A program made the translations under genes and the position numbers. The notes under the pieces were generated by a model. It was not told where the DNA came from and searched no databases. It saw only the letters and a program-made list of their open reading frames with translations. A DNA stretch of 55,962 nucleotides, taken from Fonticula-like sp. SCN 57-25. Lineage: Eukaryota. Positions 1 through 55,962 of the stretch are shown piece after piece; positions within the stretch are counted from its first letter, which is position 1, and every line of letters starts with the position of its first letter. The stretch spans positions 1 through 55,962 of the forward strand of contig MEDX01000012.1 in NCBI GenBank assembly GCA_001724245.1, given 5' to 3'.

Positions 1-958
1 ATGCATATAGTCTTGCCGGTCAGCTTCGTGCTGCGAATGAGGAAAAGGTTGCCGCGGTCGAGCGCGAAAAGTCTCTGTCGGCGCGAAACAAGGAGCTTGT
101 ACGTGCACTTTTTCACTTTTTTTGGTCCTTACCTTGAAGCAGGGCGCGCGTCTTTCGTCGACCGAGGCGCAGTTGAATACCGAGCGTCAGGACAAGCGGC
201 ACATTCAGAGCGACCTGGACGCGGCGCGCGCGCAGATTGTTCGTCTCGAGTCTGCCATCTCTGCCGAGGAGGCGAAGCAGGACGCTTTGCGTATTGCCGC
301 GACGCAGGCGCTGGAGGAGGCGCGCGAGGCTTTCCAGAAGCAGCTTGCGCGCCAGCTGGACGACGAGCGGCAGATGGCCGAGCGCCGCCTGGACGCCGAG
401 CAGGTGCTTACGCGCGACCTCCAGCGCGAGGTCGAGGCAATGCGCGCGTCGCGGACGCCCGTTGCGATGTCGCCCATTGACGGCGCCCCGCCGACGCCGA
501 TGCTCGTCTCGCCGGCCATGTCGGTCCACGAGCTGCTCACGGACACGGCCGACCTGCCGAGCAGCCAGTACAACCAGCAGGCCATGGCGCTGCAGCGCAT
601 CAATGACGCGCTGAGGAGAAAGACGGCCGAGGCTGAGGCGCTTTCCGGCGAGGTTACGTCTCTCGTGGCGGTGCGCGATGCATTGGCCGAGGAGGCGGAT
701 AGGCTACGCCAGCGCGCGGACCAGTGCACGCAGGTGGAGAGCGCGCTTGCGGAGGTGAGCGAGCGGCTGACGGCGTCGCTCGAGCTGCTTCAGGAGAGGA
801 CAGAGGAGCTCGAGGCCCTAAAGTCGGATATGGAGGACGTCAAGAGCATGTTCAGGCAGCAGGTGACCGAAATGCTGGACAAGATTCGCGTGCTTTCTGA
901 ACCGCAGGCGCCTGTTCAGTCTCTTCCTGTCAACGATGCAGAGGAACAGTCGACGTGA
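1..958 (+). CDS. TMF1: TATA element modulatory factor / golgin (TMF1/Sgm1) C-terminal part; 5'-truncated
   Basis: Long coiled coil ending in ELLQERTEELEALKSDMEDVKSMFRQQV, resembling the TMF C-terminal domain. Intron 99-142 (GTACGT..CAG) keeps the frame; an acceptor AG at 9-10 suggests further exons upstream of the window. Confidence 0.8.
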
Positions 959-1272
959 CGAGGGTGAATGTCGTTTAGGGTTATATGTATGGTGTATATT
1001 GGTGGCGGCTGCCCTTTGGGGGATGGCCGTGAATATCAAAGGTCGCCCTTGGGGACGACATAATCGATCTAATGAAGAATTTTTGCTGTTATTATGCTTT
1101 GGTTTTCCGCTTTCTTGGGCAATTGCATCTCATTCTACAACAAATACTCCCTCACATTTTGAACATTTTGTTGCCTTGTCAGCAAATCAACAGAGCAACA
1201 GAGAGCCCCTGCACGGCAGCTCAACCTTACGCGGCGTCATGCAGTTAAGGAACCCGGAAAGCGCACGACGGC

Positions 1273-1932
1273 ATGCGGGTGTCGCCGACAGTGCTGTGCG
1301 CGGCTGCTTTTGTGGTTTGCATAGTCCTCTATGCCGGGGCTTCGTTGAGATTTAACCCTCTACGGCAATGGGACAATGGCGACGCGAGGTGGATGCGCGT
1401 TACTGATCTGAGCGGCAGGAGCACCGACATGCGCGGCTGGATCACCGGGCCCTTCAAGGCGCTTGGCGTTGGTACGCTGTCTTGCCCTGTTGCGTTGCTA
1501 GCTTACTGAGAAGCGGCAGAGTTCAACTGCGTTGATCTGCATGTTGGGACGATCCTTCCCGGGCATGTTCGCGGGAACCATCGTCATCACACCAAGAGCG
1601 AGGTTTTGTTCACGTGGGGAGCGCGCACGCAGTGGCGCATTGAGGACCGGAATTCCGAGCTGGGATATACGGACGTTACCCTCGGGGAAACTGAACAGAT
1701 GGCGGTGTACCTCCCGGTTGGCAGCGGCCATTTGATCCGCAACCTTGACACGGTACGCTCACGCATGGTCGGGCTGCGGCTGTGGACTGACACGGCGCGG
1801 GTCCAGAAACCGCTTTTCCTGGCAGGCTGCGCCGACGCAGAGTTTGACCCGGCAAACCCGCAAACGGACTATGACATTTGGAAGTCAGACTACAAGCTTA
1901 TTCCGCAGAAACCCGAGGCAACGTCATCTTGA
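1273..1932 (+). CDS. RmlC-like cupin (CapF/WxcM C-terminal-like) with N-terminal signal/anchor
   Basis: Removing intron 1472-1519 joins ORFs 1273 and 1606 in frame, giving LHVGTILPGHVRGNHRHHTKSEVLFTWG ... VYLPVGSGHLIRN (cupin motifs 1 and 2). Hydrophobic N-terminus. Confidence 0.75.
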
Positions 1933-1989
1933 TCAGCATTCATTAAAGTTCTAATACAGTAACAAAATATTTACACAAAAATTTCTAAA

Positions 1990-4900
1990 TTACGCCTTCA
2001 CCCTCTTGGCCACGATAGCGCTTTGAAGGAAAAAGTGCTCGGGAAACATGCGCTCAAACGCGACGAGGCACAGGTCGACCATCGACCCGGCCCCCTTTGA
2101 CATGTCGCCGACGAACCGCACCATGGTCTCTGCCTCCTGGTCAAATTCCTTTGACCTTTTCATCGACATGAGCGCCTCGAGCAGCTTGTCCTCGTTGGCC
2201 GCCGCCGACGTGGCGTCCTTGAAGCGCGTGCCGATGAAGGCCGCCACCGCGCGGAAGAACAGCCGAACCTTGAAGCTGAACACGGACGGCGTGCCAAACC
2301 CAAAGCGGCTCATGATGCCCACCTGCTGGCGCTCTTCGCCAAGCCGCGCGCACAACCGCACCATTTGCTAAAGAAATATGCGGATTAGCAAAAAAATAGC
2401 CATAAAAGCGCGCCGTACGGGCATGAGTGCTCTCAGTGTCGCCTGCTGCTCGTTGCGCTGCAGCCCGTCCACAAAGATCTCTGCAAACTGCTCCACGAGG
2501 AGGAGCGACAGGATCGCCTGGTCGTTGCTGCGCAGCGGCAGCGCGTTCAGCCAGCTAATCAGCTGCATGGCGACGCCCTCGCATTGCTGCCAGCTATTGT
2601 CCTCGCGCGCGCTGATCAGCTTCTGGTCGCTGTACGCGCGCAGAACAAAGATGCACGACTCGCTGAGGCAACTCTCAATGAGCTCCTCCTCGCCCAGCTC
2701 GGGGACGGCCAGGACCTCGGTCGCGGCCCGCCACGCCTGCCAGCTGCGGTCCACCTCAAAGTGGCGGCGCAAGCAGCGCTCCGCCAAGACGGCCATCGTC
2801 CGCAGAGACGACAGCGCAAAGCACGACGCCTGCAGCATCGGGAGCGCAAGCTAGAGCAGCGGCCGTTAGGGTACAGGGAAGCATAAAGATATGCGCGCAC
2901 CCTCTGCGACTGGCCGAGCGCAGACTCGACGGCTCGGACCAAAACATCGAGCGTGCGGCTGTCGGGCGCGCACACATTGACGAGGCTCAGCACGCTCACA
3001 AGCTACATCGCCAAAAGTCAGTCGCAACAACAATGAGCGCGCGGGGTCGTACCATATCGCGGACGTCCATGAAGCACTCGCCCGGTGGCGCGCTCGTGTT
3101 CACAAAGTCGATCAGCGACAGCATCGGTACCACAATGTCTGCAATAGAGAACGCCAGCTGTAGCTTGTCCATCACGACGGGCGTTAGGAACTCGACAAAC
3201 ACCTCGACAAACGCCTTGGTCTTTTCGATCACGCGCGTGCGGCCGGCCGCTGTCGACAGCACGCCGGGCGAGCGGGCCTCGGTGCATGTTTCGAGCAAGC
3301 GATACAGGAGCAGGAGCGAGCTGGCCTCGTACGCAGGGAGGCCGCGAGGCTCGTGCTGCGCCAGGTGGGCGCTCACGACCGACAGGGTGTCGCCGAAATC
3401 CGACCCGGAAATGCCGGAAAAGTCAAACTTGGTGACCCGCTCGGCGAGCGTGGCAAGGGACTCTTGGTCGCCCGGCGTCGGCATCGCAGTCGGGTGCAGA
3501 ACAAGCAGCTGTACAAAGAGCTCCAAAAAGGCGAGCGTGAGCTGCACGCGCGCCGTGTTCGACAGCGTGTTCATCGGGAGCGAAGAGCAAACGAGAACGT
3601 GGATGGAAAACCGCAGCATTTCGGACCGCGATGACGCCGACGTGCACGCGAACCAGACCTGAATATCGTGAATGAGGTCCGCGTCGGGGACCAGCAGGGA
3701 CCACGGGAGAGGCATCAGCAGCATGTTGAGCGTGCGGATGACCACGTCGCTCGATTCAAACGTGAGACAAGAGCTGTAAAAGGCCCACACTTGCCGCATC
3801 GTCAACTGCGCAGGCGAACCCTGGTGGCGCACAAGCCGCAGCATGGACGCGGCAAAAACCCCAATCACTGGCACATAAAGTGAGTCCGTAGTGCAACACA
3901 CACATATTAACGTACGGGTCTCCGCCAGAGGCGTCTCGCTGGCCGCCCATGGGAGGCTGTACGGGGACGACGGCCCGGGCACGTCCCCGGCGGACAGCTC
4001 AAAGGTGGACATCCAAGGGGAGAACACGAGCTGCAGCGCCTGCCATGATAGCCTTTGATGTGTGTGAGCAAACAACGTGTGGTTCGAGTTCAAACGTACG
4101 GTTCACTGCTCTCCAACATGGTCGAGGAAAGCGCGCCCGCAATGAAATAGGGGTACATGAGCTCCATGGCCGGCAGCATTGAGCCGTACAGGGATCCTTC
4201 GCCGTACCGCGCAGATACAAAAAACTCCCCGACCTGATTCACAACCTGTAGAAACACTTCCGCAGACTGCTTCAAGACAGGCAGTGGCTCCGCAGGGTCG
4301 TTCAGGACCTGCACCCATCGCGATGAATCCACCAGTTCGCCTGTTCAATGCGTGGTGGTTAGCACGGAAAATGTCGATGTGGCTGTGGCGGCGTACCGAA
4401 AACAACGTCCACCAGTTGGCGCTCAATGCGCTTGGAAAGCATGGCCGTGAGGACTGCCGACAGCACGGACTCGAGGTGCAGCGCAAATTGCTCGCCTGCG
4501 ATAGCCGCAGCGACGATGCTGGTCAAGACGGAGACAAGCTCGTATTGCGCGTCCGTCTGCGCAACAGGCCCAATGAGCTGCAGCGCCTGTAGCAGACTCT
4601 TGAGCAACCGCCCCGTCTCCTGCACACTGGGGTTCGACTGTAGCCACGCGGTCGCGTCGAACCGGCGCAGAAGGGTGCAGGCCAAGGACCCGAGCTCCTT
4701 GTTCACCTCGATGACCTTGTCCAGGAAGCCGACAAAGTGGGCCGGCGACTGGGCGGGGGAAAAGAGCGGCGAGAGGAAAGGGATCATTGGCGTGTTTGCC
4801 AGCATGAGCTCGAGCAACTTTGACGACTCGCTGGGCATCGGCGCAATCCAAACACGACCGAGAAGGCTGTGCGTTGTGTGCAAAAGCATCGCTGCGGGCG

Positions 4901-7900
4901 GGTACGATGGGGCGAGCGGCGACAGCGTCTTGATCATCGCGTAAAAGGCAATGTTGCACACTTTGCCGAGGTGCAAACGGCTTTCCTCGCTGAGCGTCGC
5001 ATCTTGTGCCAGATCCGCCATCCACTCCATAGTGCCCACGACGCGCAGCACAGAGAGGACGACATCGCGCACGCGCTTGTTTGTCTGGGAAAGCAGCTCG
5101 CGCGACTGGTGCTTGAGCGCGTCCGCCGCGTCGGCCACAGGCTCCACGCGGCGGCGCTGCCGATACTTGACCGACAGTGTCGCGGCCCCGCGGCACTGCG
5201 GCTGCGACTTGTGCTGGTCGCAGAGCTGGTGGATAACCTCGTCGCGCGCCACGTTGCGGTAGAGCAGCTTCATCTGCGTGCAAAAGGATTCGTCGAGCAG
5301 CGCGCCCGTCTGCATGGCCTTGACGTGCGCATTGGCCTCGTCCGCCAGCAGCCGCAGCTCGTTGGCAAAAACATTCTCCGACGCAAACTTGGGATCCGCA
5401 AAAACATCGATACGGTGAATGCAAAGAGACTCCATCGCGTACGGCGGCGCTGCGCTGCGCATAATCTCCAAACTGTGAGCAAACGGATCGACGGCTCCGT
5501 TCGTGCGCAGGCGTGCGGCAACTTCGTGCTTGGCGACGGCCGGCTCAAATGCCCGGTAAAGCACCTCGGCGTTCAAAAAGTTTGACCAGAACACGCTTGT
5601 CGGCTCCTTCTTGTGCACGTCCATCAGCAGCTCCACCCAGTACTCGGCCGGGAGCGAGCTCATATCAAAGCCGCGCTGGAGAATGCGCGTATCGTTGAGC
5701 CAGAGCTTCATCGCCGTGAAAAGCCGTTGCAGGGAAGCGTGGATCGACCGCTCGCGACGAAGCGCATGCTCGGCAATCGGGCCGTGCTGCCCGACGCCGA
5801 GATTCGTCTCGATGCGCTTGCCCTCAACTTCATGGGCACGCGCGAGCTCGACCAAGCGCGCGCGGGCGCGGGTCAACAGGTCGGCGCGGGTCTTGAAGAG
5901 CTGCGGAGCAAAGTAGGGGCTGCCGGTGGTCATGGCGCCAGAGTGGGTCGTCTCAAAGTAGAGCGCAAAGAACTGCTGCCAAAATAGCGGCAGGGACGGG
6001 TGCATGCTCGAGAGCTCCGTAGCGTGCTGCAGGAATCGGTAGATCGACAGGTAGTTTGGCGGTCGCTCCAGCGTGATAATCCCGTCCTTTGTCAGAGCGC
6101 TCAGCGTCGTCGACGGCCGCGTAATCAGCGCCAGCCCAATGTCACGCCGCAGCGGCCGCTCCGCGCGGCATTCCGAGCTGAGCACAACCAACGCATACCA
6201 AGCGTGCTGCTTCTCGATGGCGGGCTCAAACGCAAACAGCTGCGTGAAGGACGACTCGGTGCTCGTCAGCATCGACGGGAACGACGTGAGAGCTTCCTGT
6301 GCGATAATGGCCGACACAAGGGACAGCGGGTTGGAGCGAGCTCGCATGCGGTTAAACTGCCGGTCAACAAAGAGCTTGCGCTCGTCCTCAAAGACGGCGA
6401 GAATATTCTCGGTCCCTCCGACAACAAACGCCCACTTGAACAGGACGTCAAACAGCTGCACGCACACCGACTTGCGGAACCAGTCGTCGCCTCCGCTGCG
6501 AGCAATGATGGTCGTCCAGAAGCGAGCGAGGTTGTCGACGGGCGAAAGGCCGTTCACAGACGAGTAGTTCTCGTGCCTGCCGAGCGTGGCGGCAATGAGG
6601 CCAGCGACGGGGCCGGGGTTCTTGGACGACTGGTGCAGGATTGTCTTTACGAGCTCGCCCGTTGCCGACGTGTCGCTCTGCAGCAGGCGAACAAAGAGAC
6701 GAATTAAGCCAATGTCGTCGGCGAGGTCTGGGCCGCGCTCGCAGAGCAGCGTCGGGAGCAGCGAGCGAAGCGCGACAGTCACCAGCTCGTCGCAGTCCCA
6801 GTCCGCCATGACATGAAGCAGAGGAACGCCCTGCTCGGCAAACAAAGCAGCGTCGTAGCCGATTCTTGTGAGCATGATGGCCGCGAAGGACGCCGTGGGC
6901 GACTGCTTGGCGCGACGGATCGTGTCGAGCGCAACATCCGTATCGTAGTCCAACGGCAGCAGCGATGCTCTGATCGGATGGGGCGGTATCTTGGCGTCGC
7001 CGCCGCACCACAGGAAGAGGCGCGGGAGCGTGCGCTTGGCATACTCGACTAGGGGGTCAGTCGGTCGGCCGGTGAGCATTTTCTGCGTGAGCGCCGTGGC
7101 GGGCGAGATGCGCTGCTGGCGCGCCTCGGACTCTACGGCAATCTCGGTCAGCAGCAGCGCAACCGCGCGATGCAAGGCGGCGTCCAGGAAGAGGTGGTCC
7201 GGCCTGTCCTCCTCGAACCCCCAGTTAAGCCCCTCGAGAAGCTTTAGGAGAAGCAGCATTTCGGGGCTGTCAGCTGGGCTGTGCGACAGCTGCTTCAGCC
7301 GATCAATGTCGTCATGGGGAAATTTCCACTTGTTCAGAGGCAGCTCCTCGAGTAGATACGTGGCGGCGCGCCCGAGCGTTTGGATATTCCCGGCGATCAA
7401 CTCGAACAGCGTATCGAGCGCGTACGTGTGCTTGTACGAAATGGCTCGAAGCGACTCGCGCCCGAGCTTCTTGTACAGATCGCGCGTGTCCACGTTCAAA
7501 AAGGTCACCCAAAAGATCTCGTGCGCAATGAAGCGCACAAGCTCGGCATTCGCGCGGTGTTCGGCTAGCTCGCTCGGCTCGGGCGTCAGCACGCTGCTGG
7601 CCGGCCGCGACGTCGCGACCTCGTACAGCCCCGTCAAAAGATAGTCGGCCTCTGTATTGTTGAGGCGGACGACCTTGTGCAGATTCTGCCTCCACTGCGC
7701 GCTCTGTTCGCTGTCGTGTAGGAGAGGATGCCAGCGCTTTCCCCCCTGCTGCCCGGACGCGGGCGGGGGCGGGTTGCCGAGAATAACAAAGGCAATCTTC
7801 CAGGACGCATCGGCCGACAGGCACTCGAGAGGAAGGGTGGGCAGGAACCGCCAGAGGAGCGGGTACCGTAGCAAGTGTGACGTCGCGCGGGTGACGTGCC

Positions 7901-10032
7901 CGTCAATCTCGGCCTGCAGCGTCGTCCGGCGGCCTTCAAGCCGAATCGGCTTCAAGAGACCAATGTGCGGGTTCGATACGGCGCACTTTCCTATGCACTT
8001 TGACAGCTCCGTAATGAGTGCTCCGATCCTGCGGGTATGTGAGCACAACAGTAATATGCAAAGGCAACAGCAGAACGCACCGCTTGACAAGTTGGCGGAA
8101 CGGCCGCACGGGAAAGGCGGATGGCGCGTTGCTGACGACCGAGAGGACGCGATTGCAGAGCGCCATCAGCGTCATGAGCGCATCGGGAGCGGTGATCTTG
8201 ACCACGTGCGACACCAAAAACTCGCAGAAATCGGAAAAGGGGAACTGCTGAAGGAGGAGCTCGTAGTCGGTTTCGGATATCCTGGGCCACAGTGTTGATT
8301 CACGGACGTTCTCCGAGTCTGAAAGAAGAACCCACTCGACGTCGAGACTCAGCTCGGAAGCCGAATCATTGACCACGGCGCTTGACAACTGCCACTCTGA
8401 CGTGCTGAAAAAGAGCTCCAGCATCACCAAGATATTGTCGAGGGAAATCTCATTCCAAAGCTACCCGCAACAGCGTGAGAAACCATTCATGTGCTTAAAT
8501 TAAAACAAAGCGCACCTGGACAGGCTGAAACTGCACAAACGAAAGTCCCCATTCGCCGATATTCTCCGTGCGCACGCAGTGGAGCAGCAAACGGCGCTGT
8601 GTCACAAAGCTGCCGACGCGTAGCAGCGCGGCAACGATATGCGTGGTCCAGCTGCGCACGTCAAGCACAAACCGAGAGAGCTTTTTAATGACGCTGTACG
8701 CGTCGTCGTCGTCCACGAACGCGTGCTCCGGCCCCGACTTGTCGGCGAACACGCCCTCCACGTCCGGATGCGCCCGCGATATCCCTTCGAAACCAAAGAG
8801 CACGTCGACAAAGTGCTCGAGCTCGGCTACCTTATCCGACACTTCCTCCCGCCCAGTGGGTGAGCTAAGGATGGCGTCGCCGGCCTCCTTGAGCGCAGCC
8901 GCAAGGTCGGGCTGCGCCAGAAACTCGAAAATGTAGTTTTGAGCCCGCAAGCGAGACGATTCGGTATCAAATTCCGCTTTGCTCAAGTGAGTCAAGTGCA
9001 TTTCGCGGCGCTGGTTGAGGCCTGCCTTGAGCTCCTCCAGATTGGCCGGATTGCAGTGCGCCTCCTCGTTCCAGTACTTTGAAGTGACCACATTGCCGCA
9101 AGCGCACTTGCCCTCGGCCACTACCGCACGTCGGTCAAACTGCCACACACCTTCGGCTGCCGAGTTGACGATCACCTCAAGATTCAGAGCGGTCGTCCGA
9201 CAGCGATTCAGTTCGAGGTGCGCGTCGTAGTATGCCTGCATCAACTCGAAAAACCTGCAAGGGGCGCTTAGTAAAAACGATAAAAAGTATGTATTGCGCA
9301 CTTGCTATCTCTCCGCGCAAGGCGGCGTTTAAAGTCGTCCAAAAATCCAGGAAGCGTGTCCAGCGCCTCATTCACGTACAGCGAGTTCAAAAAGTCTTCG
9401 GGCAGCGGCTCGATTAGATCTACAAAGAAACGTCAGCCAACACAATCTGATTTAAAATGATGCGCACTTGAAAGATACGCCTGCTTGTCTGACTCGGTCA
9501 TTGTGTGCGTGTGCGATTTGACCACAGGCTCCGCTGACCTAAATGGCGCGACTTGAGGGGCGAGCGCCACAGTGGGATACATTGACTGGTGCGCGCTGCC
9601 TTGAAGTTCGGACGACGACGACACAACGGACGTCATGAAGGGCGCAATAGAAGGCGCCAGCGATACAGACGGGTACATTGATCGGTACCCCTCCAGCGGA
9701 TCCACGGGGATGGCAACCGAAGCGGGAGCAATGGCGGGCAACGACGTCCTCTCGGAATCGATCGCCTCTATGCTGCTGTTCGGCTCTTCCACAATATCAA
9801 CCACGGTGTTATCCGCATTCGAAGCGCTCGCGCGGTTATCGCCAAGCACGTCGCCATAATCCACCTCCCCTTCCAGAACCTCGGCGTGCTCGTCGTAGAG
9901 ATCTGCTATCGACGACTCCTTGGGTGCCGGCGCTGCAGCAGGCGCCTCTATAGAGCGTGGAGGTTCGGCGCTCCTTGTACTCGGCTTGGCCTTCTTCGTC
10001 TTGGCCGCCGGTTTTCGCAACATCTGCTCCAT
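1990..10032 (-). CDS. EPG5: Ectopic P granules protein 5 (autophagosome-lysosome tether), about 10 introns
   Basis: Chain of minus-strand ORFs (9433-10032, 8495-9301, 7936-8430, 4359-8090, 4090-4332, 2996-4093, 2368-2838, 1990-2364) separated by short GTRCG..AG introns. Very large helical protein with EPG5-like segments (LLLHCVR..IGEWGLSFVQ, ELPLNKW, LLEGLNWGF, PLFWQQFFALYF). Confidence 0.8.
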
Positions 10033-10741
10033 GGTGGAAGCCGCCGCCTAGAATAATACACACGGCGCCCAGGCACTTGCTCACCTCCCTGCGTTACGTC
10101 AACAGCACAAGTCCCTGCAGAGATCTTTCTTGTTTGCTCGGTTTGCAGTTTGCAGTTTGCATGATCGCGTATCGCGATTCAATCGGGCTTTTCAGCGGCC
10201 AAGCGCGGCTCCCAGCAACCAACCGCGCCGTTCAATAATTGTCCGGGAGCATTGTTGCACGCCCCAGGCGCCATGAAAAGCCATTCGCGGTCTGTGGGTA
10301 GTGCCGTCGCTCCCTATGGAATGCCAAGGCCAGGCTGATGTGGGGTAAATATGCGTTGATAAAACAGAGACCCGCGATAGAGAAACTTTCAGACTGCGCT
10401 CAGTGGGTATTTTTTAAGTGACGCCCCGGCCTATTCACTTTCTCCATTTCACACCAGTTTCACACCGTATCGCTTCCATGTCACGTTCATATCGCTGCAC
10501 GCCACGCTGCCCGCCACGGAACCATTGGATTGTTATGGAAGGCGTCCCTTCCCAAATCGGTACAGCGCACCAATCAGCACGCTTCGAATTCATTCCAAGG
10601 TCGAATTTGGCGCGTTTTGAAATCGCAGTTTGGGTGAAACGCGACCGCGTTGTTTTCTCCGTCGAGGCGTACCACCCAGCGACCACCCGAATCAAGGCAC
10701 CGAGCGATCGCAGCCAGCGAGCTTGTGACGCGTGCGCACCA

Positions 10742-13700
10742 ATGGCAGAGGTTCCCCCTGCATTTAGCGGAACTCTATGCTACAATGAAACCACGCTGGT
10801 TTCCTACGTCGATGGCGCCATCACCGAGGTGGTGTCAAGCGAGGGGCCGTGCGGCGGCTTGACCCCCGACCAGATCGAGCTCACCGTCGGTATCCTGCTG
10901 GGTATCGCATTCGGTATTTTCTGGCTTGTGGGCGCGTTTGCGGCCCTCTTTGTAACCTATAAAACTCATCGCAAGAAGCGTGCGTGGACTAGATCTCTCT
11001 TTTTTTGTTTGGTTGGCCAAGGCTGATTGATCGCTTGCCCACGCAGGTGCGGAAAATGTAGAGCAGACAAGCATGGTGCGCGAGCGCCTTGCCATGTTTG
11101 AAGGCACCACGACGGAGCTTGAAGGATATGACCAGACGATCCGTCTGCTCGGAGATGCGCAGTGTCTTGCGGCCGAGTTGGCGCTCCGCTCGATGGACCT
11201 TACGCAAGGCGCCACTTTCGGAACTAAAATGCTGTATTACTACCGGAGGCTTATGTTTTTCCTTGTCCGTAGCGGCCTTTACAATGCTATTTACGTTTAT
11301 GAGCTGTTCGTGTTGTCTGCCTTTATCTTCATGGACAGTATCAACTGGGGCATGGTGACGGTGTCGGATAACTTGCCCGCCGTCTTGGGGTGGCTGTCGT
11401 TTGAGATCGACAGCATGGTGCGCAGTGGACTATTGTGCACGTACATCATGCTTACGATTTTTTGCGTATTAGTATATTTTCTGGGGAACTGTTGCTGCGT
11501 ATGGCCTGCTCGCCATGATGGCGGCCATTCGTTATTTCGGATACCGCAGCGAGGTTTACAAGGACATTTTGAACAAGTTTTACGCGCTTCTTCTCTTCAT
11601 TTTGCTCATTCCTGCTATGAAAGTTTGCATGGAGCAGCTTGATTGTGTGTACCGCGACCCCTCGGTCCCGTACGTGTATCTCCAGAACAACCCATCGATC
11701 CAGTGCTTCCACGGACTCCACATCCTGAACACGGTCATTGCTGTAATCTTCATTTTTGGCATGTACGCCGCGGCGCTCATCTACATTGTCTACATTCGCA
11801 AGAACATTAGCGACTTTATTCGGTTCAATGCCACCTTTGAGATCGTCCTTTTGGCCGTACGATTTGCTTTATTCCGCAGCGCGGCCGCTGACTGCTGCTG
11901 CAGGGCAAGGCGTTGCTCAACGTTATCGACGTATTCTTTGGCAGCCTCGGTAATGGTCTCTTGCAGCTCATTGTCGTCCTGCTCGTCATGCTCGTGTTCG
12001 TTTCGGCCAACTTTTGGGTGCAGCCGTGCCGAGGCAAGGGAGCCATCCCCAACAGCGTGCGTACCGGCGTGTACCTCTCGTGCGTGTACGGCTGCTGCTG
12101 CGCCTTTGCGGCCCTCTTCATCAACGCGGTACGGCAGTCCTTGCCATGTTACGCTGGCGGCGGCTCATTGACTTTTGTCGCGGCAAATAGGGCATCCCTA
12201 AGGCGGACGGCGGCAACACTGCTCCGCTGATTGCGTACTTTGCCGGCGTCGTCCCCGTCATTCTCATTGGCTTCTTCATCAACTACCCTCGCGCTCGTCC
12301 GCTTACCATTCCCGACAAGTCGTTCCGCGAGCTGCTCCTTGACCCGAACGAGAAGACCCGCAACATGGCCGCTCTCGCCGTGTCCGTCAGCAAGGTCATT
12401 GACCTCTCGTCCTCTGGGATTGAGGACAAGCACATGAAGCTGATCGCCGAGGGCGTCAAGAGCAGCAAGAGTCTCAAGCAGCTCAGCCTGGCCGACAACA
12501 AGATTGGCGGCTCGGGCATGAAGGTGCTCGCCGAGGCGCTCAAGACAAACAAGTCGGTCAAGTATCTTGAGTACGCACAATGCGCATTTTTCCCCCCGGT
12601 CTGCCCGTGCTGACGCTGCGCGCCGCAGTATGAGCCGCAACTACATTGGTGTCGAGGGGTCGCGCTACGCCGCCGACATGATCCGCAAGCACACCGTTCT
12701 CGAGCAGCTCTTGTGCGCACTTGCCTTTTCCGCTGCCGCCCGCCCCTTCTGACCTGTTTTTCTCTTTGTAGCCTTGACCGCAACGGCCTCCGCGATGAAG
12801 GTTCCAAGACTGTTTGCAACGCGATCAAGAAGCACGACTCGCTCATCGTGCTCAGCCTGTGCGGCAACTACATTAGCAACGAGGCGGTCCCGACGATGCT
12901 CGAGGTGGTCAAGTCCAACATGGTTCTCCAGTGGCTGATCCTCGACGACAACAAGATCTCGGCCGAGAACCTCACTCTGATCACCACGACGCTCGACGCG
13001 AACGCCCCCGCAAAGTCCAACAAGTACAACACGTCGCTGTCCGTCGAGCTGCGCGCGCGCCGCGACTCTGACGCGCGCAACCTGCTGTCGGGCAAGCGCA
13101 AGACGTACCTCAGCCTGGTCACGGACGACCCGTCGAGCAGTGCGCCCGAGTCGTCTCGCTCGAGCACGCTGGTCCGTGAGCGAGTCAACAAGCTGTCCGA
13201 GTCAGCCGGTTCGTCGCCCACGGCGAGCTCGCCCGATACGCCCAACCGCACGCCGCCCTCGGGCCGCAAGGTGGATGGCGTCGAGGGTGCGCCCTCCGTC
13301 AAGGACCGCCTGAGCAAGCTCGTCGACTCGTCGAGCGCCAGCAGCGAGGCTATCAACAGTAATTCGCGCACGGGTCTGCTCGCCGATACGGCGCCATCGC
13401 CGGTGGCGAGCGAGGTCTCACTTGCCGGCGACCGCAACAGCATCGCCATGAGCGAGATCAAGTCGAGCAAGCAGGACTCGAAGAAGGACCCGCCGCCTAG
13501 CTCGCCGTCGGTCAAGGACAGGATGAGCAAGCTGATTGACGGGGCCGCGGCCGAGAAGGGCGCGACCACGGGCACGCCGTCGACGGGAGGCGAGCGCGGG
13601 ACGCTCGGGAAGGATAGGCCCGCGAGCGTCGTGTCCCAGGCGCCGCCCGCCACGCCCAGCGCCCCCGCCGACGACGAAGGTGCCCCGCTCAGCGTAAAGG

Positions 13701-13753
13701 AGAGGCTCAGGAGAATGTCGCAGGCGAACAGTGGTTCGAGCTCTCAAAAGTAA
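10742..13753 (+). CDS. Multi-pass membrane protein with C-terminal RNI-like leucine-rich repeats and a Ser/Pro-rich tail; 6 introns
   Basis: Many hydrophobic helices with a DC..YLQNNPSIQCFHGLH loop and a QPCR..PNSVR motif, followed by LRRs (LKQLSLADNKIGGSGMKVLAEALKTNKSVKYL, LSLCGNYISNE, LILDDNKIS). Intron donors near 10980, 11418, 11857, 12129, 12571, 12713. Confidence 0.75.
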
Positions 13754-14193
13754 ACTACACTCTTCGCCATGGTGGCAGTTAGATTACATATAGTCATAAT
13801 TTCTTTTTTGATATTGCCATTTCGATATAATTCGTATTTCCGGATGCGTTGTGGTAGAAATGACGTGCCAATCGGGACAAAGATGTCCCTTGCCGTCGTC
13901 CAAGTAGTCATGTCTCTTTTGAATAAATATGTGAATTCTATCTACTTTGCGCTCAGCGGGACTATCGATACTTGCATAGTACTTCATTGATATATAAATA
14001 TATAGGCATACCGATACGATAAAAACTGTCCGGCGCCACCTACGCAGTAGGCAAATGGCGCCGGACGTCGTGCACGAATAAATAGCAAGAAAGCGAGCGT
14101 TGCGAAAACAGCAAAATTTGATATAGTAAATATAGCACCAGAAACTTGAGCACAACAAATTGCTTGCGATGTACAGCGAAACGGAGAAAAAAA

Positions 14194-16648
<2,455 letters not shown>

Positions 16649-17186
16649 TCAAGCGGATGCTCTTATCCCCGACTCAGCCACACACTCGCGCACGCACACA
16701 GACACACAAGTTGCCGGTCCAGCCGCCACTGTGCAAATAACAACGCTGCTGCTGCGCGCGTCCCACCAGAGACTTGGGGGGTGGCGAAATCGCACACCCG
16801 GATCTTATGTTCGCGGAATGTGATTGGCTTTGTTCGGGCCACGTGGTGGATCGATCGCCTGCAAAGGTGCTCCGTTGCAAGTGGTCTGATCTGGTCTCGA
16901 TCTCGGTCTGATTGATTAGCGCGGCGACCGCCGGTGATTATCATACTGAGCCGCATATGATTAGGGACATCTGCCGGTAATTATGCGACATGTAGCCGTC
17001 GCAGGTACCTCTGATTGGGCAGTGTGACATATTTTGGATGCTGCTTGGGCGTAGGCATAGAGATGGACACCAAATAGTCCCTGATTTATGTTCCAGATTT
17101 GGCGGGAAGAAGAGTTTTGCCGTGACAAGCAATGTTTTGCCCCGACAAGCACGCGGATGAAAATGCATTATAGTACAAAAAATGGT

Positions 17187-18841
17187 TTATGCGAGCTCTA
17201 GAAGCGAGATGGATGTGTTCCCCAGTGCGGACATGAGCGCGTCCTCCACGTGGCCAGTGAGATCTGTGTAGCGGGACGGCGAAAGGCGCCACTCGAGCTG
17301 CTGCAGGAACGTGCACGACGCGAGCGGCTGCAGGAGCGCGCGGTCCATGTGGGGAAAAAACTCGGCGTCCGGTGAGTCCTGTGCGCCATGAATAACGAGC
17401 CGCTTGATTGACGTGCACGCGCTGAGCCCCTCGGCCAGCTTGGGTGGAAGGATGCACTCGAAGAACTCGAGGACCTGGAGGGACTTTAGGCTCTTGAGCG
17501 CGCGCGCGAGCGAGTACGTGGCCTCCTCGTCCTCGAGCAGCTCCACCCCGAGGAACCGGAGCTCGAGCGAGCACAGTTGTGACAGCGTCGCGAGCTCGTC
17601 AAACTCGGCGGCGCCCCAGAGCCTGCAGGACCCGACGGACAAGCGCGAGAGGCCCGTGAGGCCGCCGAGGAAGCGCGCCGACACACACGCGCGGTCCTCC
17701 AGGTCGTGCAGCTCAAGCACGCGCAGCTGCGACAGCGAGCCGAGCTGCGAGATCGGCCCGGACATGCTGAACGGCGGCAGGTCAAAGGGGACGGGGGCGT
17801 CCACCGCCAGCTCGCGGAGCGACGAAAGGCCGCTGAGGTGGCCAATGTCGATGCACGCGTCTTCGCCCTCGTCAAGGTAGACGTCAAACGCAGCAAAAGA
17901 CTGGAGCCGCGGGGCCAGCGCGGGGACGGGGACAGCGCTGATGGCGCGCGCCGGCGGCTCGTACAGCTGCAAAGAGCGGATATGCTCCGAGCTGCCGACG
18001 GCGGAAAGCACAGACGCCCACCGCACAGGGCGCATCAGCGCGCTCGCAAAAAGTTCCACGCGCTCGCAGGAGCCGTGCGCTTGAAGGACGCGGCGGACGC
18101 AGAGCGGGGACACCTCAGAGGCGACATCAATCGAGGCGACGAGCCACTGAGACGCACGTTTAGAAATGCAGAAAGGAGCCACAAAAAAACGCGTACGAGG
18201 GATGGAAGGTGCGCAATTCGCTGCCAGCGCTTGCACACTTGAGCCGCAATAAGCAGCCCGGTTGGGCATTCAAGAAACTCAAAGATGGCCTGCAGGCAGT
18301 CGTCGGGGAGGCGATCCAGGCGCGATTCCTCGGTCAGGCCCTCTGCAAAGGTAATGCGCACTGCGGTGCGCTTGTTCGGGCTTGTTCGCCGCAGCGACCG
18401 CGGCGACGAATCAGGCATCTCAATATCTATGTGCATGTCCGGTGACTCTTCGTCCACCACGACCACCTCTTCCCCTTCGTCATGCTCATCTTGGTTGGTC
18501 CCCTCGCTCTCCGATGACGAATCAAAGTACTCGACCATCTCGTCCATATCGTCTACGTCGTCCCTTTCCGACATCGCCTTTGCATGCGCATTGTCTCGCC
18601 GTCTCTTTCTTGTCCGCGCCGCTAGCTTCGCGGCCAGCCTCCGCTTCCTCCGCGCGGCGGCCCTCGCGCGCTTCTTGGCGCGCGAACACGATACGCACTC
18701 GTAGCTAGGCAGAGCGCTCGCTTCACGTGCCAACAACCCGACGCACTTGACGTGGAACCACACGTCGCACGAGTCGCAGCACACCATCGTCCCGCCTATT
18801 CGGCGGTCCTGACAGACGCAGTACTGCCCGCCGCGCGACAT
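17187..18841 (-). CDS. PHD finger + acidic tract + F-box + LRR protein
   Basis: YCVCQ..MVCCDSCDVWFHVKCVG..YECVSC (PHD); LDRLPDDCLQAIFEFL..AAQVCKRWQ (F-box); repeated LxxLxxLxL units. One intron at about 18148-18196. Confidence 0.85.
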
Positions 18842-18920
18842 GATCCCTTTCTGGCCCCTGCGGTTGCCCGCCAAAACTACATCCACGTGGCCATTGCGGC
18901 AATCTGCGGCTCGGCATCCG

Positions 18921-21352
18921 ATGGCGGACGCAACGCAAGTGCAGGCACAGGCGCCTGGCGCGGGGCCGCTGCCTGCCGGGCAAGCAGACCGGATAGAGGA
19001 TTTTGTGCCGGAGCAGTATAAGCAGCAGCAGTCATTTCTGACGCCGTACCGATTGTGTCTGCTTTGTGCCGTCAAGGTGCTCACCGTCTATGAGCAACCG
19101 CCCGACGTTCTCCAGGGCCTGCTCGAGTTCCTCCTCCGCGCCATGAAAGTACGCTGCTCTGCGGGCCCTTTGCGCTGTTCACTGTGTATTTACATGCTTG
19201 GTAGTCTGATACAGCGTCGGCGGATACGTCCTATACTGGCTTGCTAGAGGCGATTGCCAAGGCGAGCAGCGAGGAATTTGCCTTGCTCACTGCGCGCGCG
19301 GTCGAGTCGGTCAACGACGTCCGAGGAGTGTACCGCCTCTTAGAGGAACAGAGGGAGTTGCTGGCAAGAGAAGAGGACGGGTCGTCGGCGCACCAGATCG
19401 TATGCTCACCTGCCATCGCCGCCGAGTTGCTAATGCGCTTTGGCAGTTTCCCCTCAGCACGTTTGGCATGTTTGTGCGAAACGCATACATTGCCATTTCC
19501 GGCGTGGAGTTTTCTGCTGTCGTCAAGACGTTTCTCGAGTTTGATGTGTATCGCAGCAGAACCCCGTTGCCCGCCGACCACACTTCTATGATGGCTACCG
19601 ACCAGTTTGTGCGCTCGCAGCTCAAGGACGCGGTCGGCAACAATCTGCTCCCCGCGCCCGTCGCTGCCGCCATTTCCCGCTTTGCAAAGCGCAGCCCTCG
19701 CTCGGCCAGTGTCCATCTCGCGCAGTACGCCACCGCCTCGCTGCTGTCCCGTGTCTAATGCCGCCGCGCAAGGTACTTTGCCGGTCTGCAGCAGCGCGAC
19801 TTTACCATGGCCGTAGAGGCCCTCCACCGCTTCTTTGACTACGCGGCCGGCAGCTCCGCCACGTGCGCCCAGGAATGTTTTGTTGCGTGGCTGACCTGTT
19901 GGCTGTTAGATCGATGGCGCACTACGCCGAGGCGATGATGGCGGACCTCCTCGTCCGCTTTGGCCTCGCAGATGAGGCCGTGACTCACCTGGAGGAGGCT
20001 ATACGTCACGCCCGGCTGACGGCGCATGACCCAGAGGCGCTTCGGTACTTTCAGGTGTGGCAGCGGCGCATGCTGCCGGACCACCCGGTCATGGTGGACC
20101 GCAGTACGCAGGAGGTGGCGCGACTGGAGCCGTACAGCCAGCTGCTCGAGGCTGAGCAGCGCCTCAACGCGGTCCGTTACCTGCAAACAAGCTATTGTGT
20201 ATGTGCTGACGCCGTTTGATAGGGGAGCGGGCCCTCGGTGGTCTTTGCGGCGATTGAGCAGAGCCGCCAGCTGGGCGACTCGATCATGGACCATACGGGC
20301 GCCACGCAAAAGTCACGCGTGGCCGCGGCCGCCGCGTGGGAGCTGTTTGGCTTCCACTCTTTGTCCGACCTGTACACCGAGCTGTCGCGGCCGCTACGGG
20401 GCCAGGCGAGCCCCGACAGCAACATGGACCCCGCAACGCTTGCCGCCTGGTGCGCACTAGCGGAGAAGGCGGCGGAGGATGGCGACTTTGAAACGGTCGA
20501 AAAGACGCTCGCGGCGCTTGAGAAGAACGTCCCGCGCAACGTCAGCGCGGCGCAGGTGTGGATGCGTACGAGCGCGCGCATCGATCTGGCCGCGGCGCTT
20601 TACAAGAACGACCTTGTAGCAGTCGAGCTGCTGCTAGCGACGACAGCGCAGTCGCTCGACGACGTCGAGCAGCGCTACTACTGGGCGATGTACCATGCAC
20701 GCGTCGGACGTGTGGCGGCTGCAGTGTCCGACCTGACAGCGCTTGCGGACTCGCTGCTGGCTGGCGGTTCGCCACAGCGCGCGCGAGCGTGCCCCGTGCT
20801 CCTCGCGGCAGCGTCCATCTTGTGCGACAACGGCGCGTTCGACCAGGCCCTGCGGCACATTATCCGCGTGCTGGTCGTCAGCACCGGCGTCGTTCACACA
20901 AAGTGCGCATTGGTTGTGGATAGCTTGGTTCATTTTTGCTTACTCGCGCACGGTGCAGGTGCCATCGATCGGCGCTGCTGCTCCTTGTTCGCTACCTCGT
21001 GCACATGAAGCGCGCGAATGACGGCATGGAGATCTTGGACCAGGTCTACCCCGACGTGCTGGCCAACGGGTCGCAGACGCTTGCGGCCGACGCGGCGCTC
21101 GTCTTTGCAGAGTGCAGCCTCGCCCGCTTGCAGAACCAGGACGCCTCGTGGAGTGGGCTGACGCCCGAGGCCGCCGACGACATCGCGGTCTATCTCGATA
21201 CGGCCAATGACGTGTATACAAAGCTCGAGAACCGCGCAGGGCTGCTGCGCATTAGCTGGCTGCGCGCTGCGGTTGCTGTGGCCACGGGCGTCAAGGACGA
21301 AGCCGTCGCGGAGGCAAAGCGGTTCCTCGAACGCGCCCAGTCGCTCAACTGA
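18921..21352 (+). CDS. ANAPC5: Anaphase-promoting complex subunit 5; about 6 introns
   Basis: FLTPYRL at the N-terminus, FGMFVRNAY, DFTMAVEALHRFFDY, AVTHLEEAIRHAR, then TPR-like helices. Confidence 0.8.
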
Positions 21353-21439
21353 AATCGCACATGCTTTATAATTTAAACATAGTGTACATTATCTAATAAT
21401 ACAGCATACAATTTACAGTTTATGAAATGGGCAGCATGG

Positions 21440-22546
21440 CTAGCCTCGCTTGCCCCACACCACGACCGTGCCGTCCACGGCCGCCGACACGAGCATCGCC
21501 TCGCTCGGGTGGTGGCTGATGCTCGTCACGCACGCGCGGTGCCCCTCAAAGCGGGTGACGACCTTGGACGAAACAATGTCCCACGCGTACACCTTGCCGT
21601 CCTCCGACCCGCTAAACACGTAGGCGTCGTCGCCGCTCAGGCAGCTCTGCGACTTGTACTTTTCGTTGATGTGGCCAGTAAATCTATATGTAGCAGTAAG
21701 CATGAGATGCGACGAGTGGCTGGGCGTACTTGTTGAGCTGCTCGCCCGTTTGTCTGTCAATCAAGCGCACGGAGCCGTCCATGCAGCTCAGCAGCACGCA
21801 CTTATCGTCGTGCGTTGGCTGCAGGCTCGAAATGGATTCTAAAGCAGTGTCAGCAGCTGAAGCAGGGCGCAGCCCGCCTGCGCACGCTTCACGTCGTCAA
21901 CGAGAAGCTTTCCTGTCCGTATCTCAAAGGAACGCAGGCGCCCGTCCACGCAGCCCGCCAAAATGGCATCCGACGCAAACGCCACCGACATGACATTGTC
22001 CTTGCACTCGTCCAGCTTTTGAATCGCCTCAATTGAATTGGACCTGTACGTCGTTTGTATAAGAAGCCGCGCCAAAGAGGCAATAAATAGTCAAAATACC
22101 TCAAGTCCCATATACGAACTGTCGCGTCGTTTGACCCCGACACCAAGAGCGACCCCTCGGCGTTGAAGGCGACGCTGTTCACCTTGTCCCAGTGGCCCTG
22201 AAACTTGCGCTGCACGCGCCCCGTGGCAACGTCCCACAAGTAAATAACCTTTTCTGCCCCGCAGGAGGCAAAGCGTGAATGGTCCTTGGAGACGGCTAGC
22301 CCGAGGATCTCGCGCCCGTGGCCGTCATATTCCTTCACCAGCTTGGCATTGTGCGGGTTCCAGAGCCGGACCGTTCGGTCGCTACCGCCCGTCAGGCAAT
22401 AGTTGCCGTCCGCTGCGCAAGAACAGCGTTAATATACAATACATTCTTGACTGGAGAGGCGCACAGTTGAAGACCGCAGCATGCACCGCGCCCTGATGCC
22501 CGTCGAGGCGCACAAGCATGCGCATCGCCCGCGGCCCGTCTGTCAT
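21440..22546 (-). CDS. WDR83: WD repeat protein 83 / MORG1; 4 introns
   Basis: GHQGAVHAAVFN, GNYCLTGGSDRTVRLWNP, YDGHGREILG, LWDVATG, GSEDGKVYAWD. Confidence 0.9.
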
Positions 22547-22619
22547 CGTTGCAGATTGTGATATTTACACCATAGTTGCATGCGATTTCAGGTGTGATTT
22601 TTCCACGCGACCTTGGAGG

Positions 22620-23617
22620 ATGCTGCGGGCGCTGGCATCGTCAATTAGCGGCGCGGTGAGGCTGCCGACGTTGGCGTCGCCGCTGCTGCGGGCGGCGCCT
22701 CTTGCGACTATTGCGCCTCAAAAGTGGCGGGAGATTTGTGCGTTACCCATATGCTTTTCCTGTTTGCGTGTTCTTTTTTCTCACCTTCACGGCGCAGTCC
22801 GCGATTGGGAGCCGCCGGCCATTCCCTCGACGTCGCTGGAAGCTTGGGTCCGGGATGTCCACACGGGCTCTGATGTTGGTATTGTTCAGCTGAATCGCTA
22901 CATTTTTGGCCTTCCTCTCCGTGTTGATCTTCTCCAGCGCGCTGTTCGCTGGCAGCTTTCCCGGCGCTTCAAGGGCAACCACAGCGCCAAGGATCGCGCC
23001 GAAGTGAGCGGTTCGACTCGCAAGGCGATGCCGCAGAAGCACACTGGCCGCGCGCGCGCGGGCTCTATTCGCGCGCCTCAGTTCCGTCACGGTGGTGTTG
23101 TGTTCCCGCCCAAGCCGCGGTCGCACGCCATCGACCTTCCGCGCAAGGTGCGCGAGCTGTCGCTCCGCGTGGCGCTTTCGGTTAGGTACGCCGGCGACGA
23201 CCTTGTGGTGGCCACGGATGACGCGCAGGCGCACGCCGACCACAAGACGCGCTCGATCGTTGACATTGTTCGCAAGAACGGGTGGGCGCAAAAGTCGGTT
23301 CTCCTTGTCACGGCCGGCGACAGCGTTCCCAACAGCCTCAAGCTCGCGTGCCAGTACGACGCCTTTTGTGTTCCTTTGCGACTATGTATCTGACGCGGCG
23401 CGCGCGTAGAAACCTGCACAACTTTAATGTGCTTCCGGCGCACGCACTCAATGTGCACAGCATCCTGCAGCACGACAAGCTCGTCATGACGCGCGGGGCC
23501 ATCGAAGTGATCGATGAGCGGTTCAGGCACAGGCAACGCAAGGCGAGTGCATTCACCCCCGTGACGATCACACCAAAAATGCCTTTCCACCCCTTGTACC
23601 CGCAGCAGGTCATCTAA
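22620..23617 (+). CDS. MRPL4: Mitochondrial ribosomal protein uL4m; 2 introns
   Basis: Presequence-like N-terminus; RAEVSGSTRKAMPQKHTGRARAGSIRAPQFRHGGVVFPPKPR; LNVHSILQHDKLVM. Confidence 0.93.
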
Positions 23618-24218
23618 ATGTTTTGTAATAAATAAATCACCTCTAAAGATGCCGAGGTAACGTGAAATGTATGTTTGGAAGGGATCGTGCACAAATGATC
23701 CAGGCCCGTCGGCGCAGCTGCGTGGGTGACACTATAATGAGCTTGCTCGACTCCCACAAAGAGGTGTGAATTCTTTCGCTTCATCAGATCCCGACCAAAG
23801 ATGCAGTGATTCAGTGCACCTGAGCTCGGGCGCGGATTCGACCAGTAAGTCATCTTATCAGTCGTACAGTATATGTACAGTACAGTAAATCAAACGCCAT
23901 GCAAGTGCACTTGTTGCTGGTAGACTTTCGTCCGCGTTCGCTCTACGGCAGTTCTGATGGGAGATGCAGACATGCAGACAGGGTTGTCACAATGATGTGG
24001 ATGTACGAGGTCCGTCAAACTACGGTGCCATCCACAGTGTAGTACGAGTCGTTGTTCGTTTTCATTTTATAATAGACTTTGCTTTTTTTTTGAAAAAAAG
24101 ACAATCCATGTATTGCACGCACGCGTTCACGGGCATGCTCTTATCCAGCAAGTAAGCGCGCGGGCTTGAATGACCCATTTTACGTGAATATAGCTGGAAA
24201 ATAAGCAGAAAATCCGAT

Positions 24219-24374
24219 GTCTGTCCCTGAGTCTGCTCCTGAGTCTGCCCCAGTCCGTCAGAAACGTTCCCCGATTTGTTTGGGAATCTCCCAATGACGT
24301 AATCATTGTTGGCAAGTTTGGCAGACAAGTTGGCAGACTAAAGGAAAAAGTGCGCACTTGCGAGCGCGTATAAA
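24219..24374 (+). promoter_or_regulatory. Putative promoter of the p62-like gene: repeated GTCTGC/GCAGAC motifs, CRE-like site and TATA box
   Basis: CCTGAGTCTGC twice with a 12-nt period (24226-24248), TTGGCAGAC twice (24318-24338), TGACGTAA at 24295, TATAAA at 24369-24374, about 60 nt before the ATG. Confidence 0.4.
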
Positions 24375-24431
24375 GGTGATCGCCGAACGCACTCTTGGAC
24401 GTTTCCCCTTTCGCCCTCTCCTACTGCGACC

Positions 24432-25649
24432 ATGGCGACTCTCAAGTTTGTGTTGGACGACGACGTCCGCCGCGTTGTTCTCCAGGACCAGACCGTGCCC
24501 GGTCTCGTCAGCATCGTGACCACCATCTTCCCCACCCTGAGCAACACGCCCTTCAAGCTCGCTTGGCGCGACGACGACGATGATGCAGTGTACATCGCCT
24601 GCCAGTCGGATCTGAACGAGGCGATGCGCTACGTTGCAGAGAAGGGCCTTTCGAGCCTCAAGCTCTTTGTGATCGTGAGCGGTGCCGAGAAGCCCGCGGA
24701 ATCGGCGAGCACCAGCGCCAGCAACAGCGTCGCGTCATCGACTCATCTTCCGGCCGCCGAGCCGACCCGGGCCGCCGAGCCAACCCCCGAGGCAAAGCCT
24801 GTTGCAGAGCCGGCGCCTACCCCCGTCGATGCCGCTCGTCCCGCGGCTGCCGCTCAGCCTGTCCCTCAGAAGACTGAGGAGGCCCCTCAGGCGGCCGACG
24901 GCTGCAGGGCCCACCACGGCCACCGCCGCGAGATGGAGCGCCGCTTCTGGGAGGACCCCAACGGGCCGCGGGTCCACGAGCACGGCCCGCGCCGCCGCCC
25001 GCACCACCCCCACGTCCCGAGGCCGGACCCGCAGCCGGTCTTTGGCGGCCGGTATGACGATGCCCGGTACGCGCCTCGCGAGTGGCACCGCATCCCGCAC
25101 CCCGGGATTGTCTGCGACGAGTGCCAGGGCCCCGTCATTGGCACCCGCTACAAGTGCCTCGCATGCGTCGACTTTGACCTGTGCCAGTGGTGCGAGCACC
25201 GCGTGGGCCACCCGCCGTCCCACATCCTCGCCAAGATCCGCGTGCCCATCAGCAACGGCATCTCCCGTGGGCTCGACCTGAACTGCGTCTTTGGCCTCGG
25301 GCGCGCGACGTGCGGCACCATGCCCAGGGAGGACCGCTTTGCGCAGGCCAGGAAGCACCATGAGCAGGCCGCTGCCAGCCCTCAGCCCCAGCAGGCCGCC
25401 GCACAGCCCAAGCAACCCGCTCAGCCCCAGCAACCCGCCGCCGTTCCTCAGCCCCAACAGCCCGCCGCCGTTCCTCAGCCCCAGCAGCCTCTCCAGTTCC
25501 AGCAGCAGCCCGCAAAGGACTACTCTGTGGAGCTGCAGCAGTTGGCCGAGATGGGCTTTGTTGACGCAGCGTACAACGCCGAGCTGCTCCGCAAGACCAA
25601 CGGCCGCATGGACCTCGTCGTCCAGGCGCTCGCGTCCCTCAGCATGTAG
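24432..25649 (+). CDS. p62/SQSTM1-NBR1 family selective autophagy receptor (PB1-ZZ-UBA), intronless
   Basis: PB1 (TLKF..LAWRDDDDDAVYIACQSDL), ZZ finger (HPGIVCDECQGPVIGTRYKCLACVDFDLCQWCE), C-terminal UBA (LQQLAEMGFVDAAYNAELLRKTNG). Confidence 0.88.
   Translation: MATLKFVLDDDVRRVVLQDQTVPGLVSIVTTIFPTLSNTPFKLAWRDDDDDAVYIACQSDLNEAMRYVAEKGLSSLKLFVIVSGAEKPAESASTSASNSVASSTHLPAAEPTRAAEPTPEAKPVAEPAPTPVDAARPAAAAQPVPQKTEEAPQAADGCRAHHGHRREMERRFWEDPNGPRVHEHGPRRRPHHPHVPRPDPQPVFGGRYDDARYAPREWHRIPHPGIVCDECQGPVIGTRYKCLACVDFDLCQWCEHRVGHPPSHILAKIRVPISNGISRGLDLNCVFGLGRATCGTMPREDRFAQARKHHEQAAASPQPQQAAAQPKQPAQPQQPAAVPQPQQPAAVPQPQQPLQFQQQPAKDYSVELQQLAEMGFVDAAYNAELLRKTNGRMDLVVQALASLSM
25420..25490 (+). repeat. Coding tandem repeat (27-nt unit, QPQQPAAVP) in the p62-like linker
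   Basis: Near-identical copies of CTCAGCCCCA(G/A)CA(A/G)CCCGCCGCCGTTC. Confidence 0.8.
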
Positions 25650-25879
25650 GGGCCCCGCCACGCAAGGCCCTCGTAGTTTGCGCCAATGGCCTCGCATAGC
25701 TTTCGCTGTAGCATAGTAGTGTATATAAATATATATTAAAAAATAAAACCCGCCAACAAAGCGTTCAAAAGGTTTTAAAAAGTGTTGATAATATTCATTC
25801 AAAATAATATGCGGTATAGTACTGATAATCTACATAAAAACAAAACATTAGAGAAACGGCGTCACGTGGACGGCCATGT

Positions 25880-27526
25880 CTACTTCTTGTTCTGGCGGTA
25901 GCGCTGGAGGACCTCGAGGCACTCCTTCGGGAGGCCGTCGAGGTTGGCCCAGAACGCGTCCTTGGAGCGGTCGTGGTTGGCCTTGAGGGCCTTCCAGACG
26001 GCCGAGTTGCACTTGAAGCCGGAGCCAAAGGCAATCTGCCAGACGCGGTCGCCCTTGCGGACGGTGCCAGTGTACTCAATGAAGGCGAGCTCATACCACA
26101 CGGACGAAGAGGACGTGTTGCCGACGCGGTAGAGAGTGGCGCGGGACGGAAGCACGTGCTCTGGCTTGAGCTGGAGGTTCTGCTCGAGACCATCAATGAC
26201 GGCGCGGCCACCGGCGTGGATGCAGTAGTGCTGCACGGCCTTGCGGAAGTCGGGCGTGTACGGCTTGATCTTGCGTTTGAGGCCCTTGCGCTGCACGAGG
26301 TTAACAAAGAACTTGAACTGCTCCGAGAACGGCAGGACGAGCGGGCCGAGAATGGTCAGGTTGGTCTTGAGGGCATCACCGACCGTCTTGATGAGCTCCT
26401 TGGAGAGGCGCACGCCCACGACGCCGGAGGGGTCCTCGCACTGGTAGACCGAGTTCATGGCCTCGTCCGAGGCGCCCTTGTGCACGCGGACGGTGTGGAG
26501 CAGCTGGTACTTTGCGCGGGAGGCAAACTTGGGCTTGTTCGAGAGCAGGATGGCAGCACCGCCCATGCGGAAGATGGTGTTGGACACAAGCATGTCGCGC
26601 TCGTTGCCCTTGTACCAGTTCTGCGTGATGTTCTCGGTCGAGATCACGAGGCAGTTGCTGTTGCGGTGGACCTGGAGCAGATCCTTGGCGAGGTCGATCG
26701 AGATGACACCGGCCGAGCATCCCATGCCGGCGAGGTTGTAGTTCTTCACGTCGCTGCGGAGCTTGTACTTGTTGATGACCATCGCCGAGAGCGACGGGGT
26801 CGGGTTGAAGAGCGAGCAGTTGACGACGAGGAGGTCAATGTCGCGCGGCTTCACGCCAGTCTTGGCAAAAAGCTCGTCGAGCGTGCCAGTGATCACGGTC
26901 ATGAACTCTTCGCGGGCAGAGTCCATCGAGAGGCGAAGCGGGTCAAAGGTGATGCCCGGGGGGAAGTAGGTCTCCTCACCAAGGCCCGAGCGGTGCAGAA
27001 TCTTCTCCTGGAAATCCTCGTTCTCCTTGGTGAAGAAGCCGACCTTGCGGGTGCGGTTCATGAAAAACTCCTTGGAGATCTTGAGGCTGTCGTCGGGCTG
27101 GAGGACGCTAAAGTCGACAAGGTAGACGGGGGTCGAGCTGAGGAAGTACGAGACGACGCCGGCAATGAAAAGGGTGGTGATGGAAAGCAGCACGATGACG
27201 TCCGTCTCGAGCGACGAGAGGGCCTCGCCGAGAACCTCGTAGCGCTCGCTGGCCTGCTGGCTCAGCTCCTCAAAGGCCTGGAGCAGGCGGTTCGACTGCG
27301 TCCACATGACGGCCGTAGCGACCACGACCAGGACCATGAATGTCGCATTGCGATGGAACAGCTTAAAGTGGCGGTAGCCCTTCTCGACCTCGGCGATCTC
27401 GACGGGGCGCGAGTCGCTCACGCCAAAGTAGCGGTAGTTTTGCGGACGGTAATCATCCTTCGCGGCGGTGGTGGGCGCGGCGGGCGCAGGCGTAGCCTCA
27501 GGCACGGCCGCGGTAGCTTCCGTCAT
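25880..27526 (-). CDS. KCS: FAE1-type 3-ketoacyl-CoA synthase (very-long-chain fatty acid condensing enzyme)
   Basis: Two N-terminal TM helices; NCSLFNPTPSLSAM, NLAGMGCSAG (Cys), CIHAGG (His), GNTSSSS (Asn), WQIAFGSGFKCNS. CDS intronless; 5'-UTR intron at about 27529-27598. Confidence 0.95.
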   Translation of the reverse strand: MTEATAAVPEATPAPAAPTTAAKDDYRPQNYRYFGVSDSRPVEIAEVEKGYRHFKLFHRNATFMVLVVVATAVMWTQSNRLLQAFEELSQQASERYEVLGEALSSLETDVIVLLSITTLFIAGVVSYFLSSTPVYLVDFSVLQPDDSLKISKEFFMNRTRKVGFFTKENEDFQEKILHRSGLGEETYFPPGITFDPLRLSMDSAREEFMTVITGTLDELFAKTGVKPRDIDLLVVNCSLFNPTPSLSAMVINKYKLRSDVKNYNLAGMGCSAGVISIDLAKDLLQVHRNSNCLVISTENITQNWYKGNERDMLVSNTIFRMGGAAILLSNKPKFASRAKYQLLHTVRVHKGASDEAMNSVYQCEDPSGVVGVRLSKELIKTVGDALKTNLTILGPLVLPFSEQFKFFVNLVQRKGLKRKIKPYTPDFRKAVQHYCIHAGGRAVIDGLEQNLQLKPEHVLPSRATLYRVGNTSSSSVWYELAFIEYTGTVRKGDRVWQIAFGSGFKCNSAVWKALKANHDRSKDAFWANLDGLPKECLEVLQRYRQNKK

Positions 27527-27987
27527 CTCTGCAAGTAGAACTCTAGTGACACCTGTGTCAAGGTCTATCAACCCCCCGACGAGACTTGGGGCAGGTACCG
27601 GCCGGCTGACGACGGCTCGGGCGGCAAGGGAGGGAAGAGGAGAAAAGCAATTGGCAAACACACGCTGCACCCCTTGCTGATAAAGGCTGACCTGCTGACC
27701 TCAACACAAACCACGAGGTCACAACACATGACCCGTCCACGTGGGTGTGGGCTGATGGTTGTCTGGGGCAGAGTCTGCAAAAAACGCTTGGCCAATCACA
27801 GTGCGAGGAAGGGAATTTGGGCGAGTTATTTGACTCACGTTTTCCAGAGAACCAGCGGGTTAATATGCGTGGATATGGCGTTCCGATGGGAGCGTTGAGA
27901 CGAAATCCGTCATGTCTGCATTCTTTAGGCGATATCCGGGGCGGATTCTTGGGAGGGGGGCACTAGCTTTCAGGAGGGGTGGCCGAC

Positions 27988-30900
27988 ATGCGGATGTCGT
28001 TGACGGCGCTCTGCGTCGTAGCGCTCTTTTCCCTCGGCCATGCCTACGAGGTGGTTGAGCCTCAAATGACCATGCGTCCAGGAGCTATTTTGGCAGGAAG
28101 ATTCGGCCCGGTAGCCGAGTTTAGTGACGGCACCAGCGGCTTCACCAAGCCGGCCACCTACAGGAAGACCGCCGTGCAGCTGGTCGACGGCTTGTGGGAA
28201 ACCTTGGTCGGCATCGACGCGACTAATGGTATCGCTATCAATGATATGGTTGCCCTTGATAATGGAACATACTTTATTGCGTTTAACGGGTATGTGCTCG
28301 AATCCTGCGGCTTCATTGCTCGCTATGATCCGGGGGTTGGCCTCACGTGCCTGGAAACCGGCCTGAACAGCGCGCCGACGTCGCTCGTGGTGCGTGGTTT
28401 TTGGGAATGTGGAGCAGACTTCAAGATTATCTTGCTTACTCTTTTCTTGCTTTTTCGTTTCTTTTTCAGTACGAGCCCATTCGTGATCAGCTGTGGATCT
28501 CGGGCCTTATGACAAAGCCCAATGGTCGTAACAACGAAAAGATCGGCTTGCTTGGACACATGGTCATCTGGCAGGGCCGCTGGATTGCCCCTCCGTTCTA
28601 TGGCCTGGATCAAATGCCCAAGAGGCTTCGCCTTGAGCCCAAGTGCGTTCCACTGCCTTGTATCTTAGTTTGCTCACAGTTCGCTTTGCAGGACGGGGAC
28701 CGTGTGGGCTGTGGGTGAATTCACAACCACTCTCGATAACCGCCAACCGAATGGCGATCGCTCGTATCATGTGCCGCTTACGGCGAGCTGCGACCCTGCC
28801 AACTGCGGCTCCCCCGCTATGCTGGCCACCAACAACGTTGCCAACTACGCCGATTGGGTGACCAACATCACGTCCACGACGATTACCGCGACGTTTGGCG
28901 TTGCCGATACCATTATTCATGGATTGCGCGTCCGCGGCAGCTCGCTCAGCGGATACGACACGCTTTCCTTTGCGTACGCCTTGCCCCTTCCTTTATGGCA
29001 TGCTCACCTGGTTTGTGCAGCGCCAAGTGCGACGGTACCGATGCGACCGTCAAGTACTGGGACCCGTTGCGTATGGAGAGCTTGTCCAATGTGGCTACGG
29101 CAACTGTGTTCAACACGCGTGACTACAGCGACTATGTTAAATACGAATTTGATTCCGCTCAAACGTGCTCGACGCTGACACTTGAGGTACGCTGCTGCGC
29201 TCCCACTCCTGGTCGGCTTGGGCTAATGCATTGGCGGACAGCTTACGGCGAGTTCTGGAAAGTTTATTTCCCTTTCCGGTTTGGAGATTTTCACAAACGG
29301 TATGTCGTACACTGCGTGCGGTACTAGCGCCACTAACCTTGTTTCACTAGCCATTGTCCTCGACGACGAGTTCAACCACCTTGACACCGACGTGTCGTTT
29401 GTCGGCTCGTATGAGTATGACACGTCCGACGTGGACAACCGCCACGTTACCCTCATGGTTAGCAACGATTCGTGTACGAGGATATTGCCTGGACATGCTT
29501 GTTGATACTTACGCGCGCGCTCGTGCATAGCTGTGCAAACGTCGATGACCTTTTCGAATGTCACCTCGGTCGACGGCAAGTATAATATCGTGATCCTCTT
29601 TGTCGACTGCGTTGGCGACTGCCTTGGCGCCATTACGTTCCAGCTGGTGAAGCCCGACGGGACCACCCTCGATACGTTTGTGGCTGCGGGCGGAACCCAG
29701 ACCATTAATAACCTGAGTATCACTCGGGACACGAAGCTGAGGATCCTGCTGCCCAGCTCCGCCGAGGAGGATCCTGGCCTTATGGCGGCTGTTCAGAAAA
29801 TTACCATTAGTCGCGTCGTCTCGCATATTTTCCCGGCCAACACGTACTTGGTGGGCTTCAACACTGCGGACCCGTCCTCCCTGAAGCTCCTCGACAACTC
29901 GCTCCCGGCCGGCTCTGTCGTGAACGACATTGCGTTCACAGGGGTACGCGCGGGTAAGACGAAAAGGGAGCACCGAAGACTGACATTGGAATAGGACATG
30001 ATGGTTATCGGTGGCGCCTTTAGTCTTTCTGGAACCGGAGCGTACTACAACATTGTGTCCTACTCGCTCACGACCGGGACATTCTCGTCGTTCCCCGGTG
30101 CTGGCCTGCAGGGCACCATCCAAGCTATTGCGCCTTTGGGCGATGACGAATGTACGCACAGGGGAGCGGGGTGACGCATCTGCGTGTCGTCTCTTTTCTC
30201 TAATCGCTCTGGTTGTAGCCTTTGTTGCCGTCGGCTCCATCACCAGGATTTACAGTCGGACCTACCCGAACGTTGACGGCATCGCCATCTTTAGGAATGG
30301 CGAGTGGGAGGCCGCCGGCGATGGCTATTCGGGCACGGCCACCATCGTCGACGTGGTCAACGGCACCGAGATTTTCATTGCCAACCTTAACCCTGGCTCG
30401 ATTTCCGGTGTTAGGAATGCAGGCGATGTCAAGTCGTACTGGGACACTGCGCGTCAGGTCGCGCGCTTTTCTCTTGTCGACAACAAGTGGCAGGACATGG
30501 CGCCGGTGATTGGGTACGTTTTCCGCGACTGGTCATTTTCGCCGGCCCATGTTGCTGACGACCGCCTCTTTTTGCAGCACGATCAACGTCATCACGCACA
30601 ACGCCACTGGCCACGTTGTCATGGGCGGCTTCATCGCGAGCACCTTCTCTGCCAACGGCAACAGCCTCGTCATGCGCGGCGGCAACACATGGATGTCGCT
30701 CAACAACTCGATGCCTCTGACGCACAGCTCCGTTGGCCAGCCTTACGTCCGCAAGACGCTCTACTTCAAGGACATGCTCTATGCCATCGGCACGTTCTCG
30801 CACAACGACGCTGACGCGGGCTACCGCTTTGCGTGCATTGCTCGCTACAACTTTACCGCGCTCCAGTGGCAGCCGCTCGTTGAGGACATGGCGTTCGACT

Positions 30901-32293
30901 CGTGCGGTGCGTTCTTGCGCGCTTTGCTTGCTTGTGGCTAACGCGCGTGGGGGGGTAGAACTGTATGACATGGTGGACGGCGGCGACTTGCTGTTCATTG
31001 TTGGCTTCCTTTCGGGCTCGGTCGTGGACCCCGAGGCCCCCGCCGGCCGCGTCAGCCTCACCAACGTGTTTGCGTTTGACGGAACTGTGTTCACCACGCC
31101 GGTGGCGCAGTTCTCGTACACCACATCGCCCGTTTACTCGATCTACCTCGAGTGGAGCGGCAGCACGCCCAATATTTACGTCGGGTACGCTCGGTTACCT
31201 GATGGCGGACGGCGCTTGCTCACCTTGCCGCGGTAGTGTGAATCGTGCGCTGTACGGAAACGGCACCGAGTGCAACGGCGTCTGCATGTGGGACGGCGAA
31301 AAGTGGAATGCGCTCGGCCTCGGCCTCAACACCGCGGCCATGATGCTCAAGGTTATGGATGTGCGCCACTCGCCGCGTGATGGCCCGCGCCTGCTGCTAA
31401 CGCCTATTGACCCTGTAGGGCTACCTGATTGCGGCCGGCAGTTTCACTTCTGCCGGTGGCGCCCCTGTGCGCTACATCGCAAAGTACAACCTCCGCAGCG
31501 GCGTTTGGTCGATGCTTGGCGGCTACTCCTTAAACAGCGCGGTCTCCTCCTTTACCGGCTCTTCACTGGACTCGCTCTACGTGTCGGGCAACTTTAACCT
31601 CGGCTCCAACATGCGGTACCTAGGAAAGTACAACCGAGAGGACGACTACTTTTACGGCGTCGGTACGTGGAGCCCTGGCGTGTGTGTGCCTGTCGCTCAC
31701 AGTGTGATCATAGCCCCGCTGCGGTCGGGCTCCGTGTCGTCGATCCACCTGGTGCCCGGAACGAACCTCCCGCCGAACGACGTGCTCCCGTCGGGCCAGG
31801 TCTTGCTCGCGCTCGGCCAGTTCAACATTTATGGAGGTGCGCGAATCACGCTCCTGTAGGCGCGTGTCGCTGACTCGAATATTGTGCAGTTGGCTTTGTT
31901 GGAGCTGCGTTCTTTGATGGTCAAAACTGGCGCCCGGTTCTCTCCGTGGACGCTGAGGCTGCGAGCGCGACCGGTACCCCCACCGGCGCCGTGTACATTT
32001 ACACGGACGGCCCGTACACCGGCCTCCTTCCCTACCAGATCGCGCTCATCGCCGTCTTTTCGGTGATTCTCTTTGTCATCCTCCTGGCGCTGCTCATCTT
32101 CTGCATCATCCGCTCCCGCCGCAATAAGTCGAACGACAGCAAGGAGAACAATCTCGAGTCGAACAAGTCGGGCATCACCGTGACGTCCGCGCCGGCGGCT
32201 GGAAGCACGACCGCTGTCGCCGCGCCTCCGCGCCCCATTTCAGAGGTGTCGCAGCCGCAGTCGCCCGCCTCTCCCCAGTCGGAGGACCAGTGA
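27988..32293 (+). CDS. Large type I membrane protein with beta-propeller repeats (Rax2-like); about 13 introns
   Basis: Signal peptide; repeated WxxLGxGLN and (A/G)G(S/N/A)F(T/S) blades (MVIGGAFS, LIAAGSFTSAGG, YVSGNFN); single TM (IALIAVFSVILFVILLALLIFCII) followed by RSRR and a short tail. The Rax2 label is by resemblance only. Confidence 0.7.
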
Positions 32294-32621
32294 CAGGGTT
32301 CGGCGGCTTCCCGTCGAGCTACGTCGAGTGATTCTGAATCATGATATATATGATATTTTTGCGTTTTATATGCTCTCTTAAAAGGTGATTTTTACAGGGT
32401 CTTTTATCGTTTGATAGGAGTCGTGGCAATAGGCCGCGCAGTGTGTCCTTACTCTCTTTTTGCATGTTTGTCTTTTTCTTCGTTGCAGTTCCAATGTATC
32501 CTTTAGGCTCAGGATAAATATTAAAAACCCAATAATAGTTTTTCAGTGAAAAATAAAGCGAGGCTATTTGCATTCCCGTGCTTGCTAAACTTCATGTCAT
32601 TTCGTCTTTGCCGAGACATTG

Positions 32622-32704
32622 TGCCAATTCTCATGTAAAGTCCAATCAACCGTTACGTTTCCCGCGTTTTTTTGTTGTTTAAATCGCAGGATCGCGACGC
32701 GTCG
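32622..32704 (+). promoter_or_regulatory. Putative MUS81 promoter: CCAAT x2, E2F-like site, MCB-like palindrome
   Basis: CCAAT at 32624 and 32642; TTTCCCGCG at 32658-32666; CGACGCGTCG palindrome at 32695-32704. Confidence 0.45.
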
Positions 32705-32709
32705 TAGAA

Positions 32710-35013
32710 ATGTGGCGGCGAGGGCGGCCCGGGGCGGCTCCCTCGACGTCGCCGTCTGCGGCTCTCCCGTATCCCAACTGTATCTTTGTTCAAGCGCTTT
32801 GCGAGTGGGAACAGAATGCGCGTGACCGGAATCTAATGTCGCATCACGCGTACCGGCGGGCGGCGGCATCGCTTCAAAAGTATCCGCTACCGCTGCTCGA
32901 CGGCGCCGCGTGCACTGTGCTTGAAGGCATTGGTAGCGGTGTTGCCTTGCAGCTGGACAAGTATCTGGCCCAGTACGAGAAGAAGAATGGCCGGCCGGCG
33001 GACGCTCCCACCGAACCTGCCGTGACGATTCCGTCCGTGCCAAAGAAGCGATCCAAGTCGTCGGGAAAAGAGTCGCAGGACGACGGAACTGTCAAGAAGA
33101 GGGCAAAGAAGGCGCCGGCTGTCCCAAAGGCGTACATTCCGCCGCTGCGCTCGGGGCCGTATGCGATCGTGATTGCATTGAGGCGCCTGCAAGAGTCGCC
33201 AGGGTGGCTCGGTTACGCGACGCGCGAGGACATCATTGACGTGGTACGGCGAACGGCTCTTGGCTCCTTCAGTGCCCGTAGTTAAGAACTAATTCTTTGT
33301 TATTAAAATAGGCGCAGCCGCTTTGCGAATCTTCGTTTACCATTTCGACGCGTGCGGGAATGAACTATACTGCGTGGTCGTCGATGTCGCAGCTCGTCGA
33401 CCGCGGTCTTGTCTGCAAGTACGTGCACTGCGCGCTCCATCTTGCCGTGCTCACCTTGAACTTTAGAACAGGGAATCCGATAAAGTACTCTTTGAGCGAT
33501 GAAGGCATTGAGCTAGCGGACCAACTGCAAACGGCGACGAGCCGCTTGACATCTTCCTCGGATTCTTCATCGCAGGCGTCGTACTCCTCGAGCCAGGCCA
33601 GCCAGTCGACTCAAACGACAACAACGATGACCGCATCCATCAGAGGCAGTATTGCAAGCAGCAGCAGTAGCAGCAGCAGCAGCTCTGTTGGCCAATTTGC
33701 CTCACAGAGTACTGTCCGCAGCACGGCATCCTTCAGCAGCAGCAGCAGCAGCAGCAGCAGCACGGTCAGCAAGGTCAGCTACTCGTCGTCGGTCAGCGTG
33801 AATGTTCAGCGTCCTATTGTTATCTCGCTGGACTCTGATGAGAGCGATGATGACTTGATACTTGCTTCTAGCGCGCCCGCATCGCACAGCGAGCCGCTTC
33901 GCCCCGCCTCTACCCTGACCCGACCCGAGCCCGCTCCTATGCGGCCACAAACCGCACCGACAGGCGCTTCGTCCTCGAGCGAATATTCGCTACTCAAGCT
34001 CAGCGGCAGTTGCCTCGATGTCGTGCTACTGCTCGACTCGCGCGAGGTGCGCGGCAAGGCCGACCGGACGTTCATCCAGGAGCAACTGCTGCTGGCCGGC
34101 GTGACGGTGGAGACAAGAGCGCTGGTGCTCGGCGACGCCATGTGGGTGGCGCGGCCGCGTGGCGCGGTGCCGGGGGTGGACGAGGTGGTCCTCGACTTTA
34201 TTGTGGAAAGGAAGCGCATTGACGACTTGGTGTCGAGTATAAAGGACAAGCGGTTCCAAGAGCAAAAGGTATGAAAAGTGGCGGGAAAGCGCAGGAGTTT
34301 GGCGGAAATTTGGCGGAAGATGGACGGTCTTTTGATATCCGCATTTCGAATTGGAAATGATTTGTATTGAAAAGACTTGTTGCTGACGATGTTTTTAGTT
34401 TCGCCTTCGCAACTGTGGCGTCCCGAATGTCATGTACATTATTGAAGAGAATGCGACTGCCGCGCTTCATCTTCAGCCAATCGACCACCAGCGGATAGCG
34501 ACAGCGGCGATGCGCACGCAGGTTCACGACGGCTTCTTTGTCCGCCGCACCTCTGGCATGGACGAGACGATCCGCTTCCTGGTTCACATCACGACGCACC
34601 TCGCCTCGGTGTGCGCGTCGCTTCCCTCGATCGAGGCGATAGATTCGGTCGCAAAGGAGGCGCCCGGGTACGAGTACATGCGCTCCCTGTGCGCCCGCCT
34701 CGACAACAGCCGCCTCTCCTTCAAAATGTTTTCTGCGTTAAACAGCAGAAGCGTGCAGACCCTGGGCGAGCTTTTTGCAAAGCAGCTCGTGCAGCTGCGC
34801 GGCATCGGCAGCGAAAAGGCGGCTGCGGTGCTTGAGTTGTTCCCCACCGTGCAGGCGCTCATGGCGGCGTACCGCTCAAAGGAGGGCGGGAAAGCGCGGG
34901 AGATGATGCTCGCAGATGTGGAGATGGGGCCGGGCAGGCGCGTCGGGCCAATGGCAAGCAAGGTTATTTATCACATGTTTTGTTCGGAATCGCAGTATCC
35001 GGATGCTATTTAA
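32710..35013 (+). CDS. MUS81: Crossover junction endonuclease MUS81; 3 introns
   Basis: N-terminal HhH (AAASLQKYPLPL..LEGIG), winged helix (YIPPLRSGPYAI, YTAWSSMSQLVDRGLV), ERCC4 nuclease (LLDSRE, GDAMW, VERKRIDDLVSSIKDKRFQEQK), C-terminal HhH. Ser-rich AGC repeats. Confidence 0.95.
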
Positions 35014-35280
35014 GCTGTATATTTACGTTTGTGTATGTACGTGTACCAATAGATACGATTTGACTCATAAAAATACCCATGTGGTGCTGGGATACTCTAG
35101 GATGGAGTGATGAAAAATATAACGAATTGAATGGCTGAATTGTGGAAGGGATTGACAAACAGAACAACAACGACAGCTTTGCTACAAGGGATGAAAACGG
35201 CAGACCTGTGCCCGTGCAAGATAAGAATACAAAACACAATCATGTGGAACACCGATATAAACAATATAGTAAACGCCGAC

Positions 35281-36685
35281 TCAGATCCACGGCACGACGG
35301 CCGCGCCGTACGACGACGCTCCCTGCACAAAGACGGCGAGGCACAGCGCGAGCGCGCCGACCGAGAAAAAGTCGTCAAAGCGCGTGAACAGCGTGAGTAG
35401 CCAGAACGCATACCAATGATGCAAGTAAAAGTCATGAGACTGAGAAATGTAGCCGTAGAGAGCGGCCTCGAGAGCGGCGATGAAAGCGAGCGACCCAAGG
35501 TACATTCCCAAGTAAAACTGTGCGGAAAATAGAATAAGTATGCGAATCGAATAGAGGGTCAGCTGAGTCGCACCCTCGATAGACGCGTCGCGAGGTAGAT
35601 GTGGTAGACAATGAGGCCGCCGGCCACGACAACAATGACAACGATCAGAATGATGTGGCGCGCGGAAAAGTTTGACGCGATGCGGTTGATTGAGTCCGCG
35701 TTAAAGTAAATGTCAGAGTAAAAGTCGCCCAGGTATCCAAAGAGCGGAATCATTCCAAAGTAGATGACGTAAAAGTGGATTTGGCGCAGTTTGTACGTGT
35801 TGACGCGCGCAAAAATGAACGTTAATACGGCCTTGTCAATAAGCTGCGAGGCGGGAAATGTTAGCAAAGCATAACAAGCAGAAATGGCACAAAAAGATTG
35901 AAATTGCACACAATAAGACAACGCCAACCCCAAGCAAAACACCACAAAAACCGACGGCCAAAAGTTCGTACAAGAAAGATCGTATTGACGACATTGTATC
36001 TCTGCGCGTCCGTGTCAATAGCAACGCAGTCGTTCGGGATGCCGGCGCCGCACAGCAGCCGCTGGTATATCGTGCCGACGGCGACGAGCACCATCCACCA
36101 CAGGAGCAGCACGACCCTGATCACGCCGTACTCGCGGGATCCCTCGAGCGGGAAGGCGGTCAGGATCGTCGTCCTGTGCAGCCTGACGTTAACGCCAGCC
36201 TCTATAAGCTGCTTCGCCGTGATGTTGCGCAGATCGTGGATCTTGCGGATCTTGTACTGCGGTCTGCTAAGGTAGATTGCATAGTGGTCCGAAGCGGCCT
36301 CAGGGAGGCCGAGATCACGAAAGAAGGACCGCAGCAGGTTGTACGTCTTCACATTGCTCTCGTTGCACGCGATGTTTCCCGCCGTCGCGCGCATCCCGTC
36401 TTCGTCCAGCGACTTGCGCGGCGACCCTTCGATGATATCACGCGCCTTGACAAGAAGGCGCTGCGACGTGGAAAGGCGAGGTTCTAAGTAGAGGGAGGGC
36501 TTGGCAGCATCGTCGGCTGCGGTCTCAGGCGCGGGCTCGGGCTCAGATACCAAGGAGCCTGGTTCGGTTGATACGCTGATGATACCAAGATCTTCGTTGG
36601 GATGGCGGTCCCCTTCGAGAGAGCGGTCAGACTCGCCGGAAGAAGAAGCGAGTGGCTCCAGAGGGACCCCTGAGTAATCAGCCAT
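35281..36685 (-). CDS. SAM-like domain plus multi-pass membrane protein of unknown function; 2 introns
   Basis: LRSFFRDLGL..YAIYL..IHDLRNITAKQLIEAGVNVRLHRTTIL (SAM-like); several TM helices with YLHHWY and VQGASSYG. Introns at about 35844-35971 and 35518-35573. Confidence 0.65.
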
Positions 36686-36895
36686 GTTCGACGCTCAAAT
36701 AAGGAGAAAGGAGACGTCGGATGAGAGTTAAACTATAGAAAATGCCCGCCGTTTCCCCTGGTGGGGTTACACGTGAACGGAATGCAAGTTCCCCTTTGAT
36801 TTGCGCTTGGCAAGGGCACGCTGCGTCCGCCGCTGGCAACTTGGCGACAATCAATAGAAGAGCCTCTTCAGCTGAGTATGCGTCACCAACCTGGG

Positions 36896-37013
36896 TGACG
36901 TCATCAAACTGACCAATCAACGTTGCTTATCAATCCTGTAGCCAATCCGCCGTCGTAAAACAGAATCAAGTTGCCTTTTATGGTAATTGTAGGGCCATAT
37001 TTAAGTGACGTCA
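36896..37013. promoter_or_regulatory. Divergent promoter with two palindromic CRE sites and two CCAAT boxes
   Basis: TGACGTCA at 36896-36903 and 37006-37013; CCAAT at 36913 and 36942. Confidence 0.5.
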
Positions 37014-37108
37014 GAGGTTCCCGCGTGGCGCTCAATTCGCCTTTCCCGGCGCTTTCTCCGCGACGTGTTACCCGCCCGCCGAGAAAAGAAAGGAAGCGAG
37101 TTGCTGCC

Positions 37109-38942
37109 ATGGCCAAGCCCGTTCATAACGTACGCGCGCGGCTTCTTGCGCAGCACTCGTTCTTTCAGCGCTCATTTATCGGCTTGCTAGTTTGATAAGG
37201 ATGGCCTTACAATTCAGGAGCTGGTAGAGTCTGGCCAGGGCCTCACCTACGATGACTTTTTGGTTCTCCCCGGCTACATCGACTTTACTTCGGACAGCGT
37301 TGTCCTCACGTCCAAGCTTACGAAGAAGATTTCGCTCCGCACTCCGTTTGTCAGCTCGCCCATGGACACTGTGACCGAGGCCGACATGGCGATCAACATG
37401 GCCGTACGTGCTCTCGCATGGAGCACGTGGCAATGAAGTTGACACTCTGCTAGTTGATGGGTGGTATCGGTATTCTTCACCACAACTGCTCGATTGAGGA
37501 GCAGACCGAGATGGTTGAGACTGTCAAGGTGCGCCTGGGGCCAAGCTTTAGTGGGAAAGGGATTACACAAAAGGCGAGGATTAGATCGTTCCGTGCACCA
37601 CTCAGACTCCGCAATGGTGACTCACCGGATATACACTTCAGTCTTAATGAGCCTATTTCTTTACCTCTCTTTCTCTGCTTTTCCGTTTTCCTTTTTTGGA
37701 TACTTACCGTGGCTGTGTTCGAAGAAATACGAGAATGGCTTTATTACGAACCCCCAGACGCTGAGCCCCACGCACACCATTGCGGACGTGCTCGCGATCA
37801 AGAACAAGTTTGGTTTCTGCGGTGTTCCGATTACTGAGAACGGCAAGATGCGCAGCACGCTCGTCGGCATCGTGACTAGCCGCGACATTGACTTTATTGA
37901 GGACGAGACTGTTCTGCTCAAGGACGTCATGATCCCCTTCTCTGAGCTTGTTGTTGCGCGCGTCGGCGTCACCCTCGCCGAGGCGAACGAGATGCTCCGC
38001 CGCTCCAAGAAGGGCAAGCTCCCGATCATCGATGGCGACAACAAGCTTGTTGCCCTCATCTCCCGCTCTGACATGAAGAAGAACCGCGACTTCCCGCTCG
38101 CCTCCAAGGACGCGCACAAGTCGCTCCTCGTCGGCGCCGCCATTTCGACGCGCGAGGACGATCGCGTTCGCCTTGCGTCGCTCGTCAAGGCCGGTCTCGA
38201 CGTTTGCGTTATTGACTCGTCCCAGGGCAACTCTGTGTGGCAGGTCGACATGATCAAGCACATCAAGGCCACCTACCCCGACCTCCAGGTGATTGCCGGC
38301 AATGTTGTGACCCAGAGGCAGGCGCTTTCGCTGATCGAGGCTGGCGCTGATGCGCTCCGCGTCGGCATGGGCAGCGGCTCCATCTGCATCACGCAGGAGG
38401 TAATGGCGTGCGGCCGGCCGCAGGGCACCGCCGTGTACAAGGTCTCTCAGTTGGCGAGCCAGTATGGCGTCCCCGTCATTGCTGACGGCGGCGTCGGCAC
38501 TGTCGGCCACATTGCCAAGGCTCTCCTTATGGGCGCCAGCTGCGTCATGATGGGCTCGCTCCTCGCCGGCACCACCGAGGCCCCCGGCACCTACTTTTAC
38601 CACGACGGCAAGCGCGTCAAGAAGTACCGCGGTATGGGCTCGATCGACGCCATGGAGAAGGGCAAGAATTCGCAGAAGCGCTACTTTTCGGAGGGCGACC
38701 AGACGCTCGTCGCGCAGGGCGTGTCGGGCGCCGTCGTCGACAAGGGCTCCATCCGCAAGTTTGTCCCGTACCTCGTGACTGGCCTGCAGCACAGCCTCCA
38801 GGATATCGGATACGCCTCGGTCGATGCGCTCCAGGCGGCCGTTAACGCCCAGGAGGTCCGCTTTGAGAAGCGCACCGTCGCCGCGCAGGTTGAGGGTGGT
38901 GTGCACGGTCTCTTGTCCTATGAGAAGAGGCTCTTTTCGTAA
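37109..38942 (+). CDS. IMPDH: Inosine-5'-monophosphate dehydrogenase; 3 introns
   Basis: [24 protein letters not shown] pair, [11 protein letters not shown] (catalytic Cys), YRGMGS, YEKRLF. Introns 37130-37190, about 37404-37453, and 37529-37724. Confidence 0.97.
37572..37654 (+). ncRNA. Intronic box C/D snoRNA, dual guide (U32/snR40-like SSU guide plus an LSU guide)
   Basis: Terminal stem AGGC/GCCT; C box AGGATTA (37577-37583); guide CCGTGCACCACT + D' CAGA (37591-37606); C' ATGGTGA (37614-37620); guide CACTTCAGTCTT + D ATGA (37634-37650). The guides are antisense to conserved rRNA segments GGUGGUGCAUGG (SSU) and AAGACUGAAGUG (LSU), recalled from memory. Confidence 0.75.
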
Positions 38943-39191
38943 AGGAGAGGCCTTTGTGAGAGAGAGAAATTGAGTTATACTGGCTTTCTTTGTCCCTCTT
39001 TGGTTACCTTTCTTTATATACTTTACGTTCTAGTCAAATAAAAGCATTGTATTCAGTTATTTTATTGCTCGGCCACACTGTGCAGTAGGGGATTATCCAT
39101 AAGGTGGGGTTAACATGCTGGGAAAAGGGTTGTTTATATTTGCTGGCGGGATCGTTATGCAGCTGGCATTTTAATGATGACGGGTGAGAAG

Positions 39192-42142
39192 CTAGTTCGC
39201 GGTGGCGATGCTGTTTCCGACGGCGACGAGCGTCTCAATCTAAACCAAAAGCCAGTGAGCAAAAGAGAACAAAGAGGGCACTGCACAGCCACGCCTGCGT
39301 ACCTGCTTGCTCGAGTTGTCGAGCAGGTCGGCGTCAAACTTGATCTTGTTCTTTTCAGTGATCATAATGACGGTGGAGCCGCCAAAGGCAAAGTAGCCGA
39401 GCTCGTCCATCCTCGCGATGCGCTTGCCGGGCACGGCGGTGATGTTGATGGAGCCGACCATCATGGCGCCGATGATGACGAGGGCGACCTTTCCGAACGC
39501 CTCGGACTGGATCTCGGTGACGATGCGCTTGTTCTCGGTGTAGACGTTGACGTCGCCCCGGACCGCCATGGGGTTGACGGTGAAGAGATGGTTGCCCGTG
39601 GGCCGCATCTCGCCGAGGACGCCGTCGACGGGGCTGTGAAACCTGTGGTAGTCCTGGGGCGCGAGCCTAAAGATGCACATTGACCCGCCGCTGTAGTGCT
39701 GGGCCATCTCCTTGCTGTCAAAGAGGTGCTCGAGGGAGAACTCGCTGCCCTTGACCCACACGCGCGTCGCCTCGTCGATGGTCGGGAAGACCATGGTGCG
39801 CGCGTCGGCAGCACTGACAAGCACGCGCGGGTCGGGCGACGCGAGCTGCCGCGCCGACGGCTTGAGCTTGCGGTAAAAGAACTCGTTGAACGTCTTGAAG
39901 CTATCGAGCGGGTCCAGGATCTCCTCCGTGTTGAGCTTGTGGAACTTGATAAACGACGGGATCGACTTGGCGCTCGCGGGGTCGTCAAACTTGCGCCCCT
40001 GCTTGACCGACTGCGCGATAAAGATGTCGCGGATCGCCTTCTGGTCGAGGCCCTTGCGCGACGTCGTCTGGTACAGCAGGCGGATGCCGAGGCGAACGTA
40101 GCTCGGCATCTCCTCGTCGTGCAGGCGGCCGTCGCGGCGGTCGCGCACAAGAATGTTGGCGTTACCCTTGGACGCGTCGTACACGCCGCGCGTCATAAAA
40201 TTAACCGCGCGGCCGATCCAGCCCTTGCGCGCGTACGCCTCAGAGATGAGGCCGCCAACGACGAGGCGGTCGACAACTTCGGGCTTGAACGTCGCCGACA
40301 GGGCCAGGTGAACGAGCGCGTCGCGGTCGCCCTTCGGAAGAGGCTTGTTGCTGGAAGGGACACAGCGTCAGAACGGGTAGCGACAGAAGAAGTCGCAAGA
40401 GACGCCAAACACAAAAATGGCACAAAACACGCCAAAGTGGCTCAAAAAAGACACAAAAGACACAAAATGGCCCCAATAAGCACAAGCTCAATGCCCAAAA
40501 ACTGCAACAAGTTCTCTTGCGTACGTCAGCGGGTCGCGCTCGAGGGTGAGCAGCCTGCTGTCCGACTCGTGCGCGATGCTATCGAGGCACTTGGAGAGCT
40601 CATCGAACGTGAGGCACGTCTCCCCCTTCTGACAGAACGACTGGAAGATCGTCTCGGCCTGCTCCTCGCTCAGCGTCGACCCGAGCTCGTCGAGCAGCGT
40701 CGCAAACTCCATCAGGTTAATCGTGCCGTTGCCGTCAGAGTCAAACTGCTCGGCGAGCTTGACAAAGAAGCGACGCTTCAGCTCCTCGTACGGCACAAAC
40801 TTGGTCTGGAAGTGGATGAGCGACGTCTGGCCGCCGTTCTGAGCGCGAAAAGGGGGATGATTTGTGAGTAAAAGTGACGGGCAAAGCGGCAAATGCACGC
40901 ACATCCTTCTTGAGGTCGAGCTTGTACGTCCACTGCTGCTCGGTCTCGTCGAGAACGCTGCTGACCATGATTGAGGCGGAGCCCAAAAAGTCGTTGTTGG
41001 AGAGGCGGTCGTAGTCGTAGACGGAGAAGCGGATGGGGAACTGCTTGTCGCCGGCCATGATGGGCAGCAGGATGCGCTCGTTGAACGTGGGGTTCTGGGA
41101 GTGCTTGATGATGCGCGTCTTGTACGTGTGTGTGCTAAACATCACAATCACAAAGGGATCGCAGTCAAAGGTGAGCGACTTGGGGTTGTCCGACGGCAGG
41201 TTGGTGCAGCGCAGCACGTCGAGCTCGAGCACGCCAATGACAGACTTGATCTCGTCGAGCGACAGCTTGAGGTGGTCCGTGCTCGGGCTCTCGTCCACGA
41301 CCGGGGCCGATGCATCGCTCGCAGTCGCAGAGAACGAGTCGGGGACGTGGCTCATGAGCACAGTGCGGCCGTGTACAACAATGCGGCCGGCGCGGAACTC
41401 GATGTCGCCGTTCTTAGTGCTCGGCTTGCCGTGCTCGTCATTCAGAGGAACCCACTGAGAAAGAAGGGTCAGCAACAAAGTCTGCAAAAATATTTCGAAA
41501 GCAATTAAAGACCAAGATGTGCTGGCACATCGCACGACGGCTATATAGTCACTACAAAATAAAACGCCCTTTCTCGTGAGACGCCACGCACCTTGGCCTT
41601 TTCGGCATCAAAGTTGCCCAACTTTGCGACCTTGATCGACACCTAGCACGAGCGAGCGTCAGTTCTCTCCCCCGCCTCGCCGCAACGCACCTCGCCGAGG
41701 AACTCCTTGCCAACAAAGTCCTTGTCCCACACGCGCAGCCTCAGCTCCGCGGCGTCCATGTGCACCTCGGGGATGGAGCTGACCGCACCACATAAGGCGT
41801 TAGCGACACGTCACTAGAGTGAAAGCCGCGCACAAGTCCATAAAGTAATCCCACTTGGGGTTCAGGTTCTTGAGCACAACGGGCGTCGCCTGCTTTGACA
41901 GAGCCTTTTTATCGCCCGGCACGACGATCTCGCAGCGCGCGTAGGGATCGCTGAGGCCTGTAAAAGGGGCGGAGGAAGGGGTTTAGCACACTGCCGGCAG
42001 CAATCTTCGGACAGGTATTCGCCGTTCCGCATAAATACAACACAGGAAGCAGCAAAAAGCTATATTCAACAGAGACATACGTACCATTCGCATCTTTGGC
42101 GAGGAGATTCCTCGCTCCGACAATGTGGACCCGAATATCCAT
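39192..42142 (-). CDS. PSD2: Phosphatidylserine decarboxylase type 2 (C2-C2-EF-hand-PSD); about 7 introns
   Basis: Two C2 domains (GARNLLAKDANG..SDPY; FDCDPFV..YDYDRLSNNDFLG), EF-hand DSDGNGTINLMEF, FNEFFYRKLK, FRLAPQDYHRFH, GGST self-cleavage motif. Confidence 0.95.
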
Positions 42143-42354
42143 GGCAATCGCAGCACTTGGCTCACTTGCTTACGCTGGGGGGCGACGGGCGAAGTCAGGC
42201 ACACAACTGACCAATGGCGTCGCTGGAATCCGTCCAAATATGTGGTCGGAGGCAGTCGGGCCATTGGCTGGCTGCGGATTGCTGAGAGAAGTCGGCCAAT
42301 GGTGGCAAAGGACAGGGCGCGCAGGCGGTGATGAAGTACTGCATGGTTTGGGCA

Positions 42355-42423
42355 GCATGCTGTATGGAGGATAGCATGCAGTAGCAAACAGCACGCTGAA
42401 AGGCATGCTGTAGGGAGGATGGC
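42355..42423. repeat. 21-bp imperfect direct repeat upstream of PSD2
   Basis: GCATGCTGTA(T/G)GGAGGAT(A/G)GC at 42355-42375 and 42403-42423. Confidence 0.7.
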
Positions 42424-42664
42424 TGGGTATTACTGTAGCTGACACTATCGGGCACGACGAGCGTTCTCGCGCGGATCACTGCCGCAGGGCGACTGCTGGC
42501 AACACAAATACGCAATACATATATGTATCATAATGGTTAAACTACACAAAAAATGATAAAACCCTCACTTATAATCAGATATACGGTTTATTTCTGTCAC
42601 AATGCTTTGGTTTTCTTTTTACTTTAACAATGATGCCCACTCGAATTCGCCGCATACCGGCCAT

Positions 42665-43306
42665 CTAATAGTTCTTGTCGGCAATATAAAGGCCTTCCAT
42701 TGCCATCCAGATCGCGTTGGCGTCCCTGGGCTTTGCGTGCACCTCGAGCTGACCGGGAATCGGGTTCGAGTACCTGAACCGCGCATCAATGGCCAAGTAC
42801 AGCCCGGTATCCTTGTGCTTTAGGCGCACGCCCTTCTCGCGCGTCCAGTGCGTGTCTGCCGTGTCGATGCACTCGACAATCCAGTTATCGCCGTCGTCGC
42901 TGTTGTACCAGTCGCCATAGCACGACACCTCCTGCTTGCCGGAGAGCGGCGCGACATGGCGGTGCGAATGGAGCAGACGGCCCGTCAATTGGTGGCGGAG
43001 GCGGACAACAGAATTGCACTTGATCGGAACGCCGCGCTCGCACGTCGGGTTCCCGTGGCCGCCGTCCACAGCAAAGTAGCTATTGGGGTCATTGTTCTCC
43101 GGGAAGCCCGTCACGGACTGCTGCCCGCTGCCCGTCCCGTACGGGATCTCGTGCGAGTGAAGCTTTGCACCGGTCGCCTTGTGCGTGAGCTTCAAAGCGC
43201 TGCCGCACGTCACGTAGAGAAACTCCTCGTCCACCTCGGCGGACACTGCGAGAAGCAGCGCCGCCAGCAACAGGGCGCCCGTCGCCCGCGCCATCACCTT
43301 CGCCAT
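42665..43306 (-). CDS. SDF2: Stromal cell-derived factor 2-like (three MIR motifs), intronless
   Basis: Signal peptide; VTCGSALKL, LHSHEIPYGTGSGQQSVTG, LHSHRHVAPLSGKQEVSCYG, WMAMEGLY. Confidence 0.95.
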   Translation of the reverse strand: MAKVMARATGALLLAALLLAVSAEVDEEFLYVTCGSALKLTHKATGAKLHSHEIPYGTGSGQQSVTGFPENNDPNSYFAVDGGHGNPTCERGVPIKCNSVVRLRHQLTGRLLHSHRHVAPLSGKQEVSCYGDWYNSDDGDNWIVECIDTADTHWTREKGVRLKHKDTGLYLAIDARFRYSNPIPGQLEVHAKPRDANAIWMAMEGLYIADKNY

Positions 43307-43504
43307 CGCACAGAACCGGCAACAATGATGATGGTCACAGGCTTGCCACAGCCGTGTCGGCATCCACGTCGCAGTACTGCCACGTCACGTGCCGAGATAT
43401 GAGCTCATTTTTTGTGATAAGGCGACGCTCTTCTCAACGTGTCCTGCGTCACTCGACTTGGACGCCCCCCCTCTTTGCGACGATCCCACGCTGCCCAAAT
43501 CGCC

Positions 43505-44052
43505 ATGCTGAGTGTTAAGCTTGTTCGCGCCGGTGCCTCGTCGCCCGCCTCGCGCTCTCTCCTTGCGAGCACCTCTGGCTCCCTTCGCCACTACCACGAA
43601 AAGGTCATTGACCACTACGAGAAGCCTCGCAACGTTGGCTCGTTTGCCAAGGGCGCGAGCGACGTCGGCACGGGCCTCGTGGGCGCGCCCGCCTGCGGCG
43701 ACGTCATGCGCCTCCAGATCAAGGTTGACAAGGGCGGCAAGATTGTTGATGCGCGCTTCAAGACGTTTGGGTGCGGGTCGGCCATCGCCAGCTCGTCGTT
43801 GGCCACCGAGTGGATTATTGGAAAGACCCTCGACGAGGCTGGGACCATTAAGAACACGGATATTGCTAGGGAGCTCTCGTTGCCGCCCGTGAAGCTTCAC
43901 TGCTCAAGTGCGTATTTTGCCGCTCTCTTTTTGCCGCGAATTTGGGGTGGCTAAACCTTGTAATAGTGCTAGCCGAGGACGCGATCAAGAAGGCGATCGC
44001 CGACTTTAAGACGCGCAGCGTGGCCAAGACGGCGCAGGTCGCCACTGCGTAA
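43505..44052 (+). CDS. ISCU: Mitochondrial Fe-S cluster scaffold IscU/Isu1; 1 intron
   Basis: YHEKVIDHYEKPRNVG, GAPACGDVM, FGCGSAIASSS, LPPVKLHCS|MLAEDAIK across an intron at about 43908-43966. Confidence 0.97.
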
Positions 44053-44497
44053 GTGTATGCTCAGTTTTAGAAAGGTAGGGAGGCGTAGTGTACGATTAGC
44101 AGGCTCGGGCAATATTGGCCTCATTGGGCATGCGCCAGTCAAGTGTAAATAAAGCAGCCCTTTAATATTCACATGTGGACAGTATATTGGAACATAGCTG
44201 TGCATATTTCTTTGCTACAACTGCGGCGAAAGCGACACCCATATGAGTCCATTTGCGCTTGAGTACCTGCGAACACCAGGACGCGATTGTAATCTACAAC
44301 CACAGTCTCAATACTGTAGCACTCTAGGAAAGCACCCTTTCTGTGCAACATAGCAGCATATTTGTTGCAAATAGTCTCTATTCCACAGACGCTGTGAAAC
44401 ATAGGATAGCGGTGGACCGCCTACCCGCGCGACTGCTCCTGACTACTCCTTGGCATCCTGTTCTGATTCAGTTTGCAGATTGCATCGCTCACTGACG

Positions 44498-45928
44498 ATG
44501 GCGGCGGCACACACTGAGCTGTACGATCTCTTGGGCGTCGCGCCTTCGGCGACGCCGCAAGAGATCAAAAAGGCTTACTACAAGTTGTCCCTTCGCTGGC
44601 ATCCCGACAAGAACCCCGGCGATGCGGAAGCCGAGGAGCAGTTTAAAAAGATCAGCCTCGCTTACCAGGTCCTCTCTGACGAAGAGCGTCGCAAGCGCTA
44701 TGACGAGGTCGGCGAGGATAACGAGCCGTCAGACTTTAACGCGCAAGAGTTCTTTAACCAGATGTTTGGCGGCGGTCGCTTCGAGGTGCGCCTGCTCATA
44801 TGCCCTCGCTTCTATGGCCACTGACGTGCGCGCAGTCGTTCGTTGGGTTACTTGGCGGCGTCCTCGACGTGGCCGAGATGACGCCGGAAGATGCAAAGGA
44901 AGTGAGGGATCACAGGGTGGGCAAGCTCTACTCGCAGCTGGTCGTGCGCCTGCAGCCATTCGTAGACGGTACGAGGCGCGGTCGGGAGAATGGCGCGGGA
45001 TGCCATTGGCTCACTTTGATGTCGCAGGCCACAAGGACCAGTTCATGCAGAACCTAGAGACAGAGTTGATCGAGCTCGTCCAAGAAAGTTACGGGCCCGA
45101 AATTGTAAACGCCCTTGGGTATATTTACGCACAAAAGGCTCGGCAAGCGCTTGGCGCCAAGTCGGTACGATAAATTTGCGCAATGTAGCTTGGTTTGCTG
45201 CTTTTTGCATAGTACCAGTGCAAAGTGTAGCGCTTTTCTGCGGCTTTAATTACTGGCTTTGGTTATCTTTGTATTTCAATGTTTTTTTTTGTTTATTATA
45301 GTGGAATGTTTTTTCTCTTGCTTTACATTGCGACATATTTATGTCTTCTTTTCGCTTACGGCGCTCATTTTGATACATTCATCGCTTTTCCGCGCTCTTC
45401 CTCCCTTCCATTTCATATTTTTCCTTCATTATCTTACTCTACTTTTAGGTACTTGGCTGGAAGCGCTTCTACCACAACACGCGCGAAAACTTCCACATGG
45501 TCCACGAGACTGTCGGCTTTATCCGCGCGACGGTCGCGATGCAGCAGAGCGCGCAAAACTACGAGCGCGTTCAGCAGGCTGCCCCCGACGACACGGTGCT
45601 CAAGTCGCAGCTTGAGCAGGACATTGCCAAGCGGAGTGTCTCGCTCTTCTGGCGCATGAACAAGCTCGACATTGAGTCGACGGTGCGCGAGGTGTGCGAG
45701 CTCGTGCTGGAGGACGCCGGCGTGCTCGCGGCCGACAGGCACAAGCGCGCCGAGGCAATGCTCGCCATGGGGAATCTCTTTTTGAAAATCAAGCCGGACG
45801 GGTCGGGCGCGCCCTTTGTCGTCCAGGAGGTGCCGCAGGCGCTGCACACCGACTCGCACCAGGCGCCGCAGACGCAGCAGGAGACGCCGCCAGAGCTGCC
45901 GCCAAGACCTAGCGGGTCGGCACAATAA
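44498..45928 (+). CDS. J-domain protein with DnaJ-X domain (Caj1/Djp1/ATJ10-like); 3 introns
   Basis: J domain with [47 protein letters not shown]. Confidence 0.88.
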
Positions 45929-46241
45929 AGTTTTGCCTGTAGTGTTGGATATAATGGATTTCGCGGAAGACGGCATGCTAGTTTCATGGTTGGACGAGCT
46001 CCTCCAGCTGGCTTGAAAGTTGGGTGGGAACACAAAAAGAGCAAAAAAGTTTGTGTGTGGTGCTGCTCAAGACGAGTTAACATATATTTACACTCAATGT
46101 TGAGCATGTAAAAGAGTCGATGCATGTGGTCAAGACAACGCACTGCCATTATTATGCATGCTTGTTTACTAAAATAAGCGGGGCGCCGAGCTCAAACGGG
46201 GCGTTTCCCGCCACACCCCTGACTTTATCCACGTGGCCATC

Positions 46242-46853
46242 ATGTTACCCCAGCATCAGGCCGCGGTGCACCATGGCGCGGCTCTCATCACGGCGTTCGC
46301 AGACGCTGCACTTGTGCTATTGTTTGCGGGTCTCCAGGAGCACGACTACCCCGACCCGAAGCTGCCGAACTGGTGGGAGGCGAACGTGCTCAACTACACG
46401 TTCACGACGAGTGTGTTTGACATTGCGATCCTGACTCTGATCCGCGTCTTCCTCTTTATCTGTTTCTCGCTCTCTGTGCGCTACCTTGGCCACCCGACGC
46501 TTCTTCTCGGCTTTCTCCTCTTTTCAAGCAGCTTTTCGCTTACCAAGGCGGCGGTCATGACACGGCTGCACGGCGTCGGATGGGCATCCCTCGCGGTCGC
46601 CTACGTCAGCTCCGCCATGTCGCTCGTCGAGATCGCCCTCCTGATGATGCGGAGGAGCGCCGAAGCCAAGGCGGAGGAGGAGGGCCTGCTGGCGGGGGGG
46701 CACTCGGGGATGTTTGAGGACGGCGACGGCGCGGAAAAGCAGCCGGTCAGCGGATCGCGCGCTTTTTACACGGGGAGCAGAACAGAATCGTCGTTCGGGG
46801 GGAGCAGCACCGCAAACCAAAGCGGGGGGCATATTAATATTAACGCGGATTGA
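46242..46853 (+). CDS. MENTAL-domain four-TM late endosome protein (STARD3NL/MENTHO-like), intronless
   Basis: Four TM helices; NYTFTTSVFDIAILTLIRV resembles the MENTAL YxFxxSxFDIxLLAxxRF motif; EEEGLL dileucine signal; no START domain. Confidence 0.6.
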   Translation: MLPQHQAAVHHGAALITAFADAALVLLFAGLQEHDYPDPKLPNWWEANVLNYTFTTSVFDIAILTLIRVFLFICFSLSVRYLGHPTLLLGFLLFSSSFSLTKAAVMTRLHGVGWASLAVAYVSSAMSLVEIALLMMRRSAEAKAEEEGLLAGGHSGMFEDGDGAEKQPVSGSRAFYTGSRTESSFGGSSTANQSGGHININAD

Positions 46854-47156
46854 CCGGGAATAGAAAGGGTGTGAAGTGAACGCGCGGAATGAATAGGAAA
46901 TCTGTATCAAAACAGCATCATTTCTCGGATCCCACTGGAAATTTGCGCCTTTTGTCATGTGCATATAGTATGCCATGCTGCAACTGTGTGTACCGCTATC
47001 GTACTGGTCGCTACGTTCGATGTGTTTGATAGAATAGATCAATATATTGCATATATAACTATTGCGTTGGGGAATGGGTGCCGTGTCCGCACTGACTACA
47101 GAAAAAGTACAATCAAATCGAGGATCGATCAGAGGGAAGAGACCGGATCGCACACA

Positions 47157-47463
47157 TTACTCCCTAAAACATATCATAATTAGATAGAAAAATGGAAAGG
47201 GAGTGTGCGTACATGAAAGGCTTCGGGTTGTCCTGCTGGATGCGGGCGGGGCGCTTGTGGCCATCCTCAAGGTACTTGGTCTCGGACCTGCGGACCTGCA
47301 TGAGAAAGACGATCGGGAAAGAGAACGGAAATGTACGCACTTGTTCTTCTTCTGAGTGCTCGACGGAGTCAGAAAGTACTTTTGGCAGTGAATAGTTAAA
47401 AAACAAGCGAGACATTAACGCGATCCGAACCTGATAGCGAGGCGACTGGACGCTGTACAACAT
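47157..47463 (-). CDS. Predicted 50-aa microprotein, 4 exons
   Basis: Exons 47463-47431, 47378-47341, 47287-47213, 47163-47157 with GT..AG introns of 52, 53 and 49 nt. Translation MLYSVQSPRYQYFLTPSSTQKKNKSETKYLEDGHKRPARIQQDNPKPFME; GCCATG start context. Confidence 0.65.
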
Positions 47464-48013
47464 GGCGATGCGGCCCGCGTGCGACGGTGTGGTCACGTGA
47501 TTTGATATAACGATTACGTCATGCATGGAGCTTTTGAGGGAGAGGAAAGGTACGAAAGGAAAGAAAACCGCACAGCAACCAAGGATAAGTTTTCGTGCTT
47601 GTTATGAGTATCAGAGAAGCAACAGACTGTTGCGTCATTGATTTGGAATGATTATCGCGTGCTACACAGACCTTAAATTGCCGGCACGATGAGGTATGCA
47701 GCCATGATCGCAAGGGGACATTTCTTGGAGAATACGGAGTAGAGGATGGTGCATACATGTATGCGTGCTGGTAGAGTACCGCGTACCTTGCCGCTTGCCG
47801 CTTGCAACGTGCCAGCCCTTTCCCCTTTCATAAACACTTCACGGAAGGGTACGCCTCGATTCTGATTGGTCCACCTGTCGTGAGAGCCATCCCATTGGCC
47901 TATTCGCGAGGAACTCTCACCCCATTGGCCCGCCCGCGTACCCAGGGCGGCCCCTCTTTTGGTTGCCTCTGCCTGTGCGTGTTGTCTGCACCGCCGCTCG
48001 TACCTGTAGCGCC

Positions 48014-48673
48014 ATGGACGTTGTGTCGAGCAGCGCGCGCCGCCTTCACCTTGCGCTCCCGGTTTCCCTTTGGTCATACCCTCTTTCGCTATTCATTCTC
48101 AGCTGGATATACTTGGCATGGCATTGGTGGCTCGGCTGGACCGCTTTGCTGATTGTGGTCATTTCGTGCACTCTGCTTGCACTTGACGTGATTCCCGAGC
48201 GCTACGACGTCATCATCGACAAGGACAATGGGACGCTGACGGTGCTCCGCAGCGGCGTTCCACTGGTGAGGAAAAGTCATCAGATCGTCATTGACACTGA
48301 CGACATTGAGGACATTGTGAATGATCGGGCCAATGTGCGGCATTCGTTGACGGCGTTCTGCTACCGCATCCTGATCGACTGCGCCTCGGGGCCGCAGGTT
48401 GTTGTCAACACGGAGGCGACAAAGACAGATTTGGAGGCGAGCGCACGGGCGATGCGCGAATTCATCGGGATCGAGCATGAGGTCGAGGAGCGAGATGGCG
48501 GGAACGGGACGGCGCTAGAGGATGGCGAGACGGAAGAGAAGACGGTCGGCGCTGGCAATACTGACGACGACGAATACGACCTTTTAGACGATATTGATGA
48601 GGGGAACGCCGACGGGGAGAACGCAGTCGACGGGGAGAACGCAGTCGACGGCGAGACAAAGAAGACGCAGTGA
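48014..48673 (+). CDS. EROS / cytochrome b-245 chaperone 1 (C17orf62)-like membrane protein, intronless
   Basis: RRLHL, two TM helices with LGW, IIDKDNGTLTV, HQIVIDTDDIEDI, VRH..YRILIDCASG match in order the recalled human CYBC1 segments (SRLHL, LGWKL, IFDKSTGKVVL, HDQVVVLLHDVRDV, VRY..YMVVLRLATG). Acidic tail. Confidence 0.65.
   Translation: MDVVSSSARRLHLALPVSLWSYPLSLFILSWIYLAWHWWLGWTALLIVVISCTLLALDVIPERYDVIIDKDNGTLTVLRSGVPLVRKSHQIVIDTDDIEDIVNDRANVRHSLTAFCYRILIDCASGPQVVVNTEATKTDLEASARAMREFIGIEHEVEERDGGNGTALEDGETEEKTVGAGNTDDDEYDLLDDIDEGNADGENAVDGENAVDGETKKTQ
48604..48657 (+). repeat. 18-nt coding tandem repeat (DGENAV)
   Basis: GACGGGGAGAACGCAGTC twice plus partial flanking copies. Confidence 0.85.
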
Positions 48674-49046
48674 GAGTGATACTAGGGAGGGATTTAGCTG
48701 GAAGGCGCTTGCTGCTGCACACTGTACATGGGCACTTTCATTACGATATTTTGAATGCACCAATGTACTCTGTTCTGTTACGATGCATACGCTGTGTGTT
48801 TTAACGCAAACTTGCTTTCCATGACGCATATTTATTGCGGCGCTTGCCAAAGCCTCCCCAAAGGTCATTTGTCAAAGAGGATGCCGCGGACGCGCGCCAA
48901 TTGTCAGTCCAAAATGATACCTAAAATCTATCAAAAACCACCACTGACATTCATAAAATTACAAAAAAAATATTCATTCGCTACCAAATTTACTCTCATT
49001 CGCTATCTAATTCACTTCCAACACTTCCCAGCTCAAGGGTCTCTTT

Positions 49047-50537
49047 TCAGCACCCCATCTTGCAGCACCCTCCGATACACTGCTTGTTGAACGCGGCGAG
49101 TGTCGCCGCCTGCCTCCTGAGCTGCGCGATTTCGACAGCGAGCGCGTCACCCATGACCTCCGCCGCGACCGCCCTGTCGAGCCTCTCGAGGGCCGCGCTC
49201 CCCGGTAGGCGCAGGTGCTTTGCCCCAGCGAGAAGCGCCGCTGTAAATAGCGCGACTGCCTCGCCGTTCTGCGGCGTCTCGCCGCCGAGGCACTGCGCGA
49301 CGACGCGCGCAAGCGGCCGCGCGGCGAGCTCCTTTGTGAGCGTCACGTCACGTGCAGCCTTCAGTGCGAGCGCGTCGGCAGTCGCTCCTACGTCGAGCGA
49401 GCGCCACTCAATAGGCGGCACGCCGCTAAAGTGCGACACAAAGGCGCCTACAATGTCCAATGGCGACGCGTCCTGCGGCAGCGCTGTGGCCGCCAGCGCG
49501 TCGGCAGCCGCCTGAAACGCCACGGCGTCGAGTGTTGGCCGCAGCGCGGACGCGTGCGCCGGCGCATCCGTGTTGCGCCGCAGCAGAATGAAGCCGCGCG
49601 GGCGACCGGTGACGCTGTCCAGCGGCTGCATCGCAGAGAAGAGCTCACCGACGGTCACCCAGTGCGGAGGGTACTTGAAGCGCGCAACGTCGAGTAGCAG
49701 CACGCGCGACGAGGCGGGGTCAAAGCCGCCAATAGGAGAAAAGTGGCCGGAGCCAGTCTGGCCAAGCGACGAGCGGTCGTACGACGCTACGAGGACAGTG
49801 TCGCGGGAGGAGCACGCGCTCAGAAGCTTAGAGTGGAGAACGTCTTCTGTGCTGAGGAGGCGTCAGCAAAGGTTGGAAAAAGAAGAAAGGGGTACGAAAA
49901 CACAAAAAACAAGACAAAATGGCCAAGTGCGCACGTTGTGTCTGCGGCGAACGCCTCGACGAGCAGCCCGTTGCACTCTGCGAGGCACACAAACTCGTCA
50001 AACGTGATGCCTTCCTGGATCACCCTCTATCGATCGCAGCGATCAGCAACCTTCCGCACGCTCCGTCACGCGTCAAATATCGCGCAATGCGCACCTCAAG
50101 CGGCGCGCAGCAATCGAGCATCTCCTCCGAGTACCACCGCCAGACGCCCTTCCACTTGCGCCCGGGATCGACCTCGAGCGTGTTAAGCACCATCGCCAGG
50201 CATGCCAGCCCGCAGTACGACGGCTCCTGCTGGGTCACAAAGTTTGCCGCCAGGCTGTAGTACGTCTCCATGTATTCCGTCTGCGCGGCCCAACGCGCGT
50301 TAGAAACGCATAAGGACGCGAGATCGAACACAAACGGGTGCATTGCCGGGCATCGCGACGCACCTGTACGGCGCGGCGAAAGATGGCCCGGCCCTCATCG
50401 CTCTGGAAAGCAATCATATTGGGTTTGAGAGGGCGGCGGTAAAAGGTGACCGGTTGGGGAGGTGCGGCCGCGGCGGCGGCATTGGAGGCGTCCGCGTCCT
50501 GCGCGGCGCCCGGGACCACTGGCTCGGTCGCAGACAT
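49047..50537 (-). CDS. PCS: Phytochelatin synthase; 3 introns
   Basis: [16 protein letters not shown] (Cys), [24 protein letters not shown] (His), [12 protein letters not shown] (Asp); Cys-rich C-terminus. Confidence 0.96.
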
Positions 50538-50595
50538 GGCTTGACCGCGTAAAGAAGCTCACGTGATTTCCGAGTCACGTGATTCGCTTGTATCG
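50538..50595. promoter_or_regulatory. 58-bp bidirectional promoter with duplicated E-box
   Basis: TCACGTGATT at 50559-50568 and 50575-50584, between the divergent ATGs of PCS and the PCIF1-like gene. Confidence 0.6.
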
Positions 50596-51903
50596 ATGTC
50601 GGCGGTGCTCGATACGCCCGAGCGCGCCATTGCGCGCTGGGATGGCGTATCGCATCTCCGCTCGTACTTTATGAGGCGCGTATCAGAGCTGAATGTGAAG
50701 CGCGGCGTGCCGATGATGTTTTCCCGCTTCCTCGTCGACCAGGATCACACCACCGGCGCCGATCCCCTCGTCCTGCCGTGGCCCGACCACACGCAGCTGC
50801 GCGTGGAGCTCGCCAAGGAAGGCGTGTCACCCGTCGATCTTGATCACTTTCAGTACGACTTGACGGCCGCGTGCGCCCGCCTTGCTTCTGATCTCGCGCT
50901 GGCCTCGACCGCGCCTTCTGCGTCCGGGATGCCTTCTGGGCCGTCTTCAGATGGCGCTGCACCTGCATCGTCGCTTGTGGCGCACCTGATCCGCCCCGCC
51001 TCCCCCTCTGACCCCTGGACGGTCTCGTGCGGCGGCCTGTCCTACCTGATCCACCGCTCGCATCTGGACAAACTGCACATATTTTACACGTCGACGCAGT
51101 CCTCCCCCGACTCCACCCCTGACGTATTTGCGGCGCGCGTCTTTTGCCTGCTGTCGCGCTACACGCTACTGGACGACGTCGGCTACCAAGCGGCGCTTGC
51201 GCCGTCCGTGTTTGCTTCGCTCTCGCGCGAGTTTGGCGTGTCTTGCGAGTGCTTTGCATCGCCGCTCAACTGCCACTACCGCAGCTTTTGCAGCGCTTTC
51301 CCCGACACGGACGCGCCGTTTGGCAGCCTCGGCTCCTTCTTTGACTACTTTCCGACGTCGGGCTCGTTTGAGGCAAATCCTCCGTTCACCGAGCCGCTGA
51401 TCCGTCGCACGGCGTCGCACATCGAGTCGCTGCTGAGTGCGGCGGAGCACAGCGACGCGCCGCTCTCCTTTGTGGTGTGCGTGCCGTGCTGGGCCGATAG
51501 CGACGGCTTCGTCGCCATGCGACAGAGCAGGTTTCTCGCGCGCTTCTTCGCCGTCGACGGCGAGCGGCACGGCTACGTTGTCGGCGACCAGCACGTCGCA
51601 AAGGTCGCGCGGCTGCCTGCGTCGTTCGAGACGGCCGTGTTTGTACTGCAGAACGCGGCGGCAACGAAGGTGTGGGCGCCGACCGATGCTCGCGTGGAGG
51701 AGCTCAGGAGGGCGTTCGAGGCGTCGCGTCCGAGGCTCAGCCCGGAGGAGGAGAGGAGGAGGGAGGAGCAGAGGAGGCGGAAGAGGGAGAGGGACAGGAG
51801 GGACGCGAGGCCGCAGGAGGTCAACAGGGAACAGGCGCTCAAAGAATACGTCAGCGAGGCCGTGTTGAGGGCGCAGGCAAACGAGAAAGAAAAAGAAGGC
51901 TGA
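50596..51903 (+). CDS. PCIF1/CAPAM-like N6-adenosine methyltransferase lacking a WW domain, intronless
   Basis: YQAALAPSVF, ECFASPLNCHYRSFCSAFPDTDAPFGSLGSF, GSFEANPPF, PLSFVVCVPCW, H.Y..GDQH. Confidence 0.88.
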   Translation: MSAVLDTPERAIARWDGVSHLRSYFMRRVSELNVKRGVPMMFSRFLVDQDHTTGADPLVLPWPDHTQLRVELAKEGVSPVDLDHFQYDLTAACARLASDLALASTAPSASGMPSGPSSDGAAPASSLVAHLIRPASPSDPWTVSCGGLSYLIHRSHLDKLHIFYTSTQSSPDSTPDVFAARVFCLLSRYTLLDDVGYQAALAPSVFASLSREFGVSCECFASPLNCHYRSFCSAFPDTDAPFGSLGSFFDYFPTSGSFEANPPFTEPLIRRTASHIESLLSAAEHSDAPLSFVVCVPCWADSDGFVAMRQSRFLARFFAVDGERHGYVVGDQHVAKVARLPASFETAVFVLQNAAATKVWAPTDARVEELRRAFEASRPRLSPEEERRREEQRRRKRERDRRDARPQEVNREQALKEYVSEAVLRAQANEKEKEG

Positions 51904-52207
51904 TTTGCACAACACACCATATAGATGCCCATTTTATATCGCATCCTCACGCTTGTATCAATATACATCTTGGAACAAGATACCGCCATCTCCCTCCTTG
52001 TATTGTGGTCAAACGGGGCGTGTTCTATCTAGCATGTTGCTGTCAAAGCAAGTATAAGCATCGCCGATTCTCTCTCTGTGATTTGTCGGCAAACGTGCAA
52101 TACTTTAGCGGCGCCAATTTGCGCTCCTGTCCATTTATTTGTTCAAAAATAAACACTGCCAAAAGAATGACACACAAACTGCCACACGCACGCCCCACTC
52201 GCGCGCG

Positions 52208-52229
52208 CACACACACACACACACACACA
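52208..52229. repeat. (CA)n microsatellite
   Basis: About 11 uninterrupted CA units following a (CG) run. Confidence 0.9.
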
Positions 52230-52271
52230 GTCACAGACACACACTTTCACGCACACATTGTCACACAAATC

Positions 52272-53825
52272 TTAATGGTTTGCCCTCCACGCCCCGCGTG
52301 AGGCGGACCCCCCGCGCTGCGCGGCGCCTGCCTTCCCTCCGGTAGCCCCCTGCTTGGCGCCCGCGGCCCTGCTGGGCGACGAGCCGCCGACCTGCTCGGT
52401 CTTGACGCGGACGAGGTCAACGCTGGGGTCGCTGGGCGCCCCGGCCGCCGCCCAGAGCGCCGCAAGGCACTCCTGCGGGCTCTTCTCGGCGACGCGGTCG
52501 CGCGGGAACACGTCCTGAAGCTCGTTGCTCGAGAAGAACGCCGCGTCGGCCCACTTGCTCTCGATAAACTCTGAATTCTGCCTGCGCGGCTGCACGTCGA
52601 GCGCAGTGCTCGTCGGCACGACGAACACGGCGGTCGACGCGACGACCCACTTGCTCTCAAACAGCGGCACGTCGACACGCACCGCCAGCTCGCGCGCGCG
52701 CGCCAGGTCGCTGAAGCGCACGCCAACCTCGTCCGTCAGCTCCTGGCGCGCAGTATCCCACGCGTCGCGGAAGCCGTCCAGCTTGCCGCCGGGGAGCGAC
52801 CACCGCGGCGTGTTGCTAAACACCGGCGCGTCGGACGGGGCCCCAGAGGCGGTGGCGGCGGAAGCGGCGGCAGCAGCGGCAGCGGCGGCCTCCTCCTCCT
52901 TCTTTGTGCGCTTCTCCTCGTCCTCCTCGTCGTCCTCGTCCTCATCCTCGTCCTCATCGCCCATGTTGAGCATGGCGAAGCGGTTGAGGGTTGTGGTCTT
53001 CGGCGGCGGGCCGACCGTAACCGCGGCAACGGCCTTGGGCGGGGGCAGCAGGTGAGCCGGCGGCTTGGCCTGCACGTACTTCAGGAACAACTCCTGCGTG
53101 AGCGAGTTGGGCCAGTCGCGGTGGCCGAGCTCGAACGCCGTAAAAACGCCGCGCAGCACGCGGCTAAAATCGCGCGCGTGGTTCGGGTCAAACAGCGAGC
53201 GCTCCGACGGCGACCACTGCGTGAAGCGGTCAAAGCTGATCGGGTCGACGGGCGTGGTGGGCTCGTTGCCGGCAAGGTGAACGAGCTCCTTGATGGACCA
53301 CTTCGCGTCGAGCATGAACGCAGACGAGTTGAGGTTGCGGAGCACAAGAGCCTTGCGGCCGGGAGCGCGCGACACGAGCATCATGCGCGAATGCGACGTC
53401 ACGCGGACAGGGCCCGACTCGGGAGCGGGCTCATCAGAGGGGACGGCGCGGAGGGACGCGCACTTGGCGCGGTACTTGACAAAGCCGTTGCGAGACTGCT
53501 TGCGCTCGACCTGCAGATCCACGAGATCCACGGCGCACGGCGCAACGAGCGAGACATCGGGATCGACGTCCGTCTGCACGCTCAGGCAATAGTCCTTGGG
53601 AGGAAGGACCTTGGGCGCGGCGGGCGCGGCGGCGGGATCCTCCTCGGGCTCGGCATCGGCGGCGCCCTCCTTGGCGGCGGCAGCGGCGGCATCGCGGGCG
53701 GCGGCGGCCTTGTCGACCGGGCTCGGGTCGACAAAGCTCACCAAAAGCCACTTTTGCGTCGAGCGCTCGAGCAGCACGCCGCGGACAAGCGCGCCCTGAA
53801 AGACGACCTCGGTGTTCTCAGACAT
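52272..53825 (-). CDS. Nudix-fold protein with an uncharacterised N-terminal region and acidic insert, intronless
   Basis: WSLPGGKLDGFRDAWDTARQELTDEVGV is a variant Nudix box; downstream NSEFIESKW motif. Confidence 0.75.
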   Translation of the reverse strand: MSENTEVVFQGALVRGVLLERSTQKWLLVSFVDPSPVDKAAAARDAAAAAAKEGAADAEPEEDPAAAPAAPKVLPPKDYCLSVQTDVDPDVSLVAPCAVDLVDLQVERKQSRNGFVKYRAKCASLRAVPSDEPAPESGPVRVTSHSRMMLVSRAPGRKALVLRNLNSSAFMLDAKWSIKELVHLAGNEPTTPVDPISFDRFTQWSPSERSLFDPNHARDFSRVLRGVFTAFELGHRDWPNSLTQELFLKYVQAKPPAHLLPPPKAVAAVTVGPPPKTTTLNRFAMLNMGDEDEDEDEDDEEDEEKRTKKEEEAAAAAAAAASAATASGAPSDAPVFSNTPRWSLPGGKLDGFRDAWDTARQELTDEVGVRFSDLARARELAVRVDVPLFESKWVVASTAVFVVPTSTALDVQPRRQNSEFIESKWADAAFFSSNELQDVFPRDRVAEKSPQECLAALWAAAGAPSDPSVDLVRVKTEQVGGSSPSRAAGAKQGATGGKAGAAQRGGSASRGAWRANH

Positions 53826-54187
53826 GCCTGGAAAGAGGGGGCTCTTGTTCTTTTTCTCTCGCAAGAGATGGCACAAGGAGGACGCGCGGCGAGGAGCAAT
53901 GTGGCGCTTGAAAGGAAGGAAACCTTTCGGTATCGATGGTAAGGATCGATGTGATTGGTGGATCGTTGGGGAAAAGGGCTCCTATTGGTGCACTCCGGAC
54001 CCCAATAGTGACACGAATTTTTTTCTTCAACGCAGACAAGGCGGGAACAAAGGACCATGTACAATTGTATTGATATGCTGCATGCCCTGAGTGAACCGTA
54101 ATTGTAGTTTAAGTACTTTTCTCAACATTTCACTGCAGCATAGTGTGGACACCAAGCTTACTGTTCGACTCTTTGTAAAATGGCAAT

Positions 54188-54246
54188 TCGGACATGCAAC
54201 TATAGTAGATAGCGTCGGACATGCAACTATAATAGACATGCCTATA
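54188..54246. repeat. Short direct repeat in the Nudix upstream region
   Basis: TCGGACATGCAACTATA at 54188-54204 and 54215-54231, plus a degenerate third GACATGCCTATA. Confidence 0.75.
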
Positions 54247-54427
54247 CTGTATTCAAACATCAAAATGCCTCATTTCATACATGCTGACTATACACTCGCA
54301 TCTACGAGGATAAAATGCAATAGGGCAGGTTGAATTTACACTTCCCGTTCTTCATAGTGTTATCTACCAATTATGTACCAATTTCGACACGCTGATTATT
54401 ATGTTGAATAAAGACCGCCAAGCAACG

Positions 54428-55605
54428 CTAAGTGTCCTTGCAAATGGCGCTCTTTCTCCTTTCTTGCACTGCCTGTGCGAGCCTCTCGAGGATCCTCCCC
54501 GTCGTCGCCATGTCGACGCACGCGTCCGTGACGCTCACGCCGTACCGCATCCCCTCCTTGGCGATGCGCTGCGCCCCCGCATGTATGTTGCTCTCAATCA
54601 TGGCACCCATGATAGCGCGCTCCCCTTGTGCCACCTGCCTGGCCTACCCGTCAGGTCCCATTTAGTGCGAGAAGCGACCCTAGAGCGCGGCGTACGACGT
54701 CTTCCGCGACGGCCTCCTGGCGAGTATAGTCCCCCTGACAGTTACCGTGCGAGCAGTCGACAATGATGCGCGGGGCAACCTTTTTAACGCACATCATCGC
54801 CTTGGCCTTGGCAACGTGCTCGCCGCCATAATTAGGCTCGCCGCGCGCACCGCGCAATATCACGTGACCCATACTGTTGCCGTTTGTGCGCGCGATGGCA
54901 GCGCGCCCGCTCTTGTCAACGCCGAGAAAGTGGTGTGGCTGGGCGGCGCTAAGAACAGCGTCCACGGCGATGCCAATGCCGCCGTCCGTGCCGTTCTTGA
55001 ACCCCACCGGGAACGACGAGCCCGAAGCCAGCTCGCGGTGCAGCTGTGACTCGGTTGTGCGCGCGCCCACGGCTCCCCACGAGAAGAGGTCGCTCAGGTA
55101 CTGCGGGGAAATCGTGTCGAGCAGCTCGCACCCGACCGCGACGCCGCACGAGACGAGTTCTACAAGGAGGCCGCGCGCGAGACGGAGGCCGTCGTTGATG
55201 CAGAATGAGTTGTCCAGGTAAGGATCATTGATAAGGCCTTTCCAGCCAATGGTTGTGCGAGGCTTTTCAAAGTACGCGCGCATTATAACAACGAGATCGG
55301 CCTCGTGCAGATGAGCAAGCTGGGAAAGAAGGCGGCCATACTCTTTCGCCGCCGAGACGTCGTGGATCGAGCAGGGACCAACAACTACAATCAGACGATC
55401 ATCGAGGCCGCTCAAAACGCGCGTCACTATTCTCGAGGTTCAGTGAAATTACCAAGCGGGACAGGAACAGCGGACCGGCATCGCGCGCAGAGACGACAGT
55501 CGCGCGTCCAGATGCTGACAGGGGTAGATCGGCGATCAGATCTTCGGGCGCAACCAGCGTGTCGTATCCAACCACGTGCATGTCGTCTACTTTTGAGGAG
55601 CCCAT
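54428..55605 (-). CDS. Class I (AroF/G/H, Aro3/Aro4-type) DAHP synthase; 2 introns
   Basis: DDRLIVVVGPCSIHD, MRAYFEKPRTTIGWKGLINDP, GARTTESQLHRELASG, GFKNGTDG, DCSHGN, YGVSVTDAC. Confidence 0.96.
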
Positions 55606-55962
55606 GAGGGAGAAGTGTGCTGTGGACGAAAGGCACACGCCCGCTGAGCGAGAACCTCTGAAACACGTCGCATGGCCATGAGCGCCCTGTCGAACGGGTT
55701 GAACGTGGCAAACGCTGACATCAAGATCAAGGCTTGTAGCACATATCCACAACCCTCCTACAGGCCTGTGGGCATGAGCACCAGTCCAAACATAGATGAG
55801 GTAATGAAGTGCACCGCGTGAGCAGCTCTAAAGCTTTCCGAGAGGCTTCTGTGGGCGGCGGGCGCCATTTGAATACCTAGCCCTGCACAGAGGCGTCTGC
55901 TTTTGAGAGTTTACCTTGCATAGACACTGTTGTATCCAGAGAGGGTATCAACATCAATGTCG

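Follow-up and report, generated by a model that had tools for sequence, protein, structure and literature searches.

The third intron of the IMPDH gene in the window, by which we mean the whole 55,962-nt stretch of DNA analyzed, very probably encodes a box C/D snoRNA of ~83 nt that would be released from the spliced intron. The element, at 37572-37654 on the plus strand, shows every part of the box C/D snoRNA layout, and the matched change in its boxes recurs in two metagenomic homologues and in Nc CD55, a snoRNA of Neurospora crassa. We conclude that it is a real but ordinary snoRNA, confirming the observation made in the initial annotation of this DNA.

Anatomy of the intronic element

Terminal stem I is formed by AGGC (37572-37575) and GCCU (37651-37654) and is only 4 bp long. 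Between its strands, all on the plus strand, lie the box C variant AGGAUUA (37577-37583), a D' guide CCGUGCACCACU (37591-37602) that is antisense to the SSU tract GGUGGUGCAUGG and abuts box D' CAGA (37603-37606), box C' AUGGUGA (37614-37620), a D guide CACUUCAGUCUU (37634-37645) that is antisense to nucleotides 1474-1485 of the LSU (S. cerevisiae-like numbering), and, after a single intervening A, the box D variant AUGA (37647-37650). The 83-nt unit, the AGGC/GCCT stem, and the two 12-nt tracts preceding D-like boxes are exactly as first described, and the stem, the C, D', C', and D boxes, and the guides of the proposed C/D layout can all be read in the sequence. Each guide has at least 10 nt complementary to rRNA and ends beside box D or D', with the LSU pairing tested on an S. 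cerevisiae-like 25S contig. A terminal kink-turn is provided by stem I with its intact -1 pair, a 3-nt loop, and tandem G·A pairs from boxes C and D. Compared with the consensus RUGAUGA/CUGA boxes, AGGAUUA has two departures (U for G at position 6 and G for U at position 2, with the tandem GA and the U retained) and AUGA has one.

Both strands of the 55,962-nt window were searched with relaxed boxes; the pattern ran from a 4-bp Watson-Crick stem and a 3-nt loop through GAUKA and 45-130 nt to a covarying NUGA and the complement of the stem. The IMPDH-intron element was the single match, compared with a mean of 0.17 over 100 dinucleotide shuffles, and no second copy was found in the window by this search. 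Its fold energy was no better than that of shuffled sequences (z +0.95), as is usual for C/D snoRNAs.

Host intron and its surroundings

The host intron, read directly from the sequence, spans 37529-37724 on the plus strand (196 nt), with GT..AG ends. Joining the exons across it restores the IMPDH protein reading, the exons on both sides match Pfam IMPDH, and a protein search likewise confirms IMPDH. The remaining two introns of this gene are 61 nt (37130-37190) and 50 nt (37404-37453); the initial annotation gave 45-65 nt as the usual length. A putative branch-point motif, CUUAC (37703-37707, plus strand, assigned by motif only), places the branch A 56 nt past the end of box D; in the intron of one homologue (L002), a putative CUGAC places it 55 nt after box D. 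L002 sits in a LisH-domain gene, and IMPDH is not a conserved host.

Seven sequencing runs contained parts of 37000-39000, none with half of the words of this region, and four of them, all as contigs, were compared with the window. The first IMPDH intron (37130-37190) was present in spliced form in RNA contigs and is the only intron shown spliced in X2 and X3. Contigs of X7, a run not labeled as RNA, were identical to the window at 37443-37593 and 37637-37787 and thus cover the snoRNA intron in part. Among the contigs of the four runs compared, none labeled as RNA lay on the snoRNA intron, a result that says nothing about expression.

A fungal family with a variant kink-turn pair

Scanning of metagenomes with a pattern that required only the two guides and box D' yielded two loci, L001 and L002. 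In both, box C AUGAUUAG precedes guide 1 by 9-11 nt, a C' box is present, and box D is AUGA and abuts a terminal stem; box C reads AUGAUUA in 2/2. Box D' occupies the same place in L002 (CAGA) and L001 (CUGA), and C' is AUGGUGA in L001 and AUGUUGA in L002. Among the three genomic sequences, all four stem I pairs change on both sides and 11/12 cells are paired; 6/500 shuffles matched this covariation, and slid controls paired at 29-56%. These three are the only genomic sequences, and the conservation of their guides was forced by the search pattern. The IMPDH-intron guide 1 differs from the family by one change, A to G at its first base, which keeps pairing as G·U, and the D guide of the element stands 3 nt nearer to box D than its counterparts in L001 and L002.

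Nc CD55 of N. crassa was identified by cDNA cloning, detected by northern blotting, and located in an intron (Liu et al., 2009, PMC2780460), and is classed in two papers as an orphan restricted to Neurospora (PMC2780460; PMC5824354, as Nc_CD_55/CD_55). It has box C AUGAUUAGA, the guide core AUGCACCAC, C' UGAUGA, CCACUUC...UUU, and then AUGA. Compared by eye with the printed supplement, the IMPDH-intron element shares the diagnostic combination of Nc_CD_55, box C AUGAUUA(GA), box D AUGA, and AUGCACCAC, save for two bases, a G in the second position of box C and a G in place of A at the start of the guide, where it makes a G·U pair. The guide core stands at an equal distance from box C in the two RNAs, both have the CCACUUC second-guide region and AUGA, and both are intronic. 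Nc CD55 differs in its length of 137 nt, in a GC-rich insert of ~50 nt between D' and C', and in a degenerate D'. The element thus joins Nc CD55 in a fungal family whose mark is box C xUGAUUA with box D AUGA. The U-A box variant is already present in the published Nc CD55 sequence, where it went unremarked.

The C-box G-to-U and D-box C-to-A changes are matched and would convert the kink-turn G-C pair to U-A. The initial annotation had called this a compensatory change that keeps the tandem GA and U·U pairs, and the sequence bears out both the retained pairs and the swap; the U at box C position 6 and AUGA recur together in 2/2 metagenome homologues and in Nc CD55. As Nc CD55 and the homologues carry the same C/D box change, the U-A swap is a trait of the family and not a sign of decay, and two of the three box departures in the IMPDH-intron element belong to this conserved pair. 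The remaining departure, the G in the second position of box C, sets the IMPDH-intron element apart from the other three of the four family members. A precedent for G at this position is Nc CD50; this homologue of U24, detected with northern blotting and RT, has the box C AGGAUGA (PMC2780460). In fungal C/D snoRNAs, consensus box positions are at least 99.7% conserved except for the first base of box D, where C is replaced in 4.2%, mostly by A. A yeast study found that Snu13 binding needs both G·A pairs and the stem I -1 pair (PMC8413462), and all of these are present in the sequence of the IMPDH-intron element.

The D' guide and 18S Gm1271

In guide 1, the element resembles yeast snR40, whose human counterpart we take to be SNORD32A. 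The C that is the fifth nucleotide upstream of D', counting CCGUGCACCACU before CAGA, lies opposite the fifth G of GGUGGUGCAUGG, which is Gm1271 in yeast. The target G is two bases after the U targeted by snR55 (1269 vs 1271); snR55 and snR40 modify 1269 and 1271, respectively. A CLASH table pairs SNR40 with 18S-1271, and snR40 (CD_43) is described by Canzler et al. (2018, PMC5824354) as directing 18S-1271 via its D' element. Our register agrees with that in snR40 reads and in the Rfam Z221/R21b and Me18S-Gm1358 alignments, in support of the snR40/U32-type SSU guide originally proposed. From this register, the D' guide would direct 2'-O-methylation of the G that corresponds to yeast Gm1271, the function of snR40/U32.

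The likeness to snR40 extends to the 5-nt distance from D' to the target-pairing C and to the order of box C, guide, D', and an AUGG-type C'. By contrast, S. cerevisiae snR40 reads have box C AUGACGA, not AUGAUUA, with the guide UGUGCACCAGU, and the second snR40 target in the CLASH table is 25S-U898, whereas the D guide of the IMPDH-intron element matches 25S 1473-1486 and not U898. From the CLASH read fragments that represent snR40 here, homology can be claimed for the guide region; second guides are often lineage-specific, according to Canzler et al. (2018, PMC5824354). L001 and L002 may already sit in the snR40 family (CD_43) of that study.

Rfam models had no match in the whole window at gathering thresholds or at E ≤ 0.5, in accord with the prediction that curated scanners would miss the element. 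Its best score was 16.1 bits (E = 1) against snoZ221_snoR21b (RF00300), under the gathering threshold of 44 bits; L001 scored 25.8 bits (E 0.013) against the same family and L002 21 bits against snoMe18S-Gm1358 (RF00533). These weak best matches all align on guide 1 and D'. The consensus lines of RF00300 (plants) and RF00533 (Drosophila) both contain the guide and D' string CAUGCACCACUCUGA within a similar C/D layout, but have canonical GUGAUGA/CUGA boxes and other second halves, and the scores of 16-26 bits are far under the gathering values of 44 and 50. We rejected the box D that Rfam placed at CUCUGC (37676-81), which lacks both a GA and a stem partner, and a minus-strand match to SCARNA18 (13.5 bits, E 3.8).

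The D guide and a possible LSU target that moves

The initial annotation had also proposed that the second guide is antisense to LSU rRNA, and eukaryotic LSU rRNA does contain the complementary tract, at 25S 1473-1486 in S. cerevisiae-like numbering. Against these positions in an S. cerevisiae-like 25S locus (L030), CACUUCAGUCUU forms 12 bp at -19.6 kcal/mol (RNAduplex), an energy reached by 0/300 shuffled guides. We rejected assignment of the tract to the snR24/U24 site (C1437), as L030 numbering places it at 1473-1486, ~36 nt downstream. Viral contigs contained no match to the LSU pattern.

The D+5 nucleotide was predicted to be the A of GAC. This prediction holds for the IMPDH-intron element, where D+5 is A1477, and fails for the homologues L001 and L002, where D+5 is three nucleotides upstream at A1474; the difference follows from the smaller gap that separates D guide and box D in the IMPDH-intron element. 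Since D+5 differs from that in both homologues, the nucleotide targeted in the LSU varies among the members and LSU methylation by the D guide is uncertain. The second guide of Nc CD55, read from the printed sequence, lacks the AGUC part, and its LSU match is therefore poor, at only ~7 nt. For N. crassa, no methylation is listed at the equivalent sites, including 26S-Am145x, and none of the papers listed on RiboMeth-seq and fungi was usable for the LSU site. Searching the literature for either guide, for the LSU tract, or for UGAUUAGA as a string returned, among the matches listed, only primers, siRNAs, and unrelated text.

These observations bear on a reading in which only the D' guide methylates and the LSU tract either pairs without directing methylation or is a lineage-specific guide that drifts and lacks a fixed target. 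The movement of D+5, the short remnant in Nc CD55, and the N. crassa site list all speak for it, as does PMC5824354, in which fungal C/D families mostly have a single guide and a second element is functional in subsets of taxa. A 12-16-bp duplex beside box D in 3/3 genomic members points the other way, though the search pattern required it; so do its placement, which is that of a methylation guide, and the fact that D+5 is an A in all three. Weighing both sides, we regard this reading as a serious contender that falls somewhat short of an even chance.

Proposed assembly and alternative explanations

From the layout, the conserved boxes and stem, and the rRNA complementarity, we infer how the RNA would be assembled, processed, and used. 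Snu13, Nop58, Nop56, and the methylase Nop1/fibrillarin would assemble on the terminal kink-turn, composed of stem I (AGGC/GCCU), the 3-nt loop, two sheared G·A pairs, U·U, and U-A in place of G-C, and exonucleases would digest the intron as far as the particle boundaries. The D' guide would then pair with the universally conserved 18S tract for 2'-O-methylation of the Gm1271 equivalent, and the D guide would pair with LSU 1474-1485, where A1477 would be modified if this pairing is used for methylation.

Could the element instead be a decaying copy, a descendant of the family that no longer forms a stable snoRNP? Three features would have cost it this ability: the short stem, the G in the second position of box C, and the loss of 3 nt ahead of box D, of which the latter two are unique to the IMPDH-intron element. 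SnoBIRD applies a filter in which two departures in box C and one in box D are a pseudogene signature for low-confidence predictions, and the boxes here (C score 2, D score 1) fall under this rule; that no RNA-labeled contig of the runs compared lies on the intron fits as well. Two of the three departures, however, are the conserved U-A pair of the family, and the third has its counterpart in the AGGAUGA of the detected N. crassa snoRNA Nc CD50. The element retains U·U, both G·A pairs, and the -1 pair of the stem, the sole change in guide 1 still pairs, neither guide is interrupted, the branch-point distance matches that in the L002 intron, and the relaxed search found no second, possibly functional copy in the 55,962-nt window. 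Decay is thus improbable in our judgment. Fortuitous resemblance within a long intron, with no RNA gene at all, would account for the silence of Rfam across the window at gathering thresholds and E ≤ 0.5 and for a fold no more stable than shuffles, yet the architecture is found once where 0.17 would be expected, with no guide in the search pattern, guide 1 has the same register as the curated families, and independent homologues have boxes and stem correctly placed. Because of these homologues, we consider chance effectively refuted, with only a sliver of probability left to it.

Implications

The intron-encoded snoRNA leaves the accepted view of how box C/D snoRNPs work unchanged. It illustrates that a C/D snoRNA that fails strict rules can be recognized by its guides and then confirmed by comparison; pipelines based on Hamming distance from RUGAUGA/CUGA would drop it or label it a pseudogene. 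A natural U-A variant beside the U·U pair also offers material for testing how strict Snu13 and Nop58 are about stem II.

In a broader and tentative reading, to which we give well under even weight, an old fungal family with U at box C position 6 and A at box D position 1 would extend from a deep-branching chytrid-like fungus, represented by the window, to Neurospora. Nc CD55 would be its 18S Gm1271 guide, and outside Neurospora the family would direct LSU Am1474/1477, the target having slid 3 nt via an indel beside box D. The proposed LSU methylation is testable and possibly lineage-specific; if true, a 2'-O-methyl-A at LSU 1474 or 1477 would be a site not known in yeast. For Nc CD55 itself, the comparison provides a likely function in 18S Gm1271 methylation and a much wider range, a modest link between an orphan family and a known function.

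An intronic C/D snoRNA candidate in the IMPDH gene

The IMP dehydrogenase (IMPDH) gene on the + strand of the window (product 37109–38942) gives Pfam IMPDH matches at 37191–37403 (E 8e-19) and 37725–38939 (E 5e-102), and CBS is also matched in these exons. Reading translated frames against the nucleotide sequence revealed three introns in this gene: intron 1 (37130–37190, 61 nt, GT..AG), intron 2 (37404–37453, 50 nt), and intron 3 (37529–37724, 196 nt, GT..AG), roughly threefold longer than either of the other two. The 196-nt intron of the initial annotation is right, because the exon join at the third junction restores the IMPDH protein reading. Intron 1 is spliced out with zero mismatches in assembled contigs from two runs, X2 (a soil metatranscriptome) and X3 (whose RNA label is a guess), so at least one environmental sample contained the organism, or a near-identical strain, in a transcriptionally active state. 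In one contig (depth 7.7) of another run, X7, T replaces the A of the window at 37099, just upstream of the presumed start codon (37109); the other X7 pieces are identical to the window.

The best named relatives of the IMPDH product are from the chytrids Gaertneriomyces, Spizellomyces, and Quaeritorhiza (68–70% identity), followed by aphelid, Mortierellomycota, Zoopagomycota, and animal proteins (66–70%; animals 66–67%), and the search returned no protein above 72% identity except the window's own. Judged by sequence, the genome probably belongs to a deep-branching fungus with no close sequenced relative.

Intron 3 harbors an 83-nt element (37572–37654, +), whose parts were read directly from the sequence. 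From 5' to 3', the first strand of stem I (AGGC) and a 3-nt loop (GAG) precede box C (GAUUA, or AGGAUUA with the two bases before it), a 7-nt spacer, guide 1 (CCGUGCACCACU) directly before box D' (CAGA), a second 7-nt spacer, box C' (AUGGUGA), a 13-nt spacer, guide 2 (CACUUCAGUCUU), a single A, box D (AUGA), and, directly abutting it, the closing strand of stem I (GCCU). The GA dinucleotides of boxes C and D can form two sheared G·A pairs, followed in the kink-turn by U·U and then by U-A in place of the consensus G-C; the stem I pair next to the loop, C37575-G37651, is intact. In a yeast motif study, Snu13 binding needs both G·A pairs and the -1 pair of stem I (PMC8413462). A sequence nearly identical to the box C variant (GGGAUUAC, 37559–37566) lies just upstream of the real box C (GAGGAUUAG, 37576–37584); it lacks a corresponding box D and a partner for a stem, and is probably a chance occurrence.

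A relaxed architecture that makes no use of the guides (a 4-bp Watson-Crick stem of any sequence, an arbitrary 3-nt loop, GAUKA, 45–130 nt, NUGA whose N covaries with K, and the stem complement) had a single match across both strands of the 55,962-nt window, exactly at 37572–37654, compared with a mean of 0.17 and a maximum of 2 in 100 dinucleotide shuffles. The minimum-energy fold contains the terminal stem but shows no gain in stability over shuffles (z +0.95), as is normal for C/D snoRNAs. Rfam gave zero matches at gathering thresholds and zero at E≤0.5 across the whole window, as anticipated by the initial annotation, which held that strict scanners would miss the element. The best hit in a permissive local Rfam scan was plant snoZ221_snoR21b (16.1 bits against a gathering score of 44, E 1), aligned on guide 1 and D'.

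Homologues share the box variant

A scan of metagenome contigs, whose pattern specified nothing beyond the two guides and the D' next to guide 1, identified two contigs, L001 and L002. Both also have features outside the search pattern: guide 1 is preceded at 9–11 nt by box C AUGAUUAG, C' reads AUGGUGA or AUGUUGA, box D reads AUGA, and a terminal stem adjoins the boxes with an unchanged 3-nt loop geometry. In the three-sequence alignment, each of the four stem I pairs varies on both strands, with 11 of 12 cells paired; this level was reached by 6 of 500 shuffles, and pairing in slid controls was 29–56%. Boxes and stem I are kept in relatives; spacers and flanks are not conserved. Like the window, both align on guide 1 and D' with Rfam families (L001 with snoZ221_snoR21b, 25.8 bits, E 0.013; L002 with snoMe18S-Gm1358, 21 bits). 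The original reading, an intronic C/D snoRNA with a U-A box change, is essentially correct.

The homologue on L002 lies inside a 189-nt GTAAGT...TAG intron (760–948) of a gene whose first exon encodes a LisH domain (E 3e-9), and that on L001 is oriented divergently to an ACT-domain gene and sits 83 nt upstream of it. IMPDH peptide motifs were found on neither contig and the neighbors are different, so IMPDH is not conserved as host. The end of box D is 56 nt upstream of a putative branch A in the window (CUUAC) and 55 nt in L002 (CUGAC), and 74 and 69 nt, respectively, upstream of the 3' splice site; mammalian intronic C/D snoRNAs prefer a distance of ~50 nt to the branch point. A second C/D candidate occupies L002:398–457 (+), upstream of the exon that encodes the LisH domain; its box C is canonical (AAUGAUGA), it also contains AUGGGAAUCUCUCUGA, and it scores 24.1 bits (E 0.69) against Rfam SNORD79. 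N. crassa Nc CD14, the U79 homologue (26S-Am2288), shares its guide string. The LisH gene may host two snoRNAs.

The box variant already exists in a published sequence, Nc CD55 of Neurospora crassa (Additional file 1, Liu et al., 2009; PMC2780460), and goes unremarked there. Nc CD55 begins ...GAUGAUUAGA, with AUGCACCAC ~15 nt later, continues through a long GC-rich insert and C' UGAUGA, and ends ...CCACUUCUUUAUGAUUCCU; by eye, it has the box C variant, guide core, and box D variant in common with the window and guide 2 only in part. Table 1 there lists it as a 137-nt intronic 'Orphan' supported by cDNA cloning and northern blotting, and Canzler et al. (2018; PMC5824354) found family Nc_CD_55 in Neurospora only and target assignment impossible for that reason. 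In their survey, fungal box C never varies in its first GA, box D departs from its initial C in 4.2% of cases, mostly to A, and other box positions are at least 99.7% conserved; thus, box D AUGA is a known minority form and box C UGAUUA is rare. U at position 6 of box C occurs together with box D AUGA in all four members (window, L001, L002, and, by eye, Nc CD55).

Guide 1 matches the 18S G1271 guide

As the initial annotation proposed, guide 1 is laid out like an snR40-type guide: CACCACU followed by CWGA occurs in the same register in the window and in the consensus of Z221/R21b and Me18S-Gm1358, and S. cerevisiae snR40 (CLASH reads ...GUGCACCAGUCUGA...) shares this register. The first base is G in the window instead of A, a change that keeps the pairing, as G·U. 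The D'+5 base is C, opposite the fifth G of GGUGGUGCAUGG; this G sits two bases after the snR55-targeted U, fitting the snR55 and snR40 sites given as 1269 and 1271 in PMC3116282. snR40 (CD_43) directs 18S-1271 via its D' element, and a CLASH table pairs SNR40 with 18S-1271. The N. crassa snoRNA table (Liu et al., 2009) has no entry beginning 18S-Gm12 and gives no guide for the equivalent site; Nc CD55 may therefore be the missing N. crassa guide for the 18S 1271 equivalent.

The snR40 CLASH reads (supplement, PMC6171561) show box C AUGACGA, with C replacing the U of the U·U position. The yeast Gm1271 guide is therefore also non-consensus in box C, although at another position than in the window, L001, L002, and Nc CD55.

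Guide 2 pairs with LSU rRNA

The LSU reference was eukaryotic LSU rRNA on 33 contigs (L003–L035) from bacterial or archaeal assemblies, all of which hold the tract by construction. These assemblies comprise isolates, such as Streptomyces, Streptococcus, and Flavobacterium, and MAGs, and the eukaryotic contigs look like contamination. Three contigs include a 25S 5' end, which we take to be that of S. cerevisiae; several others are identical to them over the printed 55-nt stretch around the match, and flanks are diverse. Counting from this end, GAAGACUGAAGUGG is 1473–1486, with C at 1437, A at 1449, and G at 1450, which are the yeast sites. N. crassa U24 sites 1418 and 1430 (PMC2780460) have a 12-nt spacing that agrees with 1437/1449.

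For the 18 nt that precede box D, the best duplex with the 25S fragment lay at 1474–1485 in the window (-19.6 kcal/mol), 1470–1485 in L001 (-21.8 kcal/mol), and 1470–1488 in L002 (-27.7 kcal/mol), and none of 300 shuffled guides did as well in any case. The LSU pairing of guide 2, suggested earlier for the second tract, is real. One base separates GUCUU from AUGA in the window and four do so in L001 and L002; D+5 therefore lies opposite A1477 in the window, the A of GAC named in the initial annotation, and opposite A1474 in both homologues. Complementarity of Nc CD55 to LSU is only ~7 nt, and the N. crassa table lists no methylation at the equivalent 26S-Am145x. The second target of yeast snR40 is 25S-898 in the CLASH table.

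Discussion

In the proposed mechanism, splicing of the intron and exonuclease trimming would leave a C/D snoRNP, whose D' guide would methylate the 18S G1271 equivalent. The element is likely to be a working snoRNA. Among the assembled contigs aligned from four sequencing runs, none from an RNA-labelled run covers the intron. The opposing reading, a pseudogene, draws on the SnoBIRD rule of two departures in box C plus one in box D (PMC12309372); the element shows exactly two and one, and the G at box C position 2, absent from the other three members, and the shortened spacer are peculiar to the window copy, all of which count against function. Nc CD50, a U24 homologue detected by northern blotting and RT, has AGGAUGA (PMC2780460), so G at this position is compatible with accumulation. 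A second activity, at LSU A1477, is less certain, and we propose it tentatively, with somewhat less than even confidence.

The element adds modestly in three ways: it links an 'orphan, Neurospora-only' snoRNA to an snR40-type function and a wide fungal range, it supplies a naturally occurring kink-turn variant in stem II, and it proposes a testable LSU site. Should Nc CD55 be truly homologous, the snoRNA family would be old, and the U-A pair would be old too.
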